Assembly (NCBI GenBank): GCA_018995085.1
Contig: GCA_018995085.1_3936.1
Direction: 5' to 3' (one strand)
Source: a phage
Length of the DNA stretch: 64,000 bases
The position numbers and the translations under genes were made by a program. This document shows, in pieces, positions 1-64,000 of this stretch. Positions within the stretch are counted from its first letter, which is position 1. Each line of letters opens with the position of its first letter. Under the pieces are notes generated by a model. The model saw only the letters and a list, made by a program, of their open reading frames with translations. It made no database searches and had not been told where the DNA came from.

Positions 1-124
1 AAAAAAATTCCAACCAGTTGGAAAGTACACTACGAAGGACGTTTGCGCAGAATTTATCAGGATGTGCAAAGCAATAGTGCATCGAGTTACATTATAGTAA
101 AAGGTAAAAAACTGCATTTAGTGT

Positions 125-210
125 AAAGTACTTTACAGGGGGTTATCAAGCTGATAAGATAACCCCAGATAAAGAGCTTTACCACTCAATCCTAAATTGG
201 AGATTCTAAA
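125..210 (+). promoter_or_regulatory. second-type intergenic cassette (AAAGTACTTTACA, GGGG..CCCC hairpin, AGATAAAGAGCTTTAC, SD)
   Basis: near-identical flanks at 921-1006; TTTACA-N17-TAAGAT possible promoter overlapping hairpin. Confidence 0.4.
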
Positions 211-615
211 ATGGCTATTAATAACCGTGAATTATCAATCTTAAAAGCACGTTTGACCGTCAACCGGATTAATGTTCTGACATCATCAGCGCCTGATGAG
301 ACATTGCACAACATTATCGGAAAGATTCAAAGTGTTATCTTAGACGTTGAAAACGTAAAAAACTCATTGGCTGACGTTGCAGCAGGTATCACGCTAGACG
401 GTGCGCAATATGAAATGATTGATATGTTAGGCAAATCAAAGGTTATGAATAAAGAGTTAGACCTAAAAATGTTTCGATTTGCCGTGAAAGTATGGCTATC
501 TGTCGAGTATGATGCTAATTTTGCAATCGCTGATTTCTTCGCCACTTGGTTACAACGTAATTTGACAAATCACGATTTTCGTGGCATCTGCGATGCAATT
601 TATGCAGAACTCTAA
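211..615 (+). CDS. hypothetical early protein
   Basis: ORF track; SD-like GGAGA upstream; first of a tandem run of small plus-strand genes. Confidence 0.6.
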   Translation: MAINNRELSILKARLTVNRINVLTSSAPDETLHNIIGKIQSVILDVENVKNSLADVAAGITLDGAQYEMIDMLGKSKVMNKELDLKMFRFAVKVWLSVEYDANFAIADFFATWLQRNLTNHDFRGICDAIYAEL

Positions 616-624
616 AAAATTTTG

Positions 625-718
625 TTGACACTGGTTTTTAGATAGATTAAATTACACATCAACGGGGAGGGAATGACCTTCCCCACTAAATAAAGTCCTT
701 AAACTAGGAGATTCAAAA
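625..718 (+). promoter_or_regulatory. early promoter-stem-loop cassette (TTGACA-N17-TAAATT, leader hairpin GGGGAGGG..CCTTCCCC, SD TAGGAGA)
   Basis: sigma70-like hexamers with 17-nt spacer read directly; about 60-nt leader nearly identical at five sites. Confidence 0.6.
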
Positions 719-922
719 ATGGCTATTATTAACGGTTTAACCATTGAAACTACACACATCAAAGATATCAAAGTTGGTGATATAGTCCTTTCCCACGGCG
801 TAGAAAAAACTGTCACTGCAAAGGATATCAAAGAGGATTCTTTCATGGGTAGGACTCTCTTCGGTGATTCTTATTGCTTAGGTTATCTTGCAGTTTTAAA
901 AGTTGTCAAAATTAACAAATAA
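719..922 (+). CDS. hypothetical small early protein
   Basis: ORF track; preceded by conserved promoter/hairpin/SD cassette. Confidence 0.6.
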   Translation: MAIINGLTIETTHIKDIKVGDIVLSHGVEKTVTAKDIKEDSFMGRTLFGDSYCLGYLAVLKVVKINK

Positions 923-1006
923 AGTACTTTACAAGGGGCTTATAAGTCTGTAAAGTAAGCCCCAGATAAAGAGCTTTACACAATCCTTAAACTAGGAGAT
1001 TCAAAA
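921..1006 (+). promoter_or_regulatory. second-type intergenic cassette, copy 2
   Basis: same flanking sequence as 125-210 with a different hairpin. Confidence 0.4.
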
Positions 1007-1549
1007 ATGAAATGCTATCACGGAACTACTCAAGAAAATTTCCTCAACCTGATTAATAACGGTGATAAACCATCAGGCGCATGGAATTGTTCGGATATGG
1101 ACGGCAATTTTTACGTGTATCCAGAAAATAAAATCTATGGCGACGATGAGGAAGAAATAGCATCAGAAGGTATCCAACAAGCTCTAGGAAATGCCACTAT
1201 CACCGCAGCTTTCCAGATGAAAACCCAAAATATTGTTATCTTAGAACTCGATATTCCAGAGGATGAGCTGAATGATGATTATTCTTGTGATAATATGTCG
1301 AGTGTGGCAAGTTTTACAGAGTACTTTGATGTAAATTGGATTAAAAAGGTCTATACAACAGAGTTTAACGCTATGTATTCACCTTTTTGTCTTCCTTCAT
1401 TGGATAACCCAAATTTAAACTATCTTGATGAGTCTCTGGAGCTTCTTGCTAAAAGTGTTCAACAGTCGGACAGTATTCAGGTTTTTTGTGACATCATGGA
1501 TACACTGACAGGGAACATTGCAGAAGAGGATTTAAAGAGCTTTTTCTAA
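1007..1549 (+). CDS. hypothetical protein
   Basis: ORF track; SD AGGAGA 8 nt upstream; followed by terminator. Confidence 0.65.
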   Translation: MKCYHGTTQENFLNLINNGDKPSGAWNCSDMDGNFYVYPENKIYGDDEEEIASEGIQQALGNATITAAFQMKTQNIVILELDIPEDELNDDYSCDNMSSVASFTEYFDVNWIKKVYTTEFNAMYSPFCLPSLDNPNLNYLDESLELLAKSVQQSDSIQVFCDIMDTLTGNIAEEDLKSFF

Positions 1550-1581
1550 AAACCTATGCAATCACCTTATAAACACTAATC

Positions 1582-1601
1582 AGCCCCTTGTAGGGGCTTT
1601 T
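1582..1601 (+). terminator. Rho-independent terminator (AGCCCCT-tgt-AGGGGCT + TTTT)
   Basis: GC stem plus T-run directly after stop of 1007..1549. Confidence 0.65.
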
Positions 1602-1615
1602 AGGGGGCTTAAATC

Positions 1616-1849
1616 ATGCTTACAACCATTTATCTCATCCTTTCCATTTGTAACGGCCATTCATGCGATTTTAAAGGGCTTGAGGAGTTCACAGGAAGTA
1701 AAGAAAATGCCATTCAAGTTTGTCAGATAGCAAGGCAAGACTATCCCGCCAGTGATGACATACAATGCTACTTTAAGACAGAAGATGAAGAAGGCATTTA
1801 TTTTGATAGTGTTGACGGTCAATATGAAATTATCATTGAAAAAGACTAG
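1616..1849 (+). CDS. hypothetical small protein
   Basis: ORF track. Confidence 0.5.
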   Translation: MLTTIYLILSICNGHSCDFKGLEEFTGSKENAIQVCQIARQDYPASDDIQCYFKTEDEEGIYFDSVDGQYEIIIEKD

Positions 1850-1940
1850 ACAAGCCTGATAAAAGCTTGTAGAGTGTCAATCAACGGGGAGGGAATAACC
1901 TTCCCCACTAAGTAAAGTCCTTAAACTAGGAGATTCTAAA
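1847..1940 (+). promoter_or_regulatory. early promoter-stem-loop cassette, copy 2 (TAGACA-N17-TAGAGT, weaker hexamers)
   Basis: same leader hairpin and SD as copy 1. Confidence 0.5.
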
Positions 1941-2282
1941 ATGGCTTATGTAACTGTAATTACCGATAAAGAGAATTCATCTTGGTCAACTCAGGTTAGT
2001 GATAAGATGTCACCTATGCAGTGTCTAAAATACTTTGAGCAGTGGAACAAAGGCGAGGATGTAAGCCCCTTTCAGGTAATGCAAATCATCCATACAGATA
2101 ACGAAGGGAATAAAACGACACTGAATAGTGAGTACTATGCAAGCCGTTTTGAAACGAGAAGTAAAACAATGAAGCTTTTACGTGAATCCGGCTATTCTCA
2201 CATTGCCGCGCTAATATGGGATGACCTGCTGAAAAGCCAGCGTATCAGCTATGTAAAACCTGAAAAAATATTCATCAGTTAA
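1941..2282 (+). CDS. hypothetical protein
   Basis: ORF track; preceded by conserved cassette. Confidence 0.6.
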   Translation: MAYVTVITDKENSSWSTQVSDKMSPMQCLKYFEQWNKGEDVSPFQVMQIIHTDNEGNKTTLNSEYYASRFETRSKTMKLLRESGYSHIAALIWDDLLKSQRISYVKPEKIFIS

Positions 2283-2410
2283 TCAATAACTTATAAAAAA
2301 CTTTAAAAAATTACTTGACGATACCCCTTGACAATAGTACATTTGTTCGAGGGGTTTATCTAAAAGGGATTCACTTAAAAGATTCTTTATAGATAAGCTT
2401 AAAAAATTGC

Positions 2411-2503
2411 TTGCAATCAACTATCAAAACAAGTAAATTACTAATCAACGGGGAGGCGATAACCTTCCCCACTAAATAAAGTCCTTAAACTAGGAGATTC
2501 AAA
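2411..2503 (+). promoter_or_regulatory. early promoter-stem-loop cassette, copy 3 (TTGCAA-N17-TAAATT)
   Basis: same leader hairpin and SD. Confidence 0.6.
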
Positions 2504-3034
2504 ATGAACAAGTTCAAAGCTATCAACTATATTCGTTCAAATGCTGTAATGTCTAAGCCTGTTAAAGATACCTACGAATTTCGCTGCAACGGTGTACACT
2601 TCGCAACCATCACTAAATCAGAAAACGGGGCTTATTACGTTCATCGTCGTAATGTTTCGACCGTTGTAGTCTCTCACTTTATGCAAGCTGTAGCAGAATT
2701 ATTACCGTTATTCTTAGAGATTTACTTAGATGAGTGTAAAAACGTTCGCAACCATGTTAAAAACCTTTTAAATGGTTATAAGATGGCTTATGAACGTTCT
2801 ATCAAGAATCTTAACAAGTTCTATAAAGCCCCTGAAAATACTGTATCAATAGCTTATGATGTAAGCGGTGAAATGGCCAACCTCTCTAATGTAGAACAAA
2901 TTAGCCTTTATGATTTACGTCCTAGTGGCTACTCTAAGACTCTCGGTGAAGGTTTATCCTTCAATATCAAGAACTTAGAAAAAACTTTAAAAGATATTGA
3001 AAAAGATATTGACGAGACAATCAAAAGTCTGTAA
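2504..3034 (+). CDS. hypothetical protein
   Basis: ORF track; preceded by conserved cassette. Confidence 0.65.
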   Translation: MNKFKAINYIRSNAVMSKPVKDTYEFRCNGVHFATITKSENGAYYVHRRNVSTVVVSHFMQAVAELLPLFLEIYLDECKNVRNHVKNLLNGYKMAYERSIKNLNKFYKAPENTVSIAYDVSGEMANLSNVEQISLYDLRPSGYSKTLGEGLSFNIKNLEKTLKDIEKDIDETIKSL

Positions 3035-3096
3035 ATTGTCAATCAACGGGGGATAACCTCCCCCACTAAACAAAATCCTAAACTGGAGTTATCAAG
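3009..3096 (+). promoter_or_regulatory. early promoter-stem-loop cassette, copy 4 (TTGACG-N17-TAAATT; hairpin variant GGGGGA..TCCCCC)
   Basis: promoter overlaps stop codon of upstream gene. Confidence 0.6.
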
Positions 3097-3360
3097 ATGG
3101 AAAACGTAGAATTAACCACAATTTTACAAATTGCAACCGACAAAGAAGATGTAGCATTATTCCACCGTATCGAAAGCGATTTGTTCAATGGTGAAATCAT
3201 TAAAGAATCTTACGAAGTTGTCGGATTCAAAGATGGTAAAGCATTTGGCTTTTTTGACCTCGACAAAAGCAAAGCGGTTACAATGTACGATGTTCTATCT
3301 TGTGAAATTCTGACAAAATACAACGAAAAAAGGCTTGCAACCTACGCCAATATGCAGTAA
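3097..3360 (+). CDS. hypothetical small protein
   Basis: ORF track; preceded by cassette variant. Confidence 0.6.
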   Translation: MENVELTTILQIATDKEDVALFHRIESDLFNGEIIKESYEVVGFKDGKAFGFFDLDKSKAVTMYDVLSCEILTKYNEKRLATYANMQ

Positions 3361-3428
3361 ATTACTAATCAACGGGGAGGGAATGACCTTCCCCACTAAA
3401 TAAAGTCCTAAACTGGAGATTCTAAATT
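3335..3428 (+). promoter_or_regulatory. early promoter-stem-loop cassette, copy 5 (TTGCAA-N17-TAAATT)
   Basis: same leader hairpin and SD. Confidence 0.6.
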
Positions 3429-3677
3429 ATGTCAACTATCCGCGTAACTGTTAATGCTTATGGCTGCCACCAACTTGATGCAAAATTCGATATCGGTGGA
3501 ACAGATAATACCTTTGACCTTATCAAAATGCTGATTCAGCAGGTGATACCAGATTATAACCCTACTGATGACTTCTGGAAAGATGCCGTAAAAGAAGCCA
3601 TAAACGAGGAATCTCACTACCATTATTGGGGTGACTTGATTATCTCTCTGTACTACAGCAAACAAGGTTACAACTAA
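3429..3677 (+). CDS. hypothetical small protein
   Basis: ORF track; preceded by conserved cassette; followed by hairpins and terminator. Confidence 0.6.
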   Translation: MSTIRVTVNAYGCHQLDAKFDIGGTDNTFDLIKMLIQQVIPDYNPTDDFWKDAVKEAINEESHYHYWGDLIISLYYSKQGYN

Positions 3678-3715
3678 TCGACGCAGCGGGGCTAAATAGC
3701 CCCAGATACCTTTAC

Positions 3716-3738
3716 AGCCCCTTAAATGGGGCTTTTTT
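3716..3738 (+). terminator. Rho-independent terminator (AGCCCC-ttaaat-GGGGCT + TTTTTT)
   Basis: hairpin plus T6; preceded by a second GGGGC..GCCCC hairpin at 3688-3703. Confidence 0.7.
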
Positions 3739-3739
3739 A

Positions 3740-5340
3740 CGTCTATAAAGAACCCTTTCCTTTCCTTCCCAGAATCTATCCCACTAATTCGATAGAGTCT
3801 ATCCCGTACCTTAAAAAGCAATAACTCTATAGTCTACTCTATAACCTCTTATCAAATCAACTTAAATAAAAGCCAATAACCCCAGAAAGGGGATGGCCCA
3901 TTAAAACGCTCTATAAAGCTCTATAACAGCCTTATCAACCTAACTTAAGCAATCATATTAACCCACTCTAAAAAGCCCTTTATAGAGCTTCCCAGAGCCT
4001 TAAAAGAATCTTATAAGGGTGAAAGCTTATAGGCTGATTAGTATCTTGTGAATGGTTAAACAACCCCCTTGCTAGTCACTAAAAAGCATGTTATAGGGGC
4101 TATAAAGTTACTTCAAAGTTACGTAAAAGAGGCTATAAAGTTACGTAAATGCTAGCCCCCTTAACATTTTCTTAACAATTTCTTAACAATCCCTACATAG
4201 TTATGCTTGTTAGCAACTTGTTAGCCCCTTGTTAAATCTCTGTTAAGACCACGTAAAAGCCTTGTAAGAACCTTTGGCATAGCCTTAAAAGCCCCTGTAA
4301 AGCCCTATAAAGAGCTATCCATACAGTTGAGGGGTAAATACTAGGAAGAGGCTTAAAAGAACTTATAAGGGGCTATAGAGAGCTTTTAAGAGGTATGTTT
4401 AGAGAATCACTAAGAAAGGAAGGGAACGATAAGAAAAGAGATAGTGACCATGTTAATAGCTTGTTAAAAAGATTAAACACTTGTTAGAAACTTGTTAATT
4501 ATCTTAACAAAATAACTCTTTAAAATTAACTTGTCAGCTCTTGTTAGTCATCTGTTAAGATTCTGTAAAACCTATTCAGCACTTGTTAGAAAACTGTTAA
4601 GCTCTTGTTAGTTCTGTTAAGAAACTGTTAAGACCTTTGAAGAGTTGTTAAGAGTTTGAGAGAGTTGTTAAGAGATTGTTAAGGATATTTTAAAATTTTG
4701 CAAAGTACTTGTAAGGGAGCTGTTAAGGGCTACCAAGCAGATATACATCTTCTACAGATATTTTTCAGTTCCTTCAAAGACCCTAAAAAATGACTTGATA
4801 GCCCTATTTTATAAAAATTTTAAAATTCTGAATAATTACCTAGACAGTCTTTTAAAAATACAGGTAGAAACAGGCTTATAAGATACCTTGTTAGTACCGT
4901 GTTAGACCTTGTGAGATAAGGTCTGTGAAGATATTCCTGTTAAGTTTGTTAAAACAGTCTATATAGAGGCTTAGTAGTACCTAGTGAACACCTATAGAGG
5001 GTATCATAGCTAACCTAGAGATTAAGAGGTGTATAGGGGCTTCTAAGAGGGTATAGAGAGATGGTTAAGGTGATTGTATAGGTTGTTAAGAAGGATTGTT
5101 AGAAGAGTGTTTAGAGGGCTATTTAGAAGGGTTATACAGAGGGCTATTAAGACCACTAGATAGTTACTAAGATACTATATAGTACTATATAACTATATAG
5201 AGAGTAAGATTAAGAAGGTTGTTAAGAAGGATAGATATTTTATTCACATATGATGGTGACCCAGAGGTTGGGACAACCGATAAAATTTTATAAAAATATA
5301 AATTTCGTAAATTTTACTCAATAAAAAGCCCCCAATTAAG
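3740..5340. repeat. 1.6 kb ORF-free region with three families of short phased direct repeats
   Basis: CTATAAAG/CTTATAAG family (3744-4400); CTTGTTAG/CTGTTAAG family at roughly 10-12 bp spacing (4170-4730); TATAGAGG/TTAAGAAGG family (4960-5230); AT-rich tract 4740-4860. Confidence 0.8.
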
Positions 5341-5357
5341 GAGGCTCTTAAGATATT

Positions 5358-5951
5358 TTAAATCAGTGTTTCCAGAACTGTTTTTAGTGATGACTTGGTT
5401 GTCTGATAAAAATGAGTAAAGCCATTGTTATTATCGAATACCTGCATCATGATATCATCTCCCTTGATTGGGTACACTCGGATATCATAGTGGAAACCAT
5501 TAAAGACACAAGAGCCATTACAGAATGCACTAAAGTCATCCACTGAGATATACTCTTCATGTCCTGTGATTTTTATACAGATACCTTTACTCGGTCTCTT
5601 AGGATTAATATCTTCCATCACAGACATATTCTGTCCACCAAGAGATACCATAGTGACCACTTTACGGTTCTTCTGTCTAAAGTACATCTTAACTTTCTGT
5701 AAAGTATCTTCATAGAACGGATAAGACTTCTCTACAAAGATTCCTTCAAGTGGCTCTTTACCGTTTTTAACTTCTCTGATATGTCTTACTGAGAAGACAA
5801 GCTGCTCTAGTATGTCAAGGCTTTCTTTGGATAATGCTTCTCGAACATCACTCCAGTCAAGAACTAGGTAGTTACCTTCAACTTCTTTTAAGTTATCTTT
5901 TTCCATAGCTATCACACCGTTATCGTAAAACTTGGTAAGCTGGTACTGCAA
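5358..5951 (-). CDS. hypothetical protein (start may be internal Met near 5906)
   Basis: ORF track; overlaps upstream ORF by 32 nt at the listed start. Confidence 0.55.
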   Translation of the reverse strand: MQYQLTKFYDNGVIAMEKDNLKEVEGNYLVLDWSDVREALSKESLDILEQLVFSVRHIREVKNGKEPLEGIFVEKSYPFYEDTLQKVKMYFRQKNRKVVTMVSLGGQNMSVMEDINPKRPSKGICIKITGHEEYISVDDFSAFCNGSCVFNGFHYDIRVYPIKGDDIMMQVFDNNNGFTHFYQTTKSSLKTVLETLI

Positions 5952-6384
5952 ACTTGTTGCTATTGTTCCTAATAAGGTCTTCTTCTGTTACTAAGAATGT
6001 AATCCCACATAAGTGCGTATAGTGGCTGTCATACTCGAATATTTTAAGTAAGTATTTACCATCATGATAAACAGATTCTACTACACCTTTTGCAACAATC
6101 TTTCCAGTCTTGAAGTCTTTAAGAGGGTATGTATTACCAACTTTAGGGACTGTTTTCACTTCAGGTTCTTTTAGCTTCTCACTAGCTTCTACATCACCTA
6201 GTAAGTTAGAACTTTCAAAAGCTCTGAATCTCATATAAGCTTCTGAACATTCCCAGATAAAACAATGTACAAGAACCTTAGCAGCATGTCTTGAGCAATT
6301 CAACTCATCACAGATTTCTTTGTACATTTCATCTTTAGTTGAATTGGTAAGCATTGCTTTTCGAACTGTTTCTTTAATTTTCAT
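5920..6384 (-). CDS. hypothetical protein
   Basis: ORF track. Confidence 0.55.
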   Translation of the reverse strand: MKIKETVRKAMLTNSTKDEMYKEICDELNCSRHAAKVLVHCFIWECSEAYMRFRAFESSNLLGDVEASEKLKEPEVKTVPKVGNTYPLKDFKTGKIVAKGVVESVYHDGKYLLKIFEYDSHYTHLCGITFLVTEEDLIRNNSNKFAVPAYQVLR

Positions 6385-6802
6385 AAGCTCTCCGAATAAC
6401 CCTATTAAGCATCTCTAAAGTCAGCTTTCCAGACTCTAAATGTGGCATAACAAGTTTTAAAGCTTTTTCAACATCATGCACAACATCTATTATACCTTCT
6501 GCATAGGCTTCTACAAGGATATCTTTTACATTTTGTGATTTACCTTTTTGTGGTATCACTAGACGCATATCAAACTTATTTGCTTGAGGATGGTTCTTAC
6601 CTTGCCAATAACCGTCTTTGTTAAAGCTGATGTAGTCACCGTGGTAAAAGTGTACACCATTAGCTTTAAACTTCTCCAGCACAAGGCATTGAATTGGGTA
6701 TTCAGTATTCCACTCCCTGACTCCTATAACCTTCACTGTTGCGATGTACTCCTGTGTTTTTGCATCTATGATGTCAAGTTCTTGACCAGCTATGATTTGC
6801 AT
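6374..6802 (-). CDS. hypothetical protein
   Basis: ORF track. Confidence 0.55.
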   Translation of the reverse strand: MQIIAGQELDIIDAKTQEYIATVKVIGVREWNTEYPIQCLVLEKFKANGVHFYHGDYISFNKDGYWQGKNHPQANKFDMRLVIPQKGKSQNVKDILVEAYAEGIIDVVHDVEKALKLVMPHLESGKLTLEMLNRVIRRAYEN

Positions 6803-6855
6803 ATTCGCTACCTTCTAAGTTTCTACAAAGGGGCTATCAAGTAACCCCTAAGTTA

Positions 6856-7080
6856 TTACTCAGACTTTTCAGTCTTCTTATCGGATTTCTTACTAGTCTT
6901 CTTCTCAGCTTTCTGCTCAGGTTCCTTCTCAGGAGTTGCCTTGATAACCATATCAAGAAGCTCTGATAAGTCACTCTTCAGCAAAGTAACAGGCTGCTCG
7001 TTGTAGAAGTTTTTGTCAAGATAAACTTTAAACTCTTCTATAGAAGGAAATCCAAAAATTGGTACAGGTGTCTTAATCAT
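6856..7080 (-). CDS. hypothetical small lysine-rich protein
   Basis: ORF track. Confidence 0.45.
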   Translation of the reverse strand: MIKTPVPIFGFPSIEEFKVYLDKNFYNEQPVTLLKSDLSELLDMVIKATPEKEPEQKAEKKTSKKSDKKTEKSE

Positions 7081-7156
7081 TACTTAGTCTCTCCATAGGC
7101 ATCTTTTAAGATTGCCTTGTTAATCATTTCAGCGATTGCAAAACGAACACACACAG

Positions 7157-7690
7157 CTATAATTGTAGGTTGCATTCTTTACTTACCTCTTCAAGTTTAA
7201 CCTCAGAATCCTTAAGTCGTTTCTTATGAACCCTGAATCTCATTAGTGAGATGATAATACCAGCTAAAGGAACAGTATACAAGTACCAGATATCATGTAG
7301 CTTTGCAGTAATCTGTGTAATGGTCAAGTCTTGAGCTATGTAGTTGATTGCTGATACGGCTAGCAATGTTGCTAAGAAGAAAACCAGTATCATAACAATA
7401 TTCAGACAACCTCTGGCGTGGTATTCATGCTTAATGCACTTATTCTTCTCTTCAACAACCCTGTTGTAGTCATTTGTAAAGTCTCTGTAGAAAGCTTTCA
7501 AGTATTCTTGATTGTAGCCTTCAAAGCAACCTGTACCATACCAATAATCACCACCAAAATGTGCTATGATACCAGTATCTCCATTTGGTTTGGTTACTCT
7601 TAAAGAAGTATGATGACGAGTATCCTGGTAATCTATCTTATATCTCTCTTCAAAAATCATTTTCCAACCCCTCTCAATCGTTTGTTCCAT
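7157..7690 (-). CDS. putative membrane protein
   Basis: long hydrophobic segments (LNIVMILVFFLATLLAVSAINYI, YLYTVPLAGIIISL); start may be an internal Met. Confidence 0.5.
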   Translation of the reverse strand: MEQTIERGWKMIFEERYKIDYQDTRHHTSLRVTKPNGDTGIIAHFGGDYWYGTGCFEGYNQEYLKAFYRDFTNDYNRVVEEKNKCIKHEYHARGCLNIVMILVFFLATLLAVSAINYIAQDLTITQITAKLHDIWYLYTVPLAGIIISLMRFRVHKKRLKDSEVKLEEVSKECNLQL

Positions 7691-7875
7691 TCAAGGTCAA
7701 CAAATCTTTGCAGGACTTTCCCTCTAGGTGTTACACCTTTTAAATCTGCATCGTAACAATGGTAAAAGTCACCTTCAGCATGTTTACCATAGCATTTTCT
7801 GATATTCTGGCTTCTGCGATACTGTTCTAACAAGGACAGTTTGTAGTAATCTTCAACTGTAGTTAGTTTTTTCAT
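7657..7875 (-). CDS. hypothetical small protein
   Basis: ORF track. Confidence 0.4.
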   Translation of the reverse strand: MKKLTTVEDYYKLSLLEQYRRSQNIRKCYGKHAEGDFYHCYDADLKGVTPRGKVLQRFVDLEWNKRLRGVGK

Positions 7876-8417
7876 TCTTTCACCATAGCATTTCTGAACT
7901 GACGTTGTGTTTCTCTTGTAATTTCGTTTGGAGTAAACCCTGCTTTTAGCATATCTCTGAAAAGAACTTCTAAATGGTTCCTCTCAATGATGTGAATGGC
8001 ATTCTGAATAGCTGTTTTGCGCTCCTTCAGGTCACTACTAATCTCCTCGCACTTACTGGTAAGTTCTGTGTCAACTTTCTTATAGACTGGCATAACATGT
8101 GCGTAGCAACCTTTATTAGTCTCCATGAAAAATTTAAAAGATTCTTCAGAGTCCTTTAGAGCAATCCCTATAAAGTTCTTGTAAGCACCTGTGAAAGATA
8201 AAGACTCAATCTCAGCAGTTGAGTATACAGTCCCTGCACACAGCCTTGCAGAAGTACTAAATGTGTGGTTTGGTGTCATGTCAAAATCTAAGTTCTTCAG
8301 TGGCCTGAAATAAACAATACCGTTGTGTGAGATATGTGTTACAACAGCCTCAACACTCTTTGACGGATTCTGTTTAACGTACAAAATTATTTTATCTTTT
8401 TCTTTCACTGTAGCCAT
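7872..8417 (-). CDS. hypothetical protein
   Basis: ORF track. Confidence 0.55.
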   Translation of the reverse strand: MATVKEKDKIILYVKQNPSKSVEAVVTHISHNGIVYFRPLKNLDFDMTPNHTFSTSARLCAGTVYSTAEIESLSFTGAYKNFIGIALKDSEESFKFFMETNKGCYAHVMPVYKKVDTELTSKCEEISSDLKERKTAIQNAIHIIERNHLEVLFRDMLKAGFTPNEITRETQRQFRNAMVKE

Positions 8418-8489
8418 ATCTATTCTCCAGAAACTAAAAAGGGAACTACCTCTCGATAGCTCCCATCATAATTAATGTTGTATACTCAG

Positions 8490-9071
8490 TCAAGAGTATT
8501 TTTTAGGCAGTAATGCACTACGCTTGTTACTTTCCTCACTCAGTAGTGCGATAAATTCATCACCTTTGCCTTTCCACGGGCTAAATGTAGGGATGTGTTC
8601 TCTGATAGCCTCAATCACTGTTTTCAGGGCATTGTTCTTTAACCACCAATCAGACACTGCCGAAGCTACAATGTAGTAAGCACCATCATCCGTGAAGATT
8701 GGCTCAGAGATACATGGTGAAATCATAGTGGTAATGATAGAACCATTATTCATGTAGTATGTTCTTTTTTCAACCTTGTCAAGAAGCTTATGAAGGTCTG
8801 CAAAGAGACTCACAACCTCTTTATGGTCAATATCTTTTTCAAGATTTGCTCTGTACTTTAATAGTGCAGCATCAACCTCTTTATCATTGAATTTGAAGTA
8901 CTGGACTTCTTCATTCACACATACACTGATATTGTTGGTGTTTATCGTCAATTTGCACAGTTTGACTGGAGAATTGATGTTAGTCTGAAAAAGTGCTACA
9001 CAGCCTTCTACATTTCCGAAATGTTTTACTAATGTAACTTCTGGTTGGATATGCTCATGTTCTTCTGACAT
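8490..9071 (-). CDS. hypothetical protein
   Basis: ORF track. Confidence 0.55.
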   Translation of the reverse strand: MSEEHEHIQPEVTLVKHFGNVEGCVALFQTNINSPVKLCKLTINTNNISVCVNEEVQYFKFNDKEVDAALLKYRANLEKDIDHKEVVSLFADLHKLLDKVEKRTYYMNNGSIITTMISPCISEPIFTDDGAYYIVASAVSDWWLKNNALKTVIEAIREHIPTFSPWKGKGDEFIALLSEESNKRSALLPKKYS

Positions 9072-9415
9072 TACAGTTTCCTCATTAAATACTTTTTAAG
9101 TTGTGTGTTAGGTTTCTCAAAAACTTCTATAGAAGATATCTTAACAGACTCACCACGCATACCAGTATGTTTGAATATATAGTACTCCAATATCCCTATG
9201 TACTTTGCTGGTAAGTCATACTTGACATACACCGTTACAGAATCTTCAAATTCAACAACCTTTGTGCCATCTTTGTAGTTAAACTCTTTAGGATGGTTGT
9301 AGTTGTCAATGTCATACATTAAAAAGAGTCTTTTACGTTGTAAGTCAAGCTTATTTGTTAAAGACTCTTTAATATCTGAGAAGTTTTTGTACACTGTGAC
9401 ATGGAGCTTACTCAT
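9071..9415 (-). CDS. hypothetical protein
   Basis: ORF track; start/stop coupled with neighbours. Confidence 0.55.
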   Translation of the reverse strand: MSKLHVTVYKNFSDIKESLTNKLDLQRKRLFLMYDIDNYNHPKEFNYKDGTKVVEFEDSVTVYVKYDLPAKYIGILEYYIFKHTGMRGESVKISSIEVFEKPNTQLKKYLMRKL

Positions 9416-17880: not shown

Positions 17881-18017
17881 TTAGCAGATTACTTAGACGA
17901 CCTTAGCGGGTCTTCCTGTAGGGAGGTGGTCTGTATCTCATGTTTTCCAGAACATGTAAATAATCTGAGAAGGGGCTTTACAGTGTTGAGATAATACGGT
18001 AAGCTTCGAATTATAGT

Positions 18018-18100
18018 ATGGGACGATGTTAAGACTCTAAGGCATGAGCAACGGCTTCCAACACCGTTTCAAAGGGGTTCAACTCCTCCGTCCCATGCCA
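18018..18100 (+). tRNA. tRNA-like gene, probable Trp (anticodon CCA) with enlarged D region
   Basis: acceptor ATGGGAC/GTCCCAT perfect, loop TTCCAAC, 83 nt. Confidence 0.45.
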
Positions 18101-18113
18101 AAGTCTTATTAGG

Positions 18114-18203
18114 GGTAGGTAGCGGCTAATGGTAGCCAAACTGTCTTGAAAACAGTTGCCACTGTAGAGATACGGTGAGGGTTCGACTCCTTTACTTACC
18201 GCC
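18114..18203 (+). tRNA. tRNA-Ser (anticodon UGA), type II
   Basis: anticodon stem ACTGT/ACAGT, loop CTTGAAA, 20-nt variable arm. Confidence 0.7.
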
Positions 18204-18459
18204 TAATAAGATTTACTCCGTCCATGCTTGTTCGCATTGTCGGTTTATCCCTCGTGTATTGTCGTACACACTGATAAAACACCTAGTAGGTGTCACGGAG
18301 AAGAGATAATATCAAGCTCTCTAAAGGTTCTAGTCACCGGATTAAACAAGACTATGCAAAGACCTTTTTAGGTCTTTTTAGAGGGCTTCTAAGGTTATTA
18401 GTCGCTTGTTGTGGAACCTTGTTGCTTAGGTTCTTAGAAGTTCTCTAAAAAGATTTAAT

Positions 18460-18538
18460 GGGAGATTGACGGCAACTTGGTAGACCTATCTCGCTTAGAA
18501 CGAGATGCTTGAGGGTTCGAATCCCTTGTCTCCTACCA
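18460..18538 (+). tRNA. tRNA with UAG anticodon loop (Leu-type anticodon) but short variable arm
   Basis: anticodon stem TCTCG/CGAGA, loop CTTAGAA, D-loop AACTTGGTAG, 4-nt variable region. Confidence 0.5.
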
Positions 18539-18545
18539 AATTAAT

Positions 18546-18621
18546 GCAGGTGTAGCAAAATGGTTATGCGGCTGACTCTTAATCAGTAAGACGATGGGTT
18601 CAATTCCCTCCACCTGTACCA
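18546..18621 (+). tRNA. tRNA-Lys (anticodon CUU)
   Basis: loop CTCTTAA; T-arm region similar to the UUU copy. Confidence 0.55.
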
Positions 18622-18627
18622 AACAAT

Positions 18628-18703
18628 GGGGTCATAGTTTATATGGTTAAAATTCGAGTTTTGCAAACTTGGGAACTGAGTTCAATTCTCAGTGACTCCA
18701 CCA
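18628..18703 (+). tRNA. tRNA-Ala (anticodon UGC)
   Basis: loop TTTGCAA; G3:U70 wobble pair in acceptor stem; T-arm CTGAGTTCAATTCTCAG. Confidence 0.7.
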
Positions 18704-18709
18704 ATTAGT

Positions 18710-18784
18710 GCATCCATAGTTTAAACGGGAAAATTACAGTCTTCCAAACTGAGGTTGAGGGTTCGATTCCCTCTGGATGCTCCA
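18710..18784 (+). tRNA. tRNA-Gly (anticodon UCC)
   Basis: acceptor GCATCCA/TGGATGC perfect, loop CTTCCAA. Confidence 0.7.
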
Positions 18785-18791
18785 AATTAAT

Positions 18792-18867
18792 GCTCCTATC
18801 GTATAATTGGTTATTACGGTTGCCTTGTAAGCAACTTATCAGGGTTCGAGTCCTTGTGGGAGCACCA
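18792..18867 (+). tRNA. tRNA-Thr (anticodon UGU)
   Basis: anticodon stem GTTGC/GCAAC, loop CTTGTAA. Confidence 0.7.
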
Positions 18868-18963
18868 ATTCAGAGGTCAAGTGAAAGACCGCTTTGAGTC
18901 AACTGAAGACCGTAACAAATTCCACGGAGTTGAGTTAGCGGCACAACTCCAGACCTCTTTCAT

Positions 18964-19038
18964 ACTCGCTTAGTTTATATGGTAAAACATCACCCTTACA
19001 AGATGAAGAAAAAGGTTCAAGTCCTTTAGTGAGTACCA
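18964..19038 (+). tRNA. tRNA-Val (anticodon UAC)
   Basis: loop CTTACAA, T-arm AAAGGTTCAAGTCCTTT. Confidence 0.6.
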
Positions 19039-19039
19039 T

Positions 19040-19117
19040 GTTCCAGTATCCCAATTGGCAGAGGATGCAAGCTCAAACCTTGTATTAGTGACGGTTCGAA
19101 TCCGTCTTGGAACACCA
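19040..19117 (+). tRNA. tRNA with CAA anticodon loop (Leu-type anticodon) but short variable arm
   Basis: acceptor GTTCCAG/TTGGAAC, loop CTCAAAC, 6-nt variable region. Confidence 0.5.
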
Positions 19118-19122
19118 ATTTT

Positions 19123-19198
19123 GCAGGATTAGTTCAAATGGAAAGAGCAACAGTCTACGAAGCTGTTAATAGGGGTTCGAATCCCTTATCCTGCGCCA
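19123..19198 (+). tRNA. tRNA-Arg (anticodon ACG)
   Basis: acceptor GCAGGAT/ATCCTGC perfect, loop CTACGAA. Confidence 0.65.
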
Positions 19199-19215
19199 GA
19201 TAAAAAGGTGATACT

Positions 19216-19458
19216 ATGCAAACATTAACAGTAGTTGAACATGAAAACTGTGAGAGTATTGAGTTTGTCAGGGTCATTGGTGTTGAACACCACATTTTCT
19301 TAAAAGTTGGATACTTATGTGACCCCGCTAGAGTAGAAAGATTTATACGTGATTGTTTTGGTGGTAGACATCTGAAGAGTGTTATTTTTGAGACAGTTTT
19401 ACCAGAAGGTTTAGAAACGAATAATAACATTTACCTCCTTACGAGGATTAGACAATGA
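19216..19458 (+). CDS. hypothetical small protein embedded in tRNA array
   Basis: ORF track; SD-like AAAGGTGA upstream. Confidence 0.45.
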   Translation: MQTLTVVEHENCESIEFVRVIGVEHHIFLKVGYLCDPARVERFIRDCFGGRHLKSVIFETVLPEGLETNNNIYLLTRIRQ

Positions 19459-20012
19459 GATACTTAAAGTATGCTTCATGGATTTTCTTAGCTTTGTTAG
19501 AGCTATTTGCAGCAATCTTAGCAGTTATCTTAGCACCTTTCGTAGTTCCATTCTACAGTGAGAAGAAAGGACATCTACCTTTCGGGTTCAGATGGATGGA
19601 AACTTATGACAACCCAATTGATGGTGATGAAGGTCACGTTAAAAGATGGGCTAATATTAGATGGATTGGTAAACTAGGTGTCTACATGCAAAGAGTCGGA
19701 TGGCTCTGGAGAAACAAAGCTTATAACTTCTCTTACCATGTATTAGGGAGAGATGTAAAAGATGTTACTAAGTGGAAAGGTAATATCAACGTAAGTTCTG
19801 ACCCTGAAGATAATCAGACAGGTTATCTCCTAATGTGGAACAGTAATGCTTGGGGATTATTCGCTTTTATCCCATCAATTAAAATCTTTGGTAAACAATT
19901 TTACTGGAGAATTTATATTGGATGGAAACTAAAAAGTGTTGTCCCAGAAGAAAGAGCATTCTCAAGGGAAAGAGTTATGTTGGCATTCTTTATTCATCCA
20001 CTGAGAAAGTAA
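19455..20012 (+). CDS. putative membrane protein embedded in tRNA array
   Basis: N-terminal hydrophobic helix (WIFLALLELFAAILAVILAPFVVPF). Confidence 0.5.
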   Translation: MRYLKYASWIFLALLELFAAILAVILAPFVVPFYSEKKGHLPFGFRWMETYDNPIDGDEGHVKRWANIRWIGKLGVYMQRVGWLWRNKAYNFSYHVLGRDVKDVTKWKGNINVSSDPEDNQTGYLLMWNSNAWGLFAFIPSIKIFGKQFYWRIYIGWKLKSVVPEERAFSRERVMLAFFIHPLRK

Positions 20013-20030
20013 AGATTTAAAGGGGATTAG

Positions 20031-20106
20031 TTTACAAGGTTAAAACCTCGGTCTTTGAAATCGAAGAAGTTGGTTCAATTCCAACATCCCCCGCCAATGC
20101 TCCATT
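20031..20106 (+). tRNA. tRNA-Gln (anticodon UUG)
   Basis: loop CTTTGAA, T-arm GTTGGTTCAATTCCAAC, unpaired 1:72. Confidence 0.6.
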
Positions 20107-20108
20107 AC

Positions 20109-20187
20109 TCCAATTGGCAGAGAGGCCAGACTTAAAATCTGTGTTATGTATCGGTTCGAATCCGATATGGAGTACCAAATTTAGCGG
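20109..20187 (+). tRNA. tRNA with UAA anticodon loop (Leu-type anticodon) but short variable arm
   Basis: loop CTTAAAA, T-arm ATCGGTTCGAATCCGAT, 7-nt variable region. Confidence 0.5.
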
Positions 20188-20192
20188 TATAG

Positions 20193-20268
20193 CATAACTG
20201 GCAATGCAGCAGTCTCTGAAGCTGTCTTATTAAGGTTCAAATCCTTATGCCGCTGCCACTTCTAAGGA
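20193..20268 (+). tRNA. tRNA-Gln (anticodon CUG)
   Basis: loop CTCTGAA, D-stem GCAT/ATGC. Confidence 0.55.
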
Positions 20269-20289
20269 TTCTTACGAGAGTCCTTAAAT

Positions 20290-20365
20290 GTGGCCTTATC
20301 ATAAATGGTAATGACCCATGCTGTGAACATGGTCTATACGGGTTCAAATCCCGTAGGTCACCCCA
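20290..20365 (+). tRNA. tRNA-His (anticodon GUG)
   Basis: anticodon stem CCATG/CATGG, loop CTGTGAA, discriminator C. Confidence 0.65.
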
Positions 20366-20370
20366 ATTTA

Positions 20371-20445
20371 TAGTCCAAGTAGCTTATATGGTTAAAGCGC
20401 GTGTCTGAAAAACATGAGAAGAGGGTTCAAATCCCACTGGACTAC
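20371..20445 (+). tRNA. tRNA-Phe (anticodon GAA)
   Basis: acceptor TAGTCCA/TGGACTA perfect, loop CTGAAAA. Confidence 0.65.
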
Positions 20446-20463
20446 CAATTTCAAAGGTGCTTA

Positions 20464-21198
20464 ATGAAAGAGATGACAGAACAAGGTAAGGAGATTTTTA
20501 ATCTCTTAAAAACTGGTAAAGGGTTTTCTAACCCCCTTATTACTGGTGCAGCAGTTCTCGGTGGAACCGTAGCTGCCTCCACATCACTTGTAAGCTCTAT
20601 TAGTTCTGTATCAGACCCTACAGTAAAAGATAAGCTTGTTGCTGCTGGACTTACAACAGTTCTGCTTAACAGCTTTACCACGAGTCTGACAAGCACTACA
20701 TCAACTACCAAAACACTGACAGATTACGGTCAAAAGTCCATTGATGAGTTTTCATCACGTATGCAGGTAGCAAAAGGTTATTCTAATGTTATGGGTGCAG
20801 CAGGTGAACAAGTTGGCTGTACACCATTTAGTGGTATTATGGGTGTTGCTACAGAGTATGGTCAAAAAGCTATTGATACGATTAACAGTGCACTAGACGG
20901 TGTTAATGATGTATTAAGTGATTTACAAGACGCTATTGACAAAGGTCTTGATACTATTTCTGATTTAGCTAACCAAGCTGTTAGTAAGATTAATGAAGGT
21001 ATCTCGAAGATTACAGCTTATGCAGATGAAGTTGTGCAGATGATTGAAGAAGAAGCTGCCCTTATTGCAGAGTACCTTAAAACGAATATCAATGGGTTCT
21101 TAGCAGGTATCTTACCAGACTGGTTTGATGATGCTTGTAAAACTGGTGTAATTGACACTATTGCAACACCAGAAATGAAGAACGCATTACAGAAATAA
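20464..21198 (+). CDS. hypothetical Ser/Thr-rich protein
   Basis: ORF with internal ATG at 20464; the track start at 20401 lies inside tRNA-Phe. Confidence 0.55.
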   Translation: MKEMTEQGKEIFNLLKTGKGFSNPLITGAAVLGGTVAASTSLVSSISSVSDPTVKDKLVAAGLTTVLLNSFTTSLTSTTSTTKTLTDYGQKSIDEFSSRMQVAKGYSNVMGAAGEQVGCTPFSGIMGVATEYGQKAIDTINSALDGVNDVLSDLQDAIDKGLDTISDLANQAVSKINEGISKITAYADEVVQMIEEEAALIAEYLKTNINGFLAGILPDWFDDACKTGVIDTIATPEMKNALQK

Positions 21199-21199
21199 T

Positions 21200-21292
21200 G
21201 GAAGATTAACCCTAAAAGGTAAGGGAGCAGTTTGCTAAACTGCCAGTAGCTGAGAAATCGGTGTACCAGTTCAAGTCTGGTATCTTCCTCCA
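21200..21292 (+). tRNA. tRNA-Ser (anticodon GCU), type II
   Basis: acceptor GGAAGAT/ATCTTCC perfect, loop TTGCTAA, long variable arm. Confidence 0.7.
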
Positions 21293-21296
21293 ATTT

Positions 21297-21372
21297 GAAT
21301 CCGTGACAGAAATGGCTATGTGCCTGTCTGCAAAACAGGTTTATAAGGGTTCGAGTCCCTTCGGATTCTCCA
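21297..21372 (+). tRNA. tRNA-Cys (anticodon GCA)
   Basis: acceptor GAATCCG/CGGATTC perfect, anticodon stem CCTGT/ACAGG, loop CTGCAAA. Confidence 0.7.
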
Positions 21373-21409
21373 AGTTATTTTACTCTCTCTCAATTAAAAT
21401 AATAATAAT

Positions 21410-21469
21410 GCCCTGCTATCAGTATTCTTCCTTTCGCTACCGAAGAGTATTTTTAGACAGGGCTTTTTT
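21410..21469 (+). terminator. long hairpin terminator (GCCCTG..CAGGGC + TTTTTT)
   Basis: stem with nested inner stem followed by T6, at the end of the tRNA array. Confidence 0.55.
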
Positions 21470-21534
21470 ACAGAGTTATACTTTATAAGAAGCCTTATAC
21501 AGTATGTCTCTGACGTACATTGTGGTTTCTCCTT

Positions 21535-21558
21535 GACGGTCTCTGTACCGTCTTTTTT
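21535..21558 (+). terminator. Rho-independent terminator (GACGGT-ctctgt-ACCGTC + TTTTTT)
   Basis: perfect 6-bp stem plus T6. Confidence 0.65.
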
Positions 21559-21594
21559 AAGGGGAAACATGATTAACTATTTGGAGAAAACATA

Positions 21595-21795
21595 ATGAGC
21601 GAGACCGTTTATAAAGAACTTTATGAAGCTAATAAGAAGCTAGAATTTATGCAGAATACTATCATGGCAATTGCAGACAGATTGTCTGTAGCAACAGGTA
21701 TTGATATTAAAGAAGCATCTATGGATGCACTTCTTGATGCTGTTGATGCAAAGTTCGAAGTTAAGAAAGAAGAGACTGCTACAGACTCTGAATAA
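21595..21795 (+). CDS. hypothetical small acidic protein upstream of terminase
   Basis: ORF track; 66 aa, too small for confident small-terminase call. Confidence 0.45.
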   Translation: MSETVYKELYEANKKLEFMQNTIMAIADRLSVATGIDIKEASMDALLDAVDAKFEVKKEETATDSE

Positions 21796-21801
21796 TTCTA
21801 T

Positions 21802-23418
21802 TTGCGGAGGCGCTTAATGGACTTAAATGCTGTTAAGCAGAAGCGAGTGGAAGATGTTAGGAAAGTCCTAGCTGGAGAGTTGGGGCTTTCTGATGAAGTA
21901 AAAGAAATTATTAAATCATTCGGTAAAGACCCCTCTAAATTCCTTCCAACTCAAATTCTGACTTTATTAAGATACACACCAGACCAAGTTCGCCTTATCT
22001 TTAAATTGATGACTGATAAGAATTATGTAGCCCCTCAGCCGGGTTCTCAAGAGGTCTTTTTAAATACTAATGCTGACTTGGTTCTTTATGGTGGTGCTGC
22101 TGGTGCTGGTAAAACTGCTGCATTGTTAATGGACTCTCTAAGATTTATTGAAGACCCTAACTATAATGCTGTATATTTCCGTCGAAATACAACACAGCTA
22201 CAAGGTGGTTTATGGCCTGCTGCAAAGAAACTATTTGGTAAGTTTGGTGGGATTCCTCACGAGCAGAAAATGACTATCACATTCCCTTCTGGGGCAACTA
22301 TCAAGTTTACCTACCTAGAACTTGAAAAGCACGCTGAAGGTCATCAGGGTATTGAGTATTCAGCCATTTACTTTGACGAAGGTACACACTTCTCTGCTTC
22401 ACAGATTTCATACCTACAAACTCGTCTACGTTCTGGGGCTGAAGGTGATTCATACATGAAGATTTCTATGAACCCAGACAGAGACCACTTTATTTACGAT
22501 TGGGTAGAGCCATTCTTAGATGAAGAAGGTTACCCAGACCCTGAAAAGTGTGGTCGTATTCGTTGGTATGTAATGAATGATGGTGTTATGGTTTCTGATT
22601 GGGAGAGAGACAAGATTCTTGAAATGTTTCCTCTTGAGATTCCTCAAACATATACATTCATCTCTGGTACGATTGATGATAACCCAATTCTTGACTTCTT
22701 AGAACCAAAATACCGTGGTAAGTTGGAAAACAACACCCCTGTAAACGTTGCAAGACTTCGTTTCGGTAACTGGAAGGCTCGTGCAGAAGGTTCAAACTAT
22801 TGGCAAAGACAATGGTGTGAAATTGTTGATTCACTCCCAGAAGATGTATTTGATGTTAGAGCATGGGACTTAGCAGCAACTTTACCATCGGAGATTAACC
22901 CTAATCCAGACTGGACAGCAGGTGTTAAGATGGGTAAATCTAAAAAAGACGGTTGCTATTATATCATTGATGTAGTAAGATTTAGAGATAGACCCTCTGG
23001 AGTCGAAACACAAATTAATTTGACTGCTGAAAGTGACGGTAAGCGAACTGGTATTTTTATCCCTCAAGACCCAGGCGCTGCTGGTAAATCCTACGCAACA
23101 TCCCTCATCAGGAAACTTGCCGAGAAAGGTTATCGAGCAAGAGCCAAACCAACAAATAAAGATAAAGTTACCCGCTTTGCGGGATTTTCTGCTGCTTCTG
23201 AAGCTGGACTTGTAAAAGTCTTGAGAGGTAGTTGGAATGAAGCTTACTTTCAAGAGCTTGAAGGCTTTTGTGGCGATGGTAAAACTAAAGATGACCAAGT
23301 GGATGCTACCAGTGATGCTTTCAACAGTCTTAACGAAGTTAAATTATTCAAGCCACCATCAATGGGTGCTCACACAGATTTAGTGAGAGGAAACCCATAT
23401 GAGGGGCTTAGACGTTGA
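21802..23418 (+). CDS. terminase large subunit
   Basis: Walker A VLYGGAAGAGKTAAL; size 538 aa; position ahead of portal; likely true start is ATG at 21817 after GGAGG. Confidence 0.85.
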   Translation: MRRRLMDLNAVKQKRVEDVRKVLAGELGLSDEVKEIIKSFGKDPSKFLPTQILTLLRYTPDQVRLIFKLMTDKNYVAPQPGSQEVFLNTNADLVLYGGAAGAGKTAALLMDSLRFIEDPNYNAVYFRRNTTQLQGGLWPAAKKLFGKFGGIPHEQKMTITFPSGATIKFTYLELEKHAEGHQGIEYSAIYFDEGTHFSASQISYLQTRLRSGAEGDSYMKISMNPDRDHFIYDWVEPFLDEEGYPDPEKCGRIRWYVMNDGVMVSDWERDKILEMFPLEIPQTYTFISGTIDDNPILDFLEPKYRGKLENNTPVNVARLRFGNWKARAEGSNYWQRQWCEIVDSLPEDVFDVRAWDLAATLPSEINPNPDWTAGVKMGKSKKDGCYYIIDVVRFRDRPSGVETQINLTAESDGKRTGIFIPQDPGAAGKSYATSLIRKLAEKGYRARAKPTNKDKVTRFAGFSAASEAGLVKVLRGSWNEAYFQELEGFCGDGKTKDDQVDATSDAFNSLNEVKLFKPPSMGAHTDLVRGNPYEGLRR

Positions 23419-23425
23419 TAGCTAG

Positions 23426-24901
23426 GTGAGAAGAATGGCAGATATTACAGAAACACAAGAAAGCTTACCACCATTTAGAATGGGTGAAGTAGGTTCTTTG
23501 GGTCTGAAGGTTAAGAATGGAAGAATCTATGAAGAACCTCGTCAGGCACTAAGGTTCCCTGAAAGTATTAAAACTTTCCAATTAATGATGCGTGACCCTG
23601 CTGTAGCAGCATCTGTAAATATTATTAAGATGTTTGTCAGAAAAGTCAACTGGAGATTCGTACCTCCAAAGGGAAAAGAGCAAGACCCTAAAATGCTTGA
23701 AAGAGCAGACTTCTTTAATTCTTTAATGGATGACATGGAGCATGATTGGGCAGATTTTATTAATTCTGTAATGTCATTCTGCACTTATGGGTTCTGTGTT
23801 AATGAAAAGGTTTATAAGAAACGTCAGGGTAAGAAAGGAAAGTACCAGTCTAAATTTGATGATGGTCTAATTGGATGGGCTAAATTACCAATCAGAAACC
23901 AATCAACACTTGATAAGTGGTATTTTGACGAAGACTTTAGAAAAGTTACAGGTGTTAGACAGAATCTGAGAAATGTTTCACATATTGCTGGAGCAATTAA
24001 TCTCGGAGAAAAACCACTGACAAGAAAACTTCCACGAGCTAAATTCATGCTGTTTAAGTATGACGATGAATATGGAAATCCAGAAGGTCGTTCACCATTA
24101 CTTAATGCTTATGTACCGTGGAAGTATAAAGTACAGATTGAAGAGTATGAAGCTGTTGGTGTTTCAAGAGACTTGGTAGGTATGCCAAAGATTGGTTTAC
24201 CACCAGATTATCTGGATGAAAATGCAGAACCTGAAAAGAAAGCTTTCGTACAATACTGCAAAACTGTTGTCAACGATATGATTGCTAATGACAGAGCAGG
24301 TTTAATCTGGCCTAGATATATCGACCCAGATACTAAAGAGGATATTTTCGAGTTCTCATTAGTTTCTAGACAGGGTGCTAAAGCATACGATACAGGTTCT
24401 ATTATTGACAGATACTCCAAGCAGATTATGATGGCATTTATGTCAGATGTTCTTGCTATGGGTCAGTCAAAATACGGTTCATTCTCTCTTGCAGACTCTA
24501 AGACAAGCTTATTAGCGATGTCAGTAGATATTCTGCTGAAGCAAATTAAGAACGTAATTAACCGTGACTTAGTTGCACAGACTTATGCTCTTAATATGTG
24601 GGATGATGAAGAACATGTACAAATCACATATGATGATATCGAAACTCCAGACCTTGAAGCAATTGGTTCTTATATTCAGAAGACTGTTGCAGTAGGTGCT
24701 TTGGAAGTTGACAAAGAGCTATCTAACAAGCTTAGAGAGCATATTGGTCTTCCTCCTGCTGATGAGTCTCAGCCAGTATCTGAAAAGCTTTCTCCAAATA
24801 GCCAAAGCCGTTCAGGAGATGGTTATAAGACCGCTGGAGAAGGTACTGCAAAGACACCTTCAGCGAAAGACCCAAGCACAGCAAATAAGGCAAATAAATA
24901 A
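23426..24901 (+). CDS. portal protein
   Basis: 491 aa directly downstream of large terminase; start codon uncertain (ATG at 23435). Confidence 0.65.
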   Translation: MRRMADITETQESLPPFRMGEVGSLGLKVKNGRIYEEPRQALRFPESIKTFQLMMRDPAVAASVNIIKMFVRKVNWRFVPPKGKEQDPKMLERADFFNSLMDDMEHDWADFINSVMSFCTYGFCVNEKVYKKRQGKKGKYQSKFDDGLIGWAKLPIRNQSTLDKWYFDEDFRKVTGVRQNLRNVSHIAGAINLGEKPLTRKLPRAKFMLFKYDDEYGNPEGRSPLLNAYVPWKYKVQIEEYEAVGVSRDLVGMPKIGLPPDYLDENAEPEKKAFVQYCKTVVNDMIANDRAGLIWPRYIDPDTKEDIFEFSLVSRQGAKAYDTGSIIDRYSKQIMMAFMSDVLAMGQSKYGSFSLADSKTSLLAMSVDILLKQIKNVINRDLVAQTYALNMWDDEEHVQITYDDIETPDLEAIGSYIQKTVAVGALEVDKELSNKLREHIGLPPADESQPVSEKLSPNSQSRSGDGYKTAGEGTAKTPSAKDPSTANKANK

Positions 24902-25401
24902 TGGCTGAAGTTATCTCTATTTCAAATGCTACACGAGTGCATTCGTATAGGGGTGTTCTTATTATCACTGACAAATTATCTGTAGAGGCTGGCTCAAGGG
25001 TCAGCCTTTCAGGTTACGTAAGTGACGGTGGAACCTCTGACGTTTTCACTATTTGTAGGTTACTTGATGCTCCAATGAGTGGAAAACCGTTTATTTCAGG
25101 AAATTGTAGTGAAATTGTTAAAATTCCATTTGACAGTTCATGCCTTTTGGGTGTAAAGTTATATAACTGCGAGAATAAACGTATCAGTGTTAATAGCATT
25201 GAAGCCGCTTTCATTACCCTCGACACTGCATTTCAATCTCCAATGACAGTTAATAAAGAAACAAACAGACTTGAATACATTTTTTCACAAAATGATTACA
25301 AAGTACTTGTCAAAGGCAAAGTATATGATATGATTGTAAATGTGGTAGATGAATCTGGTAACCATTCAACAGTCCTTAAACAAAAAGTAAGGTTTAATTA
25401 A
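24901..25401 (+). CDS. hypothetical head-module protein
   Basis: ORF track; coupled start/stop. Confidence 0.5.
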   Translation: MAEVISISNATRVHSYRGVLIITDKLSVEAGSRVSLSGYVSDGGTSDVFTICRLLDAPMSGKPFISGNCSEIVKIPFDSSCLLGVKLYNCENKRISVNSIEAAFITLDTAFQSPMTVNKETNRLEYIFSQNDYKVLVKGKVYDMIVNVVDESGNHSTVLKQKVRFN

Positions 25402-25733
25402 TGGGAACATTAACTATTGATGGTAAGAACAAAATCCTCGCCACGCTAACCCCAACGACTATTATTTTACACAATGTAGACCCAACGGCAGACCCTACAG
25501 CAAATAAGGTTACTCAGCCAGTGGCTATTTATTTTTCTGAACCGGATAATGGCTTAATTGCCTCAGAAGACACAGTTAACATTACTGTCCCAGCTTCTGC
25601 AACGGTCTCACACTATAGCTTGTGGGATGCTAACGATAAATGCGTGGCAACTGGTGCTCTTAGCAAACCTCAATTCTTTGCTGAAGAAGGTATCTATGTT
25701 ATCTCTTCAGTCTCTGTAGATTTAAACAAATAG
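25401..25733 (+). CDS. hypothetical head-module protein
   Basis: ORF track. Confidence 0.5.
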   Translation: MGTLTIDGKNKILATLTPTTIILHNVDPTADPTANKVTQPVAIYFSEPDNGLIASEDTVNITVPASATVSHYSLWDANDKCVATGALSKPQFFAEEGIYVISSVSVDLNK

Positions 25734-25744
25734 GGTGAGTAAAA

Positions 25745-27091
25745 ATGAGTTCGAATATCTTCAGACTTGCTGATAGATTATTCAACCAACCTTTACTAGC
25801 CACTGAATCATTAGCTCACTCAGCAGCAACTTATGTGAATAACAGATTGCTGGGTGATGTCCAAGCAGCAGTAAACTTTGATAAACCCAAAGGTGACGCA
25901 AGAAGTCTTTTAAAAGTAAAAGATGACATTGCTATTATCCCTATTATGGGTGGCTTAACCCATCGTATGACATTCATTGATGCAATGTGTACAGGTGGAT
26001 TAAGCTCTTATGAGGGTTTACGTAGAGGCTTTGACGAAGCTTTAGCAGATGAGTCAATTAAGACTATTGTTCTGCATATTGATTCTGGTGGTGGTGAAGC
26101 TTCAGGTTGCTTTGAATTAGCACGTCACATCATGGCTTCAAGAGGCCAAAAGAAAATTATTGCTTATGTAGATGAGTTCGCTTGTTCCGCTGCATATGCT
26201 CTTGCATCTTCTGCTGAAGAAATTATTGCATCACCAGATGCAGATGTTGGTTCTATTGGTGTAATCATGGTTCATCAGGAATTAACTAAGGCATTTGAAA
26301 AGAATGGCGTAACAATTAACGTCATCAAAGCTGGTGAGTTTAAAGGTATGGGTTCACCATTCCAAGCACTTTCAGAAGAAAGCAAAGAAAGACTTCAAAA
26401 GAGAATTAATGATACCTACGCAACCTTTACAGGTTTTGTAGCTGAAGCTCGTAATATCTCTGAAGAAGCTGTAAAGAATACTGAGGCGAATGTTTATTCT
26501 GCTCAGGAAGCTCTTGAACTTGGTTTAATTAACTCAATCATGTCTCAAGATGATTTCTTAAATTACTTACAAGGTTCTGAAGAGGCTCCTGTAAGTTTAA
26601 ACGTTAACAATTCAGGTGAAGAAATGACTGAACAAGAAAAGCAAGAACTAGAAGCTTTGCGTCTTCAGGTTGCTCAAATGAAAGCTAAAGAACAGGAAGC
26701 TGCTTTGTCAGATTTGACTAATAAGATTTCTGCTTCTGCTGAAGCTTTTGGATTTGATGCAAAAGAAGCTGCAACGACTATTTTAGGTGCTGGTCTTGAT
26801 AACCCTCTAAGTGTTCTGTTTATGAATGCTATGGAAGGTGCTAACCAGAAACTTAATGAAACTATCGCGTCCCATGCTTCTGCAATGGAAGAAAAAGAAT
26901 CAGAAATTACCAAGCTGAAAGAAACTGCTGGTGCTGTTCTTGAACATTCTAACGCTATGGAAGAAGTGGGTAATGACGGCGAAGCTGATTTGGTTGAAGA
27001 AGAAAAAGAACCAGCTAAGAATGCTTCCGAAGACACCGCTGAACAACGCAAACTGGCTCTCCAGAATGCTCTAAAATCTCTTATCAAATAA
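25745..27091 (+). CDS. prohead protease (S49/ClpP-like) with C-terminal acidic scaffold-like domain
   Basis: S49-type serine peptidase region (IVLHIDSGGGE, AYVDEFACSAAYALAS); C-terminal coiled-coil/acidic 150 aa. Confidence 0.75.
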   Translation: MSSNIFRLADRLFNQPLLATESLAHSAATYVNNRLLGDVQAAVNFDKPKGDARSLLKVKDDIAIIPIMGGLTHRMTFIDAMCTGGLSSYEGLRRGFDEALADESIKTIVLHIDSGGGEASGCFELARHIMASRGQKKIIAYVDEFACSAAYALASSAEEIIASPDADVGSIGVIMVHQELTKAFEKNGVTINVIKAGEFKGMGSPFQALSEESKERLQKRINDTYATFTGFVAEARNISEEAVKNTEANVYSAQEALELGLINSIMSQDDFLNYLQGSEEAPVSLNVNNSGEEMTEQEKQELEALRLQVAQMKAKEQEAALSDLTNKISASAEAFGFDAKEAATTILGAGLDNPLSVLFMNAMEGANQKLNETIASHASAMEEKESEITKLKETAGAVLEHSNAMEEVGNDGEADLVEEEKEPAKNASEDTAEQRKLALQNALKSLIK

Positions 27092-27102
27092 GGAACACAA
27101 TA

Positions 27103-27480
27103 ATGGCATATCAAGGTTTTACTAAGTTAGGTAACAGAGAACCTCTGAATGATATCATTCTTTGGGAACAGGTTACACCAACAGGCCACTCTCGTAAAGA
27201 GTATACCCCACAGGCATCTACAGAGTATCGTGTAGGTGAAGTTCTGAAAGCAGATGGTACTAAGGTACAAGCTGGAGAAGAATCTCAAGCAGACTCTGTA
27301 TGTATCGTTAATTTCTACGCAGACCTGCAACTGTCTTACCACGGTCAGTTGAAAGTTGTTGGTATTTACCGCGACGCAGAGCTAAAAGACATGCTTACTC
27401 TTGAATCAAGCGTTGACGCTGATGCAGTCAAGACAGCTCTGGCTGCTAAAGGTATTGATTTCGTACCAACTGGCCTGTGA
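27103..27480 (+). CDS. putative head decoration or capsid accessory protein
   Basis: 125 aa between protease and capsid gene (lambda D-like position); positional only. Confidence 0.35.
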   Translation: MAYQGFTKLGNREPLNDIILWEQVTPTGHSRKEYTPQASTEYRVGEVLKADGTKVQAGEESQADSVCIVNFYADLQLSYHGQLKVVGIYRDAELKDMLTLESSVDADAVKTALAAKGIDFVPTGL

Positions 27481-27513
27481 TAACAATAATAAGACATTCT
27501 GGAGAATTTTACA

Positions 27514-28620
27514 ATGTTGACTAATTCTGAAAAAAGCAGATTTTTCCTTGCTGACCTGACTGGTGAAGTCCAGTCTATCCCAAATACTTATGGGTATATT
27601 TCCAACTTAGGTCTGTTCCGTTCAGCACCAATCACCCAGACGACTTTCCTTATGGACTTGACTGATTGGGATGTTAGCTTGCTTGATGCGGTAGACCGTG
27701 ATAGCCGTAAAGCAGAGACTAGCGCACCTGAGCGTGTTCGTCAAATCAGCTTCCCAATGATGTACTTCAAAGAAGTTGAAAGCATTACTCCTGATGAAAT
27801 TCAGGGTGTACGTCAGCCAGGCACTGCAAACGAACTGACTACTGAAGCTGTAGTACGTGCTAAGAAGCTGATGAAGATTCGTACCAAGTTCGATATTACT
27901 CGTGAGTTCCTGTTTATGCAAGCTCTGAAGGGTAAAGTTGTTGATGCTCGTGGTACTCTGTATGCTGACCTGTACAAGCAGTTCGACGTTGAGAAGAAGA
28001 CTGTTTACTTCGACCTTGACAACCCTAATGCTGACATCGACGCTTCTATTGAAGAACTGCGTATGCACATGGAAGACGAAGCTAAGACTGGCACTGTAAT
28101 CAACGGTGAAGAAATTCACGTAGTTGTTGACCGTGTATTCTTCAGCAAACTGGTTAAGCATCCTAAGATTCGTGACGCTTATCTTGCACAGCAGACTCCA
28201 CTGGCTTGGCAACAGATTACTGGTTCTCTGAGAACTGGTGGTACTGACGGAGTTCAGGCTCACATGAACACCTTCTACTACGGTGGTGTTAAGTTTGTCC
28301 AGTACAACGGTAAGTTCAAAGACAAGCGTGGTAAGGTTCACACTCTGGTGAGCATTGATAGTGTAGCAGCAACTGTTGGTGTTGGTCATGCCTTCCCTAA
28401 CGTATCTATGCTTGGTGAAGCTAACAACATCTTCGAAGTTGCATATGGTCCATGTCCTAAGATGGGTTATGCAAATACACTTGGTCAGGAACTGTACGTA
28501 TTCGAATACGAAAAAGACCGTGACGAAGGTATTGACTTCGAAGCTCACTCTTACATGCTGCCATACTGCACACGTCCTCAGTTGCTGGTAGACGTTCGTT
28601 CTGACGCTAAACCAGACTAA
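27514..28620 (+). CDS. major capsid protein
   Basis: 368 aa, position after protease/scaffold; lambda E-like gene order; SD GGAGA upstream. Confidence 0.65.
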   Translation: MLTNSEKSRFFLADLTGEVQSIPNTYGYISNLGLFRSAPITQTTFLMDLTDWDVSLLDAVDRDSRKAETSAPERVRQISFPMMYFKEVESITPDEIQGVRQPGTANELTTEAVVRAKKLMKIRTKFDITREFLFMQALKGKVVDARGTLYADLYKQFDVEKKTVYFDLDNPNADIDASIEELRMHMEDEAKTGTVINGEEIHVVVDRVFFSKLVKHPKIRDAYLAQQTPLAWQQITGSLRTGGTDGVQAHMNTFYYGGVKFVQYNGKFKDKRGKVHTLVSIDSVAATVGVGHAFPNVSMLGEANNIFEVAYGPCPKMGYANTLGQELYVFEYEKDRDEGIDFEAHSYMLPYCTRPQLLVDVRSDAKPD

Positions 28621-28641
28621 TATTCTTAAGGAGGGTTATGA

Positions 28642-29091
28642 ATGTGTTATACAGGCGACCCAGCCAATAACCCTCTTGATAGAGTAAGAATCCTCTGCAC
28701 AGACACCAATAATGATGAAATTCTTATTGAGCAGTCTGTGCTAGAGTGGTTCTATCTAGAATCTGGAAAGGATGAAAAGAAAGCAGCCATCAAAGCTCTT
28801 AAATATTTACTCTTTCAAGTAGCCAAGATGGGAGATGAGAAGGTTGGTGGTGTTTATTTACGTAACTCTTCCAGATTCAAATCTCTGAAAGCTGTTTATG
28901 ACGACCTTGTTAAAAGCTCTGTTTCAGGACTACCCTATGCAGGTGGTATTAATCAGTGCGACATTGATATGCGTCGTCAGAATCCTTGCTCTGTCAAGAA
29001 ATACACAGAATATGGTGATGCTGCCAGATACGAAGGCAGAGATTACTGCAACCGTGTTAATGGCGTATTTATTATCGAGCGAGATGAATAA
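28642..29091 (+). CDS. head-tail joining protein candidate
   Basis: positional. Confidence 0.4.
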   Translation: MCYTGDPANNPLDRVRILCTDTNNDEILIEQSVLEWFYLESGKDEKKAAIKALKYLLFQVAKMGDEKVGGVYLRNSSRFKSLKAVYDDLVKSSVSGLPYAGGINQCDIDMRRQNPCSVKKYTEYGDAARYEGRDYCNRVNGVFIIERDE

Positions 29092-29573
29092 TGGTTAAAA
29101 GGGTTATTCACCCCGCTAGAGCAAAATTAGTCGGGGCTATGAAGAACTTGCAAACGGCTAATGCTCAAGTTGGGTATTTTCAAGAACAAGGTCAACATAG
29201 CTCTGGTTTTTCTTATCCTGCTTTAATGTATTTACAAGAAGTTATTGGGGTTCCTTCAGCTTCTGGTAAAGTATATCGTAGGTTGTTTGAAATCACTATG
29301 ATGCTAAACAAACAGACCTTGTTAGAGCAGACTAAGAAGAATCTATATAAGCAACTTAGCAGTCTCAACACAGACCCTTCAAATACCTTAGAAGCATTTG
29401 CAAAGAATGCTCAAAAGGCAATTAAAAGAGGTTTTGGTAATTCTGCTATCCTCCCTCCTAACGCACCTTCCACAGTCAAGAAAAAAGGCTTTAATGCACC
29501 TCTTGTTGAGACAGGTGACTTAAGAGATAACCTTGCTTATAAAATTTCTACTAAGAAGGGTATTAAGAAATGA
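29091..29573 (+). CDS. head-tail joining protein candidate
   Basis: positional. Confidence 0.4.
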   Translation: MVKRVIHPARAKLVGAMKNLQTANAQVGYFQEQGQHSSGFSYPALMYLQEVIGVPSASGKVYRRLFEITMMLNKQTLLEQTKKNLYKQLSSLNTDPSNTLEAFAKNAQKAIKRGFGNSAILPPNAPSTVKKKGFNAPLVETGDLRDNLAYKISTKKGIKK

Positions 29574-29971
29574 GACTCTTAAACAGACACAGCTTTGTAG
29601 TAAAGCGTAAAGTCTCTGAAGACGGTTATTACAATGATGATGGTGATTGGGTAGCTTCACAAGATATTGTAGAGGTTAACTGTAAAGGTAATATCCAGCC
29701 ATATATCAAAGGTTCTGTAAAGAATGGTACACAGATTGCTTTACCGGAAGGTATCAGGCTTACCGATACAAGAATCCTGTATACTACATATAAACTTAGA
29801 ACTTCAGATGATGTAGAGTGGAATGAGTCTGACATTGTTATGATTGATGGTCATGAGTATGAAGTATTTATGACTATGGATTGGTCACAGCAATTAGCCC
29901 ATACGTCCCATTATGAATATATCATTATTAGAAGGGATAAAATGAATGCAGTTAGAAACAGCAGAACTTGA
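29570..29971 (+). CDS. tail completion protein candidate
   Basis: positional. Confidence 0.4.
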   Translation: MRLLNRHSFVVKRKVSEDGYYNDDGDWVASQDIVEVNCKGNIQPYIKGSVKNGTQIALPEGIRLTDTRILYTTYKLRTSDDVEWNESDIVMIDGHEYEVFMTMDWSQQLAHTSHYEYIIIRRDKMNAVRNSRT

Positions 29972-30545
29972 AAAAGGTCTAGTTAGAACCTTAGTGGATG
30001 TTATTGGTCACAGACTAGCTCGTGATAAAAATAATAGACCAAACGTAATTAGAGCTTACCCTTCTGATAACTCAAATGACAAAGGTTTAAAACCTGACCA
30101 GCCATCTATTACCGTATATTGTCAAGATGCTGCAACACCTTATGGTTGGGTTCTTGATAAGTTTGTTGAGGATGATGTAGTTTGCTACAGAATTGCTTTT
30201 CAGATTCCTGTACTAATTACGGTGAATGGTAAAGGTGCTCACAGCATCATGCTTGAGCTTAAACAACGATTAGAGATGAGTTCAGTCAGAGATTTAATTC
30301 TTGAAGAGACAGGAGCTACAGTTCTAGACACTGGAGCTATCCCAAATGACTACACTTATCTTAATACAGATTTCGAAAATTCTGCACCTCTTGTTGTAAC
30401 TCTTGTAAAAAATTCAGTCCTGAAAGATGAACGTGGAGGTATTATTGAGCGTGTCATTGTTGATGGTGAATTAGTTTACGAAGAAGGACAAGAGCCACCA
30501 GAATATACTATCCATCTAGATGTAGACTCCAAAGGGGTAAAATAA
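29946..30545 (+). CDS. tail completion protein candidate
   Basis: positional. Confidence 0.4.
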   Translation: MQLETAELEKGLVRTLVDVIGHRLARDKNNRPNVIRAYPSDNSNDKGLKPDQPSITVYCQDAATPYGWVLDKFVEDDVVCYRIAFQIPVLITVNGKGAHSIMLELKQRLEMSSVRDLILEETGATVLDTGAIPNDYTYLNTDFENSAPLVVTLVKNSVLKDERGGIIERVIVDGELVYEEGQEPPEYTIHLDVDSKGVK

Positions 30546-31898
30546 ATGTGGAATCCAATTGTTAATGTAGATATTACATTGAACACCGCAGGAACTACAA
30601 GAGAAGGTTTTGGGCTGCCACTATTTTTAGCTTCAACAGATAACTTTGAAGAAAGAGTCCGTGGTTACACTTCCTTAACTGAAGTTGCTGAAGATTTCGA
30701 TGAGAACTCTGCTGCATATAAAGCTGCTAAACAACTTTGGAGTCAGACTCCTAAAGTAACTCAGCTTTATATTGGTAGACGTGCTATGCAGTACACTGTA
30801 TCAATTCCTGATGAAGTTTCTGAAAGCACAGATTATTCTCTAACTGTAGCTGTTAGTGGTGGAGTTTCTCAGCCATTCCAGTACACTGCACAGTCAGAAG
30901 ATACTGCTGAGAAAGTACTACAGCAGTTTAAAACACAGATTGAAGCAGAGCCTTCTGTTAAAGACCTTGTTACAGTTAATGTAACTGGTTCTGGCGGTTC
31001 AGCAACAATGGTAATTACCAAAGCTGGTGATAATGACTTCGTGAAGGTGACTTCTACAGCACAAACAGTATCAATTGCAAGTACTACTGCTGACACAGCA
31101 TCGACTGCTCTGGCAGCTATTGAAGCTTATTCAACTGACTGGTATTTCATTGCAGCAGAAGACAGAACTCAACAGTTTGTCTTAGCAATGGCTTCTGAGA
31201 TTCAAGCTCGCAAGAAGATTTTCTTTACAGCTAACTCCGATGTAACAGCCCTACAAGGCACAGAATTAGCTAGTGCAAACGATGTTCCAGCACAGCTTGC
31301 TAAGAGTCAGTACACTCGTACCGTTTGCTTGTGGCATCACACAGCAGCAGAAGACTATCCAGAAATGGCATACATCGCTTATGGTGCTCCGTATGATGCA
31401 GGTTCAATTGCTTGGGGTAATGCACAGTTAACTGGTGTAGCTGCTTCTCTACAGCCATCTAATCAGAGACCTCTGACAAGTATTCAGAAGTCAGCTTTAG
31501 ATGCACGTCACTGTAACTTTATTGACCTTGATGGTGGTGTTCCAGTGGTTCGTAGAGGGATTACTTCTGGTGGGGAATGGATTGATATCATCCGTGGTGT
31601 TGACTGGTTAGAATCAGACCTGAAAACTTCTCTGAGAGACTTGCTAATTAACCAGAAGGGTGGTAAGATTACTTATGATGATACTGGTATTACCCGTATT
31701 CGTCAAGTCATTGAAACCTCTCTGCAAAGAGCAGTCAACAGAAACTTCCTGTCATCTTACACAGTTAATGTTCCTAAAGCCTCTCAAGTTGCTTTGGCAG
31801 ACAAGAAAGCTCGTATCCTGAAAGACGTTACCTTCTCAGGTATCTTAGCAGGGGCTATCTTGGATGTTGACTTGAAAGGTACAGTGGCTTACGAATAA
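30546..31898 (+). CDS. putative tail sheath protein
   Basis: 450 aa followed by 148-aa tube-sized gene, chaperones and tape measure (contractile-tail gene order). Confidence 0.5.
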   Translation: MWNPIVNVDITLNTAGTTREGFGLPLFLASTDNFEERVRGYTSLTEVAEDFDENSAAYKAAKQLWSQTPKVTQLYIGRRAMQYTVSIPDEVSESTDYSLTVAVSGGVSQPFQYTAQSEDTAEKVLQQFKTQIEAEPSVKDLVTVNVTGSGGSATMVITKAGDNDFVKVTSTAQTVSIASTTADTASTALAAIEAYSTDWYFIAAEDRTQQFVLAMASEIQARKKIFFTANSDVTALQGTELASANDVPAQLAKSQYTRTVCLWHHTAAEDYPEMAYIAYGAPYDAGSIAWGNAQLTGVAASLQPSNQRPLTSIQKSALDARHCNFIDLDGGVPVVRRGITSGGEWIDIIRGVDWLESDLKTSLRDLLINQKGGKITYDDTGITRIRQVIETSLQRAVNRNFLSSYTVNVPKASQVALADKKARILKDVTFSGILAGAILDVDLKGTVAYE

Positions 31899-31913
31899 TA
31901 GAGGTAAATTGGA

Positions 31914-32360
31914 ATGGCTATGTATCAGCAATATTCCCCTAAAGACGTTGTGTGTAGCTGGAATGGTATTGCCATTGAAGGCTTTGCCCCAGACTCATTC
32001 TTACGTCTACAGAGAACATCACCACTTGTGACACCAGTTGTAGGTGCAGGTGGTCAAGTTGCTCTGACAAGAAATGCAGACAAGACAGGTACTATTGAGA
32101 TTGAGCTAATGCAGACTTCTCTCTCTAACCAGATGCTTTCTGCAATTCAAGCTAAACAAGACAATATGGAACTTGAAGAAGATATCTCTTCTAACTTCGT
32201 AATCTACGACCCATCAGGCTCTGTTCTGGCAACTGGTATTAATGCTTGGTTGCAGGAATTACCGCAGATTGAACTTGGTCGTGACCAGAACTCTAAAACT
32301 TGGATTTTTGGTTGTGAGAAGCTAGACTACACTTCTACAATTCCAGCGTCAAGTGTTTAA
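31914..32360 (+). CDS. putative tail tube protein
   Basis: size and position. Confidence 0.5.
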   Translation: MAMYQQYSPKDVVCSWNGIAIEGFAPDSFLRLQRTSPLVTPVVGAGGQVALTRNADKTGTIEIELMQTSLSNQMLSAIQAKQDNMELEEDISSNFVIYDPSGSVLATGINAWLQELPQIELGRDQNSKTWIFGCEKLDYTSTIPASSV

Positions 32361-32372
32361 TAAATCCTATAA

Positions 32373-32406
32373 GGGGGAGACTTTAAAAGGTCTTCCCCTT
32401 TTTTGT
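32373..32406 (+). terminator. Rho-independent terminator (GGGGAGACC stem, 9 bp, + TTTTTTTG)
   Basis: strong hairpin plus T-run immediately after the putative tube gene. Confidence 0.7.
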
Positions 32407-32433
32407 TTCTTTTAAAAGTATTAAGGAATCACA

Positions 32434-32832
32434 ATGAAAACAGAATCTAGAGTAATTAATGGTAAGAAAGTAAATATCGTTCTGCTTGGGGCAAGAGATG
32501 GTATTAAGATGTCTATGAAGTTGGGTAAAATTGTTGTTCCAACATTTGCACAGATGCTGTCAAGCCTGACTGATAAAGATAAGAAAGAAGCTCCAATGGT
32601 TCCATTTAAAGAACTTGTTGAAGCTTGTTTTGACAGAATTGAAGAAATCAACCTTGAAGAAATGGCTACCCTGTTATTTCAAGGGGCAACTGTCGATGAC
32701 TTCCCACTTAATATTGATACGTACTTCCAAGCAAACTACGGTGAGTTTATTGATTACTTAGCATTTGCGCTGGAGGCAAACTTCGGAAGTTTTTTCGAAG
32801 CAAGCATTTTCAAAAGCCTAACTTCTCAGTAA
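32434..32832 (+). CDS. tail assembly chaperone
   Basis: position before tape measure; slippery TTTTTTC near 3' end. Confidence 0.6.
   Translation: MKTESRVINGKKVNIVLLGARDGIKMSMKLGKIVVPTFAQMLSSLTDKDKKEAPMVPFKELVEACFDRIEEINLEEMATLLFQGATVDDFPLNIDTYFQANYGEFIDYLAFALEANFGSFFEASIFKSLTSQ
32790..32796 (+). promoter_or_regulatory. -1 programmed frameshift slippery site T_TTT_TTC
   Basis: canonical XXXYYYZ heptamer in chaperone frame; the -1 frame is open from here into the 32835..33074 ORF. Confidence 0.55.
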
Positions 32833-32834
32833 AC

Positions 32835-33073
32835 ATGGGTAACACTCTACAGACACCACTAACTGATGCTGCTGTAGAGGCAACCTATGAAGAAGCAGAC
32901 GAGATGAAATTTGTGCTTGCTATTTATGGTATGGAAGGGTGTAAAGAAACACTTGACCAACTCTTTGCTATGACATTCTCTGATTTATTATCATTGAGAC
33001 AATTTCTTGAGATTCAGAGGTCGTATAAAGAGGAAATTGCTTACAACGAACTTAGAAGAGCAGGAAAAATGTA

Positions 33074-33074
<1 letters not shown>
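32835..33074 (+). CDS. tail assembly chaperone frameshift extension
   Basis: ORF in -1 frame relative to 32434..32832, directly upstream of tape measure. Confidence 0.5.
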
Positions 33075-38437
<5,363 letters not shown>

Positions 38438-38438
<1 letters not shown>

Positions 38439-39907
38439 TGGCAGGATTAACTACAACAGGATTACAAACTCTAAGATATCAGGAAATTTTTGATAATATC
38501 AAATCAAGACTTCTTAGAGATATTTCACCAAACCTTGACGTTTCTGAAGATAGCCAATTAGGTCTCTTCCTAGCTTCAATTGCAAGGTCTTTAGCAGATA
38601 CACATGAGATTCTATCAGAAATCTATGACGGCGGGACAATTGACAAGGCTGAAGGATTTAACCTTGATGATATTACAGCTTTGAATGCTGTATACAGATA
38701 TGTTGCTCAGGCAACAAGGGGTCAGGTTGAGTTCACTGGAACAACTGGTGCTACCATCTCTTCAACAACAAGATTGAGAAGTACTGCTGGAAATATCTTT
38801 TATCCAGTTAACAATATTACCCTCACCCCATCATATTGTGTTGAAGCTGTTCTTGAAGTTAACTCTTTACGAACTGATGCAGATTATGTTATTATTATTG
38901 ATAACGTTATTTTCTCATATAAACCAACCTCATCAGACACAATCACCACACTACTAACTAAATTAGCAGAGGTTATTAATGGTGGTATTGTAGCAAAAGC
39001 AGAAGTTATCAATGATGGAGCCTCATTAAGAATCTATAAAGACGAGGGTGATATCATTGCAAGAACAAACCCTATGGTTGTTACTGCGACAACGTTTCTG
39101 ACCTTTACAAAGATTACAACTATCTCAGATGTAGTGGCTGAAGAGGTTGGTGCTATTCCTGCTTTAGCTGGGACTCTTATTGAGATTGAGACAACTGTTG
39201 ATGGTCTTGACAGCATCTATAACAGGTATGACTTAACAACTGGTAGAAACGAAGAAACTGACACAGAACTTAGACAGAGATATTTAGAATCCTTAGCAGT
39301 TACTGGTGTAGGGACTTTGGATGCAATTGTAGCTGCTGTTAAAAGGGTTCAAGGTGTCTCAGATGCTTCAGGTGTTGAAAATGATACTGAAGAGACGAAC
39401 TCAGAAGGTCTTCCACCAAAATCTTTTAAGATTGTCGTAGTCGGTGGTCAAAATGATAATGTTGCTCAAGCAATCTGGGATACAAAACCTGCTGGTATTA
39501 GAGCTTACGGCTCAATTTTTGGTACAGCCCATGATTTAGGTGGTTTAGCACATAATATTTATTTTAGCAGACCAACACCAAAATACGCATTTGTTAAAGT
39601 CTCTTACTCTTTATATGACGAAGAGAGCTTGACAATCCCTGAAGAGGATATCAGAGACAGTATTGTACAAGGTATTAATGCCTACGGAAGAACTCTTAAG
39701 GTTGGTAATGACGTTATCCCTAACAGAATCTACGGATATATCTATGATGTAATTAAAGGTATTGAGATTAATGAGGTGAAAGTAGCATTATCAAACAGCC
39801 AATCAGTTCCACCTAGTGACGGACAATATACTACAGCAAGAATTACTGTTGACGGTGACCAATATACTGTTTGGGAAAGTAGCCAGTATACCATCACTAA
39901 GGAGTAA
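38438..39907 (+). CDS. baseplate J-like protein
   Basis: 489 aa after gp25-like gene (conserved W-J order). Confidence 0.5.
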
Positions 39908-39909
39908 TA

Positions 39910-40764
39910 ATGTTTGAAAAGATTGATAGTGTTTATTATAAAACACTTGATGAAAGGACTGTAACACAGTTTAAAGATAAATTTATCTATACAAGTATCT
40001 TGAAAGCAATCACTGATGAGCTACAAACATTAGAGGATGTTTGCTGGCAGATGCACACAGAGAGAAATATCAGGACGTCAGTAGGCCAACAACTTGATAA
40101 TATTGGCTCACTGATTAAAGTTCCTAGACCTTTAGGTGCAGATGATGAAACATATAGAGCTATGCTTTATATCCAAATCTTCCTAAGACGCTCTGACACC
40201 ACCCCAACATTCTTGCAAAAAGCAATTATGACACTATATGGTGCAACTTTCTCTCAGATTTTTGAGCATATTACTCCTAAGACTGGTGGTATCGTTATCC
40301 GTATCAACACTAGAAAAAGCGTTCTAGATGCTGCATATACGTTGTCAAAGATTTCTGCAACAACTACTGGCTCCGCTGTTATCTTAAGAGATGTTACTTT
40401 AAATGGGACTGCTTGGACACCTGTAGAGGTTGCTGATTCATCACTTGCTATTGTTGATGATAAAGAGAACTGGTTTGTAACTGATGCTAACAGAGGTCTT
40501 GTCACAAATAATACTGGTGGCTCTCTGGAGTCCAACTTAGTAGGTAGTCTTGCAGATGCTGTTGTTATTGATGGTTACTTTAGGGTTGACAGAACAGCAA
40601 ACTCACAGAGTGATGATTATATGACTGTAGATAGGTCCAATAATAGTGGCTATTTCATCGTTGGTAAAGAAGCTATTGCAGGTGGTGCATATGGAATCAT
40701 GGCTGAGGTTGCACAAATTGTCAAAGGCAGAAAAGATAAATCACAACAAGAAGGAAATTCTTAA
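39910..40764 (+). CDS. baseplate or tail fibre attachment protein candidate
   Basis: positional. Confidence 0.4.
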
Positions 40765-41066
40765 TGGCAGTTTTAAATTGGTCTACAAATGAAGTAGATA
40801 CTGATGGTAACCAGTTAAAAGTTTTACCACCACCGGAAGTTCAAGAGACAGGTCTTTTAAAGGGTGAGCCTATGGGTAGACAGTGGTTCAACTATATTAT
40901 CAACTACCTGCTGAATAAAGTAAATGGCACTGTTGGTGAAGTTCGTTCATATGCAACTGAGCAACCAGATTTAGTAGCTAATGGCTGGAACCTCATTAAG
41001 TCTGAGACAGGGACTGCATCAACAAGTACAAGAAACCTTTACACATATGAATATGTAGGAGCTTAA
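40764..41066 (+). CDS. hypothetical tail protein
   Basis: positional. Confidence 0.4.
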
Positions 41067-41068
41067 TA

Positions 41069-42244
41069 ATGGCAGTAGGTGAAATTCAAATTAGTGCCTT
41101 GCCACAAGCGGCCTTACCAATTGATTTGAGTGATATCTTCCATCTTAAGCAAGGTGTTGAGGATAAAAGATGTACGCTTGAACAGTTGTTAGCACCTCAC
41201 GCATCTTTGAGGAATAACCCTCATGGTGTAACGAAATCGCAAGTAGGTCTTGATAATGTTATTAACTCTCTTCAATTAGTTGCAGCTAATAACTTGTCAG
41301 ACATTGTAAATGTTGCTGAGGCAAGAGCAAATCTACAAATTATGTCGTCAGAGGAAGTGAATAACTTAATTCAGCAACATATTGACGACAAAAGCAACCC
41401 ACACAACACAACGAAAGCACAGGTTGGTTTAAGTAATGTTCAGAACTGGACAACATCTAATCTGTACAATGAAGATGCTGATAAGTATGCTACAGCGAGA
41501 GCAGTGAATAATCTATACAAAGCTATCCAAGCATCATATCCAGTGGGTACTATTCATCTATCTGTTAACTCTGCTAACCCATCCACTTACTTGCTTTGTG
41601 GAGGTACTTGGGAGTTAGTTTCTAAAGGTAGGGCACTAGTTGGTTATGATACAGATTCTAGACCTGTTGGTTCAATGTTTGGTTCTCAGACTGTAGCATT
41701 AACAAATAATAATTTACCAGCACATACTCACTCTATCTACCTAACAGGTGGTGGTCATACACACTCTGCAAGTGTATCTATCTCTAGTTTTGATTATGGT
41801 TCAAAAAGTACATCAACTTTTGATTACGGTACAAAAACGACTAATAGTGCTGGTGCTCACACTCACACGTTTAGTGGCACAACAAGTAATGCTGGTAACC
41901 ACAACCATAGAGTCCCTATGAGGGGTAATGATAGGGGTGGCACAAACGCTATTACTGCATCTGCTGATGCTGGTGTTGGTAATGCTATGTATACTGATTT
42001 AGCTGGTGCTCACACCCATAGCTTCTCAGGTACAACTGCATCATCTGGTGCTCATAGCCATACTGTCGCAATTGGTGCTCACAGCCACACTGTTAATATT
42101 GGTTCGCACAGTCATACAGGCACTGTTACTGTTTCTAGCTCTGAGCATACACACTCAGGGACATCTGGTTCTGTTGGTGGTGGTCAAGCTTTCAGTGTTG
42201 AGCAGCCATCTTTTGTAGTGTATGTGTGGCAGAGAACAGCTTAA
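41069..42244 (+). CDS. tail fibre protein with His-x-His repeats
   Basis: AHTHS/HTHS/AHSHTV repeats; C-terminus FSVEQPSFVVYVWQRTA shared with next gene. Confidence 0.65.
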   Translation: MAVGEIQISALPQAALPIDLSDIFHLKQGVEDKRCTLEQLLAPHASLRNNPHGVTKSQVGLDNVINSLQLVAANNLSDIVNVAEARANLQIMSSEEVNNLIQQHIDDKSNPHNTTKAQVGLSNVQNWTTSNLYNEDADKYATARAVNNLYKAIQASYPVGTIHLSVNSANPSTYLLCGGTWELVSKGRALVGYDTDSRPVGSMFGSQTVALTNNNLPAHTHSIYLTGGGHTHSASVSISSFDYGSKSTSTFDYGTKTTNSAGAHTHTFSGTTSNAGNHNHRVPMRGNDRGGTNAITASADAGVGNAMYTDLAGAHTHSFSGTTASSGAHSHTVAIGAHSHTVNIGSHSHTGTVTVSSSEHTHSGTSGSVGGGQAFSVEQPSFVVYVWQRTA

Positions 42245-42290
42245 TTTCTTTACAGGGGCTTTATAGCCCCTTTTAAGAGGAAAATTCATA

Positions 42291-44840
42291 ATGGCAGATT
42301 ACAAATTGAGTCAGTTAAACTCAATCGACACAATTCGTTCAGAAGACCTATTGCACATCAGAGTTAAGAAAAGACCTGAAATGTTGGGTGACGAAGACCG
42401 TAGAATGACCTATCAAGACTTCTTAGCTTCCTTCAAACTAGAAAGGTTTGTTCAGATTGCTGGAAGTAATATGACTGGGGATTTAGGTATTGTCAAGTTA
42501 CTTTATGGTGGTAAGGCAGTATTTGACCCTACAGGTTCTTCTGAAATTACTATTGGGGATGTTTTAAAGACTTTTAAACTTAACGCAAATGGTCTTAAAC
42601 TAACTATTGCAGATGCTTCAAGGTCAGCAACTGTTTATCATACTCTGAATAAGCCAAGTCCTAATGAGCTTGGTATGAGAACTAATGAAGAGAATGATGC
42701 AAGATATGCAAGGCTTGCTGTTACAAACACATTCTCTGGAACTCAGAACATTCAAGGTGATGCTAACTTACTTCGTCTTAGAAACCAGAATGCAAATAAT
42801 GCGCAATATATTGAGGGTGTGAACTTAGATGGTTCAGCTAGATGGTGGGTTGGTATTGGTAGTAATGGCTCTGATGAAGTAAAACTGTACAATAACAAAT
42901 ACAACTCAGCTTTGACTATTGCAAGCAATATCTCTGTTAATAAGTCTTTAGCAATCACTGGGCAAGTTCAACCTTCAGATTTCTCTAACTTAGATGCTAG
43001 ATACTTCACTCAGACAGTTGCTAATCAGAGATTTGCACAGTTAGCTGGCAATAATACTTTTACAGGTGCTAACACATTTAGGACTATGAGTGTTATTTCA
43101 AATGCTGCTGCTATCACACTGCAATGTGCATCAGCAAACGAATCCCTGTATCTACTTGCAAAAGATTATGAAGGTGGAAACTTATGGTATCTTGGTAAAG
43201 GTAGTTCAGGTGCTGGTGTAACTATCTACAACTATACCACTAACACCTCTTTGGTCTTAGATGCTGCTGGAGTATCAGCAAATAAAAATGTCAGAATCAC
43301 TGGACAAGTTCAACCTTCAGATTGGGCTAACATTGACTCTAGATATATTCCGGCAGCAACATTAAGTACAATTGCAAGAACTAATGCAAGGAATACTTTT
43401 AATGGTGTACAGACAGTTGTTACGGATAATGAAGGTCTGATTGTTAAAAACTCTACTCAGAATAGACCATTATATATTCGTGGTGTGGACACTACTAATG
43501 TATCAAGATGGTGGATTGGTGTTGGTGGTGCTGATACGAATGATGTTACCCTAAATAACAGTTATTCTGGAACCCAATTGGTTCTCGGAAATACAACATC
43601 ATACATTAACAAAACATTGACTATTGCTGGACAAGTTCAACCTTCAGATTTCTCTAACTTAGATGCTAGATACTTTACGCAAAGTGCTAGTGATAGCAGA
43701 TACCTAAGAATCAGAAGTACTAGTTTTAATTTAGGAAACGGTGAAAAGTGGGCTAAAATCGCTACTGTTGTAATGCCACAATCAACATCTACGGCAGTCA
43801 TTGAGGTTTTTGGAGGTGCTGGTTTTAATGCGAATAACCCATACCAAGCAGGTAAGTGTGAAATTGTTTTACGAACGTCAAATAATAATCCAAAGGATTT
43901 AAATGCTGTAGCTTGGAGAACAGCAGATAATGCCCTCATCACGGATATTGGTTATATTAACACTTCTGGTGACACTTATGATATTTACTGTAAGGTTGGT
44001 GGCTACCAAAATTCTACGGTATCTAGGGTTCAATCTTCTAGTAATGCAAGTGTACAGTTGTTTGAAGTCCCGCAAACATTTGATGATGCTCCACAAGGTA
44101 TTGTGAAGGGTACAATTGCAAAATACTACACAAGTTTGCAAAAACCAACCCCTTCAGATATTGGTGCATACACTAAAGCAGAAACTGACCAGAAGATTGC
44201 AGAAGCAATTAGTGACTCTACAGACCTGAATAAAATCTATCCAGTAGGTATTGTGACGTGGTTTAACAGTAATGTCAACCCAAACACAGCACTTCCTGGG
44301 TTAACTTGGACGTACCTGAATAATGGTGTTGGTAGAACTATTAGAATTGCAGCAGCAAACGGTTCAGATGTTGCTACAACTGGTGGTTCAGACTCTGTAA
44401 CGTTGTCTGTTGGTAACTTACCTTCACACACGCACAGCTTCTCTGCTACTACTTCATCATTTGACTATGGTACTAAGACTTCTAGCACAACTGGTAACCA
44501 CAACCACAACAGAGGTACTATGGAGATTACTGGTTCATTTGGTTACTTCAGAAGTGACGCTAGTAGCTTCTACACAGCAAGTGGTGCATTCTACCTCGGT
44601 AGTCAGGCAGGTTCTAAAGGGTATACTGGTAACAACTTTACTAATGGTATCCCTGTCAACTTCAACGCATCAAGAAACTGGTCTGGTGTAACGAATACAA
44701 CAGGTAACCACAGCCACACTGTTGGTATTGGTGCTCACAGCCACACAGTTAGCGGTAACACAGGTGGTACTGGTTCTGGTTCAGCATTTAGTGTTACTAA
44801 CCAGTTCTACAAGTTAATGGCTTGGGTAAGAACTGCTTAA
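42291..44840 (+). CDS. long tail fibre protein with internal repeats and His-x-His C-terminal region
   Basis: 849 aa; triplicated GQVQPSD(F/W)(S/A)N(L/I)D(A/S)RY(F/I) segments; SHTHSF/HNHN/AHSHTV; C-terminus FSVTNQFYKLMAWVRTA. Confidence 0.65.
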   Translation: MADYKLSQLNSIDTIRSEDLLHIRVKKRPEMLGDEDRRMTYQDFLASFKLERFVQIAGSNMTGDLGIVKLLYGGKAVFDPTGSSEITIGDVLKTFKLNANGLKLTIADASRSATVYHTLNKPSPNELGMRTNEENDARYARLAVTNTFSGTQNIQGDANLLRLRNQNANNAQYIEGVNLDGSARWWVGIGSNGSDEVKLYNNKYNSALTIASNISVNKSLAITGQVQPSDFSNLDARYFTQTVANQRFAQLAGNNTFTGANTFRTMSVISNAAAITLQCASANESLYLLAKDYEGGNLWYLGKGSSGAGVTIYNYTTNTSLVLDAAGVSANKNVRITGQVQPSDWANIDSRYIPAATLSTIARTNARNTFNGVQTVVTDNEGLIVKNSTQNRPLYIRGVDTTNVSRWWIGVGGADTNDVTLNNSYSGTQLVLGNTTSYINKTLTIAGQVQPSDFSNLDARYFTQSASDSRYLRIRSTSFNLGNGEKWAKIATVVMPQSTSTAVIEVFGGAGFNANNPYQAGKCEIVLRTSNNNPKDLNAVAWRTADNALITDIGYINTSGDTYDIYCKVGGYQNSTVSRVQSSSNASVQLFEVPQTFDDAPQGIVKGTIAKYYTSLQKPTPSDIGAYTKAETDQKIAEAISDSTDLNKIYPVGIVTWFNSNVNPNTALPGLTWTYLNNGVGRTIRIAAANGSDVATTGGSDSVTLSVGNLPSHTHSFSATTSSFDYGTKTSSTTGNHNHNRGTMEITGSFGYFRSDASSFYTASGAFYLGSQAGSKGYTGNNFTNGIPVNFNASRNWSGVTNTTGNHSHTVGIGAHSHTVSGNTGGTGSGSAFSVTNQFYKLMAWVRTA

Positions 44841-44847
44841 TCCCTTG

Positions 44848-44877
44848 TTGACTGATTGTTAAGATGGTGTTAATATT
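44848..44877 (+). promoter_or_regulatory. sigma70-like promoter TTGACT-N17/18-TAATAT
   Basis: hexamers read directly upstream of 44920 gene. Confidence 0.45.
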
Positions 44878-44919
44878 CTTTATGGGTATTCTCACCATCT
44901 TGGCTGATGAGGTGATTAA

Positions 44920-45114
44920 ATGCCTACAATCCTAGCAATTCTTCTAAAAAATCTAGGTAGCTTCTTCTGGAAACTCATTTTATCCCTTCTAAGTGAATAC
45001 ATGATTGAGAAAGTGTTCTTTAAGCTTGCAAGATACCTTGCGAGTAAAACAGATACACCTATTGATGATGAGTTCGTAGATAACTTAGAAAAAGCTTTTA
45101 AGGGGGAGAAATAA
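44920..45114 (+). CDS. small membrane protein (holin-like candidate)
   Basis: 64 aa, hydrophobic N-terminal half. Confidence 0.35.
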   Translation: MPTILAILLKNLGSFFWKLILSLLSEYMIEKVFFKLARYLASKTDTPIDDEFVDNLEKAFKGEK

Positions 45115-45486
45115 ATGAAGTGGCTAGAGGAAGCTTTTAAAAATAATATTGGTGCAATTGTAGTTGGTATTTTTAGTGTTATCGGGATGTATACCACTAT
45201 GCAAGTTTCAAGTGGTAAGCAAGAAGTGTCTGTCACAACAAAGTTACAGCAGCTAGATAATTATTCCAAAAGTAACTATTCAGCTATTCGTGATTTACAG
45301 TCTGACATGAGACTGATTCAGCTAGGTATGGAGAACCAGAAAGTCCAGTTAGAGAATGTTAAGGGTGAGAATGCGAAACTTACCAAAACTCTTGATAAAT
45401 TCTCTGACAGTGTGAACAATCTGGCCCAATCAGTATCAGCCTTGCAAGCTATTACTGAAAAGAACACAAAGAATACTGAAAAATAA
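45115..45486 (+). CDS. membrane-anchored coiled-coil protein
   Basis: N-terminal TM helix (IGAIVVGIFSVIGMY) then coiled-coil. Confidence 0.4.
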   Translation: MKWLEEAFKNNIGAIVVGIFSVIGMYTTMQVSSGKQEVSVTTKLQQLDNYSKSNYSAIRDLQSDMRLIQLGMENQKVQLENVKGENAKLTKTLDKFSDSVNNLAQSVSALQAITEKNTKNTEK

Positions 45487-45494
45487 AATTTTAA

Positions 45495-45520
45495 GGCTCC
45501 CGTAAAAAGGAGCCTTTTTT
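45495..45520. terminator. bidirectional terminator (GGCTCC-cgtaaaaa-GGAGCC + TTTTTT)
   Basis: hairpin between convergent genes with T-run on plus strand and A-run upstream. Confidence 0.7.
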
Positions 45521-45524
45521 GTTT

Positions 45525-46424
45525 TTACTTACCTACTGACAGAGGTGCTTCAATCTTCCCTGCATGTTGGTAGTTGTTAATACCACCAATAAAATCACTT
45601 GCAGTAAGATGTTTCAGGTCACTTAAAGTATTAAGTGGTAGACCAATCTCAAAAGTTGGTGCATGGAACTCTTCATTGTTCATCAGTTCATAAACCTGCT
45701 TCATATGGTTCTGATAAATCTGAGTATCCCCAAAGACACCTATCAAGTACCGTGGAGTGTATCCAGTCATCTTACAAAGAACTTCTAAGATGAAGCCGTA
45801 AGACGCAATGTTAAATGGAAGTCCTAAAAAGGTGTCTACAGAACGCTGATACCATTGCAAATCCACTTCACCTTCATTAGTGATATAAATCTGAAACAGA
45901 ACATGACAAGGTGCTAAAGCCATTGAGTTTGCTGCAATATCTGCTGCATTCCAAGCATTAACAAGCATGTAACGGTCTGTGATATCACCCTTCATCTTTG
46001 TTACTAAGGTCTCTAGTTGGTCTACAACACAACCATTATGACCTTCAAAGTTTCTCCACTGAACCCCATAGATTCTCCCACCTGCATCATCTAACCAATC
46101 TTGTTCAGAAGAATAATTAGAGCTTAACCAGCGTTTAAAATCATCTGACCAGATAGTCCAGCGTTCCCCATCATTTTCACCCCAAGTACGGTAACGGAGT
46201 TCACCCAGCTTATTCTCACCATTCAGGAACCATAAAGCTTCCCCAATAACTTGCCGTGTAAACACCTGTTTAGATGTTAAGAGTGGGAAACCAGTCCTCA
46301 TATCAAAGCGAAACTTAGGTGGAGCAAATGCAGAGATAACATCTCCAGTTCGTGTAGTACGCAGTTCACCAACTGATAAAACATGGTTCAGGATATCTTT
46401 GTAACTTGTATCTGCTTGTGACAT
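45525..46424 (-). CDS. thyA: thymidylate synthase
   Basis: ThyA active-site region (ALAPCHVLFQ) and conserved C-terminal block; 299 aa. Confidence 0.9.
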   Translation of the reverse strand: MSQADTSYKDILNHVLSVGELRTTRTGDVISAFAPPKFRFDMRTGFPLLTSKQVFTRQVIGEALWFLNGENKLGELRYRTWGENDGERWTIWSDDFKRWLSSNYSSEQDWLDDAGGRIYGVQWRNFEGHNGCVVDQLETLVTKMKGDITDRYMLVNAWNAADIAANSMALAPCHVLFQIYITNEGEVDLQWYQRSVDTFLGLPFNIASYGFILEVLCKMTGYTPRYLIGVFGDTQIYQNHMKQVYELMNNEEFHAPTFEIGLPLNTLSDLKHLTASDFIGGINNYQHAGKIEAPLSVGK

Positions 46425-46425
46425 A

Positions 46426-46971
46426 TCAAAAGTGTCCTTTTACTTGTGGAACATAAATTTCAAAGGTTGCTTTACCATCCTCTGATGGTTTTGACTGTAC
46501 CTTTGTAAATACACTGTTATCATACAGCTTCTCAAAGAAGTTTTCAAAAGGTAAATACACAGTGGCCTCTTCAGTAACTTTATGGAAAACTGTATGGAAA
46601 ACTACACCAGCATATGGTAAAGCATTGACAAGGACACCTGCACCACCAATTACAAAGACATCTTCATCAATAGAGCTATCGAGATACTTCAAAAATGCTC
46701 CAAAGGATTCTTTGCTGGCCTTAGCATACATTACCTCATCTTTGCCAAAGTCTATGCCTAAGTATGGTACAGAATTTGTTAAGATGAGGTTTGCACGTTC
46801 TGGTAAAGGTTTACTACCCAGAGTCTTGAAAGTCTCATTACCCATCACTACTAAGTTGTTTTTAGTGATTCTCTTAAACTCTTTCATATCCTGTTTATGT
46901 CGAGGCCACGGCATACCAGTTGGAGTACCAAACTCCCCATTTTCACCACTTGCAAAGATTAATTTAATCAT
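46426..46971 (-). CDS. folA: dihydrofolate reductase
   Basis: DHFR N-terminal pattern (IFA.GENG..G.P.GMPW) and VMG..TF; adjacent to thyA. Confidence 0.85.
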   Translation of the reverse strand: MIKLIFASGENGEFGTPTGMPWPRHKQDMKEFKRITKNNLVVMGNETFKTLGSKPLPERANLILTNSVPYLGIDFGKDEVMYAKASKESFGAFLKYLDSSIDEDVFVIGGAGVLVNALPYAGVVFHTVFHKVTEEATVYLPFENFFEKLYDNSVFTKVQSKPSEDGKATFEIYVPQVKGHF

Positions 46972-47228
46972 TTTGTAAATCCTTTCTTAATGAACCAGTT
47001 GATAACATTCTTCACAGCTTTATTGCTATGGTAGATTAAGTGTGGTGTAGGTTGGTATGAACCATAAGCCCAGAAAGCAATGATTTCATTACACCCTGTA
47101 CACCTTGTACTCTCTTCAGCGATATGACCGTTGACTATTTCACTTACCTCACCTTGCAAGTCTGTACATCCACAATGTGGACATCGGATAGGTGTTCCAT
47201 CAGACTCATAGCAGTATTCAATTTTCAT
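46968..47228 (-). CDS. small zinc-finger-like protein
   Basis: CPHCGC..CTGC cysteine pairs. Confidence 0.45.
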   Translation of the reverse strand: MKIEYCYESDGTPIRCPHCGCTDLQGEVSEIVNGHIAEESTRCTGCNEIIAFWAYGSYQPTPHLIYHSNKAVKNVINWFIKKGFTK

Positions 47229-47744
47229 TTATTTAACCTCAAAAACTGGTTCAAGAACCAATATAAAGTCTACACAGTCATCTTCTTCATCCAGAATACC
47301 ATCAAAGTTCTTAGGAACGAAGTCGAAGAGGCTCATCACAAAACAGTCAGAAGTAACCTTTATAGTTCCTCCCATGTTCTCTACAGTTAACACTGTACGA
47401 CTTTCTTTTACCTCCCTCAGAAGATTACCCACAAAGTCATCTAAGAAGTACTTCATCAATGGCTTAAAACCTTTAGGATAATCTGTGCCAGAGTATGTTT
47501 CAATCTGAGGCACAAGCTTAACATTTATACTAGTCTTTGTTAAGAACGTGTTAGAGAACATGCTATCAGGTAACTTACAAACAGTCTTTCCAGTATCTTC
47601 ATGTTCAATCTCAACAAAACCAGCTTCGTCGCCACATGTGACTATTTTAAAAGATGCTTCATTATCACCCTGTGAAGCCATAAACTTTTTAAGCATCGTT
47701 TTAAGGAAATCTGCATGAGCATCTTGTAAGTAGATATCAATCAT
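47229..47744 (-). CDS. hypothetical protein
   Basis: ORF track. Confidence 0.55.
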   Translation of the reverse strand: MIDIYLQDAHADFLKTMLKKFMASQGDNEASFKIVTCGDEAGFVEIEHEDTGKTVCKLPDSMFSNTFLTKTSINVKLVPQIETYSGTDYPKGFKPLMKYFLDDFVGNLLREVKESRTVLTVENMGGTIKVTSDCFVMSLFDFVPKNFDGILDEEDDCVDFILVLEPVFEVK

Positions 47745-47757
47745 AGTTAATCACCTA

Positions 47758-48117
47758 TTATGGGAACAGACACTTAATGTCGTCGTTTTTGAAAACAAAA
47801 CTCGTGTAGTTATGACCGTCAACATCCAGCCAAACAGCCTGAACATCTACACCATCAAGATTCTGGTAAAGCTCTTTGATGAAGTGGTCTTTCACAATCT
47901 GACTGCTAGTTGTTTCCAGCTTAATGTTCGAGATTGCTGAACCTACAGCCATATAGCCCATGACACGTTTCTTCTCAGTATGCTTAATCTTACCATCTTT
48001 GTAAGCCATAATGAGATTGGAGAGAATCTTCACACCATAATACTTTTCAAGGTGAGTAGGTACACCATAAAAGCCTAATGCGAAGTTTTCAGAGTGGATA
48101 ATGTTTTCACGTTTCAT
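47758..48117 (-). CDS. hypothetical protein
   Basis: ORF track. Confidence 0.5.
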   Translation of the reverse strand: MKRENIIHSENFALGFYGVPTHLEKYYGVKILSNLIMAYKDGKIKHTEKKRVMGYMAVGSAISNIKLETTSSQIVKDHFIKELYQNLDGVDVQAVWLDVDGHNYTSFVFKNDDIKCLFP

Positions 48118-48118
48118 A

Positions 48119-48448
48119 TTAATCTGCCAGCCTTAAATTGAAATTAACACCAAATTTTTCACATACTTCCAACATATACTCAAGGGAGACATTACCAGTG
48201 AGGTGGATTATGTTGGATACGCGAGCCTGAGAGATACCACAAATTTTAGCAACTTGCTCTTGAGAAAGACCTCTGGATTTAATCTCTTTCTTAAAACGGT
48301 GTGCAACGAAATCTCTCATTTCGTCTACATCCATTGGACAAACATAACTCTCCATTTCAGCCTCTCTGTCAGCCTCCCAATCATCTTGTGGAGCATAAGG
48401 GTCAAAAACTTCATTCATCTTTCTTCTTCCGTTTACGTGAAGTGTCAA
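48119..48448 (-). CDS. putative helix-turn-helix DNA-binding protein
   Basis: GLSQEQVAKICGISQARVSNI resembles an XRE-type HTH. Confidence 0.45.
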   Translation of the reverse strand: MTLHVNGRRKMNEVFDPYAPQDDWEADREAEMESYVCPMDVDEMRDFVAHRFKKEIKSRGLSQEQVAKICGISQARVSNIIHLTGNVSLEYMLEVCEKFGVNFNLRLAD

Positions 48449-48623
48449 TTAATGAATCTATGTTTGTAGCCCTAACCTTTTCACGTTCATCGTTAAGATA
48501 ATCATCAAGAGCCTTTTCAATCTGTGAATCATCTTGACAGATGACTGTAAATACTGTAAAGCCGTCTGTATCATCGACTATCTTACCATAACCGCTTCTG
48601 GGATGTAACTTTTTAAGAGCCAT
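48411..48623 (-). CDS. hypothetical small protein
   Basis: ORF track. Confidence 0.4.
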   Translation of the reverse strand: MALKKLHPRSGYGKIVDDTDGFTVFTVICQDDSQIEKALDDYLNDEREKVRATNIDSLIDTSRKRKKKDE

Positions 48624-48624
48624 A

Positions 48625-49008
48625 TCAAATACCTGTGCAGCTTCTGTTTTCTAAGAAATACTCAACACCATACATAGCTTTTTGCATCAAATCTTCTTTA
48701 AACTGGATACGGTGGTTGAGCATCGCCTGTACATCAATATCGTCATGGTGTTTCTCTTTAATGTTTGCAGATTGCAGGAAATACTCTGCAAGAACACGAT
48801 ACTGATAGTCAGTTACCTTATCAGTCATCTCTGTCAAAGATTCTTCAGAGATTGGTTTAAGTAACTCACCTTTAGATAGCGCAACACCTTTTACAATCTG
48901 GCAAGTATCTTCTGGAACACCTGATAAGTCCACATTTGGAAGTTCTGTTGCATTGACTGGTAAGTTCATTGCCATAACCATTGCAGCAGCTAATAAAACC
49001 TTTTTCAT
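48625..49008 (-). CDS. secreted/periplasmic protein with signal peptide
   Basis: N-terminus MKKVLLAAAMVMAMNLPVNA is a typical Sec signal. Confidence 0.55.
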   Translation of the reverse strand: MKKVLLAAAMVMAMNLPVNATELPNVDLSGVPEDTCQIVKGVALSKGELLKPISEESLTEMTDKVTDYQYRVLAEYFLQSANIKEKHHDDIDVQAMLNHRIQFKEDLMQKAMYGVEYFLENRSCTGI

Positions 49009-49256
49009 AATGACCTCAAAGTTATATTAAATTTTGTATTACATTGAGTATAAAAATAAGCTATAACACCTGACTTGTCAACAGATTTTATAGCTTATTT
49101 GGCAGATTTTTTATAAGGCTACTGCCATCCTTCCATACCAGACTACACCATGCCAGACCAGACTTCACATCGCCTTACCGTGCAATACATCACTTAAAAA
49201 CCCTTTTCAAAGACTCTTAAGTGATGCTGGTGAGTACCCGTTGGTTTATGCTGCTC

Positions 49257-49284
49257 AGTATACTCACCAAATTTTCTATGTCAA
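49257..49284 (-). promoter_or_regulatory. sigma70-like promoter on minus strand (TTGACA-N16-TATACT)
   Basis: reverse complement of 49257-49284 reads TTGACATAG..TATACT. Confidence 0.55.
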
Positions 49285-49441
49285 CAACTTTTTATATAAA
49301 AGTCCTGATAGCTATATGTGTTACAAAACAGAAGATTGTGAACAAGACACCCATTGCAAAGGATGTGTTCAAAAGTTTACTTGTGATGTAAGACAATACA
49401 AAGACAACTAATGCAAACAGAATGATTGTGCTTAACATAGT

Positions 49442-50578
49442 TTACTCATAATCCCTAATAACTAGCCCGACAGGGAACTGTAAAGAACCCTTACGAGTCA
49501 TCTTCTGGAACTGAACCGTTAAAGGCTTCCCGATGAACTCTTCAGGATGTTCAGCAAGATACTGTTTCTTCTCGTGTGTAGTTTTCCATGAGACATCTAC
49601 AAAGACGTTAGGAAGAGTCTCTACAACGAACTTACCATGACCACGTTTATCAGTCTTTACCCCAGTCACTTTAAACTCTTCAGTGTGCATCTTCTTGTGT
49701 TTAATCAAGAAGTATGAACGGTGACCACACTCGTAGAAAGATTCTTCAGAGATTGAACGGTACATTGCACCTTCAAACTTAGCTTCAACCCACTTATCAT
49801 GAGCTTCATCAAACTCTTCCCAAGAGTTTACACGACGGGATTTAACAGGAACAACTTTACAGCCGTCTCTAAAGTCATTCAATGGTGAAGTCTCAATAAT
49901 ATCTCTACGCTCAGGCCACGTCTTAGTACTGTCACAGATATCATACCAGTAAAACTTGAGTAGATGTCGGTCAGGATTGTCTTCATTTTTAATCATGGAG
50001 ACAATATCTTCTAAGTCCAACCCATGAGCATAAACCTCCCCGTCAAACTCATCAACGTCTGCATGGAGTCTTAACATAGTCATAATGTCAGGTGTTAGCT
50101 CAGTAGGTATTTTATAAACAGTATTCTCACGAGAATAAGCCGTGAAACTAACTGAATCATCACCTCTTGAAATTCTACAACGGACACCATCAAGTTTTGG
50201 TTGAGCATCAGCAGGGAACTTCAGATACTTTGCATGGCTAACCTTTGCAGCATCATGAGCAAGCTGTACACCTACCTTCTCAGTATTCTGTGCAGACTCT
50301 TTTGTGTAAGCGTAACCTTTACGGTCTACTTGTTTCTTATACTTAGCAGAAACTTCAAAGAGAGCTTGCTGTTCAGCGTTACGCTCATTCTTTTTACCGA
50401 TGTTTTTAGGTTCTGCTGTATACTCTTCAAACATCATCTTGCCATTTTCTTTACCGTAGGTTGTAATAACTTTGTCACCTACAGCAACACATGACCAGAT
50501 GTTAAAAGAGCCATCTTTATTTTGTTTGTACAGTATTGTCATTTTATTCCTCTGAGTGATACCAAGTATTGCAAGCAT
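49442..50578 (-). CDS. ATP-dependent DNA ligase
   Basis: KxDG adenylation motif (PKLDGVRC); 378 aa; start may be internal Met near 50542. Confidence 0.8.
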   Translation of the reverse strand: MLAILGITQRNKMTILYKQNKDGSFNIWSCVAVGDKVITTYGKENGKMMFEEYTAEPKNIGKKNERNAEQQALFEVSAKYKKQVDRKGYAYTKESAQNTEKVGVQLAHDAAKVSHAKYLKFPADAQPKLDGVRCRISRGDDSVSFTAYSRENTVYKIPTELTPDIMTMLRLHADVDEFDGEVYAHGLDLEDIVSMIKNEDNPDRHLLKFYWYDICDSTKTWPERRDIIETSPLNDFRDGCKVVPVKSRRVNSWEEFDEAHDKWVEAKFEGAMYRSISEESFYECGHRSYFLIKHKKMHTEEFKVTGVKTDKRGHGKFVVETLPNVFVDVSWKTTHEKKQYLAEHPEEFIGKPLTVQFQKMTRKGSLQFPVGLVIRDYE

Positions 50579-50735
50579 TACATGCGTAAAGCTCTAAGTC
50601 GTTTTTATCTGGTTTATGAAAACAGTTCGCTCCGCAGTGGCAACGAAACGGCTTTCCACCAACTGTCAGGATGAAGGATTGAACCTTTCCATCAGGAGTT
50701 CGTACAGCATTTTTATGTTTATCTTCTTTGTTCAT
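50544..50735 (-). CDS. small zinc-ribbon protein (paralog A)
   Basis: FRCHCGANCFHKPD..YACNAC; paralog of 51060..51263. Confidence 0.55.
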   Translation of the reverse strand: MNKEDKHKNAVRTPDGKVQSFILTVGGKPFRCHCGANCFHKPDKNDLELYACNACNTWYHSEE

Positions 50736-50808
50736 TTTATCTCTTGTCTCACAAGCTATGCAACCTTTTGAGTAGAAGTAGTGCCAAGCACAACCATCAA
50801 AGCTCTCT

Positions 50809-51063
50809 TTAGTGATTAATTGAATTTACTAATTCCATGTGTTTTTCGTAGAAACATAAACATTTTTTATCTTGCTCATTTATGTAGCTCTCATAAAATT
50901 CTGGTGATTCTGGTCTTTCACCAAATGAAATAACCTTTAGGTAGTACTTCCCATATGTGGAGCTATCTAACCAAGAGTCAAATAGTAATTTCTTAGTATT
51001 AGTCTTTGGAGGGATTACCAAACTTTTCTCATACAATTCCTTCATTTCTTGAGTTATCTTCAT
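50809..51063 (-). CDS. hypothetical protein
   Basis: ORF track. Confidence 0.5.
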   Translation of the reverse strand: MKITQEMKELYEKSLVIPPKTNTKKLLFDSWLDSSTYGKYYLKVISFGERPESPEFYESYINEQDKKCLCFYEKHMELVNSINH

Positions 51064-51263
51064 TGCATATCCTTAATCTTACCTAAGAACCTTACCCCGC
51101 AGTTATTACACTCGTATATGTCTAACTTTGTGTTATCAGGTTTGTGAAAACAGTTTGACCCACAACGACACCGGAATAGTTTACCATCAACACGAAGAAT
51201 GAACGTCTCAAGCTCACCCTCTTCTGTAAGAACTGCGTTCTTCAATTTATCTCCTACAGTCAT
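51060..51263 (-). CDS. small zinc-ribbon protein (paralog B)
   Basis: FRCRCGSNCFHKPD..YECNNC. Confidence 0.55.
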   Translation of the reverse strand: MTVGDKLKNAVLTEEGELETFILRVDGKLFRCRCGSNCFHKPDNTKLDIYECNNCGVRFLGKIKDMQ

Positions 51264-51565
51264 TTTCTTTTACCACCAATCTCTACGTCGATAACTTGAA
51301 CATCACCAGCAACATCAAACTTATGAATGATACTTTCCACAGTGTAAGTCCAACCCTCAATGCGAACCAATTCACCTTCTCGTGGGACGATTGGGTTACG
51401 TTGAGCTACGGTTGTAGTGGAGTGAACAACATCATAACAATAGGTATAGTTGACTAGGACTTCCATCGTAAAAACCTCACTCAATAACCGTAGTGTGTGA
51501 TTGACTATTTTTACCATATCTATAAGATGTTGTTGTTTGAGAGTTTGGACATCTGACAACAACAA
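51260..51565 (-). CDS. hypothetical protein
   Basis: ORF track; start may be internal Met near 51466. Confidence 0.45.
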   Translation of the reverse strand: MLLSDVQTLKQQHLIDMVKIVNHTLRLLSEVFTMEVLVNYTYCYDVVHSTTTVAQRNPIVPREGELVRIEGWTYTVESIIHKFDVAGDVQVIDVEIGGKRK

Positions 51566-51737
51566 TATCTGTGCTTATTGCATCCCCATTTAACTTATAG
51601 ACTTTGCAATCTTGCATCTCTGGTGGGAGGCTATAAGAAGCATTTTTGTCCTCGTAAGATGGATTACAGCCAGATATAAAGATAACACCAAGCACAATTA
51701 CTGCTTTCCACATAATACTTCTCCTATTACTGTTCAC
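51477..51737 (-). CDS. putative lipoprotein
   Basis: signal peptide with lipobox ISGC (MWKAVIVLGVIFISGC); small Cys-containing mature protein. Confidence 0.5.
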   Translation of the reverse strand: MNSNRRSIMWKAVIVLGVIFISGCNPSYEDKNASYSLPPEMQDCKVYKLNGDAISTDIVVVRCPNSQTTTSYRYGKNSQSHTTVIE

Positions 51738-51899
51738 GATGTTCTACTTCTCTGTACGTTCGTCGATAGTCTATAATAAGTTGTGCTAATTCGTTGCTTT
51801 TAACATTCGAACGTAGCAGTTGCCAATCAAAACCTTTACCGACTCTTCCATATAAACTAAATAATTTTACTTTGCGTTTCATTTTGGTATCCCCAATAC

Positions 51900-52127
51900 T
51901 CAGAGGTCAATGCTAATACGTTCACCCTTAAGGACTCCTGTACGGTCCCTTGCAATCTTACCGTCAACAATAAGGATGTGTGCAGACCTTAAAGATTCAC
52001 TATTAAAACCTTTTACGAACTTACTAGGCATCACCACAATAAGCATCTCCTGAATCAAATCTGGAGTATAGCAGTTTTCGTGAAGTTGCTGAATAACGTC
52101 TGCAAGTGTCATTTTTGATGTCTCCAA
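51900..52127 (-). CDS. hypothetical small protein
   Basis: ORF track. Confidence 0.45.
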   Translation of the reverse strand: METSKMTLADVIQQLHENCYTPDLIQEMLIVVMPSKFVKGFNSESLRSAHILIVDGKIARDRTGVLKGERISIDL

Positions 52128-52324
52128 TACTCAATGTCAATAAGTTCTTGTGCAATGCTTTTAAGGTTACTTTTAAGGAAAACTTTCTCACCACCAGACA
52201 GGGAAGTGTTATCAATGAGTCTATTCATTTTCTCAAACAACTTCTGCTTACGGTTCTTGATAGTTTCCTTTGAAGCACCTTTCATCATTGCTGCATGGGT
52301 TCTTCCACGGTGACTCATAATCAC
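52109..52324 (-). CDS. hypothetical small protein
   Basis: ORF track. Confidence 0.45.
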   Translation of the reverse strand: MIMSHRGRTHAAMMKGASKETIKNRKQKLFEKMNRLIDNTSLSGGEKVFLKSNLKSIAQELIDIEYWRHQK

Positions 52325-52369
52325 TCCTATATAAGATATTGTATAAGGTACTCTTCCATGAGCACCTTG

Positions 52370-52921
52370 TCAACTTAGTTTTGCAAACTCTCCGTGGAGT
52401 TTCACAGCAGCTTCACAGTAAGCTTTATGGGCTTCTTCAGGCGTGTCAAACATACCAAGATGATAGTTTTTGCCTTGTAAACGTATCATTGCTCGAAACC
52501 TTTTATTTATCTTCTGTACACCTTTTGGCAACCCAGATGGGGACTTTCTTGACCGATTGCAAGCGTTTTGTGAAGCTGTACAAACCCTTAAATTCAAGTA
52601 CCTATTGTCCCAACCGTCCCCATTCTTATGGTCAACCTGTAAGGTTTTATCAGGCAGATATCCATCCACATACAAGATAACTAAACGATTTGCTTGGTAA
52701 CTCCTTCCATCAATCAACAACTGAACTGACTTGTGTCCATCAGTATTTGTTCTGTAGTTTCCAGCCCTCTTACCTCCAAATCTAGAGTTAAAGTTTGCAT
52801 TACCTTCTCTAAACTTCCAAGTAAAGACCCCTGCATCGGGGTCATACTCTAAAAGCTCCTTAAGACGAATTTCTGTAATCATTTCAACACCATCAATGTA
52901 CTTCCAACCAGCTCTTACCAA
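52370..52921 (-). CDS. HNH-AP2 homing endonuclease
   Basis: HNH motif VDHKNGDGWDNRYLNLRVCTASQN plus AP2-like KRFRAMIRLQGKNYHLGMFDTPEEAHKAY; abuts DNA polymerase gene. Confidence 0.8.
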   Translation of the reverse strand: MVRAGWKYIDGVEMITEIRLKELLEYDPDAGVFTWKFREGNANFNSRFGGKRAGNYRTNTDGHKSVQLLIDGRSYQANRLVILYVDGYLPDKTLQVDHKNGDGWDNRYLNLRVCTASQNACNRSRKSPSGLPKGVQKINKRFRAMIRLQGKNYHLGMFDTPEEAHKAYCEAAVKLHGEFAKLS

Positions 52922-55622
52922 CCTTACCTGTGCCAGTTACAAGCGTCTCACTCTTCAAACCTAAATTCTTAGATGCCTGACCATACATCCAGTCAGTTAT
53001 GGCTTTAACTTCTTGAGTCATACTTTCTGGGCATTCCCAACTGTTTTCATCGTGGTATGCCAGCAAAAGCCTAGCACCAATTGCTGGTTTTCGTCCATTT
53101 AATTTTGTCAATCCTTCTTCACATGCTCTTCTACAAGCAAGGTTAATTGCCTCATTTTGAATCTGAGCCTCTGAACCCATGAGCAAATAATTCAATAACT
53201 TATGTGGAGATTTACACCACAACCAAGCTCCAGCAACCTTTACAAAACCCCCTTTAGAGATTGCAGCAGTCTTACCAAACACCTCTTCAAGTGCCTTTTT
53301 AGTTGCTTTGTAGTCAGCTTCCAAGTCATCTAACAGCTTCTTAATTTTAGGCAAACGAATAAAGTAAGTCTGTTTAGTCAGTGCGCCTTCCTGAGTAGTT
53401 GCAGCTTTAATCGTCTTAGCAAACTTCTCATCACCTGCACCGAACAGCAGTGCATAGATACCATTCTTAGCTTTCTTACGACCCTTACTAATCTCATGGA
53501 GAAGGTTCTCATCCTGAGTAGCTCGACAAGTCAAGATATCCTGCTCATCATTCAAGCTAAAGTAAATACTGTTCAGTGTATGTGCATCAGTCCCTGAATA
53601 GACAACGTACAGGTCATTCTCAGAGTCATAGCGAAGGTACTTATCAATCTCTGGGTTGAGGTACTCATCAAAATGTTTGCAGTAATAGCGTCCATCTTCT
53701 TGACGAATAAACTCAATCTCTTCTTTGCCTTGCGTTACCGCTTTGGTGAACTCTTTATCACCCATAAAGTTGCAAAGGAGAACTAGCTGGGCTGAGTTCA
53801 TGTCTACAGAGACAACGTTAGTACCTTCTTCACAAATCCACACTGCCCTCATTGGTTCCCCATAGACAGCAGCACCAGACGGTACGTTTACAATACCATA
53901 TTGTGTCATACGTCCAGTTGAAGTGCCAAATACCATTGCACCAGCACTAAGGCGACCATCAGGACGAATCTGGTTCAGCCAACCTTTTTCATCATCCTTT
54001 GAGTTCTCAATAGTTCTGCGTCGGTGCATCAAAGTATAGTACTTAGCAATCTTCTGTCCAAGCTCACCTTCAATCGTATCATAAGACGATTCAGTAAGTT
54101 TTGGTGAAGTACGGATTAGGCAAGGCTCAAGTAAATCTGTGTATTTCTTCACAGACCAGTTATGCTCAATGTACTGTACACCTTCATGTTCAACATAACT
54201 CAATCCACACCGCTCAACCATTTCCTGCCACTTAGGATGCTTTGTAATCATCTTTTTATTGTCTTTGAAACGACAAACTTTGACAGGGCGACCATCTGAG
54301 TCTTTCTTGTAGTTCCAGTCATCTGGAATCCAACCAACTGATTTCAAGTAGTCTTTAACAACTGCTACCTGAGTCATACGAGAAACTTCAAACTCAATTG
54401 GTGTATATGGTGCATCAATCAAACCTGTGTAGCGACTTGACTCAAGTTCAAAGTGGTTAACAACGTGGCTGTTATAGTACTTCACAGTTTTGACTGTTTT
54501 TACTGGCTTCCAGTCTTTGCATTTCTTACCAATCTTTGCATTCAACTCATTGCAAATTGCACGAGCATCCTTCATTGCTACAAAGCCTTCCTTGTACTCT
54601 TCACCAGTTACAGAGTTGGTTGGTGTATAGCAATTTCTCTTTTCAATGTTAAAAATCTTTGTAGTTGGCTTACCAAATGGTTTGATTTCATATGTCTGCA
54701 TCTCACCATTACGTACCTGTTGACGATACTTTGTCTTAGGATACTTGGTAATCCTCTTCAGTCCATCTGCATGACCAAATGTTTCAACATACTCATTCCA
54801 AGCTTTTGCAAACTCTTCTCCAGTGACTTTACCTTTGGTCTTAATAGTTGGAGGTAGATGTGGTTCAACCTCTGAGGCAAGCTCATTAGTCAACTTGTCA
54901 AGCTCCTTTACATGGAACTCCATAAGCTCCTTATCAGCTTTCCAACCATTGATAGCTTGTTGACTCATCCAGAAAGATGTTTCTTTAGCTCGCATGTAGG
55001 TTTCATAAGTGTCTATGCCACACTTCTTAAGCTTGAGATACTCATTATCAAGTGCCCGTTTAGTTTTGGCGTTAATACGAATATCTTCTACAACACGAGT
55101 GAAGATTTCTGCATTCCACACACCCCAATGCTCAATCTCTGGTTTACGAACACCAACACGAGCACCCCATGCAGCCAAACCATGAGCACCTTTATAACCC
55201 TTTGGAGTTGGTCTATCCATCCACTGAACACGAGACTGAATAAGAGAATCCTGAAAGAAATTACTCCACGGCTTACATTTTGGATTATCAAAGTTCCATA
55301 AATCCGGTGCAATGTGATTGAAAACCCACCAGTCATAACCGAGACCATTATGGATACAAAGTCGTTTTGCCTTTAACGCAAACTCAACACCTTCACGTAA
55401 ACCACCCTTAATGTACTTAGTGTACTTGTGACCGAGGATAGGCTCATCTGTGAAGACCCATACAGGTGGCTCTTCATCGTCAGATTTATAGTCTGCAAAA
55501 GCCATTACGTGAACTTTAGTGAACTCAAGGAGTAAACCATCAGTTTCTGTATCACCAACTAAATGTAAGTTCTTAAAATCTACGTTTTCCATTTTTACTC
55601 CCTCTAAAATCATTAACCTCAT
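52893..55622 (-). CDS. DNA polymerase, family A (Pol I/T7-like)
   Basis: 909 aa with family A polymerase core; clustered with ligase and primase-helicase. Confidence 0.8.
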   Translation of the reverse strand: MRLMILEGVKMENVDFKNLHLVGDTETDGLLLEFTKVHVMAFADYKSDDEEPPVWVFTDEPILGHKYTKYIKGGLREGVEFALKAKRLCIHNGLGYDWWVFNHIAPDLWNFDNPKCKPWSNFFQDSLIQSRVQWMDRPTPKGYKGAHGLAAWGARVGVRKPEIEHWGVWNAEIFTRVVEDIRINAKTKRALDNEYLKLKKCGIDTYETYMRAKETSFWMSQQAINGWKADKELMEFHVKELDKLTNELASEVEPHLPPTIKTKGKVTGEEFAKAWNEYVETFGHADGLKRITKYPKTKYRQQVRNGEMQTYEIKPFGKPTTKIFNIEKRNCYTPTNSVTGEEYKEGFVAMKDARAICNELNAKIGKKCKDWKPVKTVKTVKYYNSHVVNHFELESSRYTGLIDAPYTPIEFEVSRMTQVAVVKDYLKSVGWIPDDWNYKKDSDGRPVKVCRFKDNKKMITKHPKWQEMVERCGLSYVEHEGVQYIEHNWSVKKYTDLLEPCLIRTSPKLTESSYDTIEGELGQKIAKYYTLMHRRRTIENSKDDEKGWLNQIRPDGRLSAGAMVFGTSTGRMTQYGIVNVPSGAAVYGEPMRAVWICEEGTNVVSVDMNSAQLVLLCNFMGDKEFTKAVTQGKEEIEFIRQEDGRYYCKHFDEYLNPEIDKYLRYDSENDLYVVYSGTDAHTLNSIYFSLNDEQDILTCRATQDENLLHEISKGRKKAKNGIYALLFGAGDEKFAKTIKAATTQEGALTKQTYFIRLPKIKKLLDDLEADYKATKKALEEVFGKTAAISKGGFVKVAGAWLWCKSPHKLLNYLLMGSEAQIQNEAINLACRRACEEGLTKLNGRKPAIGARLLLAYHDENSWECPESMTQEVKAITDWMYGQASKNLGLKSETLVTGTGKVGKSWLEVH

Positions 55623-55652
55623 ACATTACTGCAAAAAATTATAAAAAGCAAG

Positions 55653-55677
55653 TTGACAATGTACTTGACAAGGTGTT
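55653..55677. promoter_or_regulatory. conserved 25-nt motif GTTGACAATGTACTTGACAAGGTGT in divergent promoter region
   Basis: 24 of 25 nt identical to 13611-13635; two TTGACA hexamers. Confidence 0.5.
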
Positions 55678-55849
55678 AATCTTTGCGAAGTGGGTTTTTA
55701 CTTAAAAGGTTACTTAACAGTTTAACTATACAGATACTTTAAAACTCTTAAAAGATTATTTAATAGCTTTTAAAAAGCTTTAAAGTATAACGTATAGAAT
55801 ACGTTAAGATAAAAGATTAAAACTTAATAGTTACTTAAAAGAGGCTTAC

Positions 55850-56272
55850 ATGCAGAAAATGTTTGTTCACCCAGACATAGCTGACTTTGTTAGAGCTTTG
55901 CAGAAGTTGGAAGAACTTGACATTGCTGCTCAACGGGAATATGCTCACCATCACAGGAGAATGGTTGATATACAACATGAAATAGAGTTGTCTGAAAACT
56001 ATGAAGATGACTTAAAATGCTCTGTATTTGAGCATATGAAAGATGTTGCTACAGCGAGACGTAAAGCTAAAGACACAGTTGCTTTACTAGATTCTCTTAA
56101 AAAGAGGTTGCAAAGTGGTACAGACCTGTGTAATCTAGCGTCACTGATTAACGATGTTGAAACTTCTTGGGATAGGCACTATTATCCACGTTCTGAAAAG
56201 ACACTTGACTTTTCTTCATCTGAAAACTTAAAATGTTCTAGAAAGAAACTTAACCAACTGAGAGAGAAATAA
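55850..56272 (+). CDS. hypothetical protein
   Basis: ORF track. Confidence 0.55.
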   Translation: MQKMFVHPDIADFVRALQKLEELDIAAQREYAHHHRRMVDIQHEIELSENYEDDLKCSVFEHMKDVATARRKAKDTVALLDSLKKRLQSGTDLCNLASLINDVETSWDRHYYPRSEKTLDFSSSENLKCSRKKLNQLREK

Positions 56273-56273
56273 T

Positions 56274-57074
56274 ATGAATATCGATGTAGAAAAGATGCTT
56301 GAAGAAAAAGGTATTGACGAAGCATTTTTAATCAATGCCGTAGAAAGCATGGCTATGATTCTTCGTGGGAACAACTACACAGAACAGTTTATGCCTGCAA
56401 GCTATAACTTGCCTGAAGACAAGTCTGATAACGGTGCTTTTGCAGAACAGGTCAACATGATGCTTTGCGACAAAACACTTGCTTTAGCATCTATCGTTGT
56501 AGGTGTTGATGCTCTTGCAGAGTTCATTTTTTATGAGATGCAGAAAAATGACTATATTGCCATGACCACTGAAGAAAAAGACTTGCTACTACTCGCAGGT
56601 AATGATGAGCTAATTGACCTGTTAATTTCATCAACCAGTGCTGTTATGGCTGCTCTTGAGAAGCGAATGGAAGAGAAGTTGTCACGATATGAAAAACTTG
56701 ATTGGGGTGTAGAAGAACTAAACCCACGAATCAAGGAGATTATCCAGCAAACTAAAGAGTCTTTGGAAGAAGCTGTTGAGAATGACTCTGTAGCTGATAT
56801 AGAACCGCTTCAGGTGAAAGTTGCACTGATGATTCCAGCTATCTCTACGATGATGAATATCGTTGCACTAATCCAACTTTCACAGATGATGGGTGTGAGT
56901 ATTGAGTTCATTGAAGAGATGACTGGTGGCGTCAGTATGCAAGCAATCAATGATGTTTTGGTGAACATTGGTGCTTCCATCATTGAGGAGAAACTACGCA
57001 TTAACTTCGGTGATGATTTTGTGAAGCAAATCTCAGCTATGACTGAAAAAGAGTCTGCTGAGCAACTGCACTAA
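56274..57074 (+). CDS. hypothetical protein
   Basis: ORF track; followed by terminator. Confidence 0.55.
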   Translation: MNIDVEKMLEEKGIDEAFLINAVESMAMILRGNNYTEQFMPASYNLPEDKSDNGAFAEQVNMMLCDKTLALASIVVGVDALAEFIFYEMQKNDYIAMTTEEKDLLLLAGNDELIDLLISSTSAVMAALEKRMEEKLSRYEKLDWGVEELNPRIKEIIQQTKESLEEAVENDSVADIEPLQVKVALMIPAISTMMNIVALIQLSQMMGVSIEFIEEMTGGVSMQAINDVLVNIGASIIEEKLRINFGDDFVKQISAMTEKESAEQLH

Positions 57075-57092
57075 GTCTTTATAAATCTTACA

Positions 57093-57116
57093 AGCCTCCT
57101 TAGTTGGGGGCTTTTT
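57093..57116 (+). terminator. Rho-independent terminator (AGCCTCC-ttagtt-GGGGGCT + TTTTT)
   Basis: GC hairpin plus T-run. Confidence 0.65.
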
Positions 57117-57135
57117 AGTAATTAATGGAGATAAA

Positions 57136-57879
57136 ATGAGTAATATTATCGCCTTTACTGGAAAGGCACGTTCTGGAAAAGACACCTCATGTTCTATTGT
57201 GAAGAACATTTTAGAGGATGAGTATGGCTACAATGTTGAAGTAATGGCCTTTGCAGACAACCTTAAACTATCTGCATCAAAGATATTTGACTTGACTTGG
57301 AATGACCTGTACGGTGAAACTAAAGAGACTCCACAGGTTTTTGACTTATCATATCCTGAACTGATGTTTAAAGTTACGGAAGCTATGGAGTTCACCTTCA
57401 GAGATGAACGTTACCATATGGACTTCAAGCTTATGTCAGAGTTAACCGGACGATTAATCATGGAGCTTAAGAAGGTTGCTAAACCTACCCTATTAACACG
57501 TCTGGGATTTAGTAAAAAGTATAAATTCTCATCAAGACAAATTCAACAGATTTGGGGTACTGAAGTTGTCCGTAAAGTAATGGGCGACAAGTTCTGGTCT
57601 AAAGACCTTGAAAAAAGAATGGTTAGATTCCATGAAATGTGCTCACTTAGAAATCAATATGGTTTTGTCTTAATCAGTGATTTAAGATTTGACTCTGAAG
57701 CTGAATGGCTGAGTAGATTTGCACACCAAACTATTGAAGTAAAAAGAGACAATGTGGACAAAGTTTCATCACATGTTTCAGAAAATGGGATTTCTACAAA
57801 ATATGAGCGTGACATTATTCATAATAATGGTACTCTTGCAGACCTTGAGAACAAGCTAAGAGCCATCATTAAAGTTTAA
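57136..57879 (+). CDS. deoxynucleoside monophosphate kinase (T4 gp1-like)
   Basis: P-loop FTGKARSGKDT; collinear similarity to T4 dNMP kinase (HVSE, NNGTLADL near C-terminus). Confidence 0.75.
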   Translation: MSNIIAFTGKARSGKDTSCSIVKNILEDEYGYNVEVMAFADNLKLSASKIFDLTWNDLYGETKETPQVFDLSYPELMFKVTEAMEFTFRDERYHMDFKLMSELTGRLIMELKKVAKPTLLTRLGFSKKYKFSSRQIQQIWGTEVVRKVMGDKFWSKDLEKRMVRFHEMCSLRNQYGFVLISDLRFDSEAEWLSRFAHQTIEVKRDNVDKVSSHVSENGISTKYERDIIHNNGTLADLENKLRAIIKV

Positions 57880-57887
57880 AAGAGAGA

Positions 57888-58088
57888 ATGAAGATGAGAG
57901 TAAAAGACAATTTTAAAGTTATTGACCACCGTTTAGTGGAACTCTCATCTCTTTCCAATGAGGTAATGATTGAACGTCTTAAGAGAGTTGAATCACGAAG
58001 GAAAGAGATTGCAGATGAAATTCATGAACTGGACAAGATTGAAAATGGATTGAAGGCAGAACTACAACGAAGAGGTGCTAATGTCTAA
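57888..58088 (+). CDS. hypothetical small coiled-coil protein
   Basis: ORF track. Confidence 0.45.
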   Translation: MKMRVKDNFKVIDHRLVELSSLSNEVMIERLKRVESRRKEIADEIHELDKIENGLKAELQRRGANV

Positions 58089-60066
58089 AGGTCGTAAATT
58101 GAAAGAGGCTGGTCAGTTTGTTGGTCATTGCGCATGTCCACGTTGTGGTTCATCAGATGCTGGTTCAATCTATCATCATGACGATGATTCTTATTCAATG
58201 ACCTGCTTTAGTTGTAACAAGGGTTTCCCAGAGTGGGATTTTGATAAAGGACAAATCGTGAGCACTTATTCTACTGGTTCAGACAATAAAAACCGTACTT
58301 TCCGTGGAATGGACTTAGAAGATGTAAAAGAAAACCTAGAAGCAATGGACTTGAAAGACAGGAAGATTCCTGCAAAAGTCCTTGAACGCTTAGGTATCAA
58401 GGTTGACATTGACAGTGATGGTGAAATTGACGCACATTTCTACCCAACTTACAAACGTAATGAAGATGGTAAGCTAGAACATGTTGGCTACCGTGTTCGT
58501 CACCGTTACCCAGAAGACCATCCAAAAGAGCACCTACGTGGTAAGCTAAAAGACTTTTCTGGTGGTGTTGGAGACATTAAAGGTGAACTAGCAATGTTCG
58601 GTTCATGGATTGCTCCAGAAGGTGGTAACCGTCTATTCATCTGGGAAGGTGAGATGGAATGTGCGACAGCAATCTATATGACTTCTCTTGCGATTAAGGA
58701 CAAATCTCGTCGTAAGAATTACTGTCACGTATCTGTTCCGTCAGGTGCAAACATTAAGTCTATCAAAGATAACTATCAGTACATTACATCATTTGATGAA
58801 ATTTACTTGTGCTTTGATAACGATGAAGCAGGTGCTAAAGCTACCAAAGAGGCTGCTGGTATCCTACCTATTGAGAAGGTTCGTTTATTCCAGTATCCAG
58901 AAGGTGTAAAAGACCTTAACGAATGGTGGACAAAGTTCTATAAAGAGAAAGACACAGTTCTTGAAGGGTTTAAGCAGCGTATCTACAATGCGCCCCGTTA
59001 CTGCCCTGCTGGTATCAAGAACTTCGCAGATGGTTTTGAGGCAATGAAGAATCGTGGTCAGATTCCATTGATTCCTTTCCCAGAATCTTTCGGAGATTTG
59101 AACAGGCTGACTTATGGCGGTTATGGTTTAGGTGAGATTACAACTCTGGCAGCACCATCTTCAGTGGGTAAATCAGCATACACTCGTGAAATGATTTATA
59201 CTGCTTGGAAAGATACCGATTACAATATTGGTGTAATTCCGGTCGAAGATACCTATGAAGAGTTGATGGAGATGCTCTGTGCAATCCACCTCAGCAAGCA
59301 GATTTCTGAGATTCCTTATGACGAACGTGATTGGGATGAATTGAAGGAAGCACATGCAGAGCTATCTAAAGGTCGTCGTATCCACATCGTAGACCATCAA
59401 GGTGCAATTGACCAAGATAACCTGCTGGAATTTGTTGACTATCTTGTTAACAGTTTAGACTGTAAGATTATTATTCTTGACCCTATTACGTTGGCTCTGT
59501 CACGTTCAGATACGGATGAAGAGGAAGTTTTGTCTGAACTATTGCGCCGTTGCAAACGCTACCAGTATGCACAGGTGAACGTCTGTCACGTTCGTAAGAG
59601 CGCAGGGGGTCAGAAAGCCAACTCTGAAGGTGGAGATATCTCTGAAGAGGATATCAAAGGCTCTGGTGCGTATTTCCAGATTTCTATGAACAACATTCTG
59701 TTAATGCGTAACAAGGTTGACCCAGACCCTGTTAAGAAAAACTTGACAAAAATCAAGTTAACTAAGTGCCGTCGGCATGGTAAGTCAACTGGTATTGCTG
59801 GTCATACTTGGTACAATCCAGATACAGGACGTCTCATCAAAGCATCTGGTTGTGGAGTTGACATTGATGGTGCAGCAGAAAACATTCGCCAGCAGTTTGG
59901 TATTGGTGAAGTTGAAGACCATTACGATGACTCTTTGCCACATTATGAGGATGAAGTGTTTGACCGTGAGACTGGTGAAGTCTATACTGAAGAGCAGCGT
60001 CAAAGCTCAACGATTCCACCTGTATTAAGTGAGGATGTAGATGACTGCCCGTTCGAAACTGAGTGA
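58075..60066 (+). CDS. primase-helicase (T7 gp4-like)
   Basis: N-terminal zinc ribbon CPRCG..CFSCNKGF, TOPRIM-like DNDEAG, helicase Walker A APSSVGKSAYTRE. Confidence 0.85.
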   Translation: MLMSKGRKLKEAGQFVGHCACPRCGSSDAGSIYHHDDDSYSMTCFSCNKGFPEWDFDKGQIVSTYSTGSDNKNRTFRGMDLEDVKENLEAMDLKDRKIPAKVLERLGIKVDIDSDGEIDAHFYPTYKRNEDGKLEHVGYRVRHRYPEDHPKEHLRGKLKDFSGGVGDIKGELAMFGSWIAPEGGNRLFIWEGEMECATAIYMTSLAIKDKSRRKNYCHVSVPSGANIKSIKDNYQYITSFDEIYLCFDNDEAGAKATKEAAGILPIEKVRLFQYPEGVKDLNEWWTKFYKEKDTVLEGFKQRIYNAPRYCPAGIKNFADGFEAMKNRGQIPLIPFPESFGDLNRLTYGGYGLGEITTLAAPSSVGKSAYTREMIYTAWKDTDYNIGVIPVEDTYEELMEMLCAIHLSKQISEIPYDERDWDELKEAHAELSKGRRIHIVDHQGAIDQDNLLEFVDYLVNSLDCKIIILDPITLALSRSDTDEEEVLSELLRRCKRYQYAQVNVCHVRKSAGGQKANSEGGDISEEDIKGSGAYFQISMNNILLMRNKVDPDPVKKNLTKIKLTKCRRHGKSTGIAGHTWYNPDTGRLIKASGCGVDIDGAAENIRQQFGIGEVEDHYDDSLPHYEDEVFDRETGEVYTEEQRQSSTIPPVLSEDVDDCPFETE

Positions 60067-60474
60067 TAGCTATAAAAGAGAGGGGTTCACACCCTTCTTT
60101 GAAGAAAAAAGTTTAAATAAATTTCAGGAAGAGTGTTTGACAAAGATTGATAGGTTCTATAGAATGCTCTGCATGAAATGTGATGGAGGCGTTGAGGTAG
60201 AAGAAAACTTCCATCACAGTATTATTACAGTCACTATTACTATACCTCAGCATAATATTGGTTGGCTGTTTATAATGAAAGAAAATGTGTTTGAATATCA
60301 AGTATATCGGAGAATATCATGAAACACTCTAAAGCATTTGAAAAAGTTTTTGGTGATTCCTTAAAAGCCACTGCTGGAAAACCAGCAAAATACTATGAAG
60401 AAAAACGTGTAAGAACTGGAAAAACTGCACGTAAAGCAGCTTCTAAAGATAAGCACAACTTCCAGTAATTAGTA

Positions 60475-60503
60475 TTTGACAATAGAGTATCAACAAACTA
60501 GAA
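60475..60503 (+). promoter_or_regulatory. sigma70-like promoter TTGACA-N17-TAGAAT
   Basis: hexamers read directly upstream of 60541 gene. Confidence 0.55.
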
Positions 60504-60540
60504 TTGGTACTCTTCATAAATTGAGATAGAGGTTTAAATA

Positions 60541-61398
60541 ATGTCTAAAGTTGTTAAAATGAAAGCTCCGGTAGAGAAGTACAACGGTACTGAGCGTCAA
60601 ACTCTGCGTTACCTGCTGAAAGATGTCTGGTTTTATTACCTGAACACTTCACCACGTCCGGGAAAAGGTAAGTCTATTGATAAGAAATTCCCAGGAAAAG
60701 ACTGTAACTACAGCGTATCAATTCTGGCAGAAGACGGTAACAAACTGTTTAAAGAGTTTACTAAGTCTAAGAAAAATCCAGAAGGCTGGGATAAAGTCAC
60801 CACTGAAGCAGTTGATGCAGATGACTTCGAAGAGAAGTTTGGTTGTAAACCACCTTTTGAAGCAGACACTTACTACATCTTGAAAGTAAGTCGTGCAGCA
60901 GCTTATAAGGATGGTGCTGTATGGACAGCTAAACAGTCATTCCCTGTAATGCTGATTGAAGAAGTAAATGGTAAGCGTGTAGCTGTTAAGCAGCCAATGA
61001 AGAAAATCAAAGCTCAAGCATCTGATAAACATGAAGATGACAAGAACTATGATGTAATTCACCCAGATATTGCAGTTGGCAACGGTTCTTTTGGTAGTGT
61101 GATTCTTTCTACTCACTTCTACACTTTTGAGAACAATGTTCTGACAAAACCTATTCAGGAACAGTTTATCATTGATACTCTTGTGCCTTACACTGGTGGT
61201 AACGGTGCTAATGGTGAACCTGAACTGGATGAAGATGAACTGGCTATGCTTGGTCTTGATGGTGTCGAAGATAACGGTGAAATCACTGAAGAAGATGCAA
61301 CAGACCATAAATCTTCGAATGAGTCTGATGATGGTGATGATGAAGATTTGCCAGACCCAGATGACGAAGAGGATGAAGACTTCGATACAGAAGACTAA
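60541..61398 (+). CDS. putative single-stranded DNA-binding protein with acidic C-terminal tail
   Basis: strongly acidic C-terminal 60 aa ending EEDEDFDTED; position in replication module. Confidence 0.4.
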   Translation: MSKVVKMKAPVEKYNGTERQTLRYLLKDVWFYYLNTSPRPGKGKSIDKKFPGKDCNYSVSILAEDGNKLFKEFTKSKKNPEGWDKVTTEAVDADDFEEKFGCKPPFEADTYYILKVSRAAAYKDGAVWTAKQSFPVMLIEEVNGKRVAVKQPMKKIKAQASDKHEDDKNYDVIHPDIAVGNGSFGSVILSTHFYTFENNVLTKPIQEQFIIDTLVPYTGGNGANGEPELDEDELAMLGLDGVEDNGEITEEDATDHKSSNESDDGDDEDLPDPDDEEDEDFDTED

Positions 61399-61417
61399 TC
61401 TCTAAAAGTTACTTTAA

Positions 61418-61444
61418 AGCCCTGTACTTAGTATGGGGCTTTTT
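61418..61444 (+). terminator. Rho-independent terminator (AGCCCT..GGGGCT + TTTTT)
   Basis: hairpin plus T-run after 60541..61398. Confidence 0.6.
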
Positions 61445-61460
61445 CATATGGAGAGCCATA

Positions 61461-62501
61461 ATGGAGAAGTACACATTAACAAAGCTTCCCGATTCAGTTA
61501 CACATGTCTTTATTGACTCTGACAGTATTGCCTATAAAGGTGCTTGTGTAGTTGAGAAAGCAAAATATAAATACGTCAATAAACTCACAGCAGAAGAATC
61601 TGAGCCATTTGATAATGCGAAAGATGCTGCAAGATGGTTAGCAGACCAGAGAATCCTTGTGGAAGAGCTTGGCCTGACATTTGATGAAGATGAATGGGAA
61701 AGACAGACTTGGAAAGAAGCTAAGAGTGAAAAAGAAGCTATCATGGCTACTCAACAGGTGCTTCAGGAATGGCTTAAGGTTGTTGGTAAAGAGAGAACTT
61801 GGGTAGGTTATTTAACAGAGAAAGGTGTGCATAAACATAAAGACATTAAAGGTCTTGAGCACCAATATCAAGGTAACCGTAAAGATGCTGTCACACCAAC
61901 ACACTTAGTTGCTTGTCGTGAATATCTTTTATCCAGACCAGAGTTCAAGCTTTTAAAGGGTGGCTTCGAAGCTGATTCAATTGTAATTGCTAAAGCTGAA
62001 AAGATGGGTAAGAAAGCTGCTCTTATGAGTATTGACAAAGACCTTCGACAAGCTGAAGGAACTTATTGTATTGATATGACTTATGAAAAATCACCACTAA
62101 TCTTTATTGCTGACAATAATGTTGGTGATATCTGGGATTGTCCTATCAAGTCAAAACCAAAAGCTGCAAAAACAGTTGGTGTAGGTTTTAAATTCTTGTG
62201 CTATCAGGCTGTTGCTGGAGATAATGCAGACAACTACTTCGGACTTAAAGGTGCTGGTAAAGTAGCTGTGATGAATGCTTTAGATGGTAAAGAGACCTAC
62301 AAAGAGTGTCTTGATGCTATCTATGAACTCTATGCTAAAAAAGACTCTTACACCTATGTATCATGGGATGGACAGACTGTTACAAAGACACCGTTAGAAC
62401 TAATGGAACAGCATTTCTGGATAGCTTATCAAGAAAGAAATCCAAAAGATAATTTCTCTTTTAAGAAATATAATTGGGAGCCGTGTATGAATGAAGATTA
62501 A
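61461..62501 (+). CDS. 5'-3' exonuclease / flap endonuclease (T5 D15-like)
   Basis: FIDSDSIAYKG N-terminal motif, FEADSIVIA and GDNADNYFGLKGAG blocks. Confidence 0.7.
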   Translation: MEKYTLTKLPDSVTHVFIDSDSIAYKGACVVEKAKYKYVNKLTAEESEPFDNAKDAARWLADQRILVEELGLTFDEDEWERQTWKEAKSEKEAIMATQQVLQEWLKVVGKERTWVGYLTEKGVHKHKDIKGLEHQYQGNRKDAVTPTHLVACREYLLSRPEFKLLKGGFEADSIVIAKAEKMGKKAALMSIDKDLRQAEGTYCIDMTYEKSPLIFIADNNVGDIWDCPIKSKPKAAKTVGVGFKFLCYQAVAGDNADNYFGLKGAGKVAVMNALDGKETYKECLDAIYELYAKKDSYTYVSWDGQTVTKTPLELMEQHFWIAYQERNPKDNFSFKKYNWEPCMNED

Positions 62502-62988
62502 AGGATTTGGCAATTGCCCCACCTATGGTCATTGGGTATCTTTATGTGGGGAAGTTGACCCCACTAAACATTTTGGTTTTGTCTATTTAGTACACTGTAA
62601 GAAGACTGGACAATATTATATCGGAAAGAAACAGCTTAACAGTGTGACCAAAAGAAAAGTTGCTGGGAAGACTCGGAAGAAGGTAGTCACTAAGGAAAGT
62701 GATTGGATGACTTACGAGACTTCTTCTGAGTATATTAAAAAAGATATTGAAAGCTTTGGAAAGGAATCTTTTGACTTTTACATTATCCAAACCTACTACA
62801 CGAAAGGTGGTTTAGTTTATGGTGAAGCAAACCTTCAACATAAATTCGATGTAATGACAAAAAGGATTGACTCTAAGCTCAGACTCTTCTACAATGCCAA
62901 TATTGCAGCAATTAAGTTTATTACTAAAGAAACTTATGAAGATGCTGAAAAAAGAATCCATAAGGTAATGAAAGCGAATTGTGCTTGA
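62491..62988 (+). CDS. GIY-YIG-like protein (T5orf172-type)
   Basis: FVYLVHCKKTGQYYIGKK matches GIY-(10)-YIG spacing. Confidence 0.45.
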   Translation: MKIKGFGNCPTYGHWVSLCGEVDPTKHFGFVYLVHCKKTGQYYIGKKQLNSVTKRKVAGKTRKKVVTKESDWMTYETSSEYIKKDIESFGKESFDFYIIQTYYTKGGLVYGEANLQHKFDVMTKRIDSKLRLFYNANIAAIKFITKETYEDAEKRIHKVMKANCA

Positions 62989-62994
62989 TAACTA

Positions 62995-63240
62995 TTGAGA
63001 GAGAATAAAATGTTTAACAAAAGTAAAGCTGTGAGTCATGTAGCAAAGGTTGACAGCAAGATTGAAGAACTTGAGCGCATTCTTGCAAATGCCAGAGAGT
63101 CAATAATTAAAGAAGTTGAAGCTGTTGAATCTCAAATGCAGCACCTAATGCTTAAACGTCAAGAGTTACGTGAGCATCTGGAATATATTGAAACACGAGA
63201 GCTAAAAGTTAACAGATTTTTAAGGAGTCCGAATGTTTAA
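62995..63240 (+). CDS. hypothetical small coiled-coil protein
   Basis: ORF track. Confidence 0.45.
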   Translation: MRENKMFNKSKAVSHVAKVDSKIEELERILANARESIIKEVEAVESQMQHLMLKRQELREHLEYIETRELKVNRFLRSPNV

Positions 63241-63988
63241 CTCAAGAGAATCAGTAAAAAACTGGAATCTTCGTTGTGGAAACACCCAAAAGCAACCTTA
63301 CAGCAATGAGTATTGGGAATCTTTGAAATCTCAATCTCTGTGTATGCTTGAGGAAGCAAAAGAGCTTGTAAAAGCAATTGAAGAGAAAGACCCCATTGAG
63401 ACACTGGATGCTCAGGCAGATTTGCAATATGTTCTTGATGGTTTGATTTACCTGTCACAACATGACCATAATGGTGCTATGGAAGCTGTTTGCCATAATA
63501 ATGACCTGAAGTACACAGACGACTATGAAGAAGCTTTAAAACGTCTTGCAGATATTGAGAAGCGTACTGGTCAAGAGTGTATCATCAGAATGTCAGTAGT
63601 TGATGGTAAAGAATGGTATGCAATTGTTCGTGCAGCCGATGGGAAGATTATGAAGCAATCTAATCTCCCTAAAGTTCAGCTTGGTGAATACATTGTAGAA
63701 CTTGAAAGCCAAGAACTTTTTGTGGTAGTATCTGACACATGCGTTATCTGCAAAGGTATTGTATGTAGCTTAAAGGATTTGGGTGTAGATGGTTTTGTAG
63801 AAGTTAATCCAATTACCTCTAAAGCAGATAAAGATTTCTGTAAAGAGAATGGACTATGGATTGCAGATATTGTCTACTATGATGGTGAGCAGTTCCATGT
63901 AACCTCATACCCGAAACTGAATTATGATGCTAATAACCTGAAGTGCTGGTTAAAAGGGGTTGGTTATAATGGATTCACAGAACATTAA
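63233..63988 (+). CDS. hypothetical protein, possible MazG-like nucleotide pyrophosphohydrolase
   Basis: EEAKELVKAIEE and DAQADLQYVLDGL resemble all-alpha NTP pyrophosphatase motifs; weak. Confidence 0.3.
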   Translation: MFNSRESVKNWNLRCGNTQKQPYSNEYWESLKSQSLCMLEEAKELVKAIEEKDPIETLDAQADLQYVLDGLIYLSQHDHNGAMEAVCHNNDLKYTDDYEEALKRLADIEKRTGQECIIRMSVVDGKEWYAIVRAADGKIMKQSNLPKVQLGEYIVELESQELFVVVSDTCVICKGIVCSLKDLGVDGFVEVNPITSKADKDFCKENGLWIADIVYYDGEQFHVTSYPKLNYDANNLKCWLKGVGYNGFTEH

Positions 63989-64000
63989 TAAAGAAGGTGT

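Follow-up and report, generated by a model that had tools for sequence, protein, structure and literature searches.

A conserved T_TTT_TTC heptamer and a predicted −1 ribosomal frameshift in the tail assembly chaperone genes of a Felixounavirus phage

The dnaX gene of E. coli carries the heptamer A_AAA_AAG followed by a strong 3' hairpin, and about 50% of ribosomes shift frame at this signal. In phage λ, a small share of ribosomes shifts to −1 towards the end of the first open reading frame (ORF) of the G/GT tail genes, giving two products in a 30:1 ratio; the N-terminal part has the tape measure protein as its partner, and the −1 domain the tube, according to the work of Levin et al. (1993) and Xu, Hendrix & Duda (2004) as summarised in PMC5009743. 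The E/E+E′ pair of phage P2 employs a TTTTTTG heptamer, with no 3' RNA structure in the account of Christie et al. (2002) given in PMC3091744, and its products were shown experimentally. Closer to the locus described here, a frameshift was stated in the 2015 genome announcements of Citrobacter phages Moogle and Michonne (KT001916) (PMC4319497, PMC4591319), and joined coding sequences for the same event are annotated in Moogle (KM236239) and in Salmonella phage Mushroom (NC_041923). The frameshift is already predicted for this phage group, and is a known, textbook feature. A literature search covering Felix O1-like and rV5-like phages returned it only as annotation-level statements and found no protein, ribosome-profiling or reporter data.

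The DNA analysed here is a stretch of 64,000 nucleotides (contig GCA_018995085.1_3936.1 of GenBank assembly GCA_018995085.1), hereafter the window. It belongs to Felixounavirus, the genus of Mushroom, with which it shares 97.8% identity over the region, and is about 99% identical to its best megablast matches, E. coli O157 typing phage 1 and Escherichia phage KEP1. A megablast search with positions 31900-33400 as query matched 295 phage records, nearly all of them from Felixounavirus or other Ounavirinae. The features of the locus are collected in Table 1. Comparison with the systems above indicates that it is very probably a programmed −1 ribosomal frameshift site of the λ G/GT and P2 E/E+E′ type, from which chaperones of 132 and 213 amino acids would be produced.

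Table 1. Coordinates of the features of the tail chaperone locus and its surroundings in the window.
Feature	Coordinates	Strand	Description
Tail sheath gene	30546-31898	+	phrog_205; just 5' of the tube gene
Tail tube gene	31914-32360	+	phrog_280, Pfam KPP10_Orf10
Terminator-like hairpin and T-run	32371-32410	+	from terminator scan; 13-bp stem with 6 G-C pairs; between tube and chaperone genes
Shine-Dalgarno AAGGA for ORF1	32423-32427	+	read from sequence; 6 nt 5' of the ATG
ORF1, zero-frame tail assembly chaperone (short gpG-like product)	32434-32832	+	132 aa; stop TAA 32830-32832
Zero/−1 double-open overlap	32754-32832	+	79 nt, 26 codons
Shine-Dalgarno-like GGAGG, candidate 5' stimulator	32772-32776	+	13-nt spacer to the heptamer
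Slippery heptamer T_TTT_TTC	32790-32796	+	X_XXY_YYZ in the zero frame of ORF1, codons Phe120-Phe121
−1-frame extension, gpT-like domain	32796-33074	+	92 aa; stop TAA 33072-33074; contains annotated ORF2
ORF2 (inside the −1 frame)	ATG 32835 to 33074	+	79 aa; phrog_4963 'tail assembly chaperone', E 2.8e-55
Tape measure protein gene	33074-35281	+	phrog_4036 (1458 bits), Pfam TMP_3

The gene order is that of G/GT-type loci, with an overlapping ORF pair between the tube and tape measure genes. Sheath, tube and tape measure genes, together with baseplate genes 3' of the tape measure gene, flank the pair, and the assignment of the region to a tail module in the preliminary description is sound. Its identification of both ORFs as tail chaperones is likewise borne out by the protein families. 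ORF1 matches Pfam PF21822 (Phage_TAC_15) over residues 9-124 with 71.5 bits against a gathering cutoff of 22 (E 1.2e-19), as well as phrog_1613 (E 7.9e-49), and ORF2 belongs to a family of the same function. An AF2 model of ORF1 (pLDDT 89) finds myophage tail assembly chaperones as its best BFVD matches; the top structural match is the 212-aa fusion of Moogle (A0A0A0RQ75). The length of this fusion agrees with the prediction but does not locate the slip, since any −1 shift in the overlap gives a product of equal length. Neither sequence nor fold searches found a PDB relative of ORF1 or of the fusion (best fold E 1.1), and an NCBIfam search gave no match. The tube protein is presumed, by analogy with λ gpV, to be the partner of the −1-encoded domain. 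The chaperones presumably act on the tape measure protein, whose gene starts at an ATG that overlaps the stop of the −1 frame (TAATG).

Two elements upstream of ORF1 complete this setting. The Shine-Dalgarno sequence AAGGA, for which a ribosome binding site is annotated at the equivalent place in the Mushroom and Moogle records, is the one initiation site common to the short and long products. The strong intrinsic-terminator-like hairpin, whose equivalent is labelled 'terminator' in the KhF1, KhF2 and XTG1 records, probably reduces transcription into the chaperone and tape measure genes relative to sheath and tube; it is context and lies outside the recoding signal.

The preliminary description had placed T_TTT_TTC in the zero frame of the first chaperone ORF and had the −1 frame open from there into the second, and all of these coordinates and frames are confirmed. 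The ORF1 codons concerned are AGT TTT TTC (Ser119-Phe120-Phe121, 32788-32796). The −1 frame is open from 32754 to its TAA at 33072-33074, a run of 107 codons that contains ORF2, and the +1 frame is shut at 32821. Within the overlap, T_TTT_TTC is the sole canonical heptamer, positioned in the zero frame as slip sites of the G/GT type are. The predicted long product joins residues 1-121 of ORF1 to the 92 aa of the −1 frame, 213 aa in total.

Within a single genome such an observation is only mildly improbable. The 92 putative genes of the window (18,574 codons) contain 69 in-frame X_XXY_YYZ heptamers (0.37% per codon), which corresponds to a chance expectation of about 0.1 within the 26-codon overlap; only three of the 69, among them the one at 32790, precede a −1 frame of at least 40 codons. 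A single genome being weak evidence, the weight of the argument rests on conservation across clusters. Elsewhere in the window, T_TTT_TTA at 21464 was rejected as a slip site, as it sits in a spurious ORF. That ORF (21261-21488, 75 aa, GTG start) overlaps the genes for tRNA-Ser (21200-21292) and tRNA-Cys (21297-21372) and is almost certainly not a gene. A further zero-frame heptamer, A_AAG_GGG at 36063-36069, precedes the stop of the gene at 35281-36078 by four codons, and the next gene (36078-36419) is in the −1 frame; the heptamer is most likely incidental, because it doubles as the ribosome binding site of that next gene.

Among named phages, T_TTT_TTC occurs in the zero frame and within the overlap in Felixounavirus, Mooglevirus, Suspvirus, Kolesnikvirus, Yersinia phage P778, Hafnia phage SarahDanielle, Pectobacterium phage Wc4-1 and the Vequintavirinae CR8 and W70; ORF1 identity among the compared phage records outside Felixounavirus is 26-82%. 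A scan of IMG/VR added 55 loci, 54 of them with TTTTTTC and one with TTTTTTT. All 55 have T as the last base of the preceding codon and, past the heptamer, a −1 frame of 78-105 codons. These loci were retrieved by the peptide pattern [SC]FF[EGD], so that the amino acids are ascertained there and the codons are not. Taken together, the phage records and IMG/VR loci form 19 clusters (<60% identity) with GC contents of 0.39-0.65, and every one of the 19 keeps NNT_TTT_TTY with a −1 extension of 78-125 codons, the conservation characteristic of G/GT. With the peptide [S/C]FF and the codon usage of each locus taken as given, NNT TTT has a probability of 0.017-0.33 in the individual clusters; the joint value of about 1e-16 somewhat overstates the significance, as it assumes independent clusters. 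The codon choice is unchanged even at 62-65% GC, in loci that seldom use TTT or NNT serine codons (p 0.017-0.07 per locus). As judged from this codon usage, the heptamer and its −1 architecture are conserved far beyond what conservation of the protein would demand.

The limits of this pattern were surveyed by an unbiased HMMER sampling, clustered at 50% to 146 representatives, in which the site reads FF in 64%, FL in 11% (a pair compatible with T_TTT_TTR) and other residues in the rest, with a median tail of 21 residues 3' of the site. The two non-FF members inspected (L071:34-486 and L072:431-835) carry T5 runs in a non-canonical register (AGC CTT TTT ACA and TCA GTT TTT ACA, respectively) and could reach the homologous C-terminal domain only through a −1 shift; L072 has its −1 frame open from just two codons 5' of the T5 run. 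These sites suggest that an A-site tRNA may slip alone on U_UUU.

At the nucleotide level, conservation among eight Ounavirinae genera or lineages is highest at the heptamer and the next 30 nt, and against the Erwinia phages (43% protein identity) blastn aligns only 32779-32819. The conserved 30 nt were considered as a novel stimulator and rejected, since only some Ounavirinae share them, with divergence setting in directly after TTTTTTCGAA in Pectobacterium phage Wc4-1 and the L045 group. Their conservation is attributed to coding in two frames.

The −1 extension bears directly on whether ORF2 is a gene in its own right. Across clusters, the −1 peptides are homologous in two parts, one that begins directly 3' of the heptamer and contains R-x-x-[RKH]-[FY]-[WQ]-x-P, the other a C-terminal domain. 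In many clusters no ATG, GTG or TTG lies ahead of the conserved domain, and the first start codon of the extension is found at codon 57 in Kolesnikvirus, at 73 of 78 in L051, at 64 of 85 in L058 and at 65 of 125 in CR8. The −1 domain of these relatives depends on the ORF1 start, and, as far as their start codons indicate, independent initiation of it cannot take place in many of them. As in G/GT, the second ORF lacks a credible start of its own, and conserved sequence extends 5' of any start.

These features make it very unlikely that ORF2 is an independent 79-aa protein made from ATG 32835, by de novo initiation or by termination-reinitiation, next to a heptamer that is incidental. Such a protein would agree with most database records, in which two separate genes are annotated; this is the case for most Felixounavirus entries, including those nearest to the window, and some of these genes are misnamed. 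Furthermore, in Felixounavirus the ATG lies 2 nt past the TAA of ORF1, a geometry that can permit translational coupling, and a degree of reinitiation may occur there. However, no Shine-Dalgarno sequence is present in the 20 nt before this ATG in the window, and the codon itself is not conserved, being ATA in the L024 locus, located elsewhere in Mooglevirus and missing in Kolesnikvirus, while in many clusters the first possible start falls deep within or past the conserved domain. The −1 peptide upstream of the ATG (RSKHFQKPNF) is conserved, and it aligns with an in-frame linker in a single-ORF relative described below. Independent translation would also leave the frozen synonymous codons NNT TTT TTY in 19 clusters unexplained.

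The relative in question is a metagenomic locus (L070:1201-2246, from Logan contig SRR21680730) in which a short Phage_TAC_15 gene of 134 aa is followed directly by one unshifted ORF of 213 aa. The short gene has no T-run at the usual site (AGT TTC CTC). The long ORF is collinear with the predicted fusion of the window across the junction (residues 5-208 against 7-205, 27% identity, E 1e-17). In this lineage, the short and long chaperones appear to come from two duplicated genes and not from frameshifting, and its single ORF indicates that the fused architecture is a real protein, encoded there without recoding. Together with the conservation in 19 clusters and the joined coding sequences of Mushroom and Moogle, this fused ORF supports the match to the conserved G/GT frameshift that had been proposed from the window alone.

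Most database annotations miss the predicted frameshift or misname its product. An exact-sequence look-up of the 213-aa fusion found it absent from the sequence collection, as is to be expected when gene callers take no account of frameshifts. At least 1000 contigs carry the exact 79-aa ORF2 sequence, and ORF2 goes by names such as 'hypothetical protein', 'Uncharacterized protein' (Felix O1, Q6KGH9) and 'head closure protein'. A different situation is recorded for Escherichia phage CL1 (OK040806.1, 84151-84792; L008:957-963), where a T7 run replaces T6, ORF1 and ORF2 form one frame and the product is annotated as a 213-aa 'tape measure chaperone'. The T7 is probably a homopolymer sequencing error; if real, this phage would make the long form only.

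The preliminary description had also proposed a search for a downstream stimulatory structure, and none is present in the window. Folding was applied to the 50, 80 and 120 nt 3' of the heptamer and to 101 nt around it, and likewise in 21 relatives. In the window, the 50 nt (ΔG −3.2 kcal/mol, z +0.94) and 80 nt (−10.2 kcal/mol, z +0.80) segments fold no better than shuffles, with z spanning +0.7 to +0.9, and all Ounavirinae representatives gave the same picture. No structure starting 5-9 nt 3' of the heptamer, the arrangement of a dnaX-type hairpin, was found in the window or in any Ounavirinae representative, and an Rfam search of 32300-33200 gave no meaningful match. One hairpin that begins about 38 nt past the heptamer (z −1.8) is too distant and too weak to act as a stimulator. 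Another, formed by CUUCGGAA and UUCGAAG and spanning the heptamer, is treated as a coincidence because it is not conserved beyond Felixounavirus. Lack of a 3' structure is normal for phage tail frameshifts, as in P2, and it implies that the efficiency of the shift may be low. Distant IMG/VR clades present stable hairpins 5-8 nt 3' of T_TTT_TTC, with z values of −6.4 (L057), −6.6 (L069), −2.8 (L067), −3.9 (L061) and −3.7 (L066), and three of these five are built on a common GCGGTATTGG arm.

On the 5' side, Shine-Dalgarno-like elements stimulate −1 shifts at a spacing of 9-14 nt (PMC5009743), and the GGAGG of the window may do so. This motif depends on a glutamate codon that reads GAG in 14 of 18 clusters, whereas local codon usage predicts about 7.3. 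GGAGG is absent or weak in Kolesnikvirus, in the Hafnia and Yersinia phages and in Vequintavirinae. It is a candidate stimulator, because five clusters lack it and its nucleotides double as codons for a conserved Leu-Glu-Ala. The heptamer itself, U_UU.U_UU.C, is one of the H_HH.U_UU.Y motifs, the class found most efficient in E. coli, and it is under-represented in the genes of that species (PMC4066793). The window encodes 25 tRNAs in a cluster at 15796-21372, including tRNA-Phe(GAA) at 20372-20447. At or next to the slip site, phage-encoded tRNAs serve every codon: AGU (Ser(GCT)), UUU and UUC (Phe(GAA)), the next zero-frame codon GAA (Glu(TTC)) and the next −1 codon CGA (Arg(ACG)). CGA is a rare codon in E. 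coli.

Slippage could in principle take place during transcription, with RNA polymerase adding one U on the T6 so that a fraction of the mRNAs would carry ORF1 and ORF2 in frame. The site is indeed a homopolymer run, a weak hairpin followed by a T-run (32770-32786, then AAGTTTTTTC) was flagged by the terminator scan, and the T7 of the CL1 record illustrates how a one-base insertion yields an in-frame fusion. Productive transcriptional slippage in bacteria involves runs of about nine A or T (PMC5009743), however, and the run here is only T6. No T run of seven or more exists in the window, which contains 16 other T6 runs and 36 runs of A6 or longer with no sign of avoidance. Moreover, it is the reading register that is conserved and not mere run length, and register matters to tRNA re-pairing, not to the polymerase; the hairpins at 5-8 nt in several distant clades also have the geometry of ribosomal stimulators. 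An origin in transcription is thus highly improbable. The idea that a conserved Ser-Phe-Phe peptide gave rise to the heptamer by chance, with the downstream ORF unlinked to ORF1, can point to the conservation of Phe-Phe at the protein level and to the probability of about 0.1 for an in-frame heptamer in the overlap of the window alone, but it is effectively refuted by a codon choice that is invariant even at 62-65% GC (joint ~1e-16), by a −1 architecture kept in every cluster and by the single-ORF homologue.

For programmed −1 ribosomal frameshifting, the following course of events can be proposed. All ribosomes would initiate at ATG 32434, and most would continue to the TAA at 32830 to produce the 132-aa chaperone. 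A minority would slip with tRNA-Phe on UUU in the P site and on UUC in the A site of U_UUU_UUC; both tRNAs would move back one base and re-pair with UUU UUU. Translation would then resume at CGA in the −1 frame and proceed to the TAA at 33072, giving a 213-aa protein that shares its first 121 residues with the short form and carries a C-terminal domain of 92 aa. The efficiency of the slip is probably a few percent. By analogy with λ, the common N-terminal part may coat the tape measure protein, and the tube protein would be brought in by the −1-encoded domain; both forms would be required, in a fixed, unequal ratio, and neither would be part of the virion.

At the level of the family, a broader picture may be drawn, which we advance tentatively and regard as rather unlikely in its full form. 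Phage_TAC_15 systems would combine a frozen T_TTT_TTC, maintained from 39 to 65% GC, with stimulators swapped between clades, GGAGG on the 5' side in Ounavirinae and 3' hairpins in several uncultured clades; in at least one lineage frameshifting would have been replaced by duplication into separate short and fused ORFs, and the Felix O1 group would set the efficiency of the shift through its own tRNAs.

The main practical value of these results lies in annotation: ORF2 is best regarded as the C-terminal domain of a predicted 213-aa frameshift product and not as a separate gene. The G/GT logic would extend to Felix O1-like and rV5-like contractile-tailed phages, and a clean, very deeply conserved heptamer could serve in phage engineering. 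When these therapeutic phages are recoded or codon-optimised, AGT TTT TTC must be left intact.

Like λ G/GT, the locus has an overlapping ORF pair flanked by the major tail and tape measure genes, and its predicted short and long products would have the N-terminus in common. However, λ is a siphovirus that slips on G_GGA_AAG, whereas the window phage is contractile-tailed and carries T_TTT_TTC; no sequence similarity of its chaperone ORFs to λ gpG or gpT was detected, the Pfam family here being Phage_TAC_15, and it is only in λ that a ratio (30:1) and binding partners have been established. The likeness to dnaX would lie in the Shine-Dalgarno-like element 5' of the heptamer, whose 13-nt spacing falls within the 9-14 nt range; unlike dnaX, this locus has no 3' hairpin, and the element is a candidate that is not universal in the family. 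P2 E/E+E′ resembles the locus in belonging to a myovirus, in its T6-based heptamer and −1 shift without downstream RNA structure, and in the position of the gene pair between the tube and tape measure genes. It differs in its heptamer, TTTTTTG as against TTTTTTC, and in its smaller proteins (91 and 142 aa) from another family; with G in place of C as its last base, the P2 heptamer has a Leu tRNA in the A site, where the locus would have a Phe tRNA. With Mushroom, Moogle and Michonne, finally, the window shares the same gene pair, the heptamer AGT TTT TTC and the −1 relation, and nothing of substance differs from these annotation-level predictions. The present comparison refines this known system modestly: the heptamer proves invariant in a large family of diverse base composition, stimulators are specific to clades, and one lineage appears to have duplicated the gene in place of frameshifting.

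Follow-up and report, generated by a model that had tools for sequence, protein, structure and literature searches.

Tail fibre genes of a Felixounavirus

Two adjacent open reading frames, 41069..42244 and 42291..44840, lie on the forward strand of the window (the whole stretch of phage DNA that was analysed, 64,000 nucleotides). The window belongs to a wV8-like Felixounavirus with 96-97% identity to published phages in which both genes are annotated as tail fibres, and its closest relatives have O157:H7 hosts. Judged by sequence, the two frames encode the short and the long tail fibre of a coliphage of the wV8/Felix O1 type (Ounavirinae). The short product matches PHROG 2097 'tail fiber protein' (E=3e-139) and is 99% identical to wV8 gene 82 (tblastn) and 78% identical to gp26 of phage Bas63. 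The long product matches PHROG 4277 'tail fiber protein' over its full length (1350 bits) and is 63% identical to Bas63 gp27. The order of platform gene, short fibre and long fibre is the same as in Bas63. Orthology to the Felixounavirus fibre pair (Bas63 gp26/gp27, wV8 genes 82/83) was found in both sequence and position, from the platform gene to the small downstream genes that precede td/frd. Both frames, and all peptide strings quoted from them in an earlier sequence-only reading of this DNA, are present in the translations. The locus contains the following features; residue boundaries within the fibres are approximate.

40764..41066, + strand: gene directly ahead of the short fibre gene, product 100 aa, orthologous to Bas63 gp25 (matches bas63_0025 in position and size; PHROG 4141, E=1.5e-60)
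41069..42244, + strand: gene for the short tail fibre, 391 aa, orthologous to Bas63 gp26 and wV8 gene 82
41069..41530, + strand: short fibre, predicted N-terminal baseplate-binding region and shaft, nearly invariant relative to Bas63 gp26
41531..41719, + strand: short fibre, first part of the collar domain, aa 155-217
41720..41908, + strand: short fibre, ascending needle strand, aa 218-280, with HxH motifs at 219, 230, 264 and 278; aligned with the T4 stem, 882-931
41909..41992, + strand: short fibre, apical head, aa 281-308, corresponding to T4 tip subdomain 932-959 and predicted to contact the receptor
41993..42199, + strand: short fibre, descending needle strand, aa 309-377, with HxH motifs at 315, 329, 338, 347 and 360
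42200..42244, + strand: short fibre, C-terminal closing collar strand, aa 378-391 (...FVVYVWQRTA), and stop codon; aligns with T4 gp37 1010-1026
42255..42277, + strand: G+C hairpin GGGGC-TTTATA-GCCCC followed by TTTT, between the fibre genes, read from the sequence
42291..44840, + strand: gene for the long tail fibre, 849 aa, orthologous to Bas63 gp27 and wV8 gene 83
42675..43691, + strand: long fibre, three tandem shaft repeat units of ~110 aa, aa 129-467, each closing with GQVQPSD(F/W)xNxDxRY
43716..44126, + strand: long fibre, variable middle module, aa 476-612 (~140 aa)
44214..44423, + strand: long fibre, first part of the collar domain, aa 642-711, with two substitutions relative to Bas63 gp27
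44424..44795, + strand: long fibre, needle and head, aa 712-835, with ascending HxH motifs at 713 and 737 and descending ones at 807 and 816
44796..44840, + strand: long fibre, C-terminal closing collar strand, aa 836-849 (...FYKLMAWVRTA), and stop codon; maps to T4 1010-1026 and is identical in Bas63 gp27

PDB 9NDY chain S is the 'LTF platform protein (gp025)', of 100 residues, and the product of 40764..41066, as the Bas63 gp25 orthologue, would be the platform on which the long fibre is mounted at the baseplate. The site equivalent to the intergenic hairpin is annotated in wV8 as a Rho-independent terminator; a consensus terminator scan did not flag the hairpin here. Downstream, the open reading frames 44920-45114 and 45115-45486 matched only PHROGs without known function, plus a borderline Rz-like spanin match (E=0.009). 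A tblastn search with T4 gp38 found no homologue in the 64-kb window (best E=0.22).

Ahead of their tips, the two fibres are built differently. The N-terminal region of the short fibre holds two copies of NPHxxTKxQVGLxNV (aa 50 and aa 110), and the cryo-EM description of Bas63 (PMC12609058) suggests a baseplate-binding role for this end. In the long fibre, the triplicated GQVQPSD(F/W)xNxDxRY segment noted in the sequence-only reading recurs at aa 224, 338 and 447. The repeat units share 31-40% pairwise identity, the triplication is visible in the DNA as three 76-nt copies spaced by 342 and 327 nt (repeat family D1), and Pfam gp37_trimer (PF20744) covers three stretches of the repeats (E=9.8e-78). 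The middle module had no Pfam match and no meaningful PDB match in sequence searches, and its PHROG matches are to other phage fibre proteins.

A T4 gp37-type tip on both fibres

The last ~240 residues of both fibres are homologous to the tip of T4 gp37, which is built from a collar, a needle of six strands that doubles back, and a head at the apex. The short fibre shows direct sequence homology to the T4 structure (PDB 2XGF; E=8e-27, 97.6 bits), and the long-fibre family profile matches the same chain from residue 21 onwards (E=5.3e-35). Pfam Gp10_C covers aa 647-756 of the long fibre at 25.5 bits, slightly below its cut-off of 27. Using the T4 gp37 domain boundaries of PMC6957217, in which collar D10 comprises residues 811-881 plus 1010-1026, the alignments recover a collar domain of the gp10/gp11/gp12/gp37 fold and, inserted into it, a needle whose HxH motifs are in register with the T4 iron sites. 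Conservation minima in both fibres mark a variable head at the needle apex. The doubling back of the chain to close the collar is read from the alignment and a monomer model only.

The proposal that these are tail fibres with HxH arrays of the T4 fibre tip kind is thus borne out by homology to 2XGF and by shared motif columns. The tip is not a beta-helix. Structure predictions, which had been put forward as a check and were run as monomers, confirmed the collar fold and nothing beyond it; the needle is a trimeric feature and lies outside the scope of a monomer model.

We consider it about 90% probable that the two genes encode two baseplate fibres, each homotrimeric, with the N-terminus on the baseplate and a T4 gp37-type receptor-binding tip at the far end. 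Each chain would first contribute to the collar, leave it as an outward needle strand, form a small head at the apex, return as a second strand and end by supplying the collar's final strand. Three such chains, a homotrimer being expected by analogy, would make up the six-stranded needle, and receptor contact would occur through the hypervariable apex.

One scaffold, two apices

The collar and proximal needle are conserved, whereas the apex, which links the ascending strand to the descending one, is hypervariable, and the apices of the two fibres show no relationship to each other. Among 49 related short fibres, the least conserved part is aa 286-305, with an identity of 0.16-0.21 against 0.8-0.96 in the collar, and the apical head also diverges from that of Bas63 gp26. 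The long-fibre apex (about aa 741-803) is free of histidine, and among 118 homologues its identity falls to 0.03-0.12 at aa 745-803, with low occupancy. Since the apex differs wholly between the fibres, two receptor specificities built on one conserved scaffold, the first of two options raised in the sequence-only reading, fits the sequence data. By comparison with relatives, LPS is the probable receptor.

It could instead be argued that both tips bind the same receptor, such that the fibres are redundant and differ in reach, and the common module reflects a common ligand. The scaffold homology of the two tips would agree with this, as would general reports that Felix O1-type phages depend on LPS and not on proteins (PMC8594841). 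However, the apex, the receptor-contacting part in T4, is unrelated in both sequence and length (~28 versus ~60 residues) and varies independently across relatives. The short-fibre tip is also nearer to T4 gp37 than to its own neighbour (97.6 versus 67.4 bits), which argues for separate histories. A single shared receptor is therefore unlikely, and two specificities on one scaffold remains our preferred reading.

The ~60-residue long-fibre apex is without a structural template. A more speculative idea, which we regard as doubtful, is that this enlarged, His-free head on a shortened four-layer needle and/or the ~140-aa middle module could be an undescribed receptor-binding fold that explains the O157:H7 host range of the clade. 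If true, the long fibre would have two binding sites of its own.

HxH motifs as candidate metal sites

Repeated HxH motifs in both fibres had been noted before, in a list that held only some of them. The short fibre has nine (18 of its 24 histidines) and the long fibre four (8 of 10), at the residues given above. In 20,000 composition-preserving shuffles per protein, the mean count was 1.4 for the short fibre and 0.10 for the long fibre, and no shuffle reached the observed numbers. When the window's 88 stop-to-stop frames with 100 aa or more are ranked by HxH motifs, the fibres take the first two places. In the descending strand of the short fibre, GAHSHTVxI recurs with a nine-residue period, seen in the DNA as 27-nt repeats (repeat family D2).

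Each of the seven HxH motifs at the T4 iron sites has a short-fibre counterpart in its alignment column: 219, 264 and 278 occupy the columns of T4 883, 915 and 929, and 315, 329, 338 and 347 those of T4 966, 980, 989 and 998. The two motifs that T4 does not have are paired, 230 on the ascending strand with 360 on the descending strand. The long fibre retains four of the seven T4 sites, in the columns of 883, 915, 980 and 989. By analogy with T4, both histidines of a motif would face the three-fold axis, such that three chains provide six ligands in an octahedral arrangement around each metal ion (Fe2+ in T4). Ions stacked along the axis, up to nine in the short fibre and up to four in the long fibre, may act as staples that keep the needle rigid. 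Metal binding at these layers, and the identity of the metal, are assigned here by the same analogy.

Alternatively, the motifs may be no more than a remnant, at sequence level, of the repeated unit that Pfam lists as Phage_fiber (PF03335), with metal binding lost. Their number does vary among homologues, from 7 to 10 in short-fibre relatives and from 2 to 7 in relatives of the long-fibre tip, which indicates that single HxH sites can be lost. Against a relic, no columns are better conserved than the His pairs in either family, with four histidines invariant and six at >=90% among 121 sequences in one, and four invariant and four at >=90% among 119 sequences in the other. Gains and losses occur mostly as ascending/descending pairs, and the iron-binding histidines beside the T4 tip (H929, H931) are essential (PMC6957217). 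Loss of metal binding thus appears very unlikely, and candidate metal layers are the better account of the motifs.

The shared C-terminal tail

The related tails described in the sequence-only reading hold up: 10 of 22 residues are identical between the two fibres, and the tails end a homologous module of ~220 aa (BLASTP of short versus long, 31% identity, E=3e-16, 67.4 bits). Alignment of one family profile to the other with hhalign runs to the last residue (probability 100%, E=3.4e-48). Because the C-terminal 14 residues map to T4 gp37 1010-1026, part of collar D10, the tail is a chain end and not a separate module. The last block of the short fibre has an AF2 pLDDT of 94, the level of the collar, and homologues, the T4-type VRLA among them, keep an xRxA end. 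By both alignment and model, the shared tail is the last collar strand, where the chain ends after its return down the needle.

The second option raised earlier for the shared tip was a duplicated intramolecular chaperone, comparable to the C-terminal Peptidase_S74 domain of the T5 L-shaped fibre or the K1F endosialidase. A domain of this type drives trimer folding and is afterwards cleaved off. The relatedness of the two tails would suit such a role, as would the two small downstream genes without known function. In addition, the window lacks a gp38-type chaperone and, according to the Sf14 paper, Ounavirinae fibres are apparently single proteins and homologues of gp50/gp51, the Mu chaperones, are missing, so that some folding aid is unaccounted for. 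Yet this reading is extremely improbable and was rejected: neither fibre matches Peptidase_S74 (PF13884) at E<=0.1, the tail has ~14-20 residues versus >100 for such chaperone domains, in the crystal structure the aligned T4 segment forms a piece of the mature collar (PMC6957217), T4 and all homologues share the xRxA terminus, and AF2 groups the tail with the collar.

Significance

For this genus, the literature already covers the two genes, their homology to the T4 gp37 adhesin and the build of both fibres from collar, HxH needle and head, which makes the finding real but ordinary. Its value lies in annotation and engineering. The domain map places a conserved scaffold (collar, proximal needle and closing strand) and a swappable apex at window coordinates, and these boundaries are usable for retargeting the host range of O157:H7-infecting Felixounavirus phages. 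The map also corrects a tempting misreading, in that the conserved C-terminal tail of such fibres is the collar end and no chaperone.

Comparison with known systems

The closest characterised system is Bas63 (Escherichia phage JohannRWettstein, Felixounavirus; genome MZ501086, from PMC11482910), for which cryo-EM describes gp26 and gp27 as a collar, a six-stranded HxH needle and a head, with the chain running back to the collar (Sci Adv 2025, PMC12609058). In both fibres here, the collar and the C-terminal strand match those of Bas63 completely or almost completely. By contrast, seven HxH motifs are reported for the Bas63 short fibre versus nine here, and six for the long fibre versus four here. 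The apex sequences differ, with more histidines retained in that of gp27, and gp27 carries a shorter, unrelated segment in place of the ~140-aa middle module.

T4 gp37 (D10-D11, 2XGF) has the homologous collar, needle, head and closing strand, and likewise ends in xRxA. Compared with the T4 needle, that of the short fibre is extended by one matched HxH pair and that of the long fibre is shorter, and the apices show no sequence relationship to the T4 one. The receptor of T4 is OmpC or LPS. The T4 tip sits on a jointed fibre of four proteins, roughly 1,450 A long, whereas here it sits on shorter, single-protein fibres of 391 and 849 aa. T4 fibre folding depends on the chaperones gp38 and gp57A, the first of which has no homologue in the window. 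This chaperone dependence is a property of T4 assembly, not of the fold. T4 gp12 (PDB 1OCY/1H6W) has a single metal site (Zn) and no long needle, and it gave no sequence-level match to either fibre in the PDB search. On sequence, the 'short fibre' is no gp12 orthologue, despite its name.

Among Felix01-like viruses, VpaE1 gp74/gp75 and the Felix O1 tail fibre proteins are the orthologous gene pair, with apex and middle-module alleles that differ from those here. Both C-terminal regions of the VpaE1 proteins were described in 2015 as homologous to the T4 gp37 adhesin, with conserved N-termini and variable C-termini (PMC4690856). VpaE1 is specific for a truncated LPS core of the E. coli B type; the phages closest to the window infect O157:H7 instead. 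Further afield, the HxH needle segment is ~50% identical in lambdoid and T-even fibre tips, and prophage fibres of Providencia, Morganella, Erwinia and Photorhabdus share 40-50% identity with the long-fibre tip over ~90% of its length. The tips of prophage and lambdoid side tail fibres carry a collar (PF07484 or PF21939) together with Phage_fiber (PF03335) repeats. Their N-terminal shafts and attachment domains differ from those here, which points to a mosaic module and not to a relationship between whole genes.

Organization of the fibre locus

Two adjoining open reading frames (ORFs) close a baseplate gene block that encodes a spike, wedge subunits, a Baseplate_J protein, a 284-aa baseplate protein and a 100-aa protein. 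On their 3′ side lie two small ORFs, followed by thymidylate synthase and dihydrofolate reductase genes with convergent transcription.

Features of the fibre locus (strand where assigned)
37396-38019: baseplate spike, 207 aa, one His-x-His (HxH) motif, H188-I-H190, in ...NNHIHHYYW
40764-41066: 100-aa ORF just 5′ of the fibres, PHROG 4141 ('unknown function'); Bas63 gp25 by position and size
41069..42244, +: short fibre ORF, 391 aa
41216-41260 and 41396-41440: NPHxxTKxQVGLxNV in the short fibre shaft, two copies 60 residues apart (aa 50-64, 110-124)
42255-42277: hairpin GGGGC-TTTATA-GCCCC then TTTT, within the 46-nt gap between the fibre genes
42291..44840, +: long fibre ORF, 849 aa, adjoining the short fibre ORF
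43716-44126: long fibre middle module, ~140 aa (aa ~476-612), between shaft repeats and collar
44920-45486: two small ORFs, 64 aa and 123 aa, 3′ of the long fibre gene
45493-45516: bidirectional terminator hairpin after the two small ORFs

Along its whole length the region's DNA shows 96-97% identity to Escherichia phages KEP3 and wV8 and to the O157 typing phages, and nearly all of the 240 phage records that match it are Felixounavirus. The wV8 counterparts, genes 82 and 83, are each annotated 'tail fiber protein', similar to Felix O1 'putative tail fiber protein GP37'. Together, the DNA match and this annotation indicate that the window is a wV8-type Felixounavirus (Ounavirinae) and that the two ORFs are its fibre genes. 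These Felixounavirus fibre genes also match record MG065664.1, 'Campylobacter phage A132' (70.7 kb; 79% identity, 85% of the query covered), and one record labelled 'Staphylococcus'; both host assignments are questionable, perhaps through contamination or mislabelling.

At the site equivalent to the intergenic hairpin, the wV8 annotation places a Rho-independent terminator. A consensus terminator scan missed the hairpin on account of its short T run. Were termination here leaky, the long fibre could be expressed less than the short one; long-fibre occupancy varies from zero to six per virion in Bas63, a Felixounavirus with published short (gp26) and long (gp27) fibres (PMC12609058). The small ORFs at 44920-45486 returned only PHROG matches of unknown function and a borderline Rz-like spanin match (E=0.009), with no recognisable fibre chaperone; the 123-aa product has a predicted membrane segment and a coiled-coil-like region.

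Motif arrays and repeats

All peptide strings quoted in the sequence-only reading of this DNA were found in the translations, as were the HxH arrays, with nine motifs in the short fibre (aa 219, 230, 264, 278, 315, 329, 338, 347 and 360) and four in the long (aa 713, 737, 807 and 816). Chance would give means of 1.4 and 0.10, respectively, and 0 of 20,000 composition-preserving shuffles reached the observed count. Among the window's 88 long frames, the two fibres rank first and second for HxH. The spike, a third HxH-bearing and probably trimeric protein of the gene block, has its motif where the Bas63 di-histidine motif sits; the latter, part of the puncture apparatus, is proposed to bind iron (PMC12609058).

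The triplication seen in the long fibre also holds: GQVQPSD(F/W)xNxDxRY ends each of three ~110-aa shaft repeats (31-40% identity), which form DNA repeat family D1 and are recognised by Pfam as three gp37_trimer domains (E=9.8e-78). In the short fibre, the NPHxxTKxQVGLxNV region is matched by many PHROGs of unrelated phage tail proteins, which suggests a short shaft repeat of wide distribution.

A shared T4 gp37-type tip

The C-terminal tails, described earlier as related, are identical at 10 of 22 residues and form the end of a ~220-residue homologous module (BLASTP, 31% identity, E=3e-16). Family profile against family profile, the two tips align to the last residue (probability 100%, E=3.4e-48). 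Short fibre residues 145-362 align with E=8e-27 to the T4 long-fibre tip (gp37 785-1026) as crystallised in PDB 2XGF. The long fibre by itself gives E=5.5e-7, and a profile of 119 long-fibre-tip relatives gives E=5.3e-35 over chain residues 21-238 of 242.

In gp37, D10 (811-881 plus 1010-1026) is the collar fold common to gp12, gp10 and gp11; D11 (882-1009) is inserted into it, with a stem (882-931 and 960-1009) and a tip (932-959), and the needle holds seven iron ions along its length (PMC6957217). These gp37 limits were carried over to both fibres via a three-way alignment.

Domain map of the two fibres (amino acids)
Short fibre, about 155-217 plus 378-391: collar
Short fibre, 218-280: ascending strand
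Short fibre, 281-308: apex
Short fibre, 309-377: descending strand
Long fibre, about 642-711 plus 836-849: collar
Long fibre needle: ascending HxH 713 and 737; His-free apex ~741-803; descending HxH 807 and 816

All seven T4 motifs (883, 915, 929, 966, 980, 989 and 998) share alignment columns with seven of the nine short-fibre motifs; the two extra (230 and 360) are a matched pair by the collar, one per strand. Long-fibre motifs occupy the columns of T4 883, 915, 980 and 989, the apex-flanking motifs (929 and 966) being missing as a pair, along with 998. Since a doubled-back needle changes length only via both strands together, we infer from this paired gain and loss that the needle has a hairpin topology.

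Conserved scaffold, variable apexes

In 49 relatives of the short fibre, collar identity to the window protein lies at 0.82-0.96; it drops over the ascending strand, reaching 0.16-0.21 at aa 286-305, and recovers over the descending strand until it stands at 0.8-0.9 at the C-terminus. In the long-fibre tip, 118 relatives give the apex (745-803) identities of 0.03-0.12 at low occupancy, between flanks at 0.6-0.8. The apexes of the two fibres are unrelated to one another in both sequence and length. This combination of conserved scaffold and hypervariable apexes supports the earlier proposal of two receptor specificities on a common module.

The shared tip does not stem from a recent local duplication. 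The short fibre tip scores 97.6 bits against T4 gp37 and only 67.4 bits against the neighbouring long fibre, the needle segment shares ~50% identity with the fibre tips of T-even and lambdoid phages, and, among the matches listed, prophage fibres from Providencia, Morganella, Erwinia and Photorhabdus reach 40-50% identity to the long-fibre tip. The tip is a mosaic, widely exchanged module. The matches listed for long fibre aa 615-849 are all ≤412 aa, with no near-identical ~849-aa fibres among them, even though the phage DNA collection has many fibres at 93-97% identity; this is a quirk of candidate selection or of the collection that leaves close relatives under-represented atop that list.

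The other earlier suggestion, a duplicated intramolecular chaperone, is rejected: the tails …AFSVEQPSFVVYVWQRTA and …AFSVTNQFYKLMAWVRTA align with T4 …TENTVKNIAFNYIVRLA (gp37 1010-1026), the collar part that the chain re-enters on its return down the needle (limits from PMC6957217); the xRxA terminus is common to homologues of both families, T4-type proteins included; the last residues are collar-like in an AF2 monomer model (pLDDT 94; needle 60-75); and a search of both fibres for Peptidase_S74, the intramolecular chaperone family, gave no match. In the mature protein, the shared tail serves as a structural strand.

The long-fibre middle module, a second variable cassette, has no Pfam or PDB match and is matched by PHROGs of other phage fibre proteins. 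At this position Bas63 gp27 carries a shorter stretch that is unrelated to it. It seems unlikely that this module, or the enlarged head of the wV8-type long fibre, is a receptor-binding fold hitherto undescribed and linked to O157:H7 host range.

Proposed mechanism

Each fibre would be a homotrimer whose conserved N-terminus holds it on the baseplate. The Bas63 short fibre is mounted on a wedge subunit and the long one on a platform (PMC12609058), whose protein is the 100-aa product of the gene just upstream of the fibres; this product, gp25, is the 'LTF platform protein' of PDB 9NDY, and its window counterpart is the ORF at 40764-41066. Distally, three chains would form a collar and a six-stranded needle, in which each HxH layer could offer six histidines to one putative axial metal ion, with up to nine layers stiffening the short-fibre needle and four the long. 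Apex loops would touch the cell surface. The long-fibre shaft consists of three gp37_trimer repeats and the variable middle module.

Comparison with published fibres

The homology of the C-terminal regions of both Felix01-like fibre proteins to the T4 gp37 adhesin was noted in 2015 for VpaE1 (PMC4690856). Sf14, from a sister genus, has two fibres of the same lengths and lacks fibre chaperone homologues (PMC11821841). Receptors of Felix O1-type phages are reported to be LPS structures, Bas63 needing an intact core (PMC8594841). Cryo-EM of Bas63 in 2025 described short (430 Å) and long (630 Å) fibres, both with a gp37-like C-terminal tip of collar, six-stranded needle with conserved HxH, and head, in which the chain returns to the collar; across the genus it is the tips that vary, and metals were not seen because the fibre models are flexibly fitted AlphaFold predictions (PMC12609058).

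Bas63 has the same gene order as the window, and its collars and closing strands show few or no differences, whereas its apexes diverge. HxH counts are nine in the window's short fibre versus seven in that of Bas63, and four versus six in the long (PMC12609058 for Bas63); the window's long fibre also departs from the published picture in its larger His-free head and different middle module. Save for these allele-level differences, the window's fibres match that picture, and their architecture is already known.
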